Under the pieces are notes generated by a model. That model was given only the letters and a program-made list of their open reading frames with translations. It was not told the DNA's origin and did no database searches. A program made the position numbers and the translations under genes. A DNA stretch of 63,739 bases, filler included, from Globobulimina sp. (Eukaryota): NCBI GenBank assembly GCA_003354225.1. It is 22 parts of 22 records of this genome, joined end to end, with 100 filler letters (N's around TTAATTAATTAA, not from the genome) between each part and the next. Parts side by side here need not be neighbours in the genome. Positions count along the whole stretch, not along the records: positions 20,322 to 23,124 come from PIVH01004826.1; 21 more parts are not named here. One strand, 5' to 3'. This document shows positions 1-63,739 of the stretch, piece by piece; within the stretch, counting starts at the first letter, position 1; each line of letters begins with the position of its first letter.

Positions 1-4
1 AAAA

Positions 5-2447
5 TTGCAAACAACATCGTATAAGGGTCTATCGACCCAATCAGCAATACAATATATTGTATATTTTTTGGACCTTATATTTCCTATTCTATATTTCCTA
101 TTTTTTTACGCTTATATATTTCCTATTTTGTTTGCAATTATCTTGCCACTCTCTATACTGCCTATATTATATTGTGTGAAAAAAATATATATTAACTCTA
201 TATTAAAAGAATACAAAATATGGAATAATAAGCAACAACAATCAGCATTATCACCTGATGATGGCTATACATATGGTGATGATCAAAAACACTGCGGGTT
301 TTATGATATAATACCAAATGGAAACGATGATAATACATATAATATCAGTAAAATGTTGGATGATTTTCATCATCTTTTAGGTTGTCACTCATTTGATGAG
401 ATTTATAATAATTTAACTATTAAATATAACGAAAATAACGAATTTAATGATAAAGAATACATTTATTTATTGCGGAATTATAGAGATCGCTCAGATGCCA
501 GTGATTATATTGATAATTATAACGAATTATATTTTTATTCAAATGATGACAGACAAATTCTTATTCAACAAATTATGGATTCAATTTATTCATATTATTT
601 ACATTCATACTTTTTAGGTATGAAATTGAATAAAAATGAACAAAACACATTTGACTCATTAAACGATCGTAATGTAATGAATGGAGATAATAAAAAAATA
701 GGATTTATGAAACAGATTGTTTTAAGGTAGTAGCATAATATTAATATAATTCAATGAGTATTCTGTTCAATGGATTTTAATTTGTTTCTGAATATCATAT
801 ATTAATATTATTCTTACTGCCTTTAATTTTAATAAGTAAATTAAAATCAGTCAACAATTCAGATGTAAAAGACACTAAATTCATCACAAAAACGAGTGAA
901 TGGCATATAAATGAAACAGCGCAATATTCCAGAGATTCCACATTGAAATCAAATCAATTATATTATTATTTTGGAAATCAAATCAAAGATTTTATGTGGC
1001 GAAGAAATTTGATTCATTAAAAAATGAATTAACTTTAAACAAAGTGTGTAATGTTAACCTTAAAGATTGGAATAATTTATATCAAAAAGCAGTGTTTTTT
1101 TCAAATAAATTATATACCAAACAATTATTACGTGCGTCAATTAAAAACAAACGGGACGAAGAAACATTTAATATTATAAATGGATCGTTAATCACTTTAA
1201 ATCATATAATAACAATGATGATATATTGTAATTTTATAAATTTACATTTTATATTGTTACAAACATATCGACCAAGCTCTAAGAATGAAAATAATAACAA
1301 TATGATTCAAAGACATTCGAATTATGCAAATTTAGGGAAATATTTATTTGAAACTGTTCATTTATTTGGAAACAAAACAGATGAAAAAGATGCGTCAAAC
1401 ACTGCATTATCAACCATATTATGTGTAAAATCTGCATTTTCATTGACATCGTCTGCACAAATTATTATTTCTGCAACAACAATGTTTTCGCATCGAGATA
1501 CAGCTGAAAACGGATTAATTTTACAGCTCAAACAAGACGAAAATTGTGCAGGATCGACCCCATATTTTGATTGTAGATTGTTATCAGATTTCCAAATGGA
1601 ATGTGAATATGTTATGATTGGTAATGATAATTATTTTACCTTACGATTGGCGAATATTGTTGATATAAAAAATTGTCATGATTATAGTCATTGGATTTTG
1701 TTGTATAACATTATAAAGTGTATGGTGAATAATAAGGCAATGGACACCTCATATTTTGGTAAAATAACCAAACAAAATGTTATTAAATTGCTTGGGAATA
1801 AATTAAATAAAAGTTTATTGCTTCAAAAAGAAGAAAAAACAACAATTGCTTCAAAAAGAATGGCAGTAAATCCTTATTTAGATCTGGAACTAATGAAAGA
1901 CATTGAAGCTTTCAGTCCAGATAAAAATAAACAGTTTGAGGAAAAATATAAGAAACGTAATCAAAATAAAAAAAATGAAATTGGTAAATTTGATTGCTTT
2001 GAAGAAGGCGTAGTACCAAATTATATGAATAAAATGTTTGATGCTTTTTGTATGAATGCAAGGGATATTAAAATAAATTGGAGACATTTAAATGATTCCT
2101 ATGTTTATTTATTTTTAAATATTTTGTTAACTTTTAAAGATATGGATATGATTCGATTGGATAGATTTATGAAAATATTTCCAAATTGTCAAGAAATATT
2201 TATTTTTGGTGCAAATGAATTCATATTAAATAAGAAATTAATTCAGTACGTTTATACATTTATAGTTGAAAACAGAAATAAAATGAAATTAAACAAAATA
2301 AGTATAACACATATTGGTCATAAACAGGGATCATTCGCAATTGTTGATGCAGCTAAAAAATATAAACAAAAATTTAATCAAATTACTTGCAAATTACTTG
2401 ATGAAAATCCAAAGCAACAAAATGAATGTTTGGTGTTTGAATGGTAA
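5..2447 (+). CDS. Lineage-expanded hypothetical protein with a degenerate ADP-ribosyltransferase-like C-terminal region (spliced; possible frameshift near 965-975)
   Basis: ORF 5-730 ends at an AG|GTAG donor (727) and ORF 996-2447 continues the gene. There is an N-terminal hydrophobic stretch. The motif LTSS...GLILQL...YFDC...SDFQMECE resembles the S-T-S / E-x-E ART signature. Confidence 0.5.
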
Positions 2448-2903
2448 ATTTGTAATTGACATAATTATTATTGTTTTTGTGTTTTAGTTAGGAATAAAAG
2501 TTTTTGAGGTTTGAAAAGGATTATTTGGGAATTATTTTTTTGACCGAAATACGATGACTATCTCACTTCGTAAAAACTTTAATATCAGGGTTATCACCTC
2601 AATGAACTCATAAACTGCAACAGACGAAAGTTTAGAATATGTTGATCGCAAAGTGAAAGCAAAAATGTTGTGACGCAATCTGTTGTGACGCAGTCACCGT
2701 TTTCCATTCCGAGAAATCAAAAATAAAAAAATTCAACAATCTGAGTCGTTCGCAATCTGTTTTTTGGTTTGCGTATACAAATAAATCGAATGACCGGTAG
2801 GAANNNNNNNNNNNNNNNNNNNNNNNNNNNNNNNNNNNNNNNNNNNNTTAATTAATTAANNNNNNNNNNNNNNNNNNNNNNNNNNNNNNNNNNNNNNNNN
2901 NNN

Positions 2904-3469
2904 AAAAAACATCAGGAGAATATAAGGCTTCGATCAGATTGGAGGCAGGCAAAACCTACCGTTTTACGGCCACTGCTTTTCAGGGAGAAAAAAAAGTTGG
3001 CGTGGGAAACACGGAAAAGGAGATCATCAACAATCTGTCCATTACAATAAACATCATTAAATTATCGGAAGGAGATGGAATTACGCCAGATCCTTTGATC
3101 CAATCTTTGATAGTCAGTCATAATTCCATCGCAGTAAATGAAGCTACATCTTTGGAAGCCGTAACAATCTTTGACATTGAAAAATTGGCGGTTAAATGGA
3201 GCTACAAAAAGCTTAATGTGAGCCTTGTGGAGCAGGTTGGTACTTCTAGTGATTCCTGTACGATCAAAGATGGTGAAAAAAAGAATATGGTAGAGATGAC
3301 CTGTCATGAAGTTGGTACCTTCGAGGTGATGGTAACTTTTACCGACGAAAATAACCAATCTGAAAGCTTGTCCACAAATATCACAGTTATTTTACCTGGG
3401 TCAGAGGATGCCAACGTAAACCTTAAAACAAAGTGGGTAACTTATCAGATAAAGTCTCTCAAATTATAA
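2904..3469 (+). CDS. Bacterial-like Ig/PKD-type beta-sandwich protein fragment (probably chimeric with the downstream eukaryotic DNA)
   Basis: Frame is open from the contig start with no introns. Sequence is beta-rich (YRFTATAF...P-x-IQSL...VKWS...GTFEVMVTFTD...NITV), typical of bacterial surface proteins. It ends where a eukaryotic exon in another frame begins. Confidence 0.45.
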
Positions 3470-4998
3470 CACCCCATTCATTGAAATCGCGATCAAATAT
3501 TCAAACTGCAACACCCTCAAATCCTTCATCACGAACTGTGAACCAACAGACATTAATTACGCCACCGCGGGATTTAAGAAATGCACTAAATGTATCCCAA
3601 CGGCCACGCACTCCATACACCGGATATCCATCGCCAAATAACACCCAAGTTTTGTATTGTATTTGTATGATTTGCACTGTGTTTCCTGTTGTATTTATTG
3701 CCAATTTGTTGCATAGGAAACATTAGCTACGGGTCGAAGATTAGGGCCGTTTCAAGACATCCCCGCCATGTTCAGTTTCGATGGTTATTCCATGCCCAGA
3801 ATACCCAAAGTGAACGTGCCGTCATTTGAGATTCCCGGATTTAGCAAGAAATATACAAAATATATGTACTCGGATAATAAATATTTAGTATTGTTATGTG
3901 CTGCGGTTCTGATGATCTTAATGGCGATGTGTATCCCATATATAATCTCCTTATTTGTGCAGACACCGTATTGTGACAATAATAGCGATGCTATCATTGG
4001 TTCCTACGCCGTATTCAATGACATTGTGCCGTTAGAGTCCATTATGAAATGCCAATCCTGTCCATACAACGCGCAATGTTCCAATGGTACGGCTGAGTGC
4101 GCTTTGAATTATGAATTGGATGAATATCATACGATGTGTTTAGATAATAATGATAAGGATGCTGTGTTTGCCTCTCACATTGCCAATAAAGTTAAGCATT
4201 TTATGCCTTTTGTTTCTAATTTGCGGTTCTTGCTAAAATGTCAACACTTTGAAGGCATATTATATCTTAGGGAGGAAATTGGGAGATTGGGAGTGTAATG
4301 GCCGAAATGATTCGTTTATGTACGAATTGGATGAAACGTCATTGAAAGCAGAGATTAAAACTCATTTTGCAGATAAAGATGGCAGTGCCACTGTCGAATT
4401 TTTATCTGAAAATGCAGCAGAAACGGAAACTGATGGAAGTGAGCCAGTTAAGGCGGTGGAAGCTGATAACATTACCAATCAATCGCAGTTTGACGATGAA
4501 TGGCAGTATGCCACGACCAAAATAATGCCATTTGCGTATCAGAACAGATTCATTGTGCATGAGGACGGAGTGTATAAATCGTTGCGGCCGATACCGTCCT
4601 CCATTTATTGTAAAGCGGTGTATTTAAAACGAGAATATATGGACGAGATTGGGATGAATTTTAGCGTGGTTTGGGCGTTTACAATGATTGGCATGGCGGT
4701 GTTGTTGGTGCTGATTGGATTTCGGAGTAAAGCGACCAAAGTGGATGAAACAGCCGTTGTTGCGGCGAATTTCGTATTGCAGAAATTGTCGCAGCAACGA
4801 GAATTACATTTTAGTATTACTCAATTTAAGCATTTTACGATGCAAAGGAAGGGGATTTCCGCAAAAACATGGGCCACGGCACTTAAATATATTAATGAAT
4901 CTGGTTTTGTAGCCACTATACCGGAGGATATCGATGGGGAAGTTCGAATGTGTTGGATTTGGAAAGCACCGGTTCCTTTTGTTGCATTGGTGAATTAA
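3470..4998 (+). CDS. MAN1/Src1(Heh1)-type inner nuclear membrane protein, 5'-partial; introns 3649-3716 and 4191-4254
   Basis: Two TM helices flank a luminal Cys pattern (YCD...CQSCPYNAQC.NG..EC...Y...C.D...DWEC). The C-terminal IDGEVRMCWIW resembles the MSC domain end. Both GT-AG introns restore the frame. Confidence 0.7.
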
Positions 4999-5266
4999 AG
5001 CCATAAGGAAATAAATTTGAATGACTATAAATTTTAAATAACTGTTTGTTACTGTTTTTTTTTTTATTTTTTTTTCCTGGAAAGAGGTAATATTAAATAT
5101 TTTCAATTTATTAATGTTTTAGATTATGCAGTTTCTGAATATCATATTTATTTTGCATTTTAGCTAAAACAGTTTTCGTTTCTTTTTATCAACAAACCCA
5201 CAAACACCTTCTCTTACTTTCTTATCAGACTCCTTTATTCACGTTATTCCCAACAACAACACCTAA

Positions 5267-5706
<440 letters not shown>

Positions 5707-5806
5707 NNNNNNNNNNNNNNNNNNNNNNNNNNNNNNNNNNNNNNNNNNNNTTAATTAATTAANNNNNNNNNNNNNNNNNNNNNNNNNNNNNNNNNNNNNN
5801 NNNNNN

Positions 5807-7286
5807 TTCAACCCGCACTTTGTGGACAAAAACCGGTGGCGAATTTATTCCTTCTTCGGCCTTAATCCATCATAAGTTATATAGCATCGACGTAGATAAA
5901 CATTGCGGTGTCTTACGTGGCTCTGTCCGCCAGGATTGGAATACCATCGAATGCGACGATGACGAGTATAAAAATTGGGAAGAGCTGAAACCACATTGGA
6001 GAGAATTATTTTTTGATCTCATGTTTGTAGCTGCCATTGTTCATATTTCCAGTGAGGTTGCCGCAGCTTATGACGATGGAGAATATATGTTCATTGTCAC
6101 TGTTTTCCCGCAGTTTGGCTTATTGATATTGTGCTGGTTGGAACAGGTGTTATATCACTCGCGTTTTAGGATGACTCAGACTGGCGACGCTTTCGTAGTA
6201 TTTATCTATATGTCTTTGGTGTTGATGATGGGGTTAAGTATCGGCAACTCATTAAGTTATCAAACATCGCAGAAACTGTTTCTCGTTTCCTATCTGTTTA
6301 CAAAGTTGATTATGTGTGTTATGTTTAGCAAATCGATGTTTATTCCACGGGCAAAAGCTCACTCTCTTTATATGATGATGCAGAATGTAGTGAGTATGAC
6401 AGCTGTGATATTTATTGAAATATTTGTCAATATTCCAGAGAATGAGTATGCAGAGAAACAATGGATTTGGGCTGTAATATATAGCGTTTTGTTCGTGTAT
6501 TCGTGGTTTCATGTTTGCGTCTTATTATATTCGCAATGTATACGCGATGCGGGTATTAATATACCGATAAATGTGCCACATATGGCAGAGAGAATGGGTG
6601 CCTTTGTCTTGATCATTTTGGGGGAAACCATTATTTCCATAATGGTGCAACACGTTGAATCTACCAAAGATGGCATAATTACGGCTTACAGTGTGACAAT
6701 GTCGTTGTTTGTCATTGTTTATTGTATCGGGAAACTATATTTTGAGTCTCAGCCAAGCGAACACGAAATACATCACCATAAGAAAGCGCATGCAATGTCG
6801 ACGTCTGTTTGGAGAGCGAGAATTTATAAATGGTTCCATATTTTGTTATTTTTTGGTTTGTTGGGGTTAGGTTTGGGCTCAAAAATAACTGTTCATCAAT
6901 TACATCATTACGAAGGGGATAAAGCAATTTATGTCTTTTTACCAGGGATATCATGTATCATTGTATGTTTTTGTATAAATATCATTCGATTGACGCATCC
7001 GTTTGATTATAGGAAGAAACATCGATGTTTTGTGATTGGTGTATGGCTCACCAGAATGGTATGCATTGTGGTGATGTTTGGAATATTGTTTAGTTGGAAG
7101 AGTGTGAATCATGCTGTTATCTTAGCGGTATATGTGGCAAGCTTTATTGTTCAAATATTTGTTGATTTTGAAGCGAAACACAGATTGATTCTGACAAAAG
7201 AAGCAGATAAAGATAAATCATTACATTATCATAACGCTACAAAGCCAGAGTGTAATCGTGTATTGTCTTTTATTGGCACCTTTTAA
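5807..7286 (+). CDS. Low temperature requirement protein A (LtrA) family multi-pass membrane protein, 5'-partial
   Basis: Family motifs W-x-ELFFDLMFVAA and HMAERMGAFVLIILGETI, with many hydrophobic helices. Confidence 0.85.
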
Positions 7287-7672
7287 TTTTGAATTTGATT
7301 TATTAGCTTGTACTGTATATAAAATATTAAATCCTTATCCGATTTGCTTTGATTTTTTGCACCATATGTACTGTAGGACCTGTTTGAAACACTTTGCTTT
7401 TGGAATTCTATATATTATCCTTGCACTGCATGTTTTTGCTTTTAGTTTATTTTCTAACTCAACTATAACTTTTTCCCTTTCGAACAAACAATGGAACATT
7501 TTGACAAAGCAACGTTGGATCGATTTGTAGAATCAAGTTTCGTCAAAACTAGTTTTATCCAAAATCCAAACTGAAAACAAACCAAAGAAATTGAAAATAA
7601 TTCAGTGTACAATCACATTTTATTAATGTCAATCAGTGTACACACGAAACAAAAACACATTAAAAATAAATA

Positions 7673-8609
7673 GTGACACCAGTAGCTCAACCAAATGGAG
7701 ACACTGAAAATAAAGTATTTTTTAGCGGATTTGATGATGATAACAAACAAAACATCACTGCACCAATCGAATCATTCACATCCGTACGTGACTCACTATT
7801 ATCATCCATAGCACCAAACGTACCCAAAAAAGTGTCACTTGCCAGTTCAAACGATGCCGATATCGATTACGACTCTGCAACGCCCCAACCAGCCAATCCC
7901 ATACCTAAAAATATAGGCAAATCCTCAAATATAAATCCTCCATTAAGTAATGGCAACATATTCAGTGAAGACAGTGAAGCCGTACCGGACGATCCAAGCG
8001 AACTCGCAGCGATCCGACAAACATTACAAGATTTAGTAATTTGTGAGGCCGAATCGCGTGGTTTGAGGATCCAAATTCCACCAACAAATCAACAACCAAA
8101 ATATGGCGATGATCCAAAAGAAAACCATTTAATCACATTAATGAATCAACAGTCATTGCACGGTATAATCCAATCTGTGTCGAACAGTCCACAGCAACCA
8201 ACATCATACAACAGTGGTCATAGTCGACCATCAGTGTCGTATGAGTCTATTAACAATGTCAATGGCATACATCCCGCTGTGCAGAAACTGTATCAACAAC
8301 AACAGACATTATTGCAGAAACTGCAGTTGTTAGAGAAAGATGACCCCGATCCCCAATCAGCAAAAGTTGTGTATACATACAAGTAATTATGTACATTTTG
8401 ACTGATTTCGTTAAAGTTGTTTGCTATAAATAAATATACAAATATGTAATGACTCAGTTATGGGGTATAATGCAACGGATATTTACGGAGGAAAATGCAG
8501 AAGAACGGCGGAGAAACATTGAAGATTTAACTAATACGTTGGACAAAAAACATCAGGAAATGTATGAGAATGAGAATGATGGACAGAATGTGTCTGTCGG
8601 TGAGGAGGG
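7673..8609 (+). CDS. Hypothetical low-complexity/coiled-coil protein, partial, spliced
   Basis: ORFs 7673-8386 and 8449-8609 can be joined by a GT-AG intron (about 8366-8457). Q/N/P-rich with no recognisable domain. Confidence 0.5.
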
Positions 8610-8709
8610 NNNNNNNNNNNNNNNNNNNNNNNNNNNNNNNNNNNNNNNNNNNNTTAATTAATTAANNNNNNNNNNNNNNNNNNNNNNNNNNNNNNNNNNN
8701 NNNNNNNNN

Positions 8710-11291
8710 TGGCAGCAACAGGAAATCATTTACATTGCGTTCATCTGTTTCCCATTGCAAAGAAACACAACTGGCTAAACAAAGAAACACTGCTCAAGCC
8801 ACAGCAACGCGAAGCATCCATACAACCGCCAATACGCCCAACGGAAAGCGCATCTCACTCCGAAATAAATTAGCGGATTTTGTAGATTTTCTGAAAGATG
8901 AATATCGTCGACTTACGCAGCCAGAAAATTATGATCCTTATGTCCAGGTTATGTTAAAACCAACTGTTGCTGGCATGGAACAAGCCTTTAAGACCTCTGT
9001 TATTTATGGTGGCGGCTCAAATGTGGCATGGAATGAAATTGCAGATGACAACCAATACACGTTTTTGTTACGCAATGACGCAGAAGCTTTAAACTCAAAA
9101 TATCTCAAAATTGAAGTATTTGATTATGAGAGTGGCTCAGCGGACAAATCTCTGGGTGTGGCGAGCATAGTTACCAATGGCTTACAACTAGGCATCCAAC
9201 ACTATGCAGTGCTGGATTTGTATGAAAATAGTATCGATACTGCTTATGCCTGGGCTGGAACTGTAGAAATCAGCGCAACGTTTAAGAAATTAACATTGTT
9301 TGAAGTGGAGGAGATCACTGCTAAAATAAATGAAGACATTGTAGGGAAATATGATGTAAATGTAACTCACGGCCATAATCACACGATGCAGAAGAGACGT
9401 ACGCGGAGCCGGGGTATGACTGATCAGTTAATTTTAGGTAGACATGGTACGCGCGGCAAATTGAATGAAGAGTTGCAGCAAAAAGAACAAAAACAGCACG
9501 ATGCGGAGGCTGAACATGTAGATTCTGTACGTGGCAGAGTTATAGATTTGGTTTTGTTTTTATCATTGGTGTTAAGTGGGACATTGTTTTTTGGTGCAAT
9601 GGATTTGCATGAAGTTGATTTGCAGACAATATTTTATCGCCAACATTATGGCACAACGTTTTCTGTGATTGATTCGTTGCATTGGTCGTTAGTCACAGCT
9701 TCGACCATTGGTTATGGCGACTTTTACCCACAGACTACCGGCGGGAAGATATTTGCTTCGTGTTTTATTGTGTTTGGCGTCTCGCTGTTGGGCCGATTGT
9801 TGAATTTTATTCTAGAATATGAAAACAATAAATTTGAACAGGAAAGCAAACGAAGAGCAACATTCAGAAAGTCAATGACATGGTACAGTAATATTTCTGT
9901 ATGCATTTGTTTCAAACAACATTTTATTGATTGTGTCCAAATTAAAAAGGGGTCAGATGGTTGAATGGGATCTGGATAATGATGGAAGCATTTCAGATTA
10001 TGAATTTTTGCGAGGAATGTTGCTACGAAGAGAGGATACAACGGAGGAATTTATAAATGAAATAATGAAAATATTTGATGAATATGATATTGATGGAAGT
10101 GGAGAAATTGAGATTGACGAATTAAAAGAAATTATGGCTCAGAAAGCACAGAAAATGCAGCAGCAAATTAAAGATGAAAAAACAAACAAAGACAAAGACA
10201 AAAATAATAAATACTGCAATTTTTGGTGTACATGTTTCAAAGCAAAAATGCAACCGGACAATGAAGAAACAGTTGAAGTTGAACTCGCAAAAGTGACTGG
10301 AAATGATGATAATATCTGCACTGATCACCATAAAATGGAGAACAATGAAGCTGGATTTTATACAGTGGATGAATTCGCAGACAATGAGCCATTTGAATAT
10401 GGACTGCTGCTGGAAATCCACGCTGTTGATAATTTAAAACAAGAACATGAAGAGTTTGAAGACAGTTTAAAATCATTTCTAAAAAGCATATTCGGCTTTG
10501 TTGCATATTTAATCTTCGCAGCAATGATATTTTCGTTGGTAGAGGATGCTGATTTTGGTGATATGTTATGGTTTTGTGTGGTGACAGCCTGTACGGTGGG
10601 TTATGGCGACCAACATCCTGCGTCTGCCCTTGGCAGAGTTTTAAATGCATTCTTTATCGGAAGCAGTGTGGTTTTGTTTGTAGGTTTTTTCGGGACTGCA
10701 TTTGATTTCATTTACAAACGTCAGGAATTGTTAATGAATAAGAAACAAAAAATAAAAAATGATGTCAATAAAATGATTGATAACTTTCATTTTGAAACAT
10801 TGAAAAGTGTGTTGCAAAAAGAGCATAAAAATGTGGAGGAGAGAAAAGATAATAAAACAAAAAAAGCAAATAAGAGCAGGTTGCAAGTGATATTGGATGA
10901 TGTTGGAGAAAAAGAAGATAATCACCAGATACTTTGGGATGTATTGAATTCTCCGTCGCCGAAAGAAAAGGTTGATTTGGGTAAGTTGAATACAATGAAA
11001 TCGAGTAGAAATTTGAATTTGTCCATTGGGGAAAATGAATTCGAAGTAGATGAGGATCACAATGAATATATGCCATCTGTGGAGACTGGTAATGATGAAA
11101 AGAAAGTATATATAAATGATAAATTGGATAATAAACAGAAAGCGAGTTTTTCTGATGATAATGTTGATGGCAATGAGGCAACAAATTTACTGGTAACAAC
11201 AATGGAGAGCATAATATCGGACAATGCTAAAACACAGAAAGGATATAAACCGGTCCAAACAAATGATAATGCGAATGAGTATATGGATTGA
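8710..11291 (+). CDS. Two-pore-domain K+ channel with N-terminal C2 domain and EF-hand pair; intron 9883-9949; probably 5'-partial
   Basis: Pore motifs TIGYGDFYP and TVGYGDQHP, each flanked by TM helices. C2 motifs DPYVQV...WNE...LKIEVFDYE...DKSLG. EF loops DLDNDGSISDYE and DIDGSGEIEIDE. Confidence 0.9.
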
Positions 11292-11612
11292 ATACAGGCA
11301 TTGCTTAATATTACTTTTGTACCATATCTAAGAGAAAATTTGTGTATACCATATAATTACTTTGTAATATATACTGCAACGCCTTAACCAATAACACAAA
11401 AACACATCAAAAAACAATTAGAGTACGTTCAAATATTTTATACAAAAAAACAAAGCGATATTGATTCACGAAAGCTGTGCAAATAATATGCAAAACTGCA
11501 TGAATAGTGAAGNNNNNNNNNNNNNNNNNNNNNNNNNNNNNNNNNNNNNNNNNNNNTTAATTAATTAANNNNNNNNNNNNNNNNNNNNNNNNNNNNNNNN
11601 NNNNNNNNNNNN

Positions 11613-12246
11613 CAATATCTTTCATTTCAGTATTTTCTAAATCATCTTCGAAGTCATCATCTAAGCTATCTGCAGCTGGCCATGGATTATAACTTCTGCG
11701 CATTCCTTTTCTTTTAGTTTTTCTGGGATATGGATAAATTTGTTTGATGACAAAAAACCTCATCCATAATCTCGTAAAAACGGGATAAGAGCTCTGAACA
11801 ATTCCATTCCGACGCATATCATATAAGATTTGTTTGCATGCTTTGTATTCATTGTTATATGGATCTATTAATTCATCGATTATTTTTTCATCAAATAATT
11901 TTACAATTTCAAGAAAGTTCATGTCTTTATCAATTGGCATAATATGCCCATTTTCTGTATCATCATGATCATCAATGTTGGATCTGATTAAAACAAAGAA
12001 ACAATTCAAATATTTTATGATCATTTCAACAATAACTTCTGGTGCGGAATCTCGATCAGAATTCAGATTAATATAATCATTAATTACTTTGTGAGATGTT
12101 GATGTTCCAATTCCATTGACTGCAAGATTTAGTGAAGACATTATCTTCTGATTCAGAGTAAAAACCCTGGTTTCAATAATGGTGTTTTTGACGGATTTAT
12201 AGTGGGGGGATATCGACGGATTTTTAGTAGGTGAAGTTGTATACAT
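11613..12246 (-). CDS. Hypothetical protein, 3'-partial
   Basis: ORF of more than 200 codons running off the contig; no recognised domain. Confidence 0.45.
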
Positions 12247-12363
12247 TGTAAACTGAAAACCAATAAGTTTGCCATGGTTTTTGTTGAAAAATAATTAGAA
12301 ATCTTAACTCTAAGCTAAAAACTTTGAATCGTCCGCTAAGATCATACCTGTTCCGTCTTCAAA

Positions 12364-12762
12364 ATGAAATCATACGCCTTATTATTTTCGTTGTTCATCA
12401 TTGCTTGCAAGTCTGCCATTGGATACAAAGCAGAATTGGTCACATGTAGCGGATGAAAGTTAAATCAAAAACAAGAGGTTAAGCGGTTTGTGATGGAACA
12501 ATGTGGCGCAAATAAAAAAGAAGATCAGTCCTGTGATATCTATCCAGATCTGTTCATCAAATTTATTAACCACAGGTCGCCTGTTATTACTTTTGAAGAT
12601 GAACCAAATCATCCTTTCGATATCACAAACTTTCAGAACCATGAAATCCATCAATTATTACGGGGCAAAGGATTTGAGCGTGCTAGTGTTCGCAACCAAG
12701 GTTTCGAGATGAAATCAGCGCCGACATTGCTTCCTCTCAAACAAAGAAAAGCTGAATTATAG
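12364..12762 (+). CDS. SELENOM: Selenoprotein M-like (SelM/Sep15 family) ER oxidoreductase; UGA at 12454-12456 read as Sec
   Basis: ATG 12364 gives a signal peptide (MKSYALLFSLFIIACKSAIG), then YKAELVTCSG-TGA-KLNQKQEVKRFV, matching SelM CxxU-x-LN...EVKxFV. The frame continues to a C-terminal KAEL, resembling an ER-retention signal. 132 aa in total. Confidence 0.88.
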
Positions 12763-12862
12763 CTATATATTGATACATTGACATATTGATTTCTTAATTC
12801 TTAACATATATTAACCCTTCCTTTCTTTCACTTGTTTTTGTGTGTGTTTTAAATGTAATTTC

Positions 12863-12962
12863 AGTTTGATTGCGACGGTTAATTGTTTGTGATAAGTGTT
12901 TCCTTGTAATTTCACCTAGAAACACATTGATGTATTTAATATTCACTGTTTGCAATCGAACT
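12863..12962 (+). promoter_or_regulatory. SECIS-like hairpin in the 3' UTR of the SelM-like gene
   Basis: Non-Watson-Crick core G-UGAU (12889-12893) / UGAU (12928-12931). Helix II AAGUGUUUC (12894-12902) pairs with GAAACACAU (12919-12927) with one mismatch. Apical region has AA at 12908-12909. A long lower helix pairs 12863-12879 with 12945-12962. Confidence 0.72.
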
Positions 12963-13046
12963 CATTTTATATATAATTTCATTACAAATAATATTTACAT
13001 TACAGAATATTTACATTACAAGTTACAAGCTACGCAAATTCGAAAC

Positions 13047-13934
13047 TTAATCATCCTGATAAAGTTTAAACTGTTTCTCAAGTTCGTTGACTTGATCCTT
13101 GACTCGCTGCAATTCCTCTTTTTTAATGAATTTCGGATCAATATTGGACAATAGAAATGCATCCATATTGGAGCTGCCATTCAAAAGTCCACCCTCCAAC
13201 GGAATATTCGCTCCATTTAAGAATCCACACTCTCCGCTCAATAAATAGCACATCAGCGATACCACTTCGTCCACTTCGCCAAACCTATTCATTGGAATGC
13301 GATCCAACGCCCATTGCCGACGAAAAGCATTGCCCCAATACCCTCGGGGCCCGGTACCCATTTCCGAATTAACAATGGTTGGATTAATGCTATTGATTTG
13401 AATATTTTTAGTGCCATATTCCAGCGCCATATGCTTAGTGAAGTAATCCATGCCGGCTTTACTCAGTCCGTATACCATATGGCCTCTTAACGGCGACAAT
13501 GAAGCACAACTCGATATATTTACGATGCTATGTTTATCATTGTCATTTTTAGCAATCCAATGCTGCGCAATGCCTTGGCAAATAAATAAGGGCGCTTTTA
13601 AATTGATGCCCATAATTTGCTCATAATCTTCCTCAGTAAAAGCGCCACATTCTGCTTCTTTAAATATTCCCGCTACATTTACTAATGAATCTGCATTATA
13701 ATGTATCAATGAGTCAATTACCATTTGTTGACCTGTTTTTGTTAAAATATCGACATTTAAAACGTCAATGTTATCAGCACCATAATTACTTTGTAGTTTT
13801 TTTAATTCGTCTAAATCACGATCGATTGCGACAACTTTACTTCCTTCGTTGGTAAGACGCTCAACGAGTCGTCTGCCCATACCGCCAGCGGCTCCGGTTA
13901 CTCCAACCACCCTCTTTGCGAATCGAGTTAACAT
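13047..13934 (-). CDS. Short-chain dehydrogenase/reductase (L-xylulose reductase-like)
   Basis: TGAAGGMG Rossmann motif, LVNVAG, IVNISS, catalytic YGLSK, INPT, and C-terminal RIPMNRFG...FLNGANIPLEGG. Confidence 0.92.
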   Translation of the reverse strand: MLTRFAKRVVGVTGAAGGMGRRLVERLTNEGSKVVAIDRDLDELKKLQSNYGADNIDVLNVDILTKTGQQMVIDSLIHYNADSLVNVAGIFKEAECGAFTEEDYEQIMGINLKAPLFICQGIAQHWIAKNDNDKHSIVNISSCASLSPLRGHMVYGLSKAGMDYFTKHMALEYGTKNIQINSINPTIVNSEMGTGPRGYWGNAFRRQWALDRIPMNRFGEVDEVVSLMCYLLSGECGFLNGANIPLEGGLLNGSSNMDAFLLSNIDPKFIKKEELQRVKDQVNELEKQFKLYQDD

Positions 13935-14084
13935 TGTTGGCGAGTGCTAGTACTTGAGGTTCTATTTAAGCTAGGAAGTAGGAAGTAGGAAGTGAGTCCA
14001 TATCCACTCTGTTCTGAAAAAAAAAGAGTTTGTTGTCTGATGGGTGCAAATTCAAAGTTTGTGGCTGGATCTGGTTGGATGAAA

Positions 14085-14415
14085 TTAAGGCGAATTGCGC
14101 TCTGCTTTTTTGCATTGATAACAAACAAATCCAAAGATAACTATTGTTGCAAAGATAACCATTGCAATTGTTGCACCAATTACTATTCCTACGCCACGGC
14201 CACTCATTCTATTTTGAGTTTGCGCTGAATCATCCAATTCCAATTCCAATGTACTGGTATTTCCTGATTTTGAGTTTGTGCTCAACATTGGCTGTTGACC
14301 CAATAACTCATCACTGTCACTAATAACATCAACTGTATCAGAACTTAATTTTCTTGACAAACTTTCTCGATCCACCTCTGGATTACTTGTTGCTGAAACA
14401 AAAGATCTTAAAGAG
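14085..14415 (-). CDS. Single-pass membrane protein C-terminal fragment
   Basis: S/T-rich stalk, then TM GVGIVIGATIAMVIFATIVIFGFVC and a basic stop-transfer segment. Confidence 0.4.
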
Positions 14416-14515
14416 NNNNNNNNNNNNNNNNNNNNNNNNNNNNNNNNNNNNNNNNNNNNTTAATTAATTAANNNNNNNNNNNNNNNNNNNNNNNNNNNNN
14501 NNNNNNNNNNNNNNN

Positions 14516-16896
14516 GCAACGGCATCATATTCATCCCCATCCCCATCCCCATTCCCATTCCCATCATATTCACCATGCCGGGGCCTCCGCCCGGTACCAT
14601 TCCCATCACAACATTCTGATTTGGATTTGCCTGACTTTGAGCGCGATGTTGATGTACAGGCACTACATTCCCTGGTCCTTTACTGGCAGCAGCAGCGGCG
14701 ACGGTTACTGGATCATCACCAGACGCATACAGTCCATCGAGATCGTGATCATTGAACACACTGCTCACCGAACACACTTTTACCATTGGCACAGTATGCA
14801 CCATTTCCGATGGTTTTCCTTCGCCCAAATCCTCGCCACAAAGAGAGGCAGAACTCGGACCGGTTGAGGGTAATTCCACTGCGCCGGGACCGATCAAATC
14901 TCGTTCATATTTTCTCTTTTTATATTGCAAGCAAATAACCATAAAGCAGCACCATAACAAAGCCAATGCTAAGACTATAAACACGAGGATTAAGAGGTTA
15001 TTGATGTTATCAAAGAAACTGTTTGAAGGTTGACTTACAAATTGCCCGTTGTCATTGTCATCGCCTTGAGCGTCATTGTCATCTCTTTGTGTGGTGATAA
15101 CGCCATTAATTGCGCCACTTTGTTCCGTTTCAGTGGGAGGAACGGATGGTCGTTTGGTGGGACTTGTGCTTGGAATGGATGTCGGATCTGTGCTTGGGTC
15201 CGATGTTGGATCTGCGGTGGGATCAGTGCTTGGATCGACAGTCGGATCTCTGCGAAATTAGAAAAACAAATGTCAATATATCGTGCATATAACATATATG
15301 TAAACATTTGTGGTTTAATAACGTACTGTGTTGGGTCATTTGTAGGACTTGTTGTTGGATAAATTGTTGGCTCCGCAGTGGTTGGCGCAGAAGAAGTTGG
15401 CTCGGCAGTTGTTGGCGACTGACCTGATTATTTTTTAATATGTGTGTATATATTTAGACGAAAGGTAATATTTACAACAACGTTGTTTAATTTTTTTCAG
15501 AAACGCTCGACTGATGAATGTATCCTAGCATGTTTTTGCTTTTTATTAACTTGTTGGTGCTGCGGACGTCGGCGAAGAGGTAGTTGGTGGCGTTGTCGTT
15601 GGCGCTTGAGCTGCATATCAACACACAATGCAACATAATGAGCGACAAGAAATACACAAACAATAACTTATTGGTGCTTTCGTCGGCTTCATACTCGGCA
15701 TAACCGTCGGCTACATATAAAAATACGCGTACACACGCATTAAATATACAAAAAAAAATACTAAACACGTCGGGTGGGAGATGCAGTTGGAATTTTCGTG
15801 GGTACAAATGTTAATGTATTGGAATATTCCCAATCATCAAATACACCATTCCCTGCATCATTAGATCCCCCAAATACATACAACTTATTATTCACCATAA
15901 TCGCCGCCGGAGAGGATCTTCCCGTATTCAATGGATACGATGTAATAATTTGCGCGGTATTGGAAGCAATATCATATATTTGAATGAAATCAGAGGCATC
16001 GCCACCGATACTGTCTCTACCGCCAACCAAATAAATTTGATTATATAAAGTATGCAACACTGCTCTGTGCATATATACGTTGGACCCCGCTGCGTAATCC
16101 ACGGTGTTGGACCAGCTATACGATGCTATATTTGATACTGAGCCAACGTATATCTTTTCTGAGGTAGTTCTGGCATATTGTGTGCCGCCGGAAGTATAAT
16201 AAGAGCCACCAAAAGCATATAAATAATTATTCGCCACAACACACGCATGTCTGGCACGGCCGTCTCGCAAGTTTGGTACACTGGTCATCCAGGCTGGAGT
16301 CGATAGGGAATTATCAAAGATTTGAAAATCAGCAGTTTCCTGCCCTGCTGTGTCACGGCCGCCTACAGCAAAAACATAGTCTGGATATACGGTAACAACA
16401 CAGGGCGCTTCTCTATTATTCGGCATCTCGCTGTTAAAGCCACCTAAATTCGCATCGTAGCCCTCATTGTATAAAAATTGTCGCACGAAACCTGCACTGG
16501 CGAATATTATGGAATGGTCGCCCCAGGGAGAGGAACATTGCGCGTTTACTGTTCCTAGAGTGTATATACTGCCTCCAGTGGTTTCTAATCGGTCAACGTC
16601 TGTGAATGATGATGATGGTGTATCTAAATCGTAATACCATATTCTAGTAGTTTCGGGGGATGGTGTTTCGTAGCCAACGAGCCATATTCTATTTGTTGAT
16701 GGTTCATATCCTGTTTTTGATAGATTGTTAGTATTTGATGGAATATGACAGTCGAAAAATATATACCTGTGAATAACGTTGCGGCCGCATCAGGCATTGC
16801 CGGGGTTGTCTCTCTTGTCCATCCAGTCAATGGATGGGTCACTTGTGATTGGCAGAGTTGATGGATGAATAAGAAAGTTGACCACCACAAAAGCAT
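14516..16896 (-). CDS. Type I membrane protein: signal peptide, kelch beta-propeller, P/T/S mucin stalk, TM and cytoplasmic tail; multi-exon (first intron 16711-16766); 3'-partial
   Basis: Kelch repeats (VFAVGG, LYAFGG, IYLVGG, LYVFGG with R/H upstream and W downstream). Several short PT-rich exons at 15000-15800. TM LILVFIVLALALLWCCFMVICL followed by KKRK. Confidence 0.8.
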
Positions 16897-16950
16897 TGTG
16901 AACGACAGAAAGCTTGGAGTACAATTTTCTTTAATAAAAATTTTTCAGGC

Positions 16951-17318
16951 ATGGCATCGATTGCGTTGAGTGAAGAAAGAATTGAAGAAAAAACGGAAGA
17001 AAGGAACAGCGATGGTTGTGCTGTAATAATTATTGGGAATACAGGAACAGGAAAATCAAGCATAACCAATATGTTTTCATATGAAAAAGCTGCTGTTGGT
17101 TCTGGTGTATCCTCAACAACAACTACATGTAAATTATATCAAAATTGTGAATTAGATGGACATATGATGTTCGACACGGTGGGTTTCGGACTTCGGAGAT
17201 ACGCAATAAAATACTGGCCACACTACATGATTCGCAAAAAAATAACAATAAAATCAAAATAATTTGGTGTTGTTCTCCTGATGACATAAAACAATCAAAC
17301 ATTCAAAATCAAGCTAAA
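16951..17318 (+). pseudogene. P-loop GTPase (AIG1/septin-like G1 and G3), frameshifted after G3, 3'-partial
   Basis: IIIGNTGTGKSS (G1), TT (G2), DTVGF (G3). The plausible continuation SEIRNKILATL...KIIWCC lies in another frame from about 17193. Confidence 0.55.
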
Positions 17319-17418
17319 NNNNNNNNNNNNNNNNNNNNNNNNNNNNNNNNNNNNNNNNNNNNTTAATTAATTAANNNNNNNNNNNNNNNNNNNNNNNNNN
17401 NNNNNNNNNNNNNNNNNN

Positions 17419-17896
17419 GATCTGGAGGGCTTTGCCCCTTTTCTCTCCGGCACCGTGGCCTTCATCGGAGACTTCGGATCCTCCTCTTCGAAGATCGGAG
17501 TGGTCAAATCCACCACTGCCTTCGGATTCGAGTCTTTTGGCTCTTTGGCCAAGCCACCATTCGTTGGAACATCACTTACTAAGGCATCAATAACCTCCTG
17601 TGAAAGTACCAAAAAATGACAATAGAAAAACGTTAGAAACGCTTTCCAAACACCAGCGAAAAGAGAGGAAAGGACAATAACCATCACAATGGAAATACCC
17701 CCCCTTTCCATAACGCTAGAACCGTGAAAGAGAATAGAAATGATAAGAAAAAAACGAACAAACCTTCTTTTTCGATTTCTTACCGTTCCGCTTCTTGTTC
17801 TTATTCTTGTCATTCTTGCTGATGTCAAGGAGATCGGATTCCAGGGCTGAATCATCTCCGTATGACACTTTCTTCTTGCATGTGCGCTCCGGCATA
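17419..17896 (-). CDS. Hypothetical K-rich protein fragment with one intron; composition differs from the rest of the contig
   Basis: Exon MPERTCKKKVSYG...KKSKKK, then a GT...TTTCACAG intron, then exon EVIDALVSDVPT... running off the contig. Confidence 0.3.
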
Positions 17897-18182
17897 ATGC
17901 GAGTGTTGGTGGACATAAGAAGCACGTAAGGTGTTCTGTATGACTAGACTGAGTGGGTAATCGAGGTATTACCTAAACTAAAAAATGCGAGAAACTTCGA
18001 GTTTTATCAGAAAAACCTCTTCGTTTCCGCATTACGTAAATATATTTAAAAACATTTGTTTGTCTAAAGAGAAACAGTGTTGTTTTTCATCTAAATTGTG
18101 CTGTATCCTCTCAACAAGCACCCACAAACATAAAATACAAACCCACAGACAACAACAAAAAATGGAAAAAAATGAAATAATT

Positions 18183-20221
18183 TTATAAACAAGAGACTTC
18201 CAAAGCATACACTCCATAACTTTGATCGCCATATCCACCCACTTCAATTGTAAATGTATTTCCTTCTATAAATTGCGCAAAATTATAATTAAAAACAATA
18301 GTCGATGCAACAGTATTATGCTCGCACGAAGAGTCATCGTCATTACTTACAATGAGAGTATTTCCCGCATCATAAAGATATAACATAGAATCCAATTGCA
18401 TAGTGTCAGCAGAACATGTCGTAAAGTTAACATTTGTAACACCTCCTGGTATATCAAAAGTATATGAATCCCTGAATCCAGCATTAATATTTCCTCGTCC
18501 CTGAATACCAGAACAATAAACGACACCTAAATCACTGACAGTAACCGACGTTGCTGTTGTCATTTGATTATAATTCGGAGCTGGACTGAACGCAGTACCG
18601 CTACAACCAAACGTAGCCCCTTCATCCTCGCAATATTCACAATCGCATACACCATCACAGGCATATTCCACCCAAAAACAACGTGTGCTTTCTCCGGGAC
18701 ATAACTCATAATCACACGGGTCAGAGAAACAATATCCTAAATCTTTGCAGACGCTCGAACCACTCGCATTGAATGCTCTGCCATACGTTTCACAATTTTT
18801 TTCCACTTCATCTGAGCCATCCGCACAGTCTTCAATATAATCACAAAGTGATTCTTGATATATACAAATACCAGAGGTTATACATTGAAATTCCGTGATC
18901 GCATCACACGTAAACAATAAACACAGCTCCTCATCCGATCCATCCTCGCAATCTCTTAAACCATCACAACGCCATTCATACGGTATACATTCACCTGAAC
19001 AACACATAATTACATTTACATACTTTGGTATACACAAAAACAAATTAAATTAACCTGTGTCCGCAGCAGTAATCAAACCAACTAAATATGTCAACGAAAG
19101 CTCTGAGTTCTGAGCTGTATCCAGGTACACTGTGGCAGTGCGATTCTTATACTCTCCAAAAGTAACAATATGCGTGTCATTAATCTGTGCAATTCTGCCG
19201 CCACATTGAAACACCTGTTGCCCCACTATCTCCTCAATGGCACACACATATTCACAGCCTTCCTCGTCTTGGCCGTCCGCACAATCTGCGATTCCATCAC
19301 ACAGTTTGTTCTTATTAATGCAAGCTCCGTTTATTTTGCACAGCGCCTCTGTCGATGCACAATGTCGCAGGCGAGAGTACGGACATCGCGACAAAAACAA
19401 TGGATGATTCACACTCTGATCAAAGGCCGGATACTCATCCGAGCCATCCACGCAGTCATTCGCCATCCCATCGCACGCATACTGCGCATCAATGCACTGT
19501 CCATTGTTGCATTTGAACTGCCCGCTCCACGTTGCATGCCATTCGTCGTCGGCCACCGTCACAGTTAAGCCCTCACCGCATTTCTTTTTGAATACAAACT
19601 CTGAGCAATTTGAGGCTCGCCCTTCATCCGAACCATCCACGCAATCAAGCTTACCGTCGCAACGTTTGCCAGTTTTCAGAAACGTGCCGGTACTCAAACA
19701 CATAAATGTGTCCGCCGGGTAATCAACGCCAGACTTGGCCGCAGCTAAAAATCCCGCATAATCACAGATATCGCCCTCATCGCTGCCATCGTCACAGTCT
19801 TCTATGCCATTACACACAAATCCTTTCCAAATGCAAGCAGCTCCACTGTTGCATTTGTACTCTGTGGTCAGACACGAACCGTCAGATATCACTGAGTCTG
19901 AGTTATAGCGGCAAGCCACAGCGTAACTGATAGTGAATGACAACACAATCCACAATATGACAGCGGATAATTTCTTTAACAGCGCAGTGCGTTTCCTGCG
20001 CGAAATGATGGCCATGGAAGCGAAGACCCGCTCATCCAAGTCATGCACGAACAAAATGCCGATGGCGCCAGAAATGGCATCGAATGAGTTTGGAGTATAA
20101 ATAGCGGTCAAAAAGCCGCAAAGCATCGCCGTAAATAGCTCTAATAAACAAAATGAGGAAGCTAACAGACCATACTTGCAAGTGCCTAATGCGTTGATCA
20201 CGTCAGCCCAAAGAAAGCCAA
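18183..20221 (-). CDS. Membrane protein with multiple LDL-receptor class A repeats and a C-terminal PPC-like beta domain; intron 18995-19054; 5'-partial
   Basis: Repeated C..F.C..G.CI....CDG..DC.DGSDE motifs (about 7, some degenerate) follow three hydrophobic helices. C-terminus DSMLYLYD...SNDD...TIEVGGY...GVYALEVSC. Confidence 0.85.
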
Positions 20222-20481
20222 NNNNNNNNNNNNNNNNNNNNNNNNNNNNNNNNNNNNNNNNNNNNTTAATTAATTAANNNNNNNNNNNNNNNNNNNNNNN
20301 NNNNNNNNNNNNNNNNNNNNNCAGTAAATTCAAATAACAGAAATTAGGATCACGAGCCGTATGCTGACGTATCTGATATATATATACGTATCTGACACGC
20401 TGTCCGTTAGCATACACGTCGTGGTCCACAAATTACAGAGTTTATATCCAAACGTTTTTGCAATTTTGTGTGATCGAACAG

Positions 20482-23124
20482 GTAGTTTCTGGGCTAATGC
20501 TAACTATGTTTTTGCCACTGGCGAAATGAATTTTGGTGATGGCGATTCCTCAGTTTATCCACTGACCGTTTTGGATATCATCGTTCATGGTATACACTAT
20601 ATTAATATATACATTTGTGAGTAGTATATTGTATACATTGTATACAGAAATAGCGCATGGTTATACCGATCAAGGAAGCGATTTAATTTATTCCGGAGAG
20701 AGTGGTGGTATGAATGAAGGTATTTTAACTCTCCTTAAATATCAAATATCTTTGTGAGATATTTGCACTTCGGACTAGGTTGTTTAATACTTATTTGTTT
20801 TTGTATAATTTTACAATTCTAAGCATTCTCCGACATCGCGGGAGTGGCCGGTGACTATTGGTTTTTTGGTAGAAACGATTGGGAACTCGGCAACGAAATT
20901 TTTAAATCTGATGAAGCATTGAGATATTTGCATGACCCACCTTTGGATGGTGTCTCTATTGATCATTACAGTAACTATTATGGGCAAAATGTGCACTATA
21001 CTTCAGGTACAGTTTACAGTATATTTCGTAGCATGTTTGTTCACGAAATTATCATTTTTGTGTGTTGTTACCTTTATATCCAGGTTTATACAATAAGGCA
21101 GCGTACAATTTGAATGCAAATGGGAATTGGACAATGGAGCAAATATTTCGAGTGTTTGCTTGGGCAAATTTATTTTATTGGACACCCGATAGTACATTTA
21201 ATGAAGGAATAAATGGATTACATCAAGCACTATTCGATATTTATGATGATAACACAACTGATGTTTTTGCAATGGTTGAAGCTTTAGACGATGCCTTCTT
21301 CGATGTTGGCTTAGCCCGCGTCAATGCTACAATCCCTGATCCTGTTTGTGGGTATAACAGATTTTGCCATTATCCAAATATTACTGGATCTCCGAATGCA
21401 ACCACGGTTCACACAGTACACATACAAGCTGATGATGACAGTGCCATCACCTATTTTGACATATATTTTACTGTGAAGGGTTACGATTGCATACGTCCCA
21501 CTTTATCATTTAGTTATGAATTAATAGATTATGATGCTTCTACTGAATACATTGATGTATGTTTGTGTATATATATATATAATTAATGTGTTTTTGCAAT
21601 CCTAACACATAAAAAAGGTGTTTGACAATGATGGTTTACTTATTAATCGATGTCAAGGTGGTTATTCATGTGGTACATTCGATTCACTTTGTATCAATAA
21701 TTATGATTTGGGTGTGTCCGGTGTTAAAATTGGCGAAACGTATAAAATTAGTGTTGTTGAATCGGCAGAGGTTGATGATTTATGTGGAACGGGACCTACA
21801 ATTAATGCATTTGTCACATTACAATGTCAATATGGCACATTACCGCCGACTACAGAGCCCACCTCGCAACCCACATTGGAGCCAACAGCACCTTCAAATC
21901 CCCCAACAACAGCACAGCCAACGCCAATTACACTAAATCCCACGCCATACCCAACCAACTTCAAAATCAATTGTGGTGTCAATACCTTCTGTTATATTGT
22001 CGATATATATCCCTCTCTCACGCAAAAAGTTGAAAATACGGTCATTATTCAAAATCCTGATGATTATTCAGGTATTTTATTCTTTTTATTCTCTTTTTAT
22101 TCTGTACTTCAATATAAATCACACACAGACACATATTTCAATGTGTTTTTTATTATTCATGGAAACGATTGTGTTTATCCACGAATCTCTTTTGAACACG
22201 AATTGGTTTGTTTTATATACGTTTTTCCATCGCAACCAACTAACAAACGTTTTTGAAACAGATTGATTATGATTCAACCTCCGAATATATTGATCTTTTT
22301 GATGACAATGATAATTTGATAATGCGATGTCAAGGAGCATTTATATGCAATGAGTTCTCGACTTGTATCAGTGATTATGATATTGGAGTGGATAAGATCA
22401 GTGCCGGCGGAGAACATTATAAAATAACAATATTGGAATCATATGCTGTCGATTCGCAATGTTATCCATTCCATACAAACTCAATCAATGCCAGATTAAA
22501 ATTTACATGCGATGCTGGCACAGTTAACCCAACCACCTCTCCAACAACAACACAACCAACACAAGCCACGGCAAATCCAACTCCAGCACCAACGAGTGAG
22601 GGTGAGGTCCGTTTAGTTGATGGTACGGCATCGAGCAATGGTCGGGTTGAAGTATTTCATAATGGAACGTGGGGAACAATTTGTGATGATTCATTTTTAA
22701 ATACTGATGCTGGAGTAGTTTGTCGTTCACTGGGTTGGGGAGATGGCACTGCATTATATACAACCGCTGTGGTTGACGGAATTGGCCAAATTTGGCTGGA
22801 TGAAATTACATGCATTGGAACAGAAGAAACAATCGGTGATTGTTACCATTTGCCATGGGGACAGCATAATTGTGCTCATTCGGAAGATGTCGGTGTTAGT
22901 TGTTATGGAACGCGGTCACCAACACAAACAACAAATGCTCCCACTACTTCTGCGCCTACACAAGTCACTAATGCACCAACACAATCACCAAAGGTAGCAT
23001 GTGGTACAAATAAATGGTGTTTTTACATCCCAGTTACTCCAAATCCACATAATGATACAGAATGGAATGTAGCAATACAGAATGAATACGTATATGGTGC
23101 CAGATATTTTGATATTTATTTTAT
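20482..23124 (+). CDS. M4 (thermolysin/elastase-type) zinc metalloprotease fused to Cys-containing repeat domains, PT linkers and an SRCR domain; introns 20590-20647, 20720-20823, 21007-21083, 21557-21617, 22072-22128, 22206-22261; partial at both ends
   Basis: Spliced translation: ANA...MNFGDGDSSVYPLTVLDIIV-HEIAH-GYT...LIYSGESGGMNEAFSDIAG...ALRYLHDP..DGVSIDH...VHYTSGLYNKAAY...ANLFYW. SRCR: VRLVDG...GRVEVFHNGTWGTICDD...GQIWLDEITC...HNCAHSEDVGVSC. Confidence 0.92.
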
Positions 23125-23224
23125 NNNNNNNNNNNNNNNNNNNNNNNNNNNNNNNNNNNNNNNNNNNNTTAATTAATTAANNNNNNNNNNNNNNNNNNNN
23201 NNNNNNNNNNNNNNNNNNNNNNNN

Positions 23225-26026
23225 TACGAAGAATGAGAGAGAGAGAAAATATAAATTAGATAAAGCAGAGAAAGAAAGACTGAAAGAAGAAAAGAAAAAT
23301 CCAACCAGATTTCAACCTAAAAGGAAAGCCAAAACTAAAACGATAGAGGACAATCCAGAGGTATATAAAGAAAGTAAATATAAACCTAAAAATAACAATC
23401 CCAAAAGTAACGGTCTTTTGACTACAGTCAAGGAGACCGTACTTGAGGTTAATAAAACGACGGCCATCACGGCGGAAGAAACCAAGAAATCAATAGAAAA
23501 TATTAAAAAGAAAGCTGAGAAAATTAGTTATATTTCTGAAACTAATGATGATAAATATAAACCTCTGAGTCTTGACATAAAGTATACATTTCCATTGGAA
23601 GAAATAGCAGAAGAAAAGTTAGACGATATAGTAGATAATACAACGGATGTATGTACAAATGCAGTATGTACTACTGATATTATAAATGCTGGTAAACAGC
23701 TATTAGAAATCACTGAAAATAATAGAAAATCGTGGAATAAATATGCAGGAAATAGTGCTTTAAATAATGCTACAAATTCTGATGAAGTGCATAATTGTGA
23801 TTATAATGTGAATAACCTAAAAGATGCGTTAGAAAATTCCAATAATGACATATCAGAGAACTCTAAATGTGCACGTAGACAAAACGGTAAAACACCCGAG
23901 GCAATAAATAGTGGAGCCACTATATGTGGCTGTGTTTATAAAAGACAAAAGATGCCAAAATCAATAAAATGTCTTGCACGTGAACAATTAGATATAGAAA
24001 TACCGGTCAGGCCAGAGTTTATTAAAAGTCCATATGCACGTGAACACGCTGCTACAGAAAAACCGACCAGACCTGAGTATACTAGGAGTCCACGTGACAG
24101 AATATTGACAACATTAGACACTTGTCAAAATGTACATAACCTCCCGTTGTATAATATTGATATTGATAGAAAAAATATGTATACACAGACTATTCAATCA
24201 AGTTTTGAAATTTCTGGTACTCAAACTGACAGTATTGATAATAATATGGGTTTATATAGTATTACAAACCATGATAACATACGACATAATACAAAATCTC
24301 TAGATAGTATACGGTATGATGTGAAAACTCAAACATATCCAGAGATTACCATCCCTGCGGGTTTTACACACTGCCAGGACTACGTAGAAAAAAGTAAATT
24401 AAATGAGAATTACTTAACTGAAATAAATAAAATTGATACTGAATATGATTTAGAAATAGCAGAAGTACATAGAGATAAATTACAAATAAATTTAAATTAT
24501 TTATTGCTATTAATTAATAATTATAAAGATGGGCGCAGATTAAAAGTGCCAAAAAATTCTGATACTGCGGCGAATATCCGCGGTCAAAATGTTTACACGA
24601 CGAAAACTGAAGAAAACTACAGGACGTGTGATTTATCGGAAGAACCTGTGTCAACCCAGTCACAAGTGGATGAAAACATGGAAGAAAACAAGGAGATAAA
24701 GGACAGAAATGAAGATCAAACTCAAAAAGTAAGTAAAACCTTTAAATTCTTAAAATGTTTAGACAATAATATATGTGTAGATGATGAAGACGATATTACT
24801 ATAGTTAGAGAAGTATTAGGTATACAAACAGACATTATAGAAGATAAAATTGATAATAATGATGGGGATATCCAATCCTTGGGATCGAAAACCCCACCAT
24901 ATATGTATGAAAATTTAGAAAATGATAATATTATGTTACATGATTACAATAATATGGCTGGCCGATCTATAGAATCGGTACCCATGTTATTAAGTGATTT
25001 TGATAACATAGATGATAATAACGGGGTTATTCAATCATTGAGATTGGAAACCCTACCATATATGTATGAAAAATTAGAAAATGATAATATTATGCTACAT
25101 GATTACGATAATATGGCTGGCCGATCTATAGAACCGGTACCCATGTTATTAAGTGATTATGATCGTAATGATGATGCTATCCTATCTTTGGGAAGGGAAA
25201 CGTCATTAAATTATGATAAATATAATATTATAGACAATAAATATGTTCAAATGACCGTTACGGATCAGGAAGTAGAAAATGATAGTATGTATGGAGAAAA
25301 TTGGTATAAATTAGAAAATCCAATTTATTTAACGGATAAAACCAAAAATATATATTATAAAAATTTAGATACTATTTTGATAGAATCATTAGCTAACCTT
25401 AAAATATCTGAGAACTTAGAAAATATTAAACAAACACAAACCCCTATGATAGATAAAATGGCTATAGATAATAAGGAATACTGTAAAGATGTAGATGATA
25501 TTGCTACACATGATTATGATAATATGGTTGCCCCGTTTTCAGAACCGGAAACCATATTACCTAGTAATCATGATCATAATGATGGTGTTATCCAGTCTTT
25601 AGGACTGGAAACTTCAAATATGTATGACAAATATAACGTCACCGATAATATGATAGATAAAATGGCTATAGATAATAAGGAAGGAGATAAAATTGATATT
25701 GCTACACATGATTATGATAATATGGTTGACCCATTTTTAGACTCGTATAACCTGAAAGATGCGTCAGAAATTCCAAAATATGAACGTAGACAATGTGGTA
25801 AATCACCCGAGGCAAAAAATAACGACACCACTACATGCAGAGCGACATATAGAAGACAAAAATCAATAAAATGTCTAACCCCGGACATTGTAGATCTACC
25901 CGACAGACAAGAGTTCATTAGAACTCCGGCTGTACGCGTACGACATGATAGTATAAAAATGGACAGACGGGAACACATTAGAAGCCCGAGCGATAGAGAA
26001 TTGATATCAGAAATCTCTTGCCTTAC
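23225..26026 (+). CDS. Large intronless N/D/K-rich repetitive protein of unknown function, open across the whole contig
   Basis: Single open frame of more than 930 codons with internal tandem and dispersed peptide repeats; no catalytic motif recognised. Confidence 0.55.
24852..25760 (+). repeat. Coding tandem repeats (one 159-bp/53-aa period plus degenerate copies)
   Basis: CCATATATGTATGAAAA...GGCCGATCTATAGAA.CGGTACCCATGTTATTAAGTGATT begins at 24897 and again at 25056. ATGATAGATAAAATGGCTATAGATAATAAGGAA recurs near 25447 and 25650. Confidence 0.9.
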
Positions 26027-26126
26027 NNNNNNNNNNNNNNNNNNNNNNNNNNNNNNNNNNNNNNNNNNNNTTAATTAATTAANNNNNNNNNNNNNNNNNN
26101 NNNNNNNNNNNNNNNNNNNNNNNNNN

Positions 26127-27018
26127 TTCCTGAATCCTTTAAATTGGAATGTTTTCCCCATAAATCATTCATATATTCATATGTAACAACATCACAGTTT
26201 GCATACATACAATAAATTCGATTTTTTCTATAATTATAACATATATTAAATGTTCTTTGATGATATTTTGGTTTATTTAATAGTTTCCATTTGTTCTCGT
26301 CATTTGATTTGAAATTATATAAAAAACTGTTGTTCTGATTTGTAATAAATAAGCTGTCCTCAACCATCACCATTTTAGATAAGAAAGCCCATTTCTGGTT
26401 ATTTTCATGTTGGAATTTTATCTCTTTCCACTCAATCAAATTTAAATTTGTTTCAACCAATTGATAAATATTTGTTTCACATTCACCAGAAAACCATCCT
26501 AACTGTTTCAGACTAAATGTGATTAAACCATACTGTTTGTCAAATACACACATATCACATTTGGTTGATGGTAACTTTGGCAAATATATGCGAAATGATT
26601 CCATGTTTATTGTGTTTTCATCATGCATTAATTGCTGAAATTTGTTGGTTTCGAATAACAATATCGACGACTGACCATTGATTTTGCCAATTTCAAATAT
26701 ACCACAATATGATGTATATTTCAATTGATCCCAATATATTATCGATGGATATTTCCATTGAATCTCATTTGCCATGCATTTGGTTGTTGTGTTTCTATGT
26801 GTTGTTATCTCCAAATTAATACTGCTAAAATTATCCATTGCAATGCAATTATATCCTGATGGATGCTCAAAAGTAAGTATTACTTTTGTAAACCTATAAA
26901 ATAAATAGCATAGTTTAATTATATCAGTAGGAACAATGGTCGATTCTGATAAATCAACAAATAAACGAATGTATCCTGAGATAATGATAATACTTTGTTT
27001 CTCTTCAAATGTGGGCAT
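26127..27018 (-). CDS. Hypothetical beta-propeller (kelch-like) protein with N-terminal ISGYIR...P.DII.LC..FY motif; 3'-partial
   Basis: ORF of about 300 codons; W-terminated blade-like repeats toward the C-terminus. Confidence 0.55.
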
Positions 27019-27020
27019 AG

Positions 27021-28928
<1,908 letters not shown>

Positions 28929-29028
28929 NNNNNNNNNNNNNNNNNNNNNNNNNNNNNNNNNNNNNNNNNNNNTTAATTAATTAANNNNNNNNNNNNNNNN
29001 NNNNNNNNNNNNNNNNNNNNNNNNNNNN

Positions 29029-31755
29029 CCTTTTTATACAATAAAACGGCATATTTCTCAGGCGCAATGGGTCGAGGATGCGTAAACCTGAACCAATCAA
29101 AAAAACAAATAAACATATTGTTTTTAGATTTTTTCTATAAAATACACAAGAAATTCATAAAAAAAAAAAATATTGATATTTGTTTCTGAGACATGCAACC
29201 AATCAAAAAACAAAGATCAGTGTTTTTTTTTTATAATATATATATACCCAAACGACAACGTCCATTCCTCACTATCAGCCTTGCAAAATACAGCATTTTC
29301 CCAATTCCGTGGATAACTTATTTTGGCGATATTTTTATGGCCGTGGTAGAAAGTACGCGCTAAGAAATTATGGAAAAAAAAGGCATTGCTTAGTATGCTT
29401 GGATGGCTATGACAACATCTATCAAATACGGCGTAATTTGAATAATCGACCCAATGCTGATCACGATCGTCCCACGAGGACAATATGTTGTTTTTATCTT
29501 GGACCATTTTGCTAAATACAACGTCGTTGTTCACAAAGGAAGTGTTTTTAGAGGAGGCGGCATCGCATATATCGTCATGATTGACTCTGTTCCAATTATA
29601 ATATAACGAATCCATATCATCATAGACGGACAAATTAAACACCGGCGGCACGTAGGCGTCCATGGCAACGATGCCATTTATGTCGGAATAATAAAATTCG
29701 ATATCACGCGCACCAATGGGCAGCTTCGTGCCACTCCGTACCGGGCCATCACTGGGCATTGAACCTTTTCGTAATTAAATAAAAAAAATTGTATTTTTTT
29801 TCAGGTTTTTTGTTCTGAAAAATCTGCAAGCAACCAATCAAAAAAAAGGAATAAAAAATTTCAAGAAATAAAAAAATAAAAGGCAATAAATCAAAAAACC
29901 TGTGGGTACTATGGGCGCATTCAAATTAAACATCGATTTCTCGGTTTGTATGATAGGATCACTCGAAGCCACATCTGTCGAAACACCGTAATTTCGTATT
30001 TTTATGGGCTTTGACGAACCACCCGTATCGTTACAAAAATCGTGACTCCATATAAATAGCGTTGGTGCGCCATAACAGTGATCGTTTTGTATACAGATTC
30101 TGTCCTCAATCAACGTGTGCTTCTCCCGGTCGTTACTACCAAACCATTCCACCCCTTCTTTGGCCACATCGTCTAGAAAATCTTCGATATCCTCGGCTTC
30201 CCAATATCGCAGTCGATACACATACCATTTTTTCGTCCCTAACCATCGTCGCTGTTCAATATCAGTCCGGAACTGTGCCAATGGATATTTTTCATTGTGC
30301 GTATTTGTGGTCACTTTACCATTGGCGGATTGCTTCCAATTCGCTAATAAATAAGTACCATATTTGCCTAATTGTGCTTTATTTAATCGCCATACAAAGG
30401 ATGGTAGTTCAATATCTTGTAAATTTAATGGTAATGCAGGGATATTATTTAATACGCGATTATAAAATGCCTTCAGCTTAGGTTTTGATTCAAATAATGG
30501 CCCAAATGACAATGTTTCATTGGCAAATAATTCGCCAGTGATCTGATCCATGCATTTTATCGGTTTTACCTTACTGTCATCCAATTCGTCCCCAAAACAA
30601 CACATATCCAATGTACCAGCATCAAATTGTTGCATCCAATCGTCTGTAAAACAGTTTTTTTACACTTACAACATTTCGCCATGATGTTTTGAGTAAGTAA
30701 CAGTAAAAAAACTTGCCTTTGCTCAAGAATCATGGCAGAATGTAGTGAGTAAAGACACTTACGGACCTGGCCAGACATCCCGAGCCTCTTTAAAGTTCAT
30801 ATTTTGATGCCATATTCGTTTCCATGCCACTGGACGCGATTCGTTTGGATAAAATCCACAAAATTTACGTACAAATTCATCCACATATTTACTGTGTAAT
30901 TTCTTCCATGGTTTTGGGTTAATTTGATTGCTTTTTTTCTCATTTTCGCAAAAATCAGTCAAGGCCTTTTCTACCCACTTTCCCCGCGAACTCCACCGGC
31001 GGTCATTTACTTTGTCATCGTCAGAATCATATACAATGGCACTCATTCTTACGTTGTCGTCATCTTCGTCGTGATTTGTTAGCTTATCTTCGGCGTTGAT
31101 TTGCAGTCCATCCACACCATCAATAAACGCTTGCTTTATTTGATGTGAATTCATCTCATCCTCTTTTACATCGCCTTGTATATCTTCCAAGTCCACGCCC
31201 ATACTCATCAATTGCAACATTGCTTGTTGTTTTTGCACATAATATTTCTGCACCAATACATCTGTGAAACGTAAGCGATCTCTCAACTGTGCACTGTGCG
31301 CATGCAGCCATGTTCAGTTTTGGTGATTTTCCAAGTAAGTTGCGACTCACTCAAAAAATCAGCAAAAAAACCATGCCTGCTTTGCAAAGCGAAATGGCAA
31401 ACCTGTGTCACGTGTTTTCTTCATGTTGATTAAATAACTAATGTCCAAATCACAGTTAATTTGGTCCCTGCGGATCAGGGTATCATTCGTATCCTCAGTC
31501 TTAGCCTCCAAATCGTTTGCTTTTATCGCCACATCCGTACAAATATCGTGTTTATCCTCGTTGGTAGTCTCAATTTGATATTTTATTTGGTCGTAATCCT
31601 GTCCAAGTATCGAGATTTCTTTCTCTATGCATTGTGTTATCTCTTGATTTGCTAAATAAATGTTGGCAAAATGCTGTCTGGCTGCTTTAAATAGTACATA
31701 TTTGTATACTTTCTCAATTTGGTCCATCTTAATAGGCCTCGCATATCGTTTTACC
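29029..31755 (-). CDS. Multi-exon hypothetical protein, partial
   Basis: Minus-strand ORFs 31359-31727, 30759-31286, 29838-30635 and 29217-29759 can be joined by T-rich GT-AG introns; no domain recognised. Confidence 0.6.
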
Positions 31756-31930
31756 TTGAAAAAAAATATCAGTTATACCAAAAAATAAATTATGTTTTTT
31801 ATTGGTTGCTGTTTTTTTTTTAGCAAACTTNNNNNNNNNNNNNNNNNNNNNNNNNNNNNNNNNNNNNNNNNNNNTTAATTAATTAANNNNNNNNNNNNNN
31901 NNNNNNNNNNNNNNNNNNNNNNNNNNNNNN

Positions 31931-32504
31931 GCAAGAAGAGAATTTATTTCGTAGAACGAGTTACGTTGCTTCGCTGTGTAACACCATACATAGTTTTCAA
32001 AATAAATATTTATTGGATAAAAAGAGGAAATGGTCCTATCCAATACATGAATTTGGATGCATTTACAGTCCAAATGTAAATGTTTTGCGGAGCAATGAGT
32101 ATTCAGGCTATAAGTTTTTAAAATGTCCATATACATTATCATGTATCGCAGCTGCAATGTATAGATTCCCAAAGATTGACGAAAAAAGCAGGAGATATAA
32201 AGATGAGAATATTGAGGGGAATATTAAAAGGAAAATACGATCGTTGCTGAGGGCGTCCTATGTGAATGGACATGATTGTGCTGTAATGTCAGCGTGGGGC
32301 TGTGGCGCATTTAGAAACCCACCGGAACATCAAGCACAACTTTGGTACCAAGTATTATCGGAAAAGGAGTTTGGAAATGTATTTGATTGTATTGTTTTTG
32401 CGATATTAGACGATCACAATGCAAAAAAGAAACATAATCCAAACGGAAACTATAAACCGTTTGCAGATATATTTGGTGAATCGAAAATTTTGGAACTATA
32501 TTGA
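31931..32504 (+). CDS. Bacterial-type poly(ADP-ribose) glycohydrolase (TIGR02452/DUF2263 macrodomain), 5'-partial
   Basis: Catalytic QEENLFRRT at the contig start, IYSPNVNVLR, IAAA, and GHDCAVMSAWGCGAFRNPP...VFAILD. Confidence 0.9.
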
Positions 32505-32583
32505 TTGGTAACCTATAATTGCTATAATTCGTTTTTGACTGTGAGTCGTTTCCAAAAACAAAAATCAGTTAGTGAGTAACTCC

Positions 32584-33414
32584 ATGGATTCCAAATTAAT
32601 CTTTACAGTAATAACCTGCTGGCTTTCTTCAGCGCAGCTAACACCACCAACAGATGGAACATTGGCATTGGTCTATGATGCGAATTTCACAGGAAAGGGC
32701 TCTCGCAATATTGGACAATTTAATTGTGCAGATAATTGGGGCGGAGTTACATTGGATCAAAGAAGTTGGCAAAGTGTGAATTATCAACATCAGTATGGAT
32801 GGGGCGATGATTTAATGAATATGTTTTCTGTGTCCTCGGATGGCGAATTGGCCATTGTCTGGGTATATTGTAATGGAGCGAATGCGCACTATGCCTTTTC
32901 CCAAGATTACAGTCATTATAATACGGGAGAACAGGCGAGCGGAGTCTGTGCATTTAATGCTAATAAACGTACCAATGTACATGTTACATTTCCATCAATT
33001 ATGTCTGCGCCAAGAACGGCGCCACCAAATAATGTGTATGTTCATGGCGAAACCATTGAGATTCGAAATAATTTAGGATGGGTTGTGTTGGATGATGGCA
33101 ATTATACAGTTATTACGTGGACAACTATTGATTGCACAACGTGTGGCGATCCAGGTTGGATGGAGTTGCATGGTTTTTTAATTAATTCGGAAAAGAAAAA
33201 AATATGTTTTACCATTTTCTATTTACAATTGCAAAATACAAGGACTGTTCCAATGGAATATACGTTGTGTTTGTCAGATTTAACAACACCATTTAAAAAT
33301 ATTCCTGCGACGTGGACTGGCAATTTAACTTCAACCGCTACTGCCACGCCACCAAACGATAGAGATTCATTGGAAACGAAAATGTATCGCCTCAGACATG
33401 ATGCGGTTGTATAA
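32584..33414 (+). CDS. Secreted beta-rich hypothetical protein
   Basis: Signal-peptide-like N-terminus (MDSKLIFTVITCWLSSA); intronless ORF of about 276 aa; motif DCTTCGDPGWMELH. Confidence 0.65.
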   Translation: MDSKLIFTVITCWLSSAQLTPPTDGTLALVYDANFTGKGSRNIGQFNCADNWGGVTLDQRSWQSVNYQHQYGWGDDLMNMFSVSSDGELAIVWVYCNGANAHYAFSQDYSHYNTGEQASGVCAFNANKRTNVHVTFPSIMSAPRTAPPNNVYVHGETIEIRNNLGWVVLDDGNYTVITWTTIDCTTCGDPGWMELHGFLINSEKKKICFTIFYLQLQNTRTVPMEYTLCLSDLTTPFKNIPATWTGNLTSTATATPPNDRDSLETKMYRLRHDAVV

Positions 33415-35174
33415 TATGCAAATTTGTTAATTGTGTACATAAATATTGAAAGGATCGACTATTTTCTCTTTTTAGTACGCCATAAATCAGTCATCCAATC
33501 ACGTGACGCGAGCGTATTCCACCGATGTTATATTTAATAGCATTATCAAAATGGCCGGCGCCCAAGATCTAGATGCTTAGGTTAGTAAGAAAGAAATAAA
33601 ACATTTTATAGGCGTTTTTTTGATAAAAAATTAAAAGATCGACGAAGAAGAGTGCAGGCATTTCAATTTTTTATACGAGTGTTAATTCAGATGGCACCAT
33701 CCACCTCATACACCAATGAAGAAGTAAACAACATACCAGCAAACAATGTTATTTATAAACGTATGCGTTTAACAACAAATTTAAATTGCTAAAAAAAACA
33801 AACACTAAAAATGTCAAAACAAGCACAAACAATGTAAACAAATGTGTCAATGCAGAAAAATCATAACCCACAGATTGTCCGTGTCATCAATCCACTTAAA
33901 AGCTCTTAATAATACAATTAGACATTTAATTTAATTTACATACCAATTGGTCATCGCCTCTTGATTTTATGCTTCTGGCTGTTAGTGTTTTTTGTACGTT
34001 TTGTGATTAGATAGAATTTGGACAAAAATTGATAATAAAAACGTCAACGAGAAATGTAAAAGATATCAGAGTTGGAATCCGCTTCATTTTTTTTCATATT
34101 TTCAAATATTGTAACATATTTGGATCAAATATCTAAGATTCATCATTTGAAAAGAAAAGAAAAGTTTTTTTTTATTGATACATACGTTTAAATTTCTTCT
34201 CATTTATAAGCGTATCTTTTTAATAAACTTAAATTCCAGAATTTTCTGATATAAAATTAGTCAGCTAAATATTTTCAACAATTAAACCGTTTAAAATGAA
34301 TAGAAAATAATGTTTAAAATGAATTGCAATAATTTTAATTAAAATGAATAGTCAGAGCAATTTTATCCTCAATGCAATTTTGCAATTGCTCAAGTTCAAA
34401 GCAATCACGTTTTGTTTATTATTTCATCATAAACAAGACCAAAAATGTAGGCGGCAATTATTAAAATAACATACATTTTTAAATGGAGCGGAGTGTTGAA
34501 TACCAATTAATTACATTTAGCTCAATATTCAATATTCATCACGTGAGTTTCATTCATAGTACCCTGCTGTATTGAAGTGGGATTGTTAGGAAGAAAGGCT
34601 GGCTGTTTGATAACCAATGGGGCCGCCACCTTTACTTTGTCTGTTTTATTCCGCAAACGGAGCATTTATTTTACGCTGTTTTTGACAACCTAGAAAGCAA
34701 CTAGTCATCGAAAACCCCTCTTTGTTATCTCANNNNNNNNNNNNNNNNNNNNNNNNNNNNNNNNNNNNNNNNNNNNTTAATTAATTAANNNNNNNNNNNN
34801 NNNNNNNNNNNNNNNNNNNNNNNNNNNNNNNNGTGAAATCAATTTGTTCATTGCAATGATCAACGAATTTTCATTCTTGATGGTAGCAATCCATTGTGGT
34901 TTCTCGAATGCATAATAAGGTTTATAACTTGCTCTGAAGTCACAAAGAAAACCATCCAATTGCGATGTATCAACATCAACATGCATTGCGTTGTTCGGCA
35001 TGCATGCACAAAATAGCATTGTTGATATCGATAGAAGCAGCATCGTGAAATTAACCAATCAAATTAATAGAGCAAAGCAATTATTGTTGCGGATTTTTTT
35101 CTTGATTCACAGATACTGCGAATTTGCGTTTCTTTGGTGGGTGAATCTGCTGCAGCCTGTTTTTATTCAATTAA

Positions 35175-35843
35175 TTACATACCGACAGAAAACCCAATTT
35201 TTTTTGGAACTGCGCTGCTTTTTTGAGCCATCCCACGCGATCTTTTTTTCGGTGCATGCTTACATCTCCTTTTTCTTTTCATGCCATAGCCACCGCCACC
35301 ACCACCGCCCATACTTCTCGTTATGCCTCTCGTCACAATTTTACTTTTATAATAGCCACGAGACTGAGACTGAGGGTATTTTACTACCACTTTTTGCTGT
35401 GATTTTAATTGATTCACTTGTCGAATGAAGGAGTCTTTGGTATTAATAACAGTGCATTGCGGACATAAATCATATCCTTCCGCATGTTTGCTGCTTTTAT
35501 TATTGTTACAATGATAAACTATTTCGCTTTTTTCTTTGGTTTGGCCGCATCCATCACATTGGATTGAACCATCACCGCCATCAGAATAACATTGCTCTGC
35601 TTGTGTTGATATTAATTGAGCATCGCAAATACATTTTGGTTTGGAACATTGCGTCCAATCGACGGAATCCATTGCTTTTAATAAGGCAGAATGCGCATTT
35701 TTTAATGCACTTAAGGTTGTTATGTTTAATTCTTTTAATTTATTAAGGATAATCTCATCCCATCCATTCATTCCACACCAAATATTAAATAATATGGCAT
35801 CGGTGCTTGGTAGTTGCTTGTTCGTCTTCTCTTCACTTGCCAT
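35175..35843 (-). CDS. Hypothetical protein with ZZ-like zinc finger; probably continues past a donor site near 35181
   Basis: CDGC...VYHC...H..GYDLCPQC; the ORF ends at a G|GTATGT donor-like site. Confidence 0.6.
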   Translation of the reverse strand: MASEEKTNKQLPSTDAILFNIWCGMNGWDEIILNKLKELNITTLSALKNAHSALLKAMDSVDWTQCSKPKCICDAQLISTQAEQCYSDGGDGSIQCDGCGQTKEKSEIVYHCNNNKSSKHAEGYDLCPQCTVINTKDSFIRQVNQLKSQQKVVVKYPQSQSRGYYKSKIVTRGITRSMGGGGGGGYGMKRKRRCKHAPKKRSRGMAQKSSAVPKKIGFSVGM

Positions 35844-35932
35844 GATCTTGCAAGTTGGAACGGGCTTAAAAATCTAATTAAAAAAAAACATTATTCCATT
35901 CATTCAAAGTACGTAAAAACTAAAAAGGCAGA

Positions 35933-37128
35933 ATGTCGTTCAATTCGCATGTGTTGGTGTGGTGGTTGGAGCAAATAATAGCATATATTGGTTTAATTGT
36001 ATGCACCATACTTTGTATCATCGTCATCAAAGCGTTAAGATCGCATAAATTAGCGCCAACATTACGATTCCTGATCTACACACTCCATATCCTTTCAGTC
36101 TTATTTTTCATAGTCACCATTCTCTCACTAATAATTCTCCCGTTATTTAGATCTCTTCAAATACCAATTAATCCAATCATTGCCTGCCAAACAATCTATA
36201 TTTTGCTATCAAGTCTTGGAGCCGGCTTATTATTGGTAGTCATCAACGTATTTTTCGAGAGGTTACGTCTTTCGTTTGTTGACACAGATTTAGCCATATC
36301 CTCTGTTTGTCATTTTTTATTTCGAATACTTTTAACTTTTATGTGGGCAGCACTTGGATCCATATACTTATATGTTGCAGACCCAACACCTTTTAATATA
36401 TACTCCCAACGGGTTGATATTCTGAATGGTATCACCTGCAGTACGCATGCGAAAGGAAGAGACAATTCGATGACTTTAATCTATTCAATAGCGGCGTGTA
36501 CGATGATAGTCAGTAATTTGATTGTGCTGTTTTTATTCATTTCCAAATTGTATACTTTATTGAAACAAATGGCGGCGAAAACAGATAATGCGAGCGAGGT
36601 ATCTGCCGATTTTATTGCGATTATGAAAGATCAGACTATGTTAGTTTCAATTGCTGTGGTCTCAACTGCTGTATTATGGAGTTTAGAGGCTGCATTGCAA
36701 ATTGGTCAAACGTTTGCGTCCATGGACATTATTGTCAATGTTTCTGTGTGTTTTTTAACATTCAGATTCAATAAGAAATATTTTAACTTTTGTAAATGTG
36801 ATTTATTGGCATTATTTTGTTGCAAATGGTTCGAGACAGTAATAGCAACAGAACATAGTACGATTATTGAACTCAAATTAGCCAAATCTATCTCTACCAG
36901 CGGTATTTTCATGTATTTGAATATATACTAATTTTGTTATGGTGTGTTGGCTATGTTTAATAATTAATATATTCAGATATGCTGAATATTGCTGATTTTA
37001 CTGTGGCTGCTAAATCGACCACGGACACTGCACCATCCATAGCTACGTCAGTCACATCCCAGTCACCCACCTCATCGTTACAATCGAAACAAGCATCCAT
37101 TGCAATTGGTGTTACATTGCAAAAATAA
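35933..37128 (+). CDS. Seven-TM GPCR-like receptor; intron 36903-36976
   Basis: Seven hydrophobic helices, ERL after TM3 (DRY-like), Cys in extracellular loops, S/T-rich tail in the second exon. Confidence 0.65.
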
Positions 37129-37469
37129 AATTACTCATTTTGTAAAATTTCTGTGCGTCATTATTATATGTATATTATATTAAATATATTATTATGTTTG
37201 AAATTGTGTGTTTCTGCAAATGTTTAATTGAATTACTTGCAAATGTTTAATTACTTGTTAATTATGTACAAACCAAGCCACATATTTGTGGACAGTCCGT
37301 ATAAAAGTAAAGCAAGAACAACAAACACAAACTACGAATAATTCAGAAATGGAAAACGTTTTATTAGATCCTGAACGAAAAGCAAGTTTTGCAAAGATAT
37401 TGCAACCAGCCTTGGATTTGAGGCAAACAATTATTGATATTTAGCACAGCACTGAAAGTGTTGCAGATA

Positions 37470-37634
37470 ATGTCACAGTCAGCGCTTGTATATTTGTTGA
37501 TTTTGTTCTGTTGTAATTTTGTAAGTGGTTTCTCATGTAATTCAATGATGGATTGTGAACTAAATGGCGAATGTATTAACAGTCAATGTTTATGCAATTC
37601 AGGATGGAAAGGAGAATCATGCAGTGTACTAAAT
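37470..37634 (+). CDS. Secreted protein with N-terminal EGF-like module, 3'-partial
   Basis: Signal peptide, then CNSMMDCELNGECINSQCLCNSGWKGESC. Confidence 0.7.
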
Positions 37635-37793
37635 NNNNNNNNNNNNNNNNNNNNNNNNNNNNNNNNNNNNNNNNNNNNTTAATTAATTAANNNNNNNNNN
37701 NNNNNNNNNNNNNNNNNNNNNNNNNNNNNNNNNNCACCAGGTCGTCGCGATCCGGGTCCAGGTCGTGCCATCCCCGCCATTGAGGAATCTAAG

Positions 37794-38717
37794 TTGGAGC
37801 GACCGGTGGTGATCACCACTGTGAATAACGCGTACAACATTTATAACGGCATCACGTATTACAATCCCTACCTGAACCTCAATGCCAACATGAATAATCT
37901 GTCGCTGTTAGCCATGGAGCCGAACGTCGATAGCATCCATTTAACCATCAACGAGTATTGCGGGGAAGTGCCACCGTGGAATGGCGAGATATCCATTCCG
38001 AGCGGACCCTATTTTGTGTTAAAAGTGTCGTGTGTGGCCACGGGGAATACCGTGGACGACCGCAGTGTGGGTCACATTGCTTTGATTGACTGGAATTTGA
38101 AGACCAAAGCAAATATATTCGTCAAGCCGCAGCAAGAAATTGTATCTTATATCACGCCGCTAACCTCATTGAACGCGGAGTTGTTGAATAAGTATGGCTA
38201 TTCCTTGCAGGATGCGGTTAAAATCATTAAGAGCGAGTTGCCGAAGAATGCAGTGTTGATTGGACAGAATATCACTATGGATCTGCAATGGTTGGGGCTG
38301 CGCGGCAATGGCCTGGATTTCAAGAACTTCATCGATTTGAGGGATGTGTGGCGGTCTTGGTCGCAGTATTACAAATCGTATACGCATTACAGCATCAATC
38401 ACCAAGCTAAATGTGTGTTGAATCGTTATTGCGAAGGCAGTAATCACTCGGCGTCGGCCGACGCCATTATGACTATGAAACTGTTCCAGTATTACATGTA
38501 TTGCCGCTATTTTAATATGCAACTGTTTCATAATAAGATCCAGAGATTGCAAGAGACCATAATTGAACCGTCCTTTTCTAAGAAACATCCGATCTATGAA
38601 GGCGTGCAAATGCAAGCGAAAAAGTATAAAGGTGTGCCGTATATTACTGCCAAACCCAAGATTATAAATTTGGATATGAATGGGTTGGATGCGGCAGATT
38701 TGGAGAAGACGGAATGA
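37794..38717 (+). CDS. REX4/ISG20-like DEDDh exonuclease homolog lacking the ExoI acidic residues
   Basis: LKVSCVATG...IALID...FVKP...YITPLT...LIGQNITMDL...HSASADA. Confidence 0.8.
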   Translation: MERPVVITTVNNAYNIYNGITYYNPYLNLNANMNNLSLLAMEPNVDSIHLTINEYCGEVPPWNGEISIPSGPYFVLKVSCVATGNTVDDRSVGHIALIDWNLKTKANIFVKPQQEIVSYITPLTSLNAELLNKYGYSLQDAVKIIKSELPKNAVLIGQNITMDLQWLGLRGNGLDFKNFIDLRDVWRSWSQYYKSYTHYSINHQAKCVLNRYCEGSNHSASADAIMTMKLFQYYMYCRYFNMQLFHNKIQRLQETIIEPSFSKKHPIYEGVQMQAKKYKGVPYITAKPKIINLDMNGLDAADLEKTE

Positions 38718-39450
38718 CAGGGTTTGCAGGTTTGAATAAATGGTGCTTTTTTTTATATGATGTTTGATGTGGGATGTGTGGATATATTATTTTGGAAAGA
38801 ATTTTTATGATCTCTGACAATATTTTTATAGCATCAGTCACTTTAACTGTTTTCTTTTTTGCGTGATAGTTATTTTTAATTTAATTTTACGCTTTGTGGG
38901 GTTATTTGCCTTTGTTTATGGCTGAGTTTTTATTTTTGATTTGTTTTTTTTCGTTTTTGATAATTGAATATACGAATAATTGATATTATTGGCTAATACA
39001 TAAATTATTTGTTCGAATTTTCTGCATCATGGATTATAAACACTTCTTTTTGAAATTGATTTCTTAAAGTTTTGAAGATATTTTTACTTTCCAAAATTAC
39101 AACCATCCTTTCCATTGGACACTAAACTTAGTTTCGTTTCGTTTCTGAATGGACAACACATAATTATATCGCATTTAAATTGTTGCAGCTAGTTCAATTT
39201 TTGCACTTGTTGGGCATGGTTCCATCTGTGAATTTTCCATGACTCTATAAATATGAAAATCTCTGGAAATTTACAATAGTAATAATTTGAATTTAAAAAC
39301 TGAGCCAATTACAATTTAAATTACAAAATTGTAGGTTCGATTATTTTAACAACATAATAAAGCATTAATAAAATTAGCACCAATGTATTCAACAAAAAAA
39401 AAGCATATAAAAAGAGGACATACAACAACGACAACAACATTTATTCGTTT

Positions 39451-40457
39451 TTATTCAAGCCCAGTTGACATAGATCCTCTCCTTAACATATTCAGCATTT
39501 CTTGATGCTCCTCTTCACTCACAACAAATCGTAAAATCTCTGCTTCCTCAAAATCAACCTTAATATCGTCTGTCTCCATAATCTCATTATTAGCAAGTAT
39601 TTCCATTTCAATCTTGTTCCCCAATCCAACGTCACCATATTCTTGTTTATTATCTTGGAAACACCAAATTAAAAACATAGCAACTGCCATGCATATAAAA
39701 CATGCAGCAAATGCTAACAATATCAAAATTCCTAAATTGAATTGTAATATTGATGCAAATGGATTATTATTCTTATCATCACCCGGCTGCTCTGCCGTTG
39801 TTTCAATTGCTTGTAATACGTCACAACGTTGCTGTATTTGTATATTTACATTTAAGTTACTTGTTGTTGATGATGATGAATTTATAAATAAATAATAATC
39901 AATGCCGCCTTTTGTAATCTTACTCAAATTATTATTATCATTATAAATCGGCAATGCTTCATCATACACACAAGTTTGACCAATGGAGCTAAGGAATCCC
40001 GGCAGTATCATGAACTGCGATGTATTGTCATGTTGGTTCGATGCCAAATGAAAGTAATATGGCCATAATCCAGTTGAAGATGTTAATATTTCTCCATTAT
40101 TGCTCTCGAAAATATCATTCAAATCAGAATTAGCAATGAAATGTTTGACATTTATATTTGCAAAATTTATATCTTGGCGCAATAAACCAGTTAAATGTTG
40201 ACAGCTTGGATAGGATCGGAAAAAAAAATCTGTTTTATTTGATGTGGATTGTATGTTCCAAAATGTATTATATTGCTGGTTTATATCTAGAATATTATAT
40301 AGATTGAGAGTAGAATCATTTATTTTCTTTGTTTTCTGCATAGTGAATGATAAACTGCAGGTCGCATTGCTTCTATATCCCCAAAAATCATGATTTGATA
40401 GATAAATATGTAAGTAACAGGTATTAGATTGCGCAAGAATTGGTATTTCGATATTGC
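39451..40457 (-). CDS. Type I membrane protein, C-terminal part (unknown function), 5'-partial
   Basis: N-glycosylation-rich ectodomain, TM LGILILLAFAACFICMAVAMFLIWCF, acidic tail. The frame stays open upstream of 40341 to about 40457. Confidence 0.6.
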
Positions 40458-40636
40458 TTCAGTAGTTTGTATACAATTAAAAAATATCCGATCATGACGT
40501 GATATGATAAACACAACCGTATTTCTCATCGATTCANNNNNNNNNNNNNNNNNNNNNNNNNNNNNNNNNNNNNNNNNNNNTTAATTAATTAANNNNNNNN
40601 NNNNNNNNNNNNNNNNNNNNNNNNNNNNNNNNNNNN

Positions 40637-41294
40637 ACATGTTTCCTGTAACCACAAATATGTAACAATCGTGGCGTATATTGTTTTGCTTTAACCTGTC
40701 GGAAACCGGAATCAATGCCACCGCTTAAAATTGTCATCTTAGGGAAAAGATTCTGAAATTTTTTACTTTCACAGCCTTGCACCTCCCTGTGTTGTATGGG
40801 TAGGTCACCCAATAAATCATCCAATTCCACTGTTTTGTACGCTGCTGTTCCGGCCTATCGATCAAATTAAATATGAGTAGAAACATACAAATACGAAATA
40901 TATTAATATACAGTACCTCATCCTGTGTGGTTTCTGCCCCCAACCAAAAGAAGACATCATATGTTTTTTTACCGTTTCTATCAACTTTTGTATCTAATAA
41001 AATGTATGAATCACCAGAATAGAATTCACCGTAACGTGATTTAGGCCATTTTTTAACTCTGAACTTTTCGATACGCCATATTTGTAGCCCTTTTTTTGAA
41101 CCTGCGTTTTTGAATGCTTTTTCTTTTTTTGCTGTTTTTTGTCTCAACATTCGATGTTCTTTACCACCATAATCTGCCATATTCGTGTTTTCAAGTTTAA
41201 TTCCATTCATGTCGCCAAAATTGATTTCGTTTTCATCCTTGAATTCGTCTTTTAATTCATCGACTGGATCTTCTTTTTTTTCATCATCTGCCAT
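40637..41294 (-). CDS. Gelsolin/severin/fragmin-family actin-severing protein; intron 40855-40916; 3'-partial
   Basis: AGSKKGLQIWRIEKF...YGEFYSGDSYILL...FFWLGAETTQDE|AGTAAYKTVELDDLLG..PIQHREVQGCES..F...GGIDSGF. Confidence 0.95.
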
Positions 41295-41827
41295 GATTTA
41301 GTGAAGTAACTCAAGACTTTCAAAAATCTACAAAACACTAAGAAATCAAACCGTTATCTAGTTAACGTAGAAAATGGAGGCATATCAAACATTATCAGTA
41401 GTACAATGATTGTGACGAGTAAATTGAACTATTATTGGAGATAGCAAAGCTTTATCCAGTTTACAAGAAGATGCAAAACAACAAATAAAAAATGTCAAAC
41501 AAACTTGCACACCGAAAAAAAAAGGTGATAATAATTAAAAAACTGGGGTAATGCCCTACTAATTACGGCAATACCTACACGTAATATTTAAGTACATTAC
41601 AAAAGAAAATAAGCTACAACAAAACAAAAAACAGAATCAAAACAAACACACTTTTAATAAAATAAAAAGACAAATTAGCAACACAGTCAGCTTTGGGAGA
41701 TATATATGGTAATACTAAAAAAAAAATTTGATCAAGAGATAATAACAATAATAGTTAGCAGACATTGCATACTCTTTTATTTTGATATAAAATCATCAAT
41801 CAAATATAAGATCAGTCATAAAATCAG

Positions 41828-43437
41828 TCACAAAGACAAGATTTTATTATTATTTGCTTCATAATTTGTAGCACAATGTTGTCTGCCATCAATACATATT
41901 TCTTGTTGTATAGAATTAACAATAATATCGACCCATACTCGCGGTCCAAAGAATTTGCCGTTTTTTTGTAATCTAAAATAGGTGCAATACCTACCGGGTT
42001 GAGTTGGGGTTTTGATAGTTGCCGATATCTCAACTTGTTGACCTGACTGTGCGTTATTTACTGCATATCGCTCTTCCAAACTTAATGTTTTATCCCCTTT
42101 AAAATACACCAATTCCACATTATCGCCCCATGCCATGGCACCTGAATTCCGCATTGCCCTACAAACAAAATGTGCGATTTTGCGTATAATATATGTGTAC
42201 ATAATACATACCACGTTTTTGTTAATATTTTATTTGGTGCATAATGTGACCGGTCCTGAAGAGTCACATCTTTTACGAATTCAACACTCGGTCTGGAATT
42301 CTTGTGTTTTCTGCGATTATTATATGAGCCATATCGATTATTATTTCTCCATCGATTATTATTATTTCTTTGCGGATTGGGATTGGGATTAGGATTATAA
42401 TATTTTTTTGTGTTTTTGTTGTAACTTTGTTGTTTTTTATTGGTATTATATTGTTTCCAGTCATTACCTCTCATTTCATATATCTCTCTGACAAAGCATT
42501 TGGTTCGAAAATCAAATTTCTGCGCATATTTTGATAAATTATTAATAACCATATCAATATCTTGCTGGTGATGTCGATCAAAATCATATCCCGATGTTTT
42601 TAAAAGGTAGCAAATAGCCTCCATATCAATGGCAGATTGCGGTGGTAATAACTCCTCAAATATACCGCTCCAAATCACATTCCATGAAACCAACCCAAAA
42701 TGGAATAACTCGCCAAGTAAGACAGTAATCGCAATAAATCGAGCATGGTCATTCCCGTTTTTTGCTTTGGCGAAGATCGAATGACAAATACTTAATAATT
42801 GTTGTCGAAATAGTTTCTTTTGCAACTTATTGTCTTCCATATAAATATATAAACTGTAGCAAAGGCGCGCATATTCATTACTACATAGAGTCTCATTCAC
42901 GGCCTTCTCCAATATACAAGACAGGATCAGCTCTATTAAGCCGCTAAATTGTGCTTTTTGTAATTTGTACAATTCTTTTGCAGATAACATGCAATTTTTA
43001 TTCAACTCAATCAATGCAACATCGGATACCCGTAATATTGATGCAATTTCCTGACTTAATTTATCAAAATTCTCCGCAGTGATTTTATTTAAAATTACAC
43101 GAATTTCTCTCTTTATGTTCTCCAATTCTGATGCTTGTACATCGTGGACGTGTTTCTCACCAAATACAGAGGTATTTGTATTGGTATTTGTCGATAATGC
43201 ATAGTTTGAAACTTCAGATGGAAATTTCCATAAATTTTTAACCAATTTGGTATCAGAGAATTGCAATTGTTCACCGGTGATATTTCTACCTTCGTTATCA
43301 TTATGTTTCGCTGCAATGTCTGCCGAATCTGAGTCATCTGCAATACCAGCAATTGGTGCAATATCCGCTTCGTCCTCTTCGTTTTCGCCTTCGTCGATGG
43401 TTTCTAATTGCGCAAATCCGTTTTTTTTGTTATCCGT
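41828..43437 (-). CDS. MIF4G-domain protein fused to a C-terminal NBR1-type FW (Ig-like) domain; intron 42159-42211; 5'-partial
   Basis: IRVILNKITAENFDKL...ILEKAVNE...YARLC...FRQQLL..C...LGELF (MIF4G). FVKDVTL.D......LTKTW|AMRNSG...W...GRYCTYFRL..NGKFFGPRVWVDIIV (FW). Confidence 0.85.
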
Positions 43438-43537
43438 NNNNNNNNNNNNNNNNNNNNNNNNNNNNNNNNNNNNNNNNNNNNTTAATTAATTAANNNNNNN
43501 NNNNNNNNNNNNNNNNNNNNNNNNNNNNNNNNNNNNN

Positions 43538-44555
43538 ATATGGAAATAGAAAGAAATATCCCTATATTAAGTACCTACCACGCACTGTCCCATCAATACA
43601 ATTCCGTAAAACTTTCAAAACAATATATGAACGCAGCCGAAAGATGTTCCAAAAAATGTCACCATCGGACACTTTGAATATGCTTAGAAACAGTCTGAAA
43701 GATTGGAAAGATTTTTTTACGTTTAACGAGCCAAATTTATGTACAGTAAAACCTGAAACTATAAATAATATCAATTGTGAATGGATTTCATACAATGGAA
43801 GTTCTATAAATAATGGCATTATTATTGGCGCCCATGGTGGTGGATATTGTGTCGGTGACTTGGTCACTCAGTATCCAATCGCAGAATTATTGTCTAAAAT
43901 GACAGGATGTGTGTGTTTATTGGTGAATTATTCCTTAGCACCGGAGCATCCTTTGCCAAAATGCATCAATGAATTGGTTGGAATATATAAATATTTGATA
44001 ACTGATTTGTCAGTGCCAAGCAATAAAGTATGTTTGTTTGGTGATAGTGCAGGCGGCAGCGCTGTGTTATTGGTGGTTCAGTCATTGTCATTACAAAGTA
44101 TTGCAATGCCTGCAACAATTTGGTGTAATTCACCGTGGTGTAATATTGCATGCAATGATCGATCATCACTGGAGAATATGAAATACGTTGTGAAGGATAT
44201 TGAAGATGGCAAAGTTCAGGAGGCGCAAACTAAAAGATTTATTAATTGGGCAATAGGAAATATTGATAAAAATGGAAAAGAAATTGCTAAGAATAATGCA
44301 TTGGACGCAATATATTGTCCAATATCTGGAAATTTTAAAAATTTATGTCCTGTATGTTTGACTTGTGGGGCAACTGAATTTTTGGTGGATGGAGTTCTTT
44401 TATGTGCTAAAAAATTAAATGAATGTAATGTAAAAGTTAAAGTCGAAATACATCCGTATATGACACATTGTTATCCGCGTTTTGTAAATTCATATCCTGA
44501 GGCAAATGAAGCTGTGTCTCGTATTGCTGATTGGTTTACTGATCATTTACAATAA
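43538..44555 (+). CDS. Hormone-sensitive-lipase family alpha/beta hydrolase (esterase), possibly 5'-partial
   Basis: HGGGY oxyanion motif, YSLAPEHP, GDSAGG nucleophile, E...H (MTHCY) triad positions. Confidence 0.92.
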
Positions 44556-45007
44556 ATAATGTTGTTTTTTTACAATTAACTTTTTTGAAAAGATCCTAAG
44601 CTTTGGTCATGCTGCACTCAAACGCCACAGTACGTGTTTGTTGTGGAAGGTATAGTGTTATCGGATGCACCGCATAAAGGAATCTGTGGAAATGGGTATT
44701 GCGCATGTTTTGGTGCCTGGTGATAATATGGAGTTAGCGGCGTTGTCGGAGCGTCAGGACAATGAGGATGTTGATGGATAAGAAATATAAAAGATGATGT
44801 TGATGACAATTCTTTCTTATAATATTTTTTTTCTTTATGTTATTCTATTCGATTATGTCTACTTTTTTTTGTTTTTGTTTTGTGTCATAGTTTAACTATA
44901 ATGCTTTGTTTGTTTGAAATTGAATGTTGTTGCGAAGAAAGACGAATGTAATTCAGATATGCATCATGATTCCTGTTAGTGAGTCAGCGAGGAAGAAATA
45001 TTGAAAT

Positions 45008-46338
45008 ATGGAAGCCTGTTCAACATGCAAATTGGATGGAGCAGACTGCCACTCTCTGCATCGATATCATTTTATTGGGTCCAGTATATCCATCATTTTA
45101 GCATTGATGGTAATCACACCATATGTATTCAACTCGAAATTACGAACATATCCATCAGTATTAATATTTTACCGCTGTATAGTAGATTTTGTTTTAGGTC
45201 TATTTTTTGCATCATATTATATCATTGACTTATTTGACTATTCAATGAATGAACATTTTATAGCGTGTACACCATATTGCCGCTGGGTAGGACTTATTTG
45301 CGAATTTTTAATCCTTTGTAATATCTTATATTATTGTACATTTTTATTTGATTTATACAAAACAATAACGAATCCGTTTGATGTGCCCGTAACACGTAAT
45401 ATATTGTTAGTCAATTGTGTCATTGTATTGATTTCGGCGACATCTGTTATTGTTTATGTAGCAGATGGTTATACGGATAGGGAAGATTTACAATTTTGTT
45501 ACATTAAAGAACATTCACTATCTGCAAAATTCCATGTGTATTACGATATTTTTCTCTTTGGCCCCGCTATATTGGCGCTTCTTTATGGCTTATTGTCCAC
45601 CTGTCTTATTGTAAAAAAAATAAATCATTTTAATTTATCATATACGTACCAGAGAAGGAAAAAAATAATCAGAGATTCTTTCATTTGTTGCATTTGCTCC
45701 ACAGCATATTGTATCGTTATATTGTCTGTTTGTTTGTGCATTCAATTTGGAGATTTACATAATGATTTTTACATAGTGTTTTCGTTATTAATTACATTAT
45801 TTGGTGTTGTTGATTTTATTATTTTTTTTAGCATCAATTTGAATTCATATCAGAAATGTAAATGTTGTGTGAATCAAACAACGTATAAACATAAAAAACG
45901 AAATGCAATTAAAAATATTAATAATAGTACAAGTTACAAAGCGCTCACAGCAACTGCACAAGATATCTATTATCGTAATAATCAAAGCAAAAATAAATCA
46001 TCAAAATGTGCAGAATGTCGCAAAAATATTGGCATTTCTTATGTTAAACCAAAAAAACCAATCAATATGTTATTGCAATATGAAGTATTAATATATATTG
46101 CCGAAGGGATTGTGCAGGCGGTGGACAAATCCGGACCACAGACGAATAGTTTCCTTGTAGAAATACGACATGGTGTTGGTGGACTAAAAAAACGAACTCG
46201 AACGTTCCACGTTTTTAACACTGAATCTGTTTCAAATACGGTTCAATTAGAAGCTTCAAAGTCAAGTGCTTCAAATTCAACTGCTTTAACTTCAAATTAC
46301 AGCGGTTCAATTAATGGCCCGTGCATAACAGGACCAGT
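45008..46338 (+). CDS. 7TM cAR/secretin-like GPCR; candidate GPCR-PIPK (kinase domain would lie beyond the contig end)
   Basis: Seven TM helices with Cys at the top of TM3 and in ECL2 (FCYI). The linker carries LQ-x9-GI at 46073-46111. Confidence 0.7.
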
Positions 46339-46438
46339 NNNNNNNNNNNNNNNNNNNNNNNNNNNNNNNNNNNNNNNNNNNNTTAATTAATTAANNNNNN
46401 NNNNNNNNNNNNNNNNNNNNNNNNNNNNNNNNNNNNNN

Positions 46439-49239
46439 ATTACTGGTTTGCAACAGAGCTAATTCGCCAATCATTATAAAACTCCTTCTTTTTTGCTTTA
46501 ATTTTTCAGGGTCGACATGTTGTGCTTTCGCTTTAGAGTCAATATGAGCCATTATCGCTTTTTTAATATTTTTATAGGAATCGCCCAAATATAAATTCTC
46601 CTCAACATGATCTAATGCGGATTTATTATCATTATCTTTTTTCTCAACCACCTCAATATCGTCATGACCCAACAATGCTTTTACAATTTTTGTTAAACCA
46701 TATCTTGCTGCAAACATCAACGTTGTTTTACCGCAATTATTGGCTATATTTACATTTATTTTCTTTGCTTTAATTAGTTGCAAAGCGATTTCTTGATGGC
46801 CATAGCGTGACGCATAAATAAGTGCAGTTTCTTTATGTAAACCGGCACAAATATTGGGATCTAATCTCTTTTTTTGCATTAAAATACGGACACAATCCAA
46901 TGACCCTTCGATCGTCGCATATAACAAAGCAGATATATTTTTTTTACATGTTGTGTTTATATACGAATTTATATGTTCATGCTTCATAAAAATATCAACC
47001 ACATTTACATTCTGATTCATACAGCTATGGATTAACGCAGTCTTACCTTCTCGGTCTTGTTTTGTGGCATCGACTTTTATTGTATTTAATAGCCATTCTG
47101 TAGTACTTGCATGGCCATTAATTGCTGTATACATTAAAAGCGTTTTCTCATTACTTAATACGTGATAGTTTTTATTTTTATTACCTCGATCTCGATCAAT
47201 ATAGCTCTTAATCCATAGCTGTGTATCATACGTTGTATTTAATACTTGCATTAAGACAATAACAAATTCCATATTGCCTCGCTTAATGGATCGAAAAAAT
47301 GTTTTTTTTAATAAATCCAATCGGTTGGCAGTTTTAAAGAATTCTAACATGATTCTTAAAACCTGGATATCTGATTGGATTATAAGTAAATCAATTACGT
47401 CCTGATTGGACATATTTTTACGTTGATCATAACCAAAAACATTTAAAATATATTGAATTATATGTCCATCGCCATGAAGATGGATAATTGCGACATGCAA
47501 TAAACTATTCCCGTCTTCATCGACGCAATTGGAGGGATCAAATATTAATCGATCCTGATTGGGCATCACGGCGCATGTCATTATAAATTGTAATAAATGT
47601 AAATATCCATTTTTTATGGTCTGAATGGCCACGTACTCTGACAATTGAGCTGTTGAATGTAACTGGAAGGCAGTTAACAAAATCTCTGAATCTGCTTTTT
47701 TTAATATCTTATGTTGCAATTTTTCAATAATTTCATATTCATTATTATTATCATTATCGTTGTCCTCTTCATAATAAAAAACTGGTATTCTTCTTTTAAT
47801 TATCTCTGCAAAAAACATTTGCATAAAATTAAAATCATTTAAGATCTCTAAAGGTGTACATTTTGCTGTTTTACTAAAATATTGAATACTGTCATAAATA
47901 CAGCCACTTTTTAATAAGGAAATAGCCGATCTTGTAATGGAAGTTGCAAATAACAAATACGGCGATGATAATAAAAAAAATAAAATGGAGAAAGTGCAAC
48001 AAAGTAAGCAAACAATCACAAATTGCATAAACACAAATGAATTTTTCAATTCATGTCGTAAAATTTGTGAGGTACACCATGGCGCACAAGCAATTATATA
48101 CGAACTATTTGATTCAACCACATCGGTTTTGCCGCCAAATATTTTGGGATTGATATAAACGATGTAAGTAATAAACAGCAACAAGAGCCAGGATTGCATG
48201 GTTCTTGCTAATACGGCGAGAAATGCGTATCGATGCACAATGCCCCGATCAAATATAAATTTTTGTATGCCACACCATGGTTTGATGTCGATTTTTTTAA
48301 CTTTCGGCGTATTGATTGTAAAATGCGGTGTTTCATTGTCATTTAATACATTTGTTGAACTCAAATTGGTATTTGTATTATTTGTATTAATCGCAGCAAG
48401 TGTTGGTTTATTTGTAATTGAATCTACAATTTCTATATTTAATACTGCCGGCGGTGATGCTTCGATGTTGATATTCAATGATTCTATTCCTTTTTCTTCC
48501 ATTTCTTGTTGTTCAAACTTTGGTCTTTCAGTAATTGTCATTGATTTATCGTATAATGATACACCGCGTGACATTGGAGTGGGATCACAACAAATATCTG
48601 GGAAATCAAACTGCGTATTATCAGTAGTATTATTCTGCTGAACAGGCGTTCCATTCCTTGTGGAACACTGCGATCTCATATTAACGGGTGTATTTAATGC
48701 GGATTTATTTGTAAATAATTTTTTTAATCTATCGGCTTCATTCATATTTAAACCAGCTAATGCTAATAAAGCAGCAGTATGCAATTCATTGGGCACAAAT
48801 GGGGTGACATTACCAGATGGAGTATCCGTTGTATCTATTGTATCTGTTGTTGCTTCTGCTGACATATCATACGACATCATAGACATCATCTGATATGGTA
48901 TTAATTTGGGTGTTTCGCTGTTTTTAGTCTTTGACATTTCAAATGATTTCTCAATGGCCATATTTCTTCTGACTGCTACTAAATCCTTTTCTTTTGCTAT
49001 ATTTCCTAGCAAAGTGGCTAAAGTTGGAGTGTTATCTCCGGATTTAATACCATTACTGGCTGAAAATTCAAACGATTTTTGAATTGCCATATTTCTGGCT
49101 GGCAACACCTGCACATCGCCAGACTTTATCTCATCCGTATTCTCTTCATCTGGATCACTGTGACTATGAGTACTGCTGTCCAGGCTTTCACTCTTTGAAA
49201 ATTCAAATGATTTGTCAATGGCCATATTTCTTCTGGTTG
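46439..49239 (-). CDS. Ankyrin-repeat membrane protein, open across the whole contig
   Basis: GNSLLHVA, KTLLMYTA, GKTALIHS, ISALLYAT, ETALIYASRYGH, GKTTLMFAARYG, KSALD. A hydrophobic cluster lies N-terminal of the repeats. Confidence 0.9.
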
Positions 49240-49339
49240 NNNNNNNNNNNNNNNNNNNNNNNNNNNNNNNNNNNNNNNNNNNNTTAATTAATTAANNNNN
49301 NNNNNNNNNNNNNNNNNNNNNNNNNNNNNNNNNNNNNNN

Positions 49340-50252
49340 CCACGCCGGTGTCCAAAGCATTGGTGAACGTGAATACAAACGGATTGACCGGCGCTACTTT
49401 GGCCGAATCCGGCGGGATACCCTCGCTCTCATCATATACACTGCAGTCGTCTTCGATATATGTATTGAAACAGAAACAGCGCGGCGCGTCGTTGGTGTTG
49501 TCATAGGCGCATAGGCCGTGACTGCCACATAACTGATCGTCGTATAATTTGCATTGAATGGGACAGCCATACTGCGAAGGCACAGATAGTGTGTATTCAC
49601 ACGGCGTGTATTCATATAAAGGGATATTTTCCGGGATGAATAAGATATTATCTTCGCATTCGAAGCGTAGATTCAATTTACGGTTGGATTGGCACTGCGT
49701 ACCATCGTCATAGTCGCCGTGGGTGTATGTGAGCTGTACGCCTAAGGACGGGTCTTCTTCGTCGAGTAAACTCCACAATGCGCCATGTGGCATACTGTCG
49801 GATAAGGCCCAGCAGTCAATGGGAGTCATGGGAGTGGTGGAGACGTCGTATTTGACTTGAAAGGCCCAGGCGGTGTCCACTGCGATTGGCACCGTGTTGG
49901 TGTAACCGGAGCAGTTAGTGTTGTCTGGGCAGTACGAATGATTGAAGGTGGTGTTGAAGCAAATGGGTGGCGGTAATTGCAATTGGTCAGCAATGTTGAA
50001 ATAATATGCATACTCTGCGGCCATGTCGGTGGAGGTGGTGTTCACCTTACGACTGTCGAAGACTTTGTAATGTTTTAATTGACCGCCTTGGTCAGTGATG
50101 CGAAGGTGACATAAATCGAAGGAAGCAGCCACGTCTGGGAAGTTGGCGAAACAGTCGTCTGTCGAGGTTTGGTAAGGTAAGGTGGGCGAAGGTGTGTAAG
50201 CGTTGGAATGATAGATGAGTATGAGAAAAAGAGTCAGGTAAAACGAAGGCAT
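49340..50252 (-). CDS. Secreted/membrane protein with mannose-6-phosphate receptor homology (MRH/ATG27-like) domain followed by an EGF-like module; 3'-partial
   Basis: Signal peptide; FDL..L, YYFNI, GVQLTYTHGD...C..NRKLNLRFEC...E...CEY...S.YGCP; then CGSHGLC...CFC...DDC. Confidence 0.75.
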
Positions 50253-50343
50253 GATGACAAACAGTTTGAAGAAGTTTTACTGTAAGTCTGTAAATACTAA
50301 CACTAAAATAAAATAAATAGTGCTTGATTTGTCATTTAGTGTT

Positions 50344-51562
50344 TTAATATAATAAAGCCGCCATATTATATCGTATGTATAGCCCTAACAAGCAACACAA
50401 TGATTGAAACGCTAACTGCACGACGCACAAATTCCTTTCACTCATAGGTCCACAAATATGCAAAGCCAGATTAACTAAATTCAAATATCCATCAACACCG
50501 TATAACAACTTATCCTTTGTATTATATTTCGGCAATCTATGCCTCGGACATACGTATCCCCACAATCCAAATAACTGCGGCACAGAATATAAAAAATTCA
50601 ATATCTGCGGTATAAAAAACAACATTAATGTTTTACTGAAATGTCCCATTACACCACAAACCGCTAAACACATCCCGGCAAACATAGTATATGTATCCCC
50701 CACAAACACCGAGGATGGGTAAAAATTATGGCATAATAATCCAGCCGTAGTGCCCACAAATGGTCCCACCAAAAACAGGGACAATACGTGTTGCGATCTG
50801 CCTTGTGAGTCCTGTCCGGCTTCGATGATATTATGTATCATGATGGCAACCCCAATAATATAAGATTGCCCTGCTTCCAATCCATTCAATCCAGCATGAA
50901 TATTGATGGCATTGCAGCAAAACACCAAAACCAATAACATAAACACATAATATATTGCTCCTAACTCTAATTCTGTTGATAAGACAGTGGGAAATAATGA
51001 GACCACATATTGTGGCAACTTGACAAAAGTTACGCCATTGTATGCAATCAATAATGGTAATGAGGCGACTGTGGGTAATATTAATTTATATCTCCATGGG
51101 ATATCTAGTGCGTCATCGACAAATCCTAAGAGTATCATAAAGCAGATGCATAGCAATGATGCATTGTATTCCAATAACTGTAATCAAAATAAATTTAACA
51201 CACATCATTCCAATGCCTAACGGTAACTCAACTTTTTTGTCATGATTAGCGTACCAAAATTGACCAATGACACCCGCTGCAAGATAGACAATGCCGCATG
51301 CGATACCTAAGGATTCTGGGATTTTCACCTCGCCTCCGGGCGTGCCTTTTTTATTGATATCCATACCAAACATTCCGTTTTTGACGGTATAACGTGCCAT
51401 GATTGGGATTAACCAGATTGTGAGACAGAAGGCTGCAACGGAAATAAATAAAATGTGCTTAAATGTTTCGTTTAAAGAGGGTGATATGCTCATTGCAATT
51501 GATGGTCCTAACAATGGGGTTATTAGTAATAAAAAATGAGTGATGTTTAAATTTGAGGTCAT
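50344..51562 (-). CDS. DPAGT1: UDP-GlcNAc:dolichyl-phosphate GlcNAc-1-phosphate transferase (GPT); intron 51178-51232
   Basis: GMDINK, KIPESLG, LLGFVDDALDIPWRYKL, FCCNAINIHAGLNGLEAGQ, VFVGDTY, GHFSKTL, PQILNFLYSVPQL, CPRHRLP. Confidence 0.96.
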
Positions 51563-51617
51563 GGTTTGTTTTGATTTTTTTTGAGCTTGTAAAAAAAAAC
51601 CCTAATCATCAAAGAGA

Positions 51618-52067
51618 ATGTTCAAGTCTCTGAAACGTGTTCAATATGGAATTATTCATAGATGCTCAACTTATTCAAAATCTAATCTGAATCAGATGCC
51701 AAAACCATTGGTTTCATTGTATAAAAATTTTACAGAAAGTTCTATCAAAAAGGAAGGCAATGAATCAATCGAAAGGGAATTGCCTGATCCTCACTTATTG
51801 ATACAAGATCCAAATAATTCAAGTGGTGCACCCAGATATAATGCGGATAATTCAGACAATTCAAGAGTTGCAGAAGAAGAAGAGGTGAATGTGACGGATG
51901 AAATGTTTGTGGAAGGAGTAATTGTCGCAATGGAGGAGTTCTGTCCAGAGGTAAAGGGAATAACTGATGAGGAGAAAGAAGATATGGTAAAATATGCACA
52001 AAAAATAAAAAAACAGCGGTTTAACCCAAATCGTCAGTTTCTTAATGAAGATCTACGGAATGTTTAG
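51618..52067 (+). CDS. Small hypothetical protein with a mitochondrial-transit-like N-terminus
   Basis: Complete 149-aa ORF; N-terminus is R/K/S-rich and lacks acidic residues. Confidence 0.55.
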   Translation: MFKSLKRVQYGIIHRCSTYSKSNLNQMPKPLVSLYKNFTESSIKKEGNESIERELPDPHLLIQDPNNSSGAPRYNADNSDNSRVAEEEEVNVTDEMFVEGVIVAMEEFCPEVKGITDEEKEDMVKYAQKIKKQRFNPNRQFLNEDLRNV

Positions 52068-52350
52068 GCTTCTTTACTTGTCATAAATCGTCATATCGAT
52101 CTCACACAAAAGACAAAACACCTCCACGTATTAAACCATNNNNNNNNNNNNNNNNNNNNNNNNNNNNNNNNNNNNNNNNNNNNTTAATTAATTAANNNNN
52201 NNNNNNNNNNNNNNNNNNNNNNNNNNNNNNNNNNNNNNNAAATAACGAATATTTTTTTTCTAAGTAAATAAATAACTATACATTGTGCAAGGATACATAT
52301 ACTAATACTAAACATAAACAAAAACATATACAAATATATACACCATACAG

Positions 52351-53560
52351 ACCCTACGAATGCACCGATCATGAATCCAACTCGTTCTCCGACACCGTCA
52401 CCGACACAAAATCCGACAAAAACACCCACTAAACCACCTACGAATGCTCCTACACTTAATCCCACACTCTCTCCGACACCGGCACCTACCATATATCCCA
52501 CATTTGATCCCACCGCCGACCCCACAGTGGATCCAACATCTGCACCAACCACACCACCTACAATTACACCCACTAATGCACCAACACACAGTCCTTCAAT
52601 TGCACCAAGTAATGCACCCAGCATAGCGCCTAGCATTGCACCAACACAGAGTCCCTCAATTGCACCAACATCACCACCCACAAATGCACCTACTTTACAC
52701 CCTTCCCATACACCAACACTTGCACCCACATTCTCCCCTACATTAACACCATCCGTATCACCTACATCTCCACCTACATTATCCCCTACACAATCACCCT
52801 CACTCTCTCCATCATTCTCACCCTCCATAACACCCACCAATGCACCAACAAACGCACCCTCAATGGCACCAACTAATGCGCCCAGCACAGCCCCTACCAT
52901 TGCACCAACAACACCACCTTCAATCGCACCTAGTGATGCACCAAGCACCGCGCCTAGTATTGCACCTAGTTTTGCACCATCATTGGCGCCATCATTATCA
53001 CCCACCATGGCACCAACTAACGTACCCAGTGTAGCTCCGTCAATGGCACCAACTAACGCACCTAGTTTTGCTCCAACACCTGCACCATCACGTATCCCCA
53101 CACCCGCACCTTCCATGGGACCTACTAATGCGCCTTCAATCTCGCCATCTGGTTCACCATCACAACCGCCCACAATATCACCATCTGTAGCACCGAGTGA
53201 TGCGCCTTCATTCTCGCCATCATTGGCTCCATCGGTCGCACCTACTTATTCACCATCAGATGCACCGAGTGACGCACCCAGTTTAGCACCAAGCATTGCG
53301 CCCAGTTTAGCTCCGAGTATGGCACCGAGTGATGCTCCAAGCATTGTGCCCAGCATTGCACCTACCTATTCACCATCGGATGCGCCTTCGTTTTCGCCTA
53401 GTTTGGCACCATCAGACGCACCGAGTATCGCACCCTCACAACCTCCGACAACCTCACCCAGTTTGGCACCCTCGGCAATGCCTAGTATGGCACCAAGTAT
53501 AGCGCCTACCCAACCACCCAGTGTGGCGCCCAGTTCTTCACCAAGTACCAGTCCTACATA
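52351..53560 (+). repeat. Degenerate 12-bp coding repeat array (P-T/S tetrapeptides)
   Basis: About 100 units of the NAPT/IAPS/LSPT type; the antisense ORFs here are a by-product. Confidence 0.9.
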
Positions 53561-55039
53561 TACGAGGTATTGCAATTCAGTGTTTTTCATACTAAAACCA
53601 AACGTTTTCCTGATAATATTTATATATATTTCGTATACAAACTGGTTGATTTTTGTAGTTGTAGCAGTTTGGAATATGCATTGCGTGCAGCACAGGACGG
53701 TGACGCTATATTAATGGCAAATGGTGTGTATAACATCTCGTATGGTGTGGATATAATTGGTATGAATAATATTATCATTGTTGGATATCGTGATGATGAG
53801 GAAAGCAGTGTATTGCTGTTTGATTTTGCATCTCATATTATTGCTATGCAGAATAGATCGAGCTTTATTAACATAATCAATTCGAGTAATATCACCTTCC
53901 AACATTTGAAATTTGTTGGCCAGAATATGGTGTCGGATAAGTGGAGTAATTCCAGTACGAGAGAGCATAATATATATGACTTAGATGCGTTGTTTTACAT
54001 TGAAAATTCCCCCGGAATTGAATTTGATGATATCAGTTTCGAATGGTTTAACATATCCAATGCGATAAATATATCCGATGCAAATGATGAGTATGCATCC
54101 TTGGATGATATGGTGGATGGCTTTGCATTGATTAATATACATCATATTTATAATTATTTTGTCAATGAAGCACCTGTGCATGCAGTGACTGTGAAGTTTG
54201 CTGAATGTATTTTTAAAAATAATGACATAACGAATGGATTACTCGTGAAAAGTATTGCTTATTCGCTTAATAATACAGATACGTATACTTTGAAACCAAT
54301 TATTCTGTCTTTTGTCGATTCTCAGGTGGAAAATACATACATTTATAATGATGGTGGGCTGATATTTGCATATAACACGATATTGCATATTGATAACTGT
54401 AACATAAATGATAATGAGATTATTGTCACAGAGGAACATGATGTGGATGAACATACATATCCGTATTGCATTATATGTTTACTGTTTGACGATGATGAGA
54501 TATTATATCAGTATATTAGTGGACAAATCGCCGGAACGCAGTTTACAGCAATGATAATATCGAGTGTGTTTACCAATAATCGGCATCAATTAAGCGGAGG
54601 AATGTTACTGATTCATTCCAGTGTGGATACAGATTCTGTGGTGTTGCTGCAGAATAATACGTTTTATGGCAATTATGTTGGTATTAATGGAGGTGTTATT
54701 CATTTCACATCGTATTCGTCAAATACTTATTTTCAGGATACGACCTATTGCGATATGAATCTTTGTGGAACAAAATTGTCTGTGGTTGGGTGTCAATTTG
54801 AGTTTAATAGAGTTCTTATTGATATTTTGTATGATTATAGTGATGATACCATTGGTGGAGGAGTTTTATTTATAGACATCGAACATAATTATTCATCCAC
54901 AGAAATATTTAGCGGTCATATAGTGCATTTGAATGAGGTTGAAATTGTTGATTCAGTGTTTAGACATAATACTGTCAATATCTCCAATACATCGACACCA
55001 TTTAATGGAGGCATTGTTTACTTTAATTATAATTATATT
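52351..55039 (+). CDS. Adhesin-like extracellular protein: about 400 aa of xAP(S/T) tetrapeptide mucin repeats followed by a right-handed beta-helix region; intron 53567-53658; partial
   Basis: Long P/T/S repeat exon. Then SLEYALRAAQDGDAILMANGVY and repeated F..N...GG(V/I/M) motifs typical of pectin-lyase/PMP-like beta-helices. Confidence 0.75.
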
Positions 55040-55431
55040 NNNNNNNNNNNNNNNNNNNNNNNNNNNNNNNNNNNNNNNNNNNNTTAATTAATTAANNNNN
55101 NNNNNNNNNNNNNNNNNNNNNNNNNNNNNNNNNNNNNNNTTTACATACGAAACATCTATGCAACATAAGCATATGCTATCTTAGTTTAAAAGCAATCTCA
55201 AAAACAACAGGCGATTTTACAATAAAAAATAAAAAAAAACAAAAAAAAAATAGTATATACAGCCATTAGACGTCGTGTGGAGCATATTGGAATGGATGAA
55301 AAGGAATATAATTTTATGGATTAAAATAATAATTAAAATAATAATTAAAACAAACGCAACAGAAACACTACAAACAATAAAGAAACAAATCCAAATCGCG
55401 CTCACGTTCACGCTCACAATCCACCGATTTG

Positions 55432-57842
55432 ATGCACCACAATGATATCGAGCATGTATCACTGGTCTCATCGCCATCGAATTCATTGGTTATGACTGAA
55501 AATGTTTTGTTTAAATACCAGAAATATAAAAAAATGCACGGCACAAAACGAAAATGCTATCAACCACTGCAAAAGAACTATTTCTCAGCACGCTTATTTG
55601 CGAATAATTATCATAGCGGACACAATGGATATTACACACAGAAATTTAATACTAATCTGAATGTAGTCTCAATTGAAAGGATACCGTACCATGGCAATGG
55701 TTCACCGTCTGATTCTACGTCAAAATCATCCAAATCGCCCAAAAACAAAAGCAAAAACAGCAAGAAAGGCAAAAAAGGCAAATCTAAACATAGGAAAAAG
55801 TCAAAGAAAGCCAAGTCCATCGATGAGAACAAAGAGCTACAGACCGAGATGGATGAGATTCAAATACCACCCATCTGCACACAACGCGGCGTGAAAATAT
55901 CCCGCCGCAGAACCGAGAATAATTTATTATCGATTGCAAGGGAAGAAAAAGAGCATTTGCTGCAGTTAAATAACGATCATTTGATGTTAGATTTATTGAC
56001 TGAGATATCCAGCTTACAAAAGGAACACAGACAATCGAAGCAGTGCTATACGGACAAGATACGGGCTTTAGAGCAGGAATTAAAACATGTACAGTCTGAG
56101 AATACTGTCATGCAACAAACACTGCGGTTGTACGAGCAACGCATAGCGCAAATGGAGAGAGTAATAGCTACCAATAATAATAATAATAACAATGGATATG
56201 TACATATGCCGATATATGGGCATAATGGCTATCAAAACCGCCATCAGATCTATTCAATGTATCATCCCATAGCACAGCCACAAGCGTATTATAACGCAGC
56301 CGCATCGTATCAGAATAATGTGAGTGTGGTATCTCGTTCCAGTGGCTCCTCATCACCGGCAACGGCCACTGCCTCTACACCGGCCACCACCTCCTCTCAT
56401 AGGCAAAAAAGCAATGTTTGTCATATTTGTTTGTATTTTGTAGTGTTTTTTGTTTGTTTACACTACATATTTATATATAGAACAAAATAGAGAATGGCCA
56501 CAATGATGATACGGTGATAATATACGATGATACGCCAGTTCATAATGATCGAGAAATGGATTTATCGAATCCATCCTCGGCGGCTTCCAATAAATATCGC
56601 TCCTTAGAAAAGAAATTGCATTTAAAAATACTACGTGAACGAGAGGATGAATTCAAATCGTCTCTCAATGCAAAAACACGCAAAAATGCCAGTTTACGAC
56701 GTAAAAAAAAGTCGATATCGTCCAAGAAATTCGAACCGATTCAATTGCAAAATAATGTCATGTTAAATGACGATGATGATGGTGGTGATGGTGATGCAGT
56801 GATTGAAATCAATCCAAATACAATCTCATTGCCGCTAATTATCGATGAGAGTAAGACCAAACATCATAAATCTGGCAAAACGGATGGATCCTATCAGTCA
56901 ATCAGCGCTCTTTCAGGCGATAAACTGACTGATTTATTGCACTCACAGCATAACAATGACGATGACAATGAGTCTGACTCCAACAGCGATATTATAATTG
57001 TTGTGGACGATGAGGGGGAAGACGACGATGATGAAAAGCATGACTATCCGGGCGAGAATGAGCAAGAAATGTTAAACAATCATAAAAATAACATATTGGA
57101 AGCCTTGCAGGAAGTGGTGGAGCAACAGAGGGCAAAAGAAAAACAGACAACGCAGACAAATACAAACAGCAATAGCAACACCACTACGTCCGGCAGCAAT
57201 GTATCGTCGTTATTTGAGGAGAGAGGGAGTGATCTAATTGGCTCTGATTCTGATTGCTTTTATTTATTTGACGATGATAACAGCGACGAAAATGCAGAGA
57301 ACGACGATGACTCTAAAAACGAGCCGAAGTATACAGATTTAATGAGTGGTCGTATAGCGATGATTAAGATACCGCGATCGGATAAGGACTTGTTAAAAAA
57401 AGTGAAACCGGCTTATAAATATCATTTGGAAATGATCGACGACGACGGCAGCATTGCACTGCAAATTGAACAAAGAAAGAGACGGAGAGATAGAGAGAAA
57501 CAGCAACAACAATTAAAGCAATTATATTCGAGACAGCAGCATCAGCCACAACAGCAGAGGCATAACAGAAGCAATAATCATCATATTCGGATGTGTTATT
57601 TCGAGAATAAACCATTGGGATTTCAAATTAATGAATCACCGCAATGCATATTTGTGACAAATGTATATAATGACAGAGGCACTGCGTGCGATAAAGGCAT
57701 TGAAAGGGGATGGAAAATAATCGAAGTGAATAAACAAAATAATGTTAAAGGAATGATGCAGAAATTGAGGAATAATAAGGGTCCATTTAACATTACATTT
57801 GATACGAATTCGTGTATAAAAAATTATAATAAGATGATTTAA
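55432..57842 (+). CDS. Low-complexity/coiled-coil protein with a C-terminal PDZ-like domain; intron 56416-56480
   Basis: Coiled coil around 55950-56170. C-terminal FENKPLGFQI...IFVTNV...A..KGIERGWKIIEVN...PFNITF. Confidence 0.7.
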
Positions 57843-58039
57843 AACATATTTGATATTATATAATGTTTCAAAATGAGTGTAATAAACTTTGATTAATGTA
57901 TTTTATAGCTTTTTGTATTTTTTTTTTGTGGTTTTTTTTNNNNNNNNNNNNNNNNNNNNNNNNNNNNNNNNNNNNNNNNNNNNTTAATTAATTAANNNNN
58001 NNNNNNNNNNNNNNNNNNNNNNNNNNNNNNNNNNNNNNN

Positions 58040-59698
58040 GTTTAATATATCTAATTTATACTGCAAGTTATTTTGATGAAATTGTATCAAAGTCACATTA
58101 TGCCTTTTATACTGAACCAACGCCCAATCCACAAACTTCATACACTCCTCTTTCAAGCATTCCTTTCCATCCTCACTCTCTTGCACTTTATAAATATAAC
58201 AATCAACTCCCGCTAACAACAAATTCTGAGCGCCCGACGGGTTCAATTGCACATTCTCCGCAACCATTTCCTCATAATATCCATACAATCGCTCCAGATC
58301 TGGCCGCCCACAAAATGTCCCACTGCACAAATTAAACAACAACGAATAAACCGCACAATGTCTTTTTTCATCATACTCCTTCATTAAACCCAATATTTTC
58401 TCCGCATTCTCCCAACCCTCTTCATAGCCAAACGGATAAACTCTGCCATACTCATTCAACGCCTTCAAACAGCATGAATAGGAAAACGAGGTCGGATTCG
58501 GCAAACTATCATTGCTTATCATCTCTTGTAAGATATCAAACGAAGAATTAAAATCTGGCACAGAAGCGTACATTTTCATCAATGACAAGAAAACACTTTC
58601 CTTCGGCGCCCGACCCAAAACATCAAAAGATTGCTGGAACAGTTTCTCGCCCGCTGCCACCAACGATTTATCCCCGTCGTACACAACCTGCCCTATCCCC
58701 GATATCATACATGAATATCCATGATCAGTCATAGATTTTTTGCCAAATTTCTGCACGGAGTAATTCATAAACTTCAGCGCCTTATCAATTTGCTTCGTCG
58801 CAGTATAAAATTTGAGGACTGCGACCCTCAAAAATGTGCCACCGATGTGGTCGTTCAATAAATTTGACTTTTCAGACTCTTCCATATTCATAATGGTCTT
58901 CACCAAACCGGCCGCTCTGTGGAACTCGCGCAGACCCAAAGCATTTGTAAGTAATTGCTGATAAACCTTTGCTGACGGTTTTATTTTATATTCGTGCTCC
59001 ATATCGTCGCGAATTTGGAATGCTTTGTTGAGTGCCGAGTGACTGAAATGGCGTTCCATCGCCAACCAGATTGCGGCTGCAAACACATTGGAAGTCAAAC
59101 CAATCCGATCACGCTTTGTTTGCTCGAAGATGGCGAAACCCGCATCGTACTCTTTTAGGTATCCACACATATGGATGGCTTTGCAAGTTGCCTCGGATAA
59201 AAATCTGGTGTCGACCGGTGCCGCTGGTTTTGGATTGGTAGCAGTTTCATTGTTGTGGGCTGTGTTGGAAACTATAGAATCCACCAAATTGAGCGTGCGC
59301 TGTTGTTTGGCGCTTTGGAAGTTGTCTTTGTGTTTTTGTAGTTGCTGACGGATCTCATCCACGGATCGCGCATTCAAAATGGATGCGTATTGATGTGAAC
59401 TGTCCACGGTTACAAGTGCACGGTGTTGTCGTTCCCATGTCTTTAACTCAACGTTGCTATGTCGGACTGGTGATGTTTTTGATTGTTTGATGGTTTCGAA
59501 TAATTCGCTGTCGGATATTGATTGGAACAATGGGTTTATGGCTGGAGAGTTAGGTTCATTTTCAGCTGAAAATTCTGGACTTTTCTGCTGTTGTGCTGTA
59601 CAGAATTGATACTTGGGAACAGCTGCAGACAAAAGTGTTGATGTTTTGAGCAGATATTTGGTAAAATGACGTCTTGATTTGTGGGCAACCAGTTGCAT
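58040..59698 (-). CDS. Pentatricopeptide-repeat (PPR) protein, probably mitochondrial; 3' end at the contig edge
   Basis: Transit-like N-terminus. Repeats of about 35 aa (IKPSAKVYQQLL, PKESVFLSLMKMY, PNPTSFSYSCCLKA, VYSLLFNLC...YEEMV). Confidence 0.8.
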
Positions 59699-59755
59699 GA
59701 TTATAATATTGATGTTTTTAACTATTCGTTTTCAGTGAATTATTCTCTTTGAAAC

Positions 59756-60400
59756 ATGGGCAATACAAAAAGTAAAACATTCCCCGCCAAAAAGGTAGTA
59801 ATCAATACTGATGTAAAATTTGTTGAATTTGTCAAAGAATATGAGAATTATGCAGCGTTTTGTTCATATTTATCCCATCGCCAAGGCAGCGAAAATATAT
59901 TATTTTTACAAAAAATAACCGCTATTTACCAAATTATTGTTAAATATAAAACATTATATGATGCGTCATGTTATAGTCAAAGAGAAAACAAATGTAATAA
60001 TGACCACGATATAATTACCCAACTTATACACCTTAAATATTTAAGAGATATTTATGGTAGATACGACCATCAAATCCAAGAAATATCACAATGTAAAAAA
60101 AGAAAAACGAATAATTATATAAATATTTATGACATTAAATATTTGAAAGCTGCGTTTAAAACTATTTTTAAAGAGATATACAATGAGTTCATTGATGTGA
60201 ATGCCGTGTACGAAATTAATATATCTTATGAGACTAAAAAAGAATTACAATTACAACTTATGCTCGATTCAGGAACAAAACTCAACTCATTTGACGATTA
60301 TTTACATTTATTTGATGATGTAAATCATGAAATATATGAACTATTATACTCAATGTATGACCATCGATTTAGGCTATATCTCTCTACATATTTTGACTAA
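59756..60400 (+). CDS. Regulator of G-protein signalling (RGS) domain protein with N-myristoylation-like MGN start
   Basis: FCSYL....SENILFL...IYNEFI...A.YEINIS...LFDD...EIYELL. Confidence 0.85.
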   Translation: MGNTKSKTFPAKKVVINTDVKFVEFVKEYENYAAFCSYLSHRQGSENILFLQKITAIYQIIVKYKTLYDASCYSQRENKCNNDHDIITQLIHLKYLRDIYGRYDHQIQEISQCKKRKTNNYINIYDIKYLKAAFKTIFKEIYNEFIDVNAVYEINISYETKKELQLQLMLDSGTKLNSFDDYLHLFDDVNHEIYELLYSMYDHRFRLYLSTYFD

Positions 60401-60939
60401 TTTTTGTGTATAATAATTGATATAAAATTAATCTGTTTGTTTATTGCTTGACTGTTGTTCTATGTTTGTTATGTTTGTTATGTGTTTGTTATATATATTA
60501 ATGTATTGGATCAAACACACTCTCTATTAACCTCCCTATAAATGTAGATATAAATAATTTTCTTAGTGTGTTTGGTTTCGTTGATTGTTTTTATTTTATA
60601 TCCCCATATAAAGTCATTAGTGACCATATATATCATAGCTATATCTACTTATTTTATTTTATTTTAATATGGTTCAAAATTCAAAATGTCTGAAATAAAT
60701 TGTCGTCTGTTTTTTATATCCGACCAGTACTTAACAAACCAGTAAATCTAAAATCTTCTCAGAAAAAAACAGCACAAACCAAAGCAAACAAAAAATTCAA
60801 TCGAAAATCTTTCAATTTATTACACTGCAATCTATGTCCNNNNNNNNNNNNNNNNNNNNNNNNNNNNNNNNNNNNNNNNNNNNTTAATTAATTAANNNNN
60901 NNNNNNNNNNNNNNNNNNNNNNNNNNNNNNNNNNNNNNN

Positions 60940-63739
60940 TCACCATTATTGGTCACCGAATAAGCGCCTTCTTTATCTTTGTCATTGTTTGACAATAAAT
61001 TATTAATAAATGTGCGCGTACTTTCAAATGATTTATTAATTAAAAATTGCAAAATATCGGTTTGAAATTGTGTATCTGTCAATTTATCAAATATTTTATC
61101 ATTGGTTACCATATTCATCAAAGATTTAATGATATCCCATCTTAATTTATGATTTGAGCCCACAATCACGGTCAAAAAATCCCAAATATCATATGTATCG
61201 TCGACAAACTCCATAAAAAATCTCATATTATCAATGGTTGCCTGAATAAATTCTATCTGTGTCAGTGATAACAATCGATATATTTTATCCTCTTCCTTGA
61301 CATTTTGCAATATCTTATTTTCTTTATCCGCAATATATGAGATCATATCTAATATTTCATTCAATGACAATATCTCTGTCGAGACTGTTTGTAAAGGGAT
61401 AATTTTTGCAAATTTCATAAATATTTGAAACGTATACAATCGTAATTTAACCATATTTTCCATGCCAGCCTCAAATTTATTATCTTGATATTTGTGAATG
61501 TATTCAACAATTTTGTTGTGTGCAAAAAGAATTAATTTCTGCGCAGCATTCAGGGACTCAATAATTTCATTATGACTAAGACAATGTAATCGTTTCACAA
61601 ATTTTAAAATCGCATCAAATCCAGAACCTAAATTGTATGTTTCCTGCGTTTGTGATTTGGCACCAAATGCTTCATTTGCTATAGACATCGAAGGTGACAT
61701 TGTTTCAGACACATTGGAAACATTCGAAACATTGGACTTTTGCCGATATTTTCGTTTCTTTTTATACGTCGGTGCCACTTTAGAAGCTACAAATTGTATT
61801 TCTTCATTCTCCGACGTTTTATGTTCCATTCCATCCAAATCTAAATCCTGTTTATTTGCATTATTCATTTCAATCAAAAACGTATGATCCATTTCATACG
61901 CAGTTAAACGAGCTAATTGTTCCAAAATCGTAGTGATTCCACAATTCAATGTCACTAATTCTGCCTCGTCTGCTTGCGTTTTCTCTTCTTTTTCTTCTTG
62001 TTTTTTCTCTTCAAACATAAACACAGGCTGTACATCCAAAATATCCTCCAACTTCCGGATGGGTTTCGGCAAACATTTGATTTGGTCAATGATCATAAAT
62101 GAAGGATCATAACACCACAAACAATGATTCACAAAATCATAGCAAACGCCACCACTCATCACGTCCATCAATGTCACACCAAATGCTTTGGTCACGGGCA
62201 ACAACGGATTCTTACGATGAATAATGGGCTGATAATCAATATGATAAATATTTGGCTGTATTATATTAATGACATCGCCATGGCCATTATTATTATTATT
62301 TAAATACTTATTGATATCCGTTATGGGGTACACCGCCAAATGTATTTTAACCCCGCAAGTTTGGTTCGAGATCCATTGAATAATAATATTGTTCCCCGTC
62401 GAATAGAAATCATAAGACGACGACTGATTTTTATATTGATTCCCAATGGGAGCACACCGAAAATAGCCAATACTCTCAACATCTTTATTGAAAATAAACA
62501 CTTTAAATTGCGACTTTACCAGTGTCAATTGACTGATTTGTCTGCTTATAATGCCGCCGCCCTTTTGGTCAATACTGCCAATAATCCCACCCGACTCTCG
62601 CCCGCCGACCGCACGCGATTTGTTCATTTGAATCCGGGCATCATATTTGGAGCACCATTCGTCATAACGAGAGGACCAGCCATCATAATTTATGCGTATA
62701 CGGTCCGAAGTGGAATCAATGTCAATTATAGTGGCAAAATACCATTTATGTACACTGTCCAAGGCATCCACTTTGCTATTAACCACCAACTCTTCCCTCC
62801 ATTTCTCAGATTCATTCAAATGGCCATCTTTCAACCGCTCATCCAAGAAATGTTCTAATTTGTGCAGATATTCTGTATTGACGCAGACGCAGTCATATTG
62901 ATCTTTATTTTTTGGCGCTGGGATTTGATGGCTGCCGCAGTCACAAAACATCGCCTCGTTGGCACGCGGCAACGTGGCGGATAACACCGTTTTTTTGTAG
63001 CCTAATGATTCTGAGCCAGCCTCTCTGTAACAGCGATTGGAGCAGGCAGCGCAAATAAAATATTTCTTGTCAGCGCCATACAATGTGACTTGCGTCCAAC
63101 GTTGCGGTACGGTCCTTTTTCCGGTGATACTGTAGGAACAAATCCCTTGCCGAGTGGCCAATTTATGCTTACAGATGACCGGGGAATGCAAACCTAATAA
63201 ATACTCATCATTTCCATTGTTATACGAGGTGATTCTGTCAATGTCCGCCACCCAGACCCCGTTATTTGAGATGTTTATCAATTTGCTGCATGGCACCAGA
63301 GTGTCCGTATTGATTTTCACCATCAAATTGTTCAACATTTCGCGTGAGCGGAATAACAATTCGTGCTTGAAAAATGTTAACGAGGTCACCATGATATCTT
63401 TGGATGGGTTTTGGGAGTGCGATTGATATGTTTTTGAAACGTTCCCTCCGTAATATCTCTGTCCATATTTCTCAAATGAATTTATTTGCGCGTTGCCCAA
63501 ACCTTTCTGGTCAGATAACAAACCCGGCGGCGATATGATGCGTAAGAACTGTTTGGTAAATTTGTGATTGACCACATAGACTTTGCCCTGAATGGTGCCG
63601 TTGTATCCCGTGCCAATCTTAAACAGACCAAACTTGCGATGGTAAATATACAAATAAGTGCCATCGGAGGTGATATTGGAATAAATAATATTCCTCCACG
63701 CATCCATGCAGTGCAAATACAATGCTTGTGCTTCCACGT
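60940..63739 (-). CDS. Fragment of a very large protein (MYCBP2/HECTD4-like E3 ligase) with a degenerate UBR-type zinc finger and a Tudor/MBT-like domain
   Basis: ITSDGTYLY...GLFKIGTGYNGTIQGKVY; CSYSITG...Q.W...ICAACSNRC...FCDCGS; KVDALD....WY.ATI......IRINYDGWSSRYDEW. Open across the whole contig. Confidence 0.65.

What the first reader, a model, noticed from the sequence alone, without database searches (positions are those of the whole stretch)
20482..21330. Bacterial-type M4 elastase/thermolysin gene carrying spliceosomal introns, one inside the HExxH zinc motif
Seen in sequence: the catalytic Glu codon of HEIAH is interrupted by a 58-nt intron (G|AA). Two more introns fall in NE|AFSD and VHYTS|G. 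All key residues (HExxH, GxxNExxSD, the stabilising His of VH) are intact after splicing. Established: M4 proteases are typical secreted bacterial enzymes, and the C-terminal ANLFYW pattern resembles LasB/vibriolysin. Inference: a horizontally acquired, domesticated protease in a protist; the introns exclude bacterial contamination.
Basis: partly seen in the sequence, partly recalled or inferred. Interest (0 to 1): 0.75.

Follow-up and report, generated by a model that had tools for sequence, protein, structure and literature searches.

The report
Intron-bearing bacterial-type protease gene in a protist
A short contig from a foraminifer-like protist carries part of a real, spliced gene for a zinc protease of a type otherwise almost confined to bacteria, joined to extra protein modules, and it belongs to a large family of such genes in foraminifera.

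Summary
Window 20482-21330 encodes the C-terminal ~200 residues of an M4 (vibriolysin/pseudolysin-type) zinc peptidase. It is interrupted by GT..AG introns of 58, 104 and 77 nt, the first inside the Glu codon of HEIAH. Contigs of three runs from two studies other than the likely source skip exactly these introns and two more downstream. The source-like DNA run reads through them.

The window is 22 unrelated ~2.8-kb contigs joined by N linkers, so the gene is cut at both contig ends (20322, 23124). It has at least 7 exons and a 742-aa open spliced frame. This frame holds the M4 domain, two and a half copies of an unnamed ~140-aa beta-sandwich repeat, PT linkers and an SRCR domain.

The nearest relatives (60-79% identity) are transcripts labelled Bolivina argentea and Nonionella stella, where the family is expanded. 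The nearest bacteria (marine Gamma- and Betaproteobacteria) reach about 50%.

The foraminiferal sequences form one supported clade. Nesting of that clade inside the bacteria is not statistically shown (AU p 0.48). Bacterial origin is therefore likely, from the distribution, but it is not proven, and no donor is resolved.

The parts
20322..20481 (+). 3' end of an upstream intron; the contig starts here, so the 5' exons (signal peptide, propeptide, first ~100 residues of the catalytic domain) are missing. Acceptor AG at 20480-20481.
   Evidence: N linker ends at 20321. An X5 contig has a loose end before 20481 that reads the upstream exon (...FIPMRLYMHV), colinear with P0004.
20482..20589 (+). 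Exon: end of the Peptidase_M4 N-terminal lobe. His codon of HExxH at 20586-20588; first base of the catalytic Glu codon at 20589.
   Evidence: (PF01447 positions 105-137 of 145).
20590..20647 (+). Intron 1: 58 nt, GT..AG, phase 1, inside the Glu codon of HEIAH.
   Evidence: Skipped by 1 contig each of X5, X6 and X7; not skipped in X1.
20648..20719 (+). Exon: rest of HEIAH (second His 20656-20658), the LIY Tyr, and GGMNE (third zinc ligand Glu 20716-20718).
20720..20823 (+). Intron 2: 104 nt, GT..AG, phase 1 (NE|AFSD).
   Evidence: Skipped by contigs of X5, X6 and X7.
20824..21006 (+). Exon: Peptidase_M4_C positions 16-87. Holds AFSD, ALRY, SIDHY and VHYTS (catalytic His codon 20994-20996).
   Evidence: PF02868, 1.4e-07, 32.0 bits, above the 24.4 cut-off.
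21007..21083 (+). Intron 3: 77 nt, GT..AG, phase 1 (VHYTS|G).
   Evidence: Skipped by contigs of X5, X6 and X7.
21084..21556 (+). Exon: end of Peptidase_M4_C (to about 21335, with the ANLFYWT motif), then the first half of beta-sandwich repeat 1.
21557..21617 (+). Intron 4: 61 nt, GT..AG, phase 0. Inferred only from colinearity with transcripts.
   Evidence: tblastn of P0001 and P0003 breaks at 21559/21615. Read laying skipped this TA-rich stretch, so no read evidence either way.
21618..22071 (+). Exon: second half of repeat 1, Pro/Thr-rich linker, start of repeat 2.
22072..22128 (+). Intron 5: 57 nt, GT..AG, phase 1.
   Evidence: Skipped by contigs of X5 (2), X6 (1) and X7 (1).
22129..22205 (+). 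Exon: middle of repeat 2.
22206..22261 (+). Intron 6: 56 nt, GT..AG, phase 0.
   Evidence: Skipped by contigs of X5 (2), X6 (2) and X7 (1).
22262..23124 (+). Exon, open to the contig end: rest of repeat 2, PT linker, SRCR domain (about 22619-22903), PT linker, first 41 residues of repeat 3.
   Evidence: PF00530, 6.7e-28, 97.4 bits. The frame is open to 23124.

Best explanation
The contig at 20322-23124 holds the middle of a nuclear gene of a foraminifer-like protist. The gene encodes a secreted or surface-bound zinc endopeptidase of MEROPS family M4, vibriolysin/pseudolysin subfamily.

Shown:
- The pre-mRNA loses at least five short GT..AG introns, and a sixth is inferred.
- The spliced frame is open for 742 residues.
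- All catalytic and zinc-binding motifs are intact.
- The protease is fused to two or more copies of a ~140-aa all-beta (jelly-roll) repeat, to Pro/Thr linkers and to an SRCR domain.
- The gene belongs to an expanded family in foraminiferal transcriptomes.

Inferred:
- The protein is made as a prepro-enzyme, because full-length homologues start with a signal-peptide-like segment and a weak FTP propeptide match.
- It is exported, and cuts peptide bonds by the thermolysin mechanism: zinc held by His, His and Glu, water activated by the HExxH Glu, transition state stabilised by Tyr and His.
- It uses its beta-sandwich and SRCR modules to bind prey, matrix or cell surface.
- The family descends from a bacterial vibriolysin-type gene taken up by an ancestor of these foraminifera (about 0.7), possibly by way of another eukaryote, and gained all its introns and eukaryotic modules afterwards.
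For: Gene model and splicing:
- Gene model.
- Contigs of X5, X6 and X7 (two studies other than the likely source) skip five of the six introns. X1 reads through them.
- X5 contigs are near-identical to the window, for example 1 other letter in 242.
- Exon GC is 39.1% against 25.9% for the introns.

Family membership:
- Pfam M4 and M4_C hits are colinear.
- The spliced product scores 276 bits against the mature-domain HMM.
- The motifs are intact.
- The best PDB matches are 7ecc, Mcp02 and pseudolysin.

Relatives:
- 4 of 4 significant hits to exon 4 come from EukProt.
- All 17 EukProt proteins looked up are labelled Bolivina argentea or Nonionella stella.
- Identity of the window's peptidase domain is 79% to P0004, 73% to P0001 and 66% to P0003. 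The best unlabelled or bacterial rows reach 50-52%.

Tree:
- The 14 labelled foraminiferal rows form one clan. Support is SH-aLRT 97 in the quick C20 tree, and 99/81 in the careful LG+G4 tree, present in 100% of 200 bootstrap trees.

Bacterial affinity:
- In one search, 115 of the 120 listed hits are not EukProt, and every organism-named one is bacterial.
- 599 of 620 pattern matches in GTDB genomes encode relatives.

Export:
- 12 of 12 full-length N-termini inspected are hydrophobic and signal-like.
- Several C-termini have a hydrophobic stretch followed by a basic tail.

Modules:
- SRCR.
- Repeat copy counts.
- Repeat fold.
Against: - Nesting within bacteria is not supported. Backbone UFBoot values are 9-65. 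The AU test gives p 0.48 for the tree that keeps all 64 other ingroup rows together. A sister relationship to the sampled bacterial group is therefore as acceptable as nesting.
- The rows nearest the clade (P0225, P0267, P0256, P0244) and two rows inside it (P0166, P0252) have no organism label.
- Other eukaryotic M4 sequences could not be sampled, because only the best 120 or 150 hits are listed.
- The run kinds are '?' or 'RNA? (a guess)', so splicing rests on contigs, not on raw stranded reads.
- The foraminiferal label rests on two transcriptomes that are not independent. P0003 and P0005 differ at 1 of 1343 residues.
- The 5' third of the gene, the protein's end, enzymatic activity and localisation are not seen.
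- The FTP match in homologues is below the cut-off (20.1 against 21).
Confidence: 0.75

Rival explanations
1. The gene is an old, vertically inherited eukaryotic M4 lineage that most eukaryotes have lost. It is not a transfer from bacteria.
For: - The AU test does not reject the foraminiferal clade lying outside all sampled bacterial vibriolysin-type rows (p 0.48).
- The clade has long internal branches and many paralogues.
- Unlabelled, eukaryote-looking rows (P0131 from MMETSP, P0166, P0252) join it.
Against: - Identity to proteobacterial enzymes is 45-52%. That is high for a split older than eukaryotes.
- All 17 EukProt proteins looked up from three searches of 5.8 and 1.84 billion proteins came from the same two foraminiferal data sets.
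- One family member keeps a weak bacterial PPC domain (P0130).
- The family is described as almost exclusively bacterial (PMC7851659 abstract).
Confidence: 0.1
2. The foraminifera got the gene from another eukaryote that already carried an intron-bearing, bacterial-derived M4 gene (eukaryote-to-eukaryote transfer).
For: - The MMETSP transcript P0131 is sister to the foraminiferal clan (100/94).
- A preprint on Rhizaria reports that eukaryote-derived transfers dominate in this group (10.1101/2023.01.27.525846; passages read).
Against: - The organism of P0131 is unknown and may itself be a foraminifer.
- No other labelled eukaryote appeared in any search.
- The preprint's main text does not contain 'peptidase', 'protease', 'thermolysin' or 'metallo'. 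Its supplements were not open to me.
Confidence: 0.1
3. The contig and the matching transcripts come from another eukaryote that lives with or is eaten by foraminifera, not from the foraminifer itself.
For: - The same 1343-aa protein (1 difference) occurs in the data sets of two species. That points to carry-over between libraries or to a shared third organism.
- The window is a set of short, unlinked contigs.
Against: - The family is large and deep in the Bolivina data: 14 of the 17 EukProt proteins looked up.
- Spliced contigs stand at word depths of tens to hundreds in three runs listed under two further organism labels.
- Other pieces of the window carry ordinary eukaryotic genes at similar GC.
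Confidence: 0.08
4. This is bacterial contamination or an assembly chimera, and the apparent introns are chance.
For: The catalytic domain is of bacterial type.
Against: - Six GT..AG interruptions restore one open 742-aa frame.
- Five are skipped exactly in contigs of three runs.
- The same frame runs on into an SRCR domain.
- No bacterial locus exceeds 42% identity by tblastn.
Confidence: 0.01

Closest known systems
Vibriolysin / pseudolysin (LasB) / Mcp02 group of MEROPS family M4 (Pseudoalteromonas, Vibrio, Pseudomonas; PDB 7ecc, 3nqx, 1ezm)
   Same: - Same catalytic domain and motifs: HExxH, GGxNEAFSD, ALRY, DH...VHxxSG, ANxxYWT.
- The homologue P0004 matches these chains at E 1e-58 to 7.5e-65 over the whole mature domain.
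- Full-length relatives have a propeptide region in front.
   Different: - The gene is eukaryotic, with spliceosomal introns.
- Identity is only about 45-52%.
- The ENAFW segment is changed to ANANY/F with a two-residue insertion.
- The C-terminal PPC/PKD domains of the bacterial enzymes are replaced by a different ~140-aa repeat, PT linkers and SRCR.
Thermolysin / bacillolysin / aureolysin branch of M4
   Same: Same fold family and catalytic mechanism. Pfam Peptidase_M4 and Peptidase_M4_C both match.
   Different: Much more distant: PDB E-values are 1e-13 to 4e-24, against 1e-58 or better for the pseudolysin group.
Legionella ProA (NCBIfam NF045902; PDB 6ya1)
   Same: The only NCBIfam model with a strong match: 205.5 bits for P0004 and 46.1 bits for the window's 60-aa exon. 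PDB 6ya1 matches at 2.3e-51.
   Different: The score is far below the equivalog cut-off (205.5 against 900), so this is not a ProA orthologue.
Bacterial-type genes with introns in foraminifera (NirK of the denitrification pathway, PMC6783311) and intron gain after transfer of a bacterial alpha-amylase to Basidiomycetes (PMC3584928)
   Same: A bacterial-type enzyme gene sits in a eukaryotic genome with canonical splice sites and with paralogous clades. PMC6783311: passages read. PMC3584928: title and start of abstract only.
   Different: - The enzyme class is different.
- Here the gene family is larger and has been fused to new extracellular modules.
- No paper found links M4 peptidases to foraminifera.
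CUB, PPC and P-domain type beta-sandwich modules of secreted proteases
   Same: - The repeat is predicted to be an all-beta sandwich (pLDDT about 80-90 over residues 70-216 of P0002).
- The best Foldseek matches are tandem-CUB proteins (E about 1e-6).
- VIA Z is 7.3-8.0 to CUB, the ColG collagen-binding domain and the Kex2 P-domain.
   Different: - No Pfam match to CUB, PPC or any other family.
- Z values of 7-9.4 are spread over many unrelated beta-sandwiches (BcsB, SID1, Cry11), so only the general fold is shared.
- The Atlas gave nothing above 0.76.

Membership tests
MEROPS M4 / Pfam Peptidase_M4 + Peptidase_M4_C | HExxH zinc-binding and catalytic motif | tested here: met
   HEIAH after removal of intron 1. 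His codons are at 20586-20588 and 20656-20658. The Glu codon is split across 20589 and 20648-20649.
MEROPS M4 / Pfam Peptidase_M4 + Peptidase_M4_C | Third zinc ligand Glu in the NExxSD segment about 20 residues after HExxH | tested here: met
   GGMNEAFSD restored by removal of intron 2 and aligned to the bacterial enzymes. The role of this residue is recalled from knowledge of thermolysin, not tested.
MEROPS M4 / Pfam Peptidase_M4 + Peptidase_M4_C | Transition-state residues: Tyr in LIY, Asp-His in DH, and the catalytic His in VHxxSG | tested here: met
   LIYSG, SIDHY and VHYTSG are present and aligned. The residue roles are recalled.
MEROPS M4 / Pfam Peptidase_M4 + Peptidase_M4_C | Pfam models matched above their gathering scores | tested here: met
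   Window exon 3 scores 32.0 bits against the 24.4 cut-off for PF02868. The other exon pieces fall below their cut-offs because they are fragments, but they are colinear. The homologues P0003, P0001 and P0004 pass both PF01447 and PF02868.
MEROPS M4 / Pfam Peptidase_M4 + Peptidase_M4_C | Whole catalytic domain, with the N-terminal lobe and an FTP/PepSY propeptide | tested here: inconclusive
   The contig starts at 20322, so the window lacks these parts. In the homologues the FTP match is weak: 20.1 and 16.7 bits against a cut-off of 21.
MEROPS M4 / Pfam Peptidase_M4 + Peptidase_M4_C | Zinc-dependent endopeptidase activity | not testable with these tools
   Needs expression and an enzyme assay.
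Vibriolysin/pseudolysin subfamily of M4 | Closer to pseudolysin, vibriolysin and Mcp02 than to thermolysin | tested here: met
   PDB E-values are 7.5e-65 to 1e-58 against 4e-24 to 1e-13. In the trees it falls with vibriolysin-type rows and is separated from the divergent Lysobacter M4 paralogues by a 100/100 branch.
Vibriolysin/pseudolysin subfamily of M4 | C-terminal PPC (pre-peptidase) domains, as in many vibriolysins | tested here: not met
   No PPC match in the window's product, nor in P0001, P0002 or P0003. Only P0130 has a weak match (30.2 bits). This feature is common in the subfamily but does not define it.
Legionella ProA equivalog (NCBIfam NF045902) | Score above the equivalog cut-off | tested here: not met
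   205.5 bits against a cut-off of 900.
SRCR domain (PF00530) | Pfam match above the gathering score | tested here: met
   97.4 bits against 26.1, E 6.7e-28, profile positions 2-99 of 100.
CUB domain | Sequence match to the family, or a fold match that stands clearly above others | tested here: inconclusive
   No Pfam hit. Foldseek ranks tandem-CUB proteins first (E about 1e-6). VIA Z for CUB (7.3-7.4) lies below several unrelated beta-sandwiches.
Gene acquired by horizontal transfer from bacteria | Recipient clade nested, with support, inside a donor clade | tested here: inconclusive
   The topology is nested but weakly supported. AU p is 0.48 for the non-nested alternative.
Gene acquired by horizontal transfer from bacteria | Patchy distribution in eukaryotes against wide distribution in bacteria | tested here: inconclusive
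   All 17 EukProt proteins looked up are from two foraminiferal data sets, with one further MMETSP transcript. Named hits are otherwise bacterial. Only the top 120 to 150 hits are visible, so more distant eukaryotic M4 genes were not surveyed.
Gene acquired by horizontal transfer from bacteria | Integrated in the eukaryotic genome: introns, eukaryotic domains, expression | tested here: met
   Six introns, five of them skipped in transcript-like contigs. In-frame SRCR domain.

The most novel reading that the evidence does not exclude
Foraminifera captured one bacterial vibriolysin-type gene early in their history. From it they built a large family of modular secreted or membrane-anchored ecto-proteases. 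These carry a lineage-specific ~140-aa beta-sandwich module repeated up to 11 times, and sometimes SRCR or PPC-like domains. The family serves as a main extracellular tool of the reticulopodial network for digesting prey or remodelling the organic matrix.
Probability: 0.3. Interest if true: 0.6.

Novelty: new variant of a known kind. Interest (0 to 1): 0.45.

Why it matters
M4 peptidases are textbook secreted bacterial enzymes and virulence factors. One review-type paper calls the family 'known almost exclusively from bacteria' (PMC7851659 abstract).

Here a member is shown to be a spliced eukaryotic gene. It belongs to an expanded family in foraminifera and is joined to an undescribed repeat module and an SRCR domain. 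I found no paper that links foraminifera with this family.

If the bacterial origin holds, this is a clear case of a transferred gene that afterwards gained introns (at least six), paralogues and eukaryotic domains. It also names candidate enzymes for extracellular digestion in an ecologically important but genomically poorly known protist group.

Transfer of bacterial enzymes to protists with later intron gain is itself well known, so this is an addition to a known theme, not a surprise of principle.

Tried and rejected
- **Whole-genome search:** none is held for this window.
- **Rfam on the window:** 0 matches, so no rRNA or tRNA to name the organism.
- **RNA runs:** no RNA holder is listed as such for the contig. 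X6 and X7 are only guessed to be RNA.
- **Intron 4:** could not be tested with reads, because read laying skipped the TA-rich stretch 21551-21593.
- **Labels for rows next to the clade:** a profile search (A2) was meant to reveal the sources of P0131, P0166, P0225, P0256 and P0244. Only P0267 and its neighbours came up (ENA, one 242,907-base contig). The rest of the 120 rows were bacterial vibriolysins, so those rows stay unlabelled.
- **Careful site-heterogeneous tree (LG+C20 PMSF):** not finished after 864 s. I report the quick C20 tree and a careful LG+G4 tree whose bootstrap had not fully settled (correlation 0.948).
- **Other genomic copies:** two scans of JGI metagenome contigs found 111 and 65 pattern matches, but none was a relative. 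A first alignment was too loosely conserved to scan with.
- **ESM Atlas for the repeat:** the best feature score was 0.76, to a PT-repeat cluster, which is not meaningful.
- **Fold search for the repeat:** only generic beta-sandwich similarity, so no family is assigned.
- **NCBIfam:** gave only a sub-threshold ProA match.
- **Bacterial contamination:** considered and rejected (see rivals).
- **Neighbouring LDL-receptor-A gene (17419-20221, minus strand):** considered and rejected as genomic context, because it lies on another contig.
Full report
**What the window is.** N runs of 44 bases flank TTAATTAATTAA every 2903 bases. The window is therefore 22 separate contigs of about 2.8 kb, joined by 100-base linkers. 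The finding lies on the contig 20322-23124. Sequence on either side, including the LDL-receptor-A gene upstream on the minus strand, is not its genomic context. No whole genome is held, and Rfam found nothing in the window.

**The observation.** Read directly and by script, the frame entering at 20482 reads ...VLDIIVH and stops being M4-like at 20589.
- A GT..AG interval of 58 nt (20590-20647) splits the Glu codon of HEIAH as G|AA.
- A second interval of 104 nt (20720-20823) splits NE|AFSD.
- A third interval of 77 nt (21007-21083) splits VHYTS|G.
- Unspliced, each frame hits a stop inside the interval.

The exon translations hit Peptidase_M4 (profile positions 105-137 of 145) and Peptidase_M4_C (1-14, 16-87, 90-161 of 165) in order. 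The spliced product aligns without gaps across the three junctions to transcript-derived homologues and to bacterial vibriolysins. HEIAH, LIY, GGMNEAFSD, ALRY, SIDHY and VHYTSG are all intact.

**Transcript-level evidence.** One search for sequencing runs listed 9 runs, of which 7 hold part of the contig, from 3 studies. I laid X1 (the best holder, possibly the source), X5 (a second study) and X6/X7 (a third study, 'RNA?' by guess) at 85% likeness.
- Contigs of X5, X6 and X7 join 20589|20648, 20719|20824, 21006|21084, 22071|22129 and 22205|22262. Each join skips a GT..AG interval of 58, 104, 77, 57 or 56 nt.
- X1 shows none of these joints. One of its contigs runs unbroken from 20566 to 21136.
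- An X5 contig that ends at 20481 continues upstream with letters that translate to the preceding exon of the homologues. The AG at 20480-20481 is therefore a real acceptor.
- X5 pieces are almost identical to the window, for example 1 other letter in 242.

Caveats: these are assembled contigs, not raw reads, and the run kinds are not on record. A sixth interval (21557-21617, 61 nt) lies in a TA-rich stretch that the tool skipped. It rests only on colinearity with P0001 and P0003.

**The whole gene on the contig.** Seven exons (20482-20589, 20648-20719, 20824-21006, 21084-21556, 21618-22071, 22129-22205, 22262-23124) give one open frame of 742 residues that runs off the contig end. Exon GC is 39.1% and intron GC is 25.9%.
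- The peptidase domain ends near 21335.
- It is followed by two full copies and one started copy of a ~140-residue Cys-containing repeat (spliced residues 209-348, 397-538, 702-742).
- Pro/Thr-rich linkers and an SRCR domain follow (PF00530, 97.4 bits).
- The 5' part of the gene is absent from the window: tblastn with P0004 finds only residues 307-470.

**Relatives.** Exon 4 found 4 proteins at E <= 0.001 among 163 candidates, all from EukProt.
- Exact look-ups label them Bolivina argentea and Nonionella stella.
- A search with the catalytic part of P0004 gave 595 proteins at E <= 0.001 among 892 candidates. Of the 120 listed, 5 are EukProt (all Bolivina). The rest come from genome and metagenome sources, and every organism-named one is bacterial: Pseudoalteromonas, Colwellia, Thalassotalea, Vibrio, Collimonas, Massilia and others, at 43-49% identity.
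- The exhaustive representative search gave 7822 proteins at E <= 0.001. Of the 10 best new rows looked up, 8 are Bolivina or Nonionella, 1 is an MMETSP transcript, and 1 is an unlabelled protein with CARDB domains.

The family is therefore expanded in these data sets. I used 14 labelled rows, counting the window.

One caution: P0003 (Nonionella) and P0005 (Bolivina) differ at 1 of 1343 residues. The two transcriptomes are therefore not independent witnesses.

The domain-level identity of the window's product is 79% to P0004, 73% to P0001, 66% to P0003 and 60% to P0007. The best non-foraminiferal rows reach 50-52%.

**Subfamily.** Against solved structures, P0004 matches 7ecc, Mcp02 and pseudolysin at 7.5e-65 to 1e-58, Legionella ProA at 2.3e-51, and thermolysin, bacillolysin and aureolysin only at 4e-24 to 1e-13. 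NCBIfam gives only a ProA match far below its cut-off. This is a vibriolysin/pseudolysin-type M4 peptidase and not an orthologue of any named enzyme.

**Phylogeny.**
- Named bacterial sequences: I took 79 bacterial loci from GTDB genomes (599 of 620 pattern matches encode relatives, at 33-42% identity by tblastn).
- Outgroup: four divergent M4 paralogues of one Lysobacter genome.
- Row selection: from 350 domain segments I kept 86 rows. I dropped near-duplicates (loci at 78% identity or more, unlabelled proteins at 62% or more), and also P0005, P0272 and the short P0128.
- Quick LG+C20 tree: the 14 labelled foraminiferal rows are one clan (SH-aLRT 97), with two unlabelled rows (P0166, P0252) inside. 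The MMETSP row is sister (96).
- Careful LG+G4 tree: support is 99/81 for the clan, 100/94 with P0131 added, and 96/94 with the unlabelled P0225 added. Its bootstrap had not fully settled.
- Deeper nodes: rooted on the outgroup, the clade lies several nodes inside the bacterial radiation, but those nodes have UFBoot 9-65.
- AU test: it does not reject the tree in which the other 64 ingroup rows are held together (log-likelihood difference 1.86, p 0.48).

The data show one eukaryotic clade within the vibriolysin type. They show neither its nesting nor a donor.

**Origin.** A bacterial origin is still the better reading, at about 0.7.
- The family is overwhelmingly bacterial (PMC7851659 abstract).
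- The only labelled eukaryotes found are these foraminifera.
- Identity to proteobacterial enzymes is about 50%.
- One paralogue keeps a weak PPC match.

If this is right, all introns, the repeat module and the SRCR fusion were gained after the transfer. Precedents are the intron-bearing bacterial-type NirK of foraminifera (PMC6783311, passages) and intron gain in a transferred alpha-amylase (PMC3584928, listing only). Vertical descent with wide loss, or arrival through another eukaryote, is not excluded.

**How it probably works.**
- All 12 full-length N-termini inspected begin with a short hydrophobic, signal-like segment.
- Several relatives end in a hydrophobic stretch plus a basic tail.
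- The FTP propeptide match is weak.

The inferred product is an exported prepro-enzyme. Its catalytic domain uses the thermolysin mechanism. Its C-terminal modules tether it or target it.

The repeat occurs 11 times in P0129, 4 in P0003, 3 in P0001 and P0126, 2 in P0127, and once in P0008 and P0133. It has no Pfam match and no Atlas neighbour. Folded within P0002 with a 10-row alignment (mean pLDDT 76, about 80-90 over the repeat), it is an all-beta sandwich. Foldseek ranks tandem-CUB proteins first (E about 1e-6). VIA Z values of 7-9.4 spread over many beta-sandwich families, so only the general fold can be claimed.

**Literature.**
- No paper holds foraminifera, horizontal gene transfer and metalloprotease together.
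- One unrelated paper holds foraminifer and thermolysin.
- None of the 15 listed papers in a six-term search contains 'foraminifera'.
- The Rhizaria transfer preprint and the Bolivina/Nonionella transcriptome paper do not mention peptidases or proteases in their main texts. Their supplements were not seen.

**Verdict.** It is a new eukaryotic, modular variant of a well-known enzyme family, of moderate interest.

Noticed in passing
window 1-63739: The window is 22 contigs of 2800-2803 bases joined by 100-base linkers (N44 + TTAATTAATTAA + N44) every ~2903 bases. Features in different pieces are not neighbours in the genome. Piece GC ranges from 26% to 43%.
   Followed up: yes
window 17419-20221, minus strand (ORFs 18186-19049 and 19053-20219): A separate contig encodes a Cys-rich protein with several LDL-receptor class A repeats (PF00057, 65 and 108 bits). 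Its C-terminal ~135 residues resemble the C-terminal domain of the foraminiferal M4 protein P0007 (29% identity, pairwise E 4e-08). This suggests a second module shared among secreted proteins of this organism.
   Followed up: partly
P0003 and P0005 (EukProt proteins): The 1343-aa M4 protein filed under Nonionella stella and the one filed under Bolivina argentea differ at 1 residue. This suggests carry-over between the two transcriptomes, or a shared third organism.
   Followed up: partly
window 5808-7283, plus strand: An uninterrupted 492-aa frame matches the bacterial LtrA family (PF06772, 118 bits). It is either another bacterial-type gene in this genome or a bacterial contig in the assembly.
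   Followed up: no
window 5267-5704, plus strand: An actin N-terminal fragment (PF00022, 168 bits) lies at the end of a contig. It could be used to place the organism.
   Followed up: no
window 8711-11288, plus strand: Two overlapping frames carry potassium-channel pore domains (Ion_trans_2) with a C2 domain and EF-hands. This is probably one intron-split channel gene.
   Followed up: no
window 23226-26027 (+), 46439-49237 (-), 60942-63737 (-): Three contigs are each a single open frame from end to end (934, 933 and 932 aa). Only the middle one has a Pfam match, to ankyrin repeats. The others are long exons of unknown proteins.
   Followed up: no
P0131, P0166, P0127, P0132 (relatives): Several family members end in a hydrophobic segment followed by a Lys/Arg-rich tail. 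This suggests type I membrane-anchored M4 ecto-proteases, an arrangement I do not know from the bacterial enzymes (recalled, not searched).
   Followed up: no
P0267, P0273, P0274 (ENA metagenome proteins): Three M4 paralogues close to the foraminiferal clade are all listed with the same longest contig, of 242,907 bases. The organism is unknown. Its identity would bear on the donor question.
   Followed up: no
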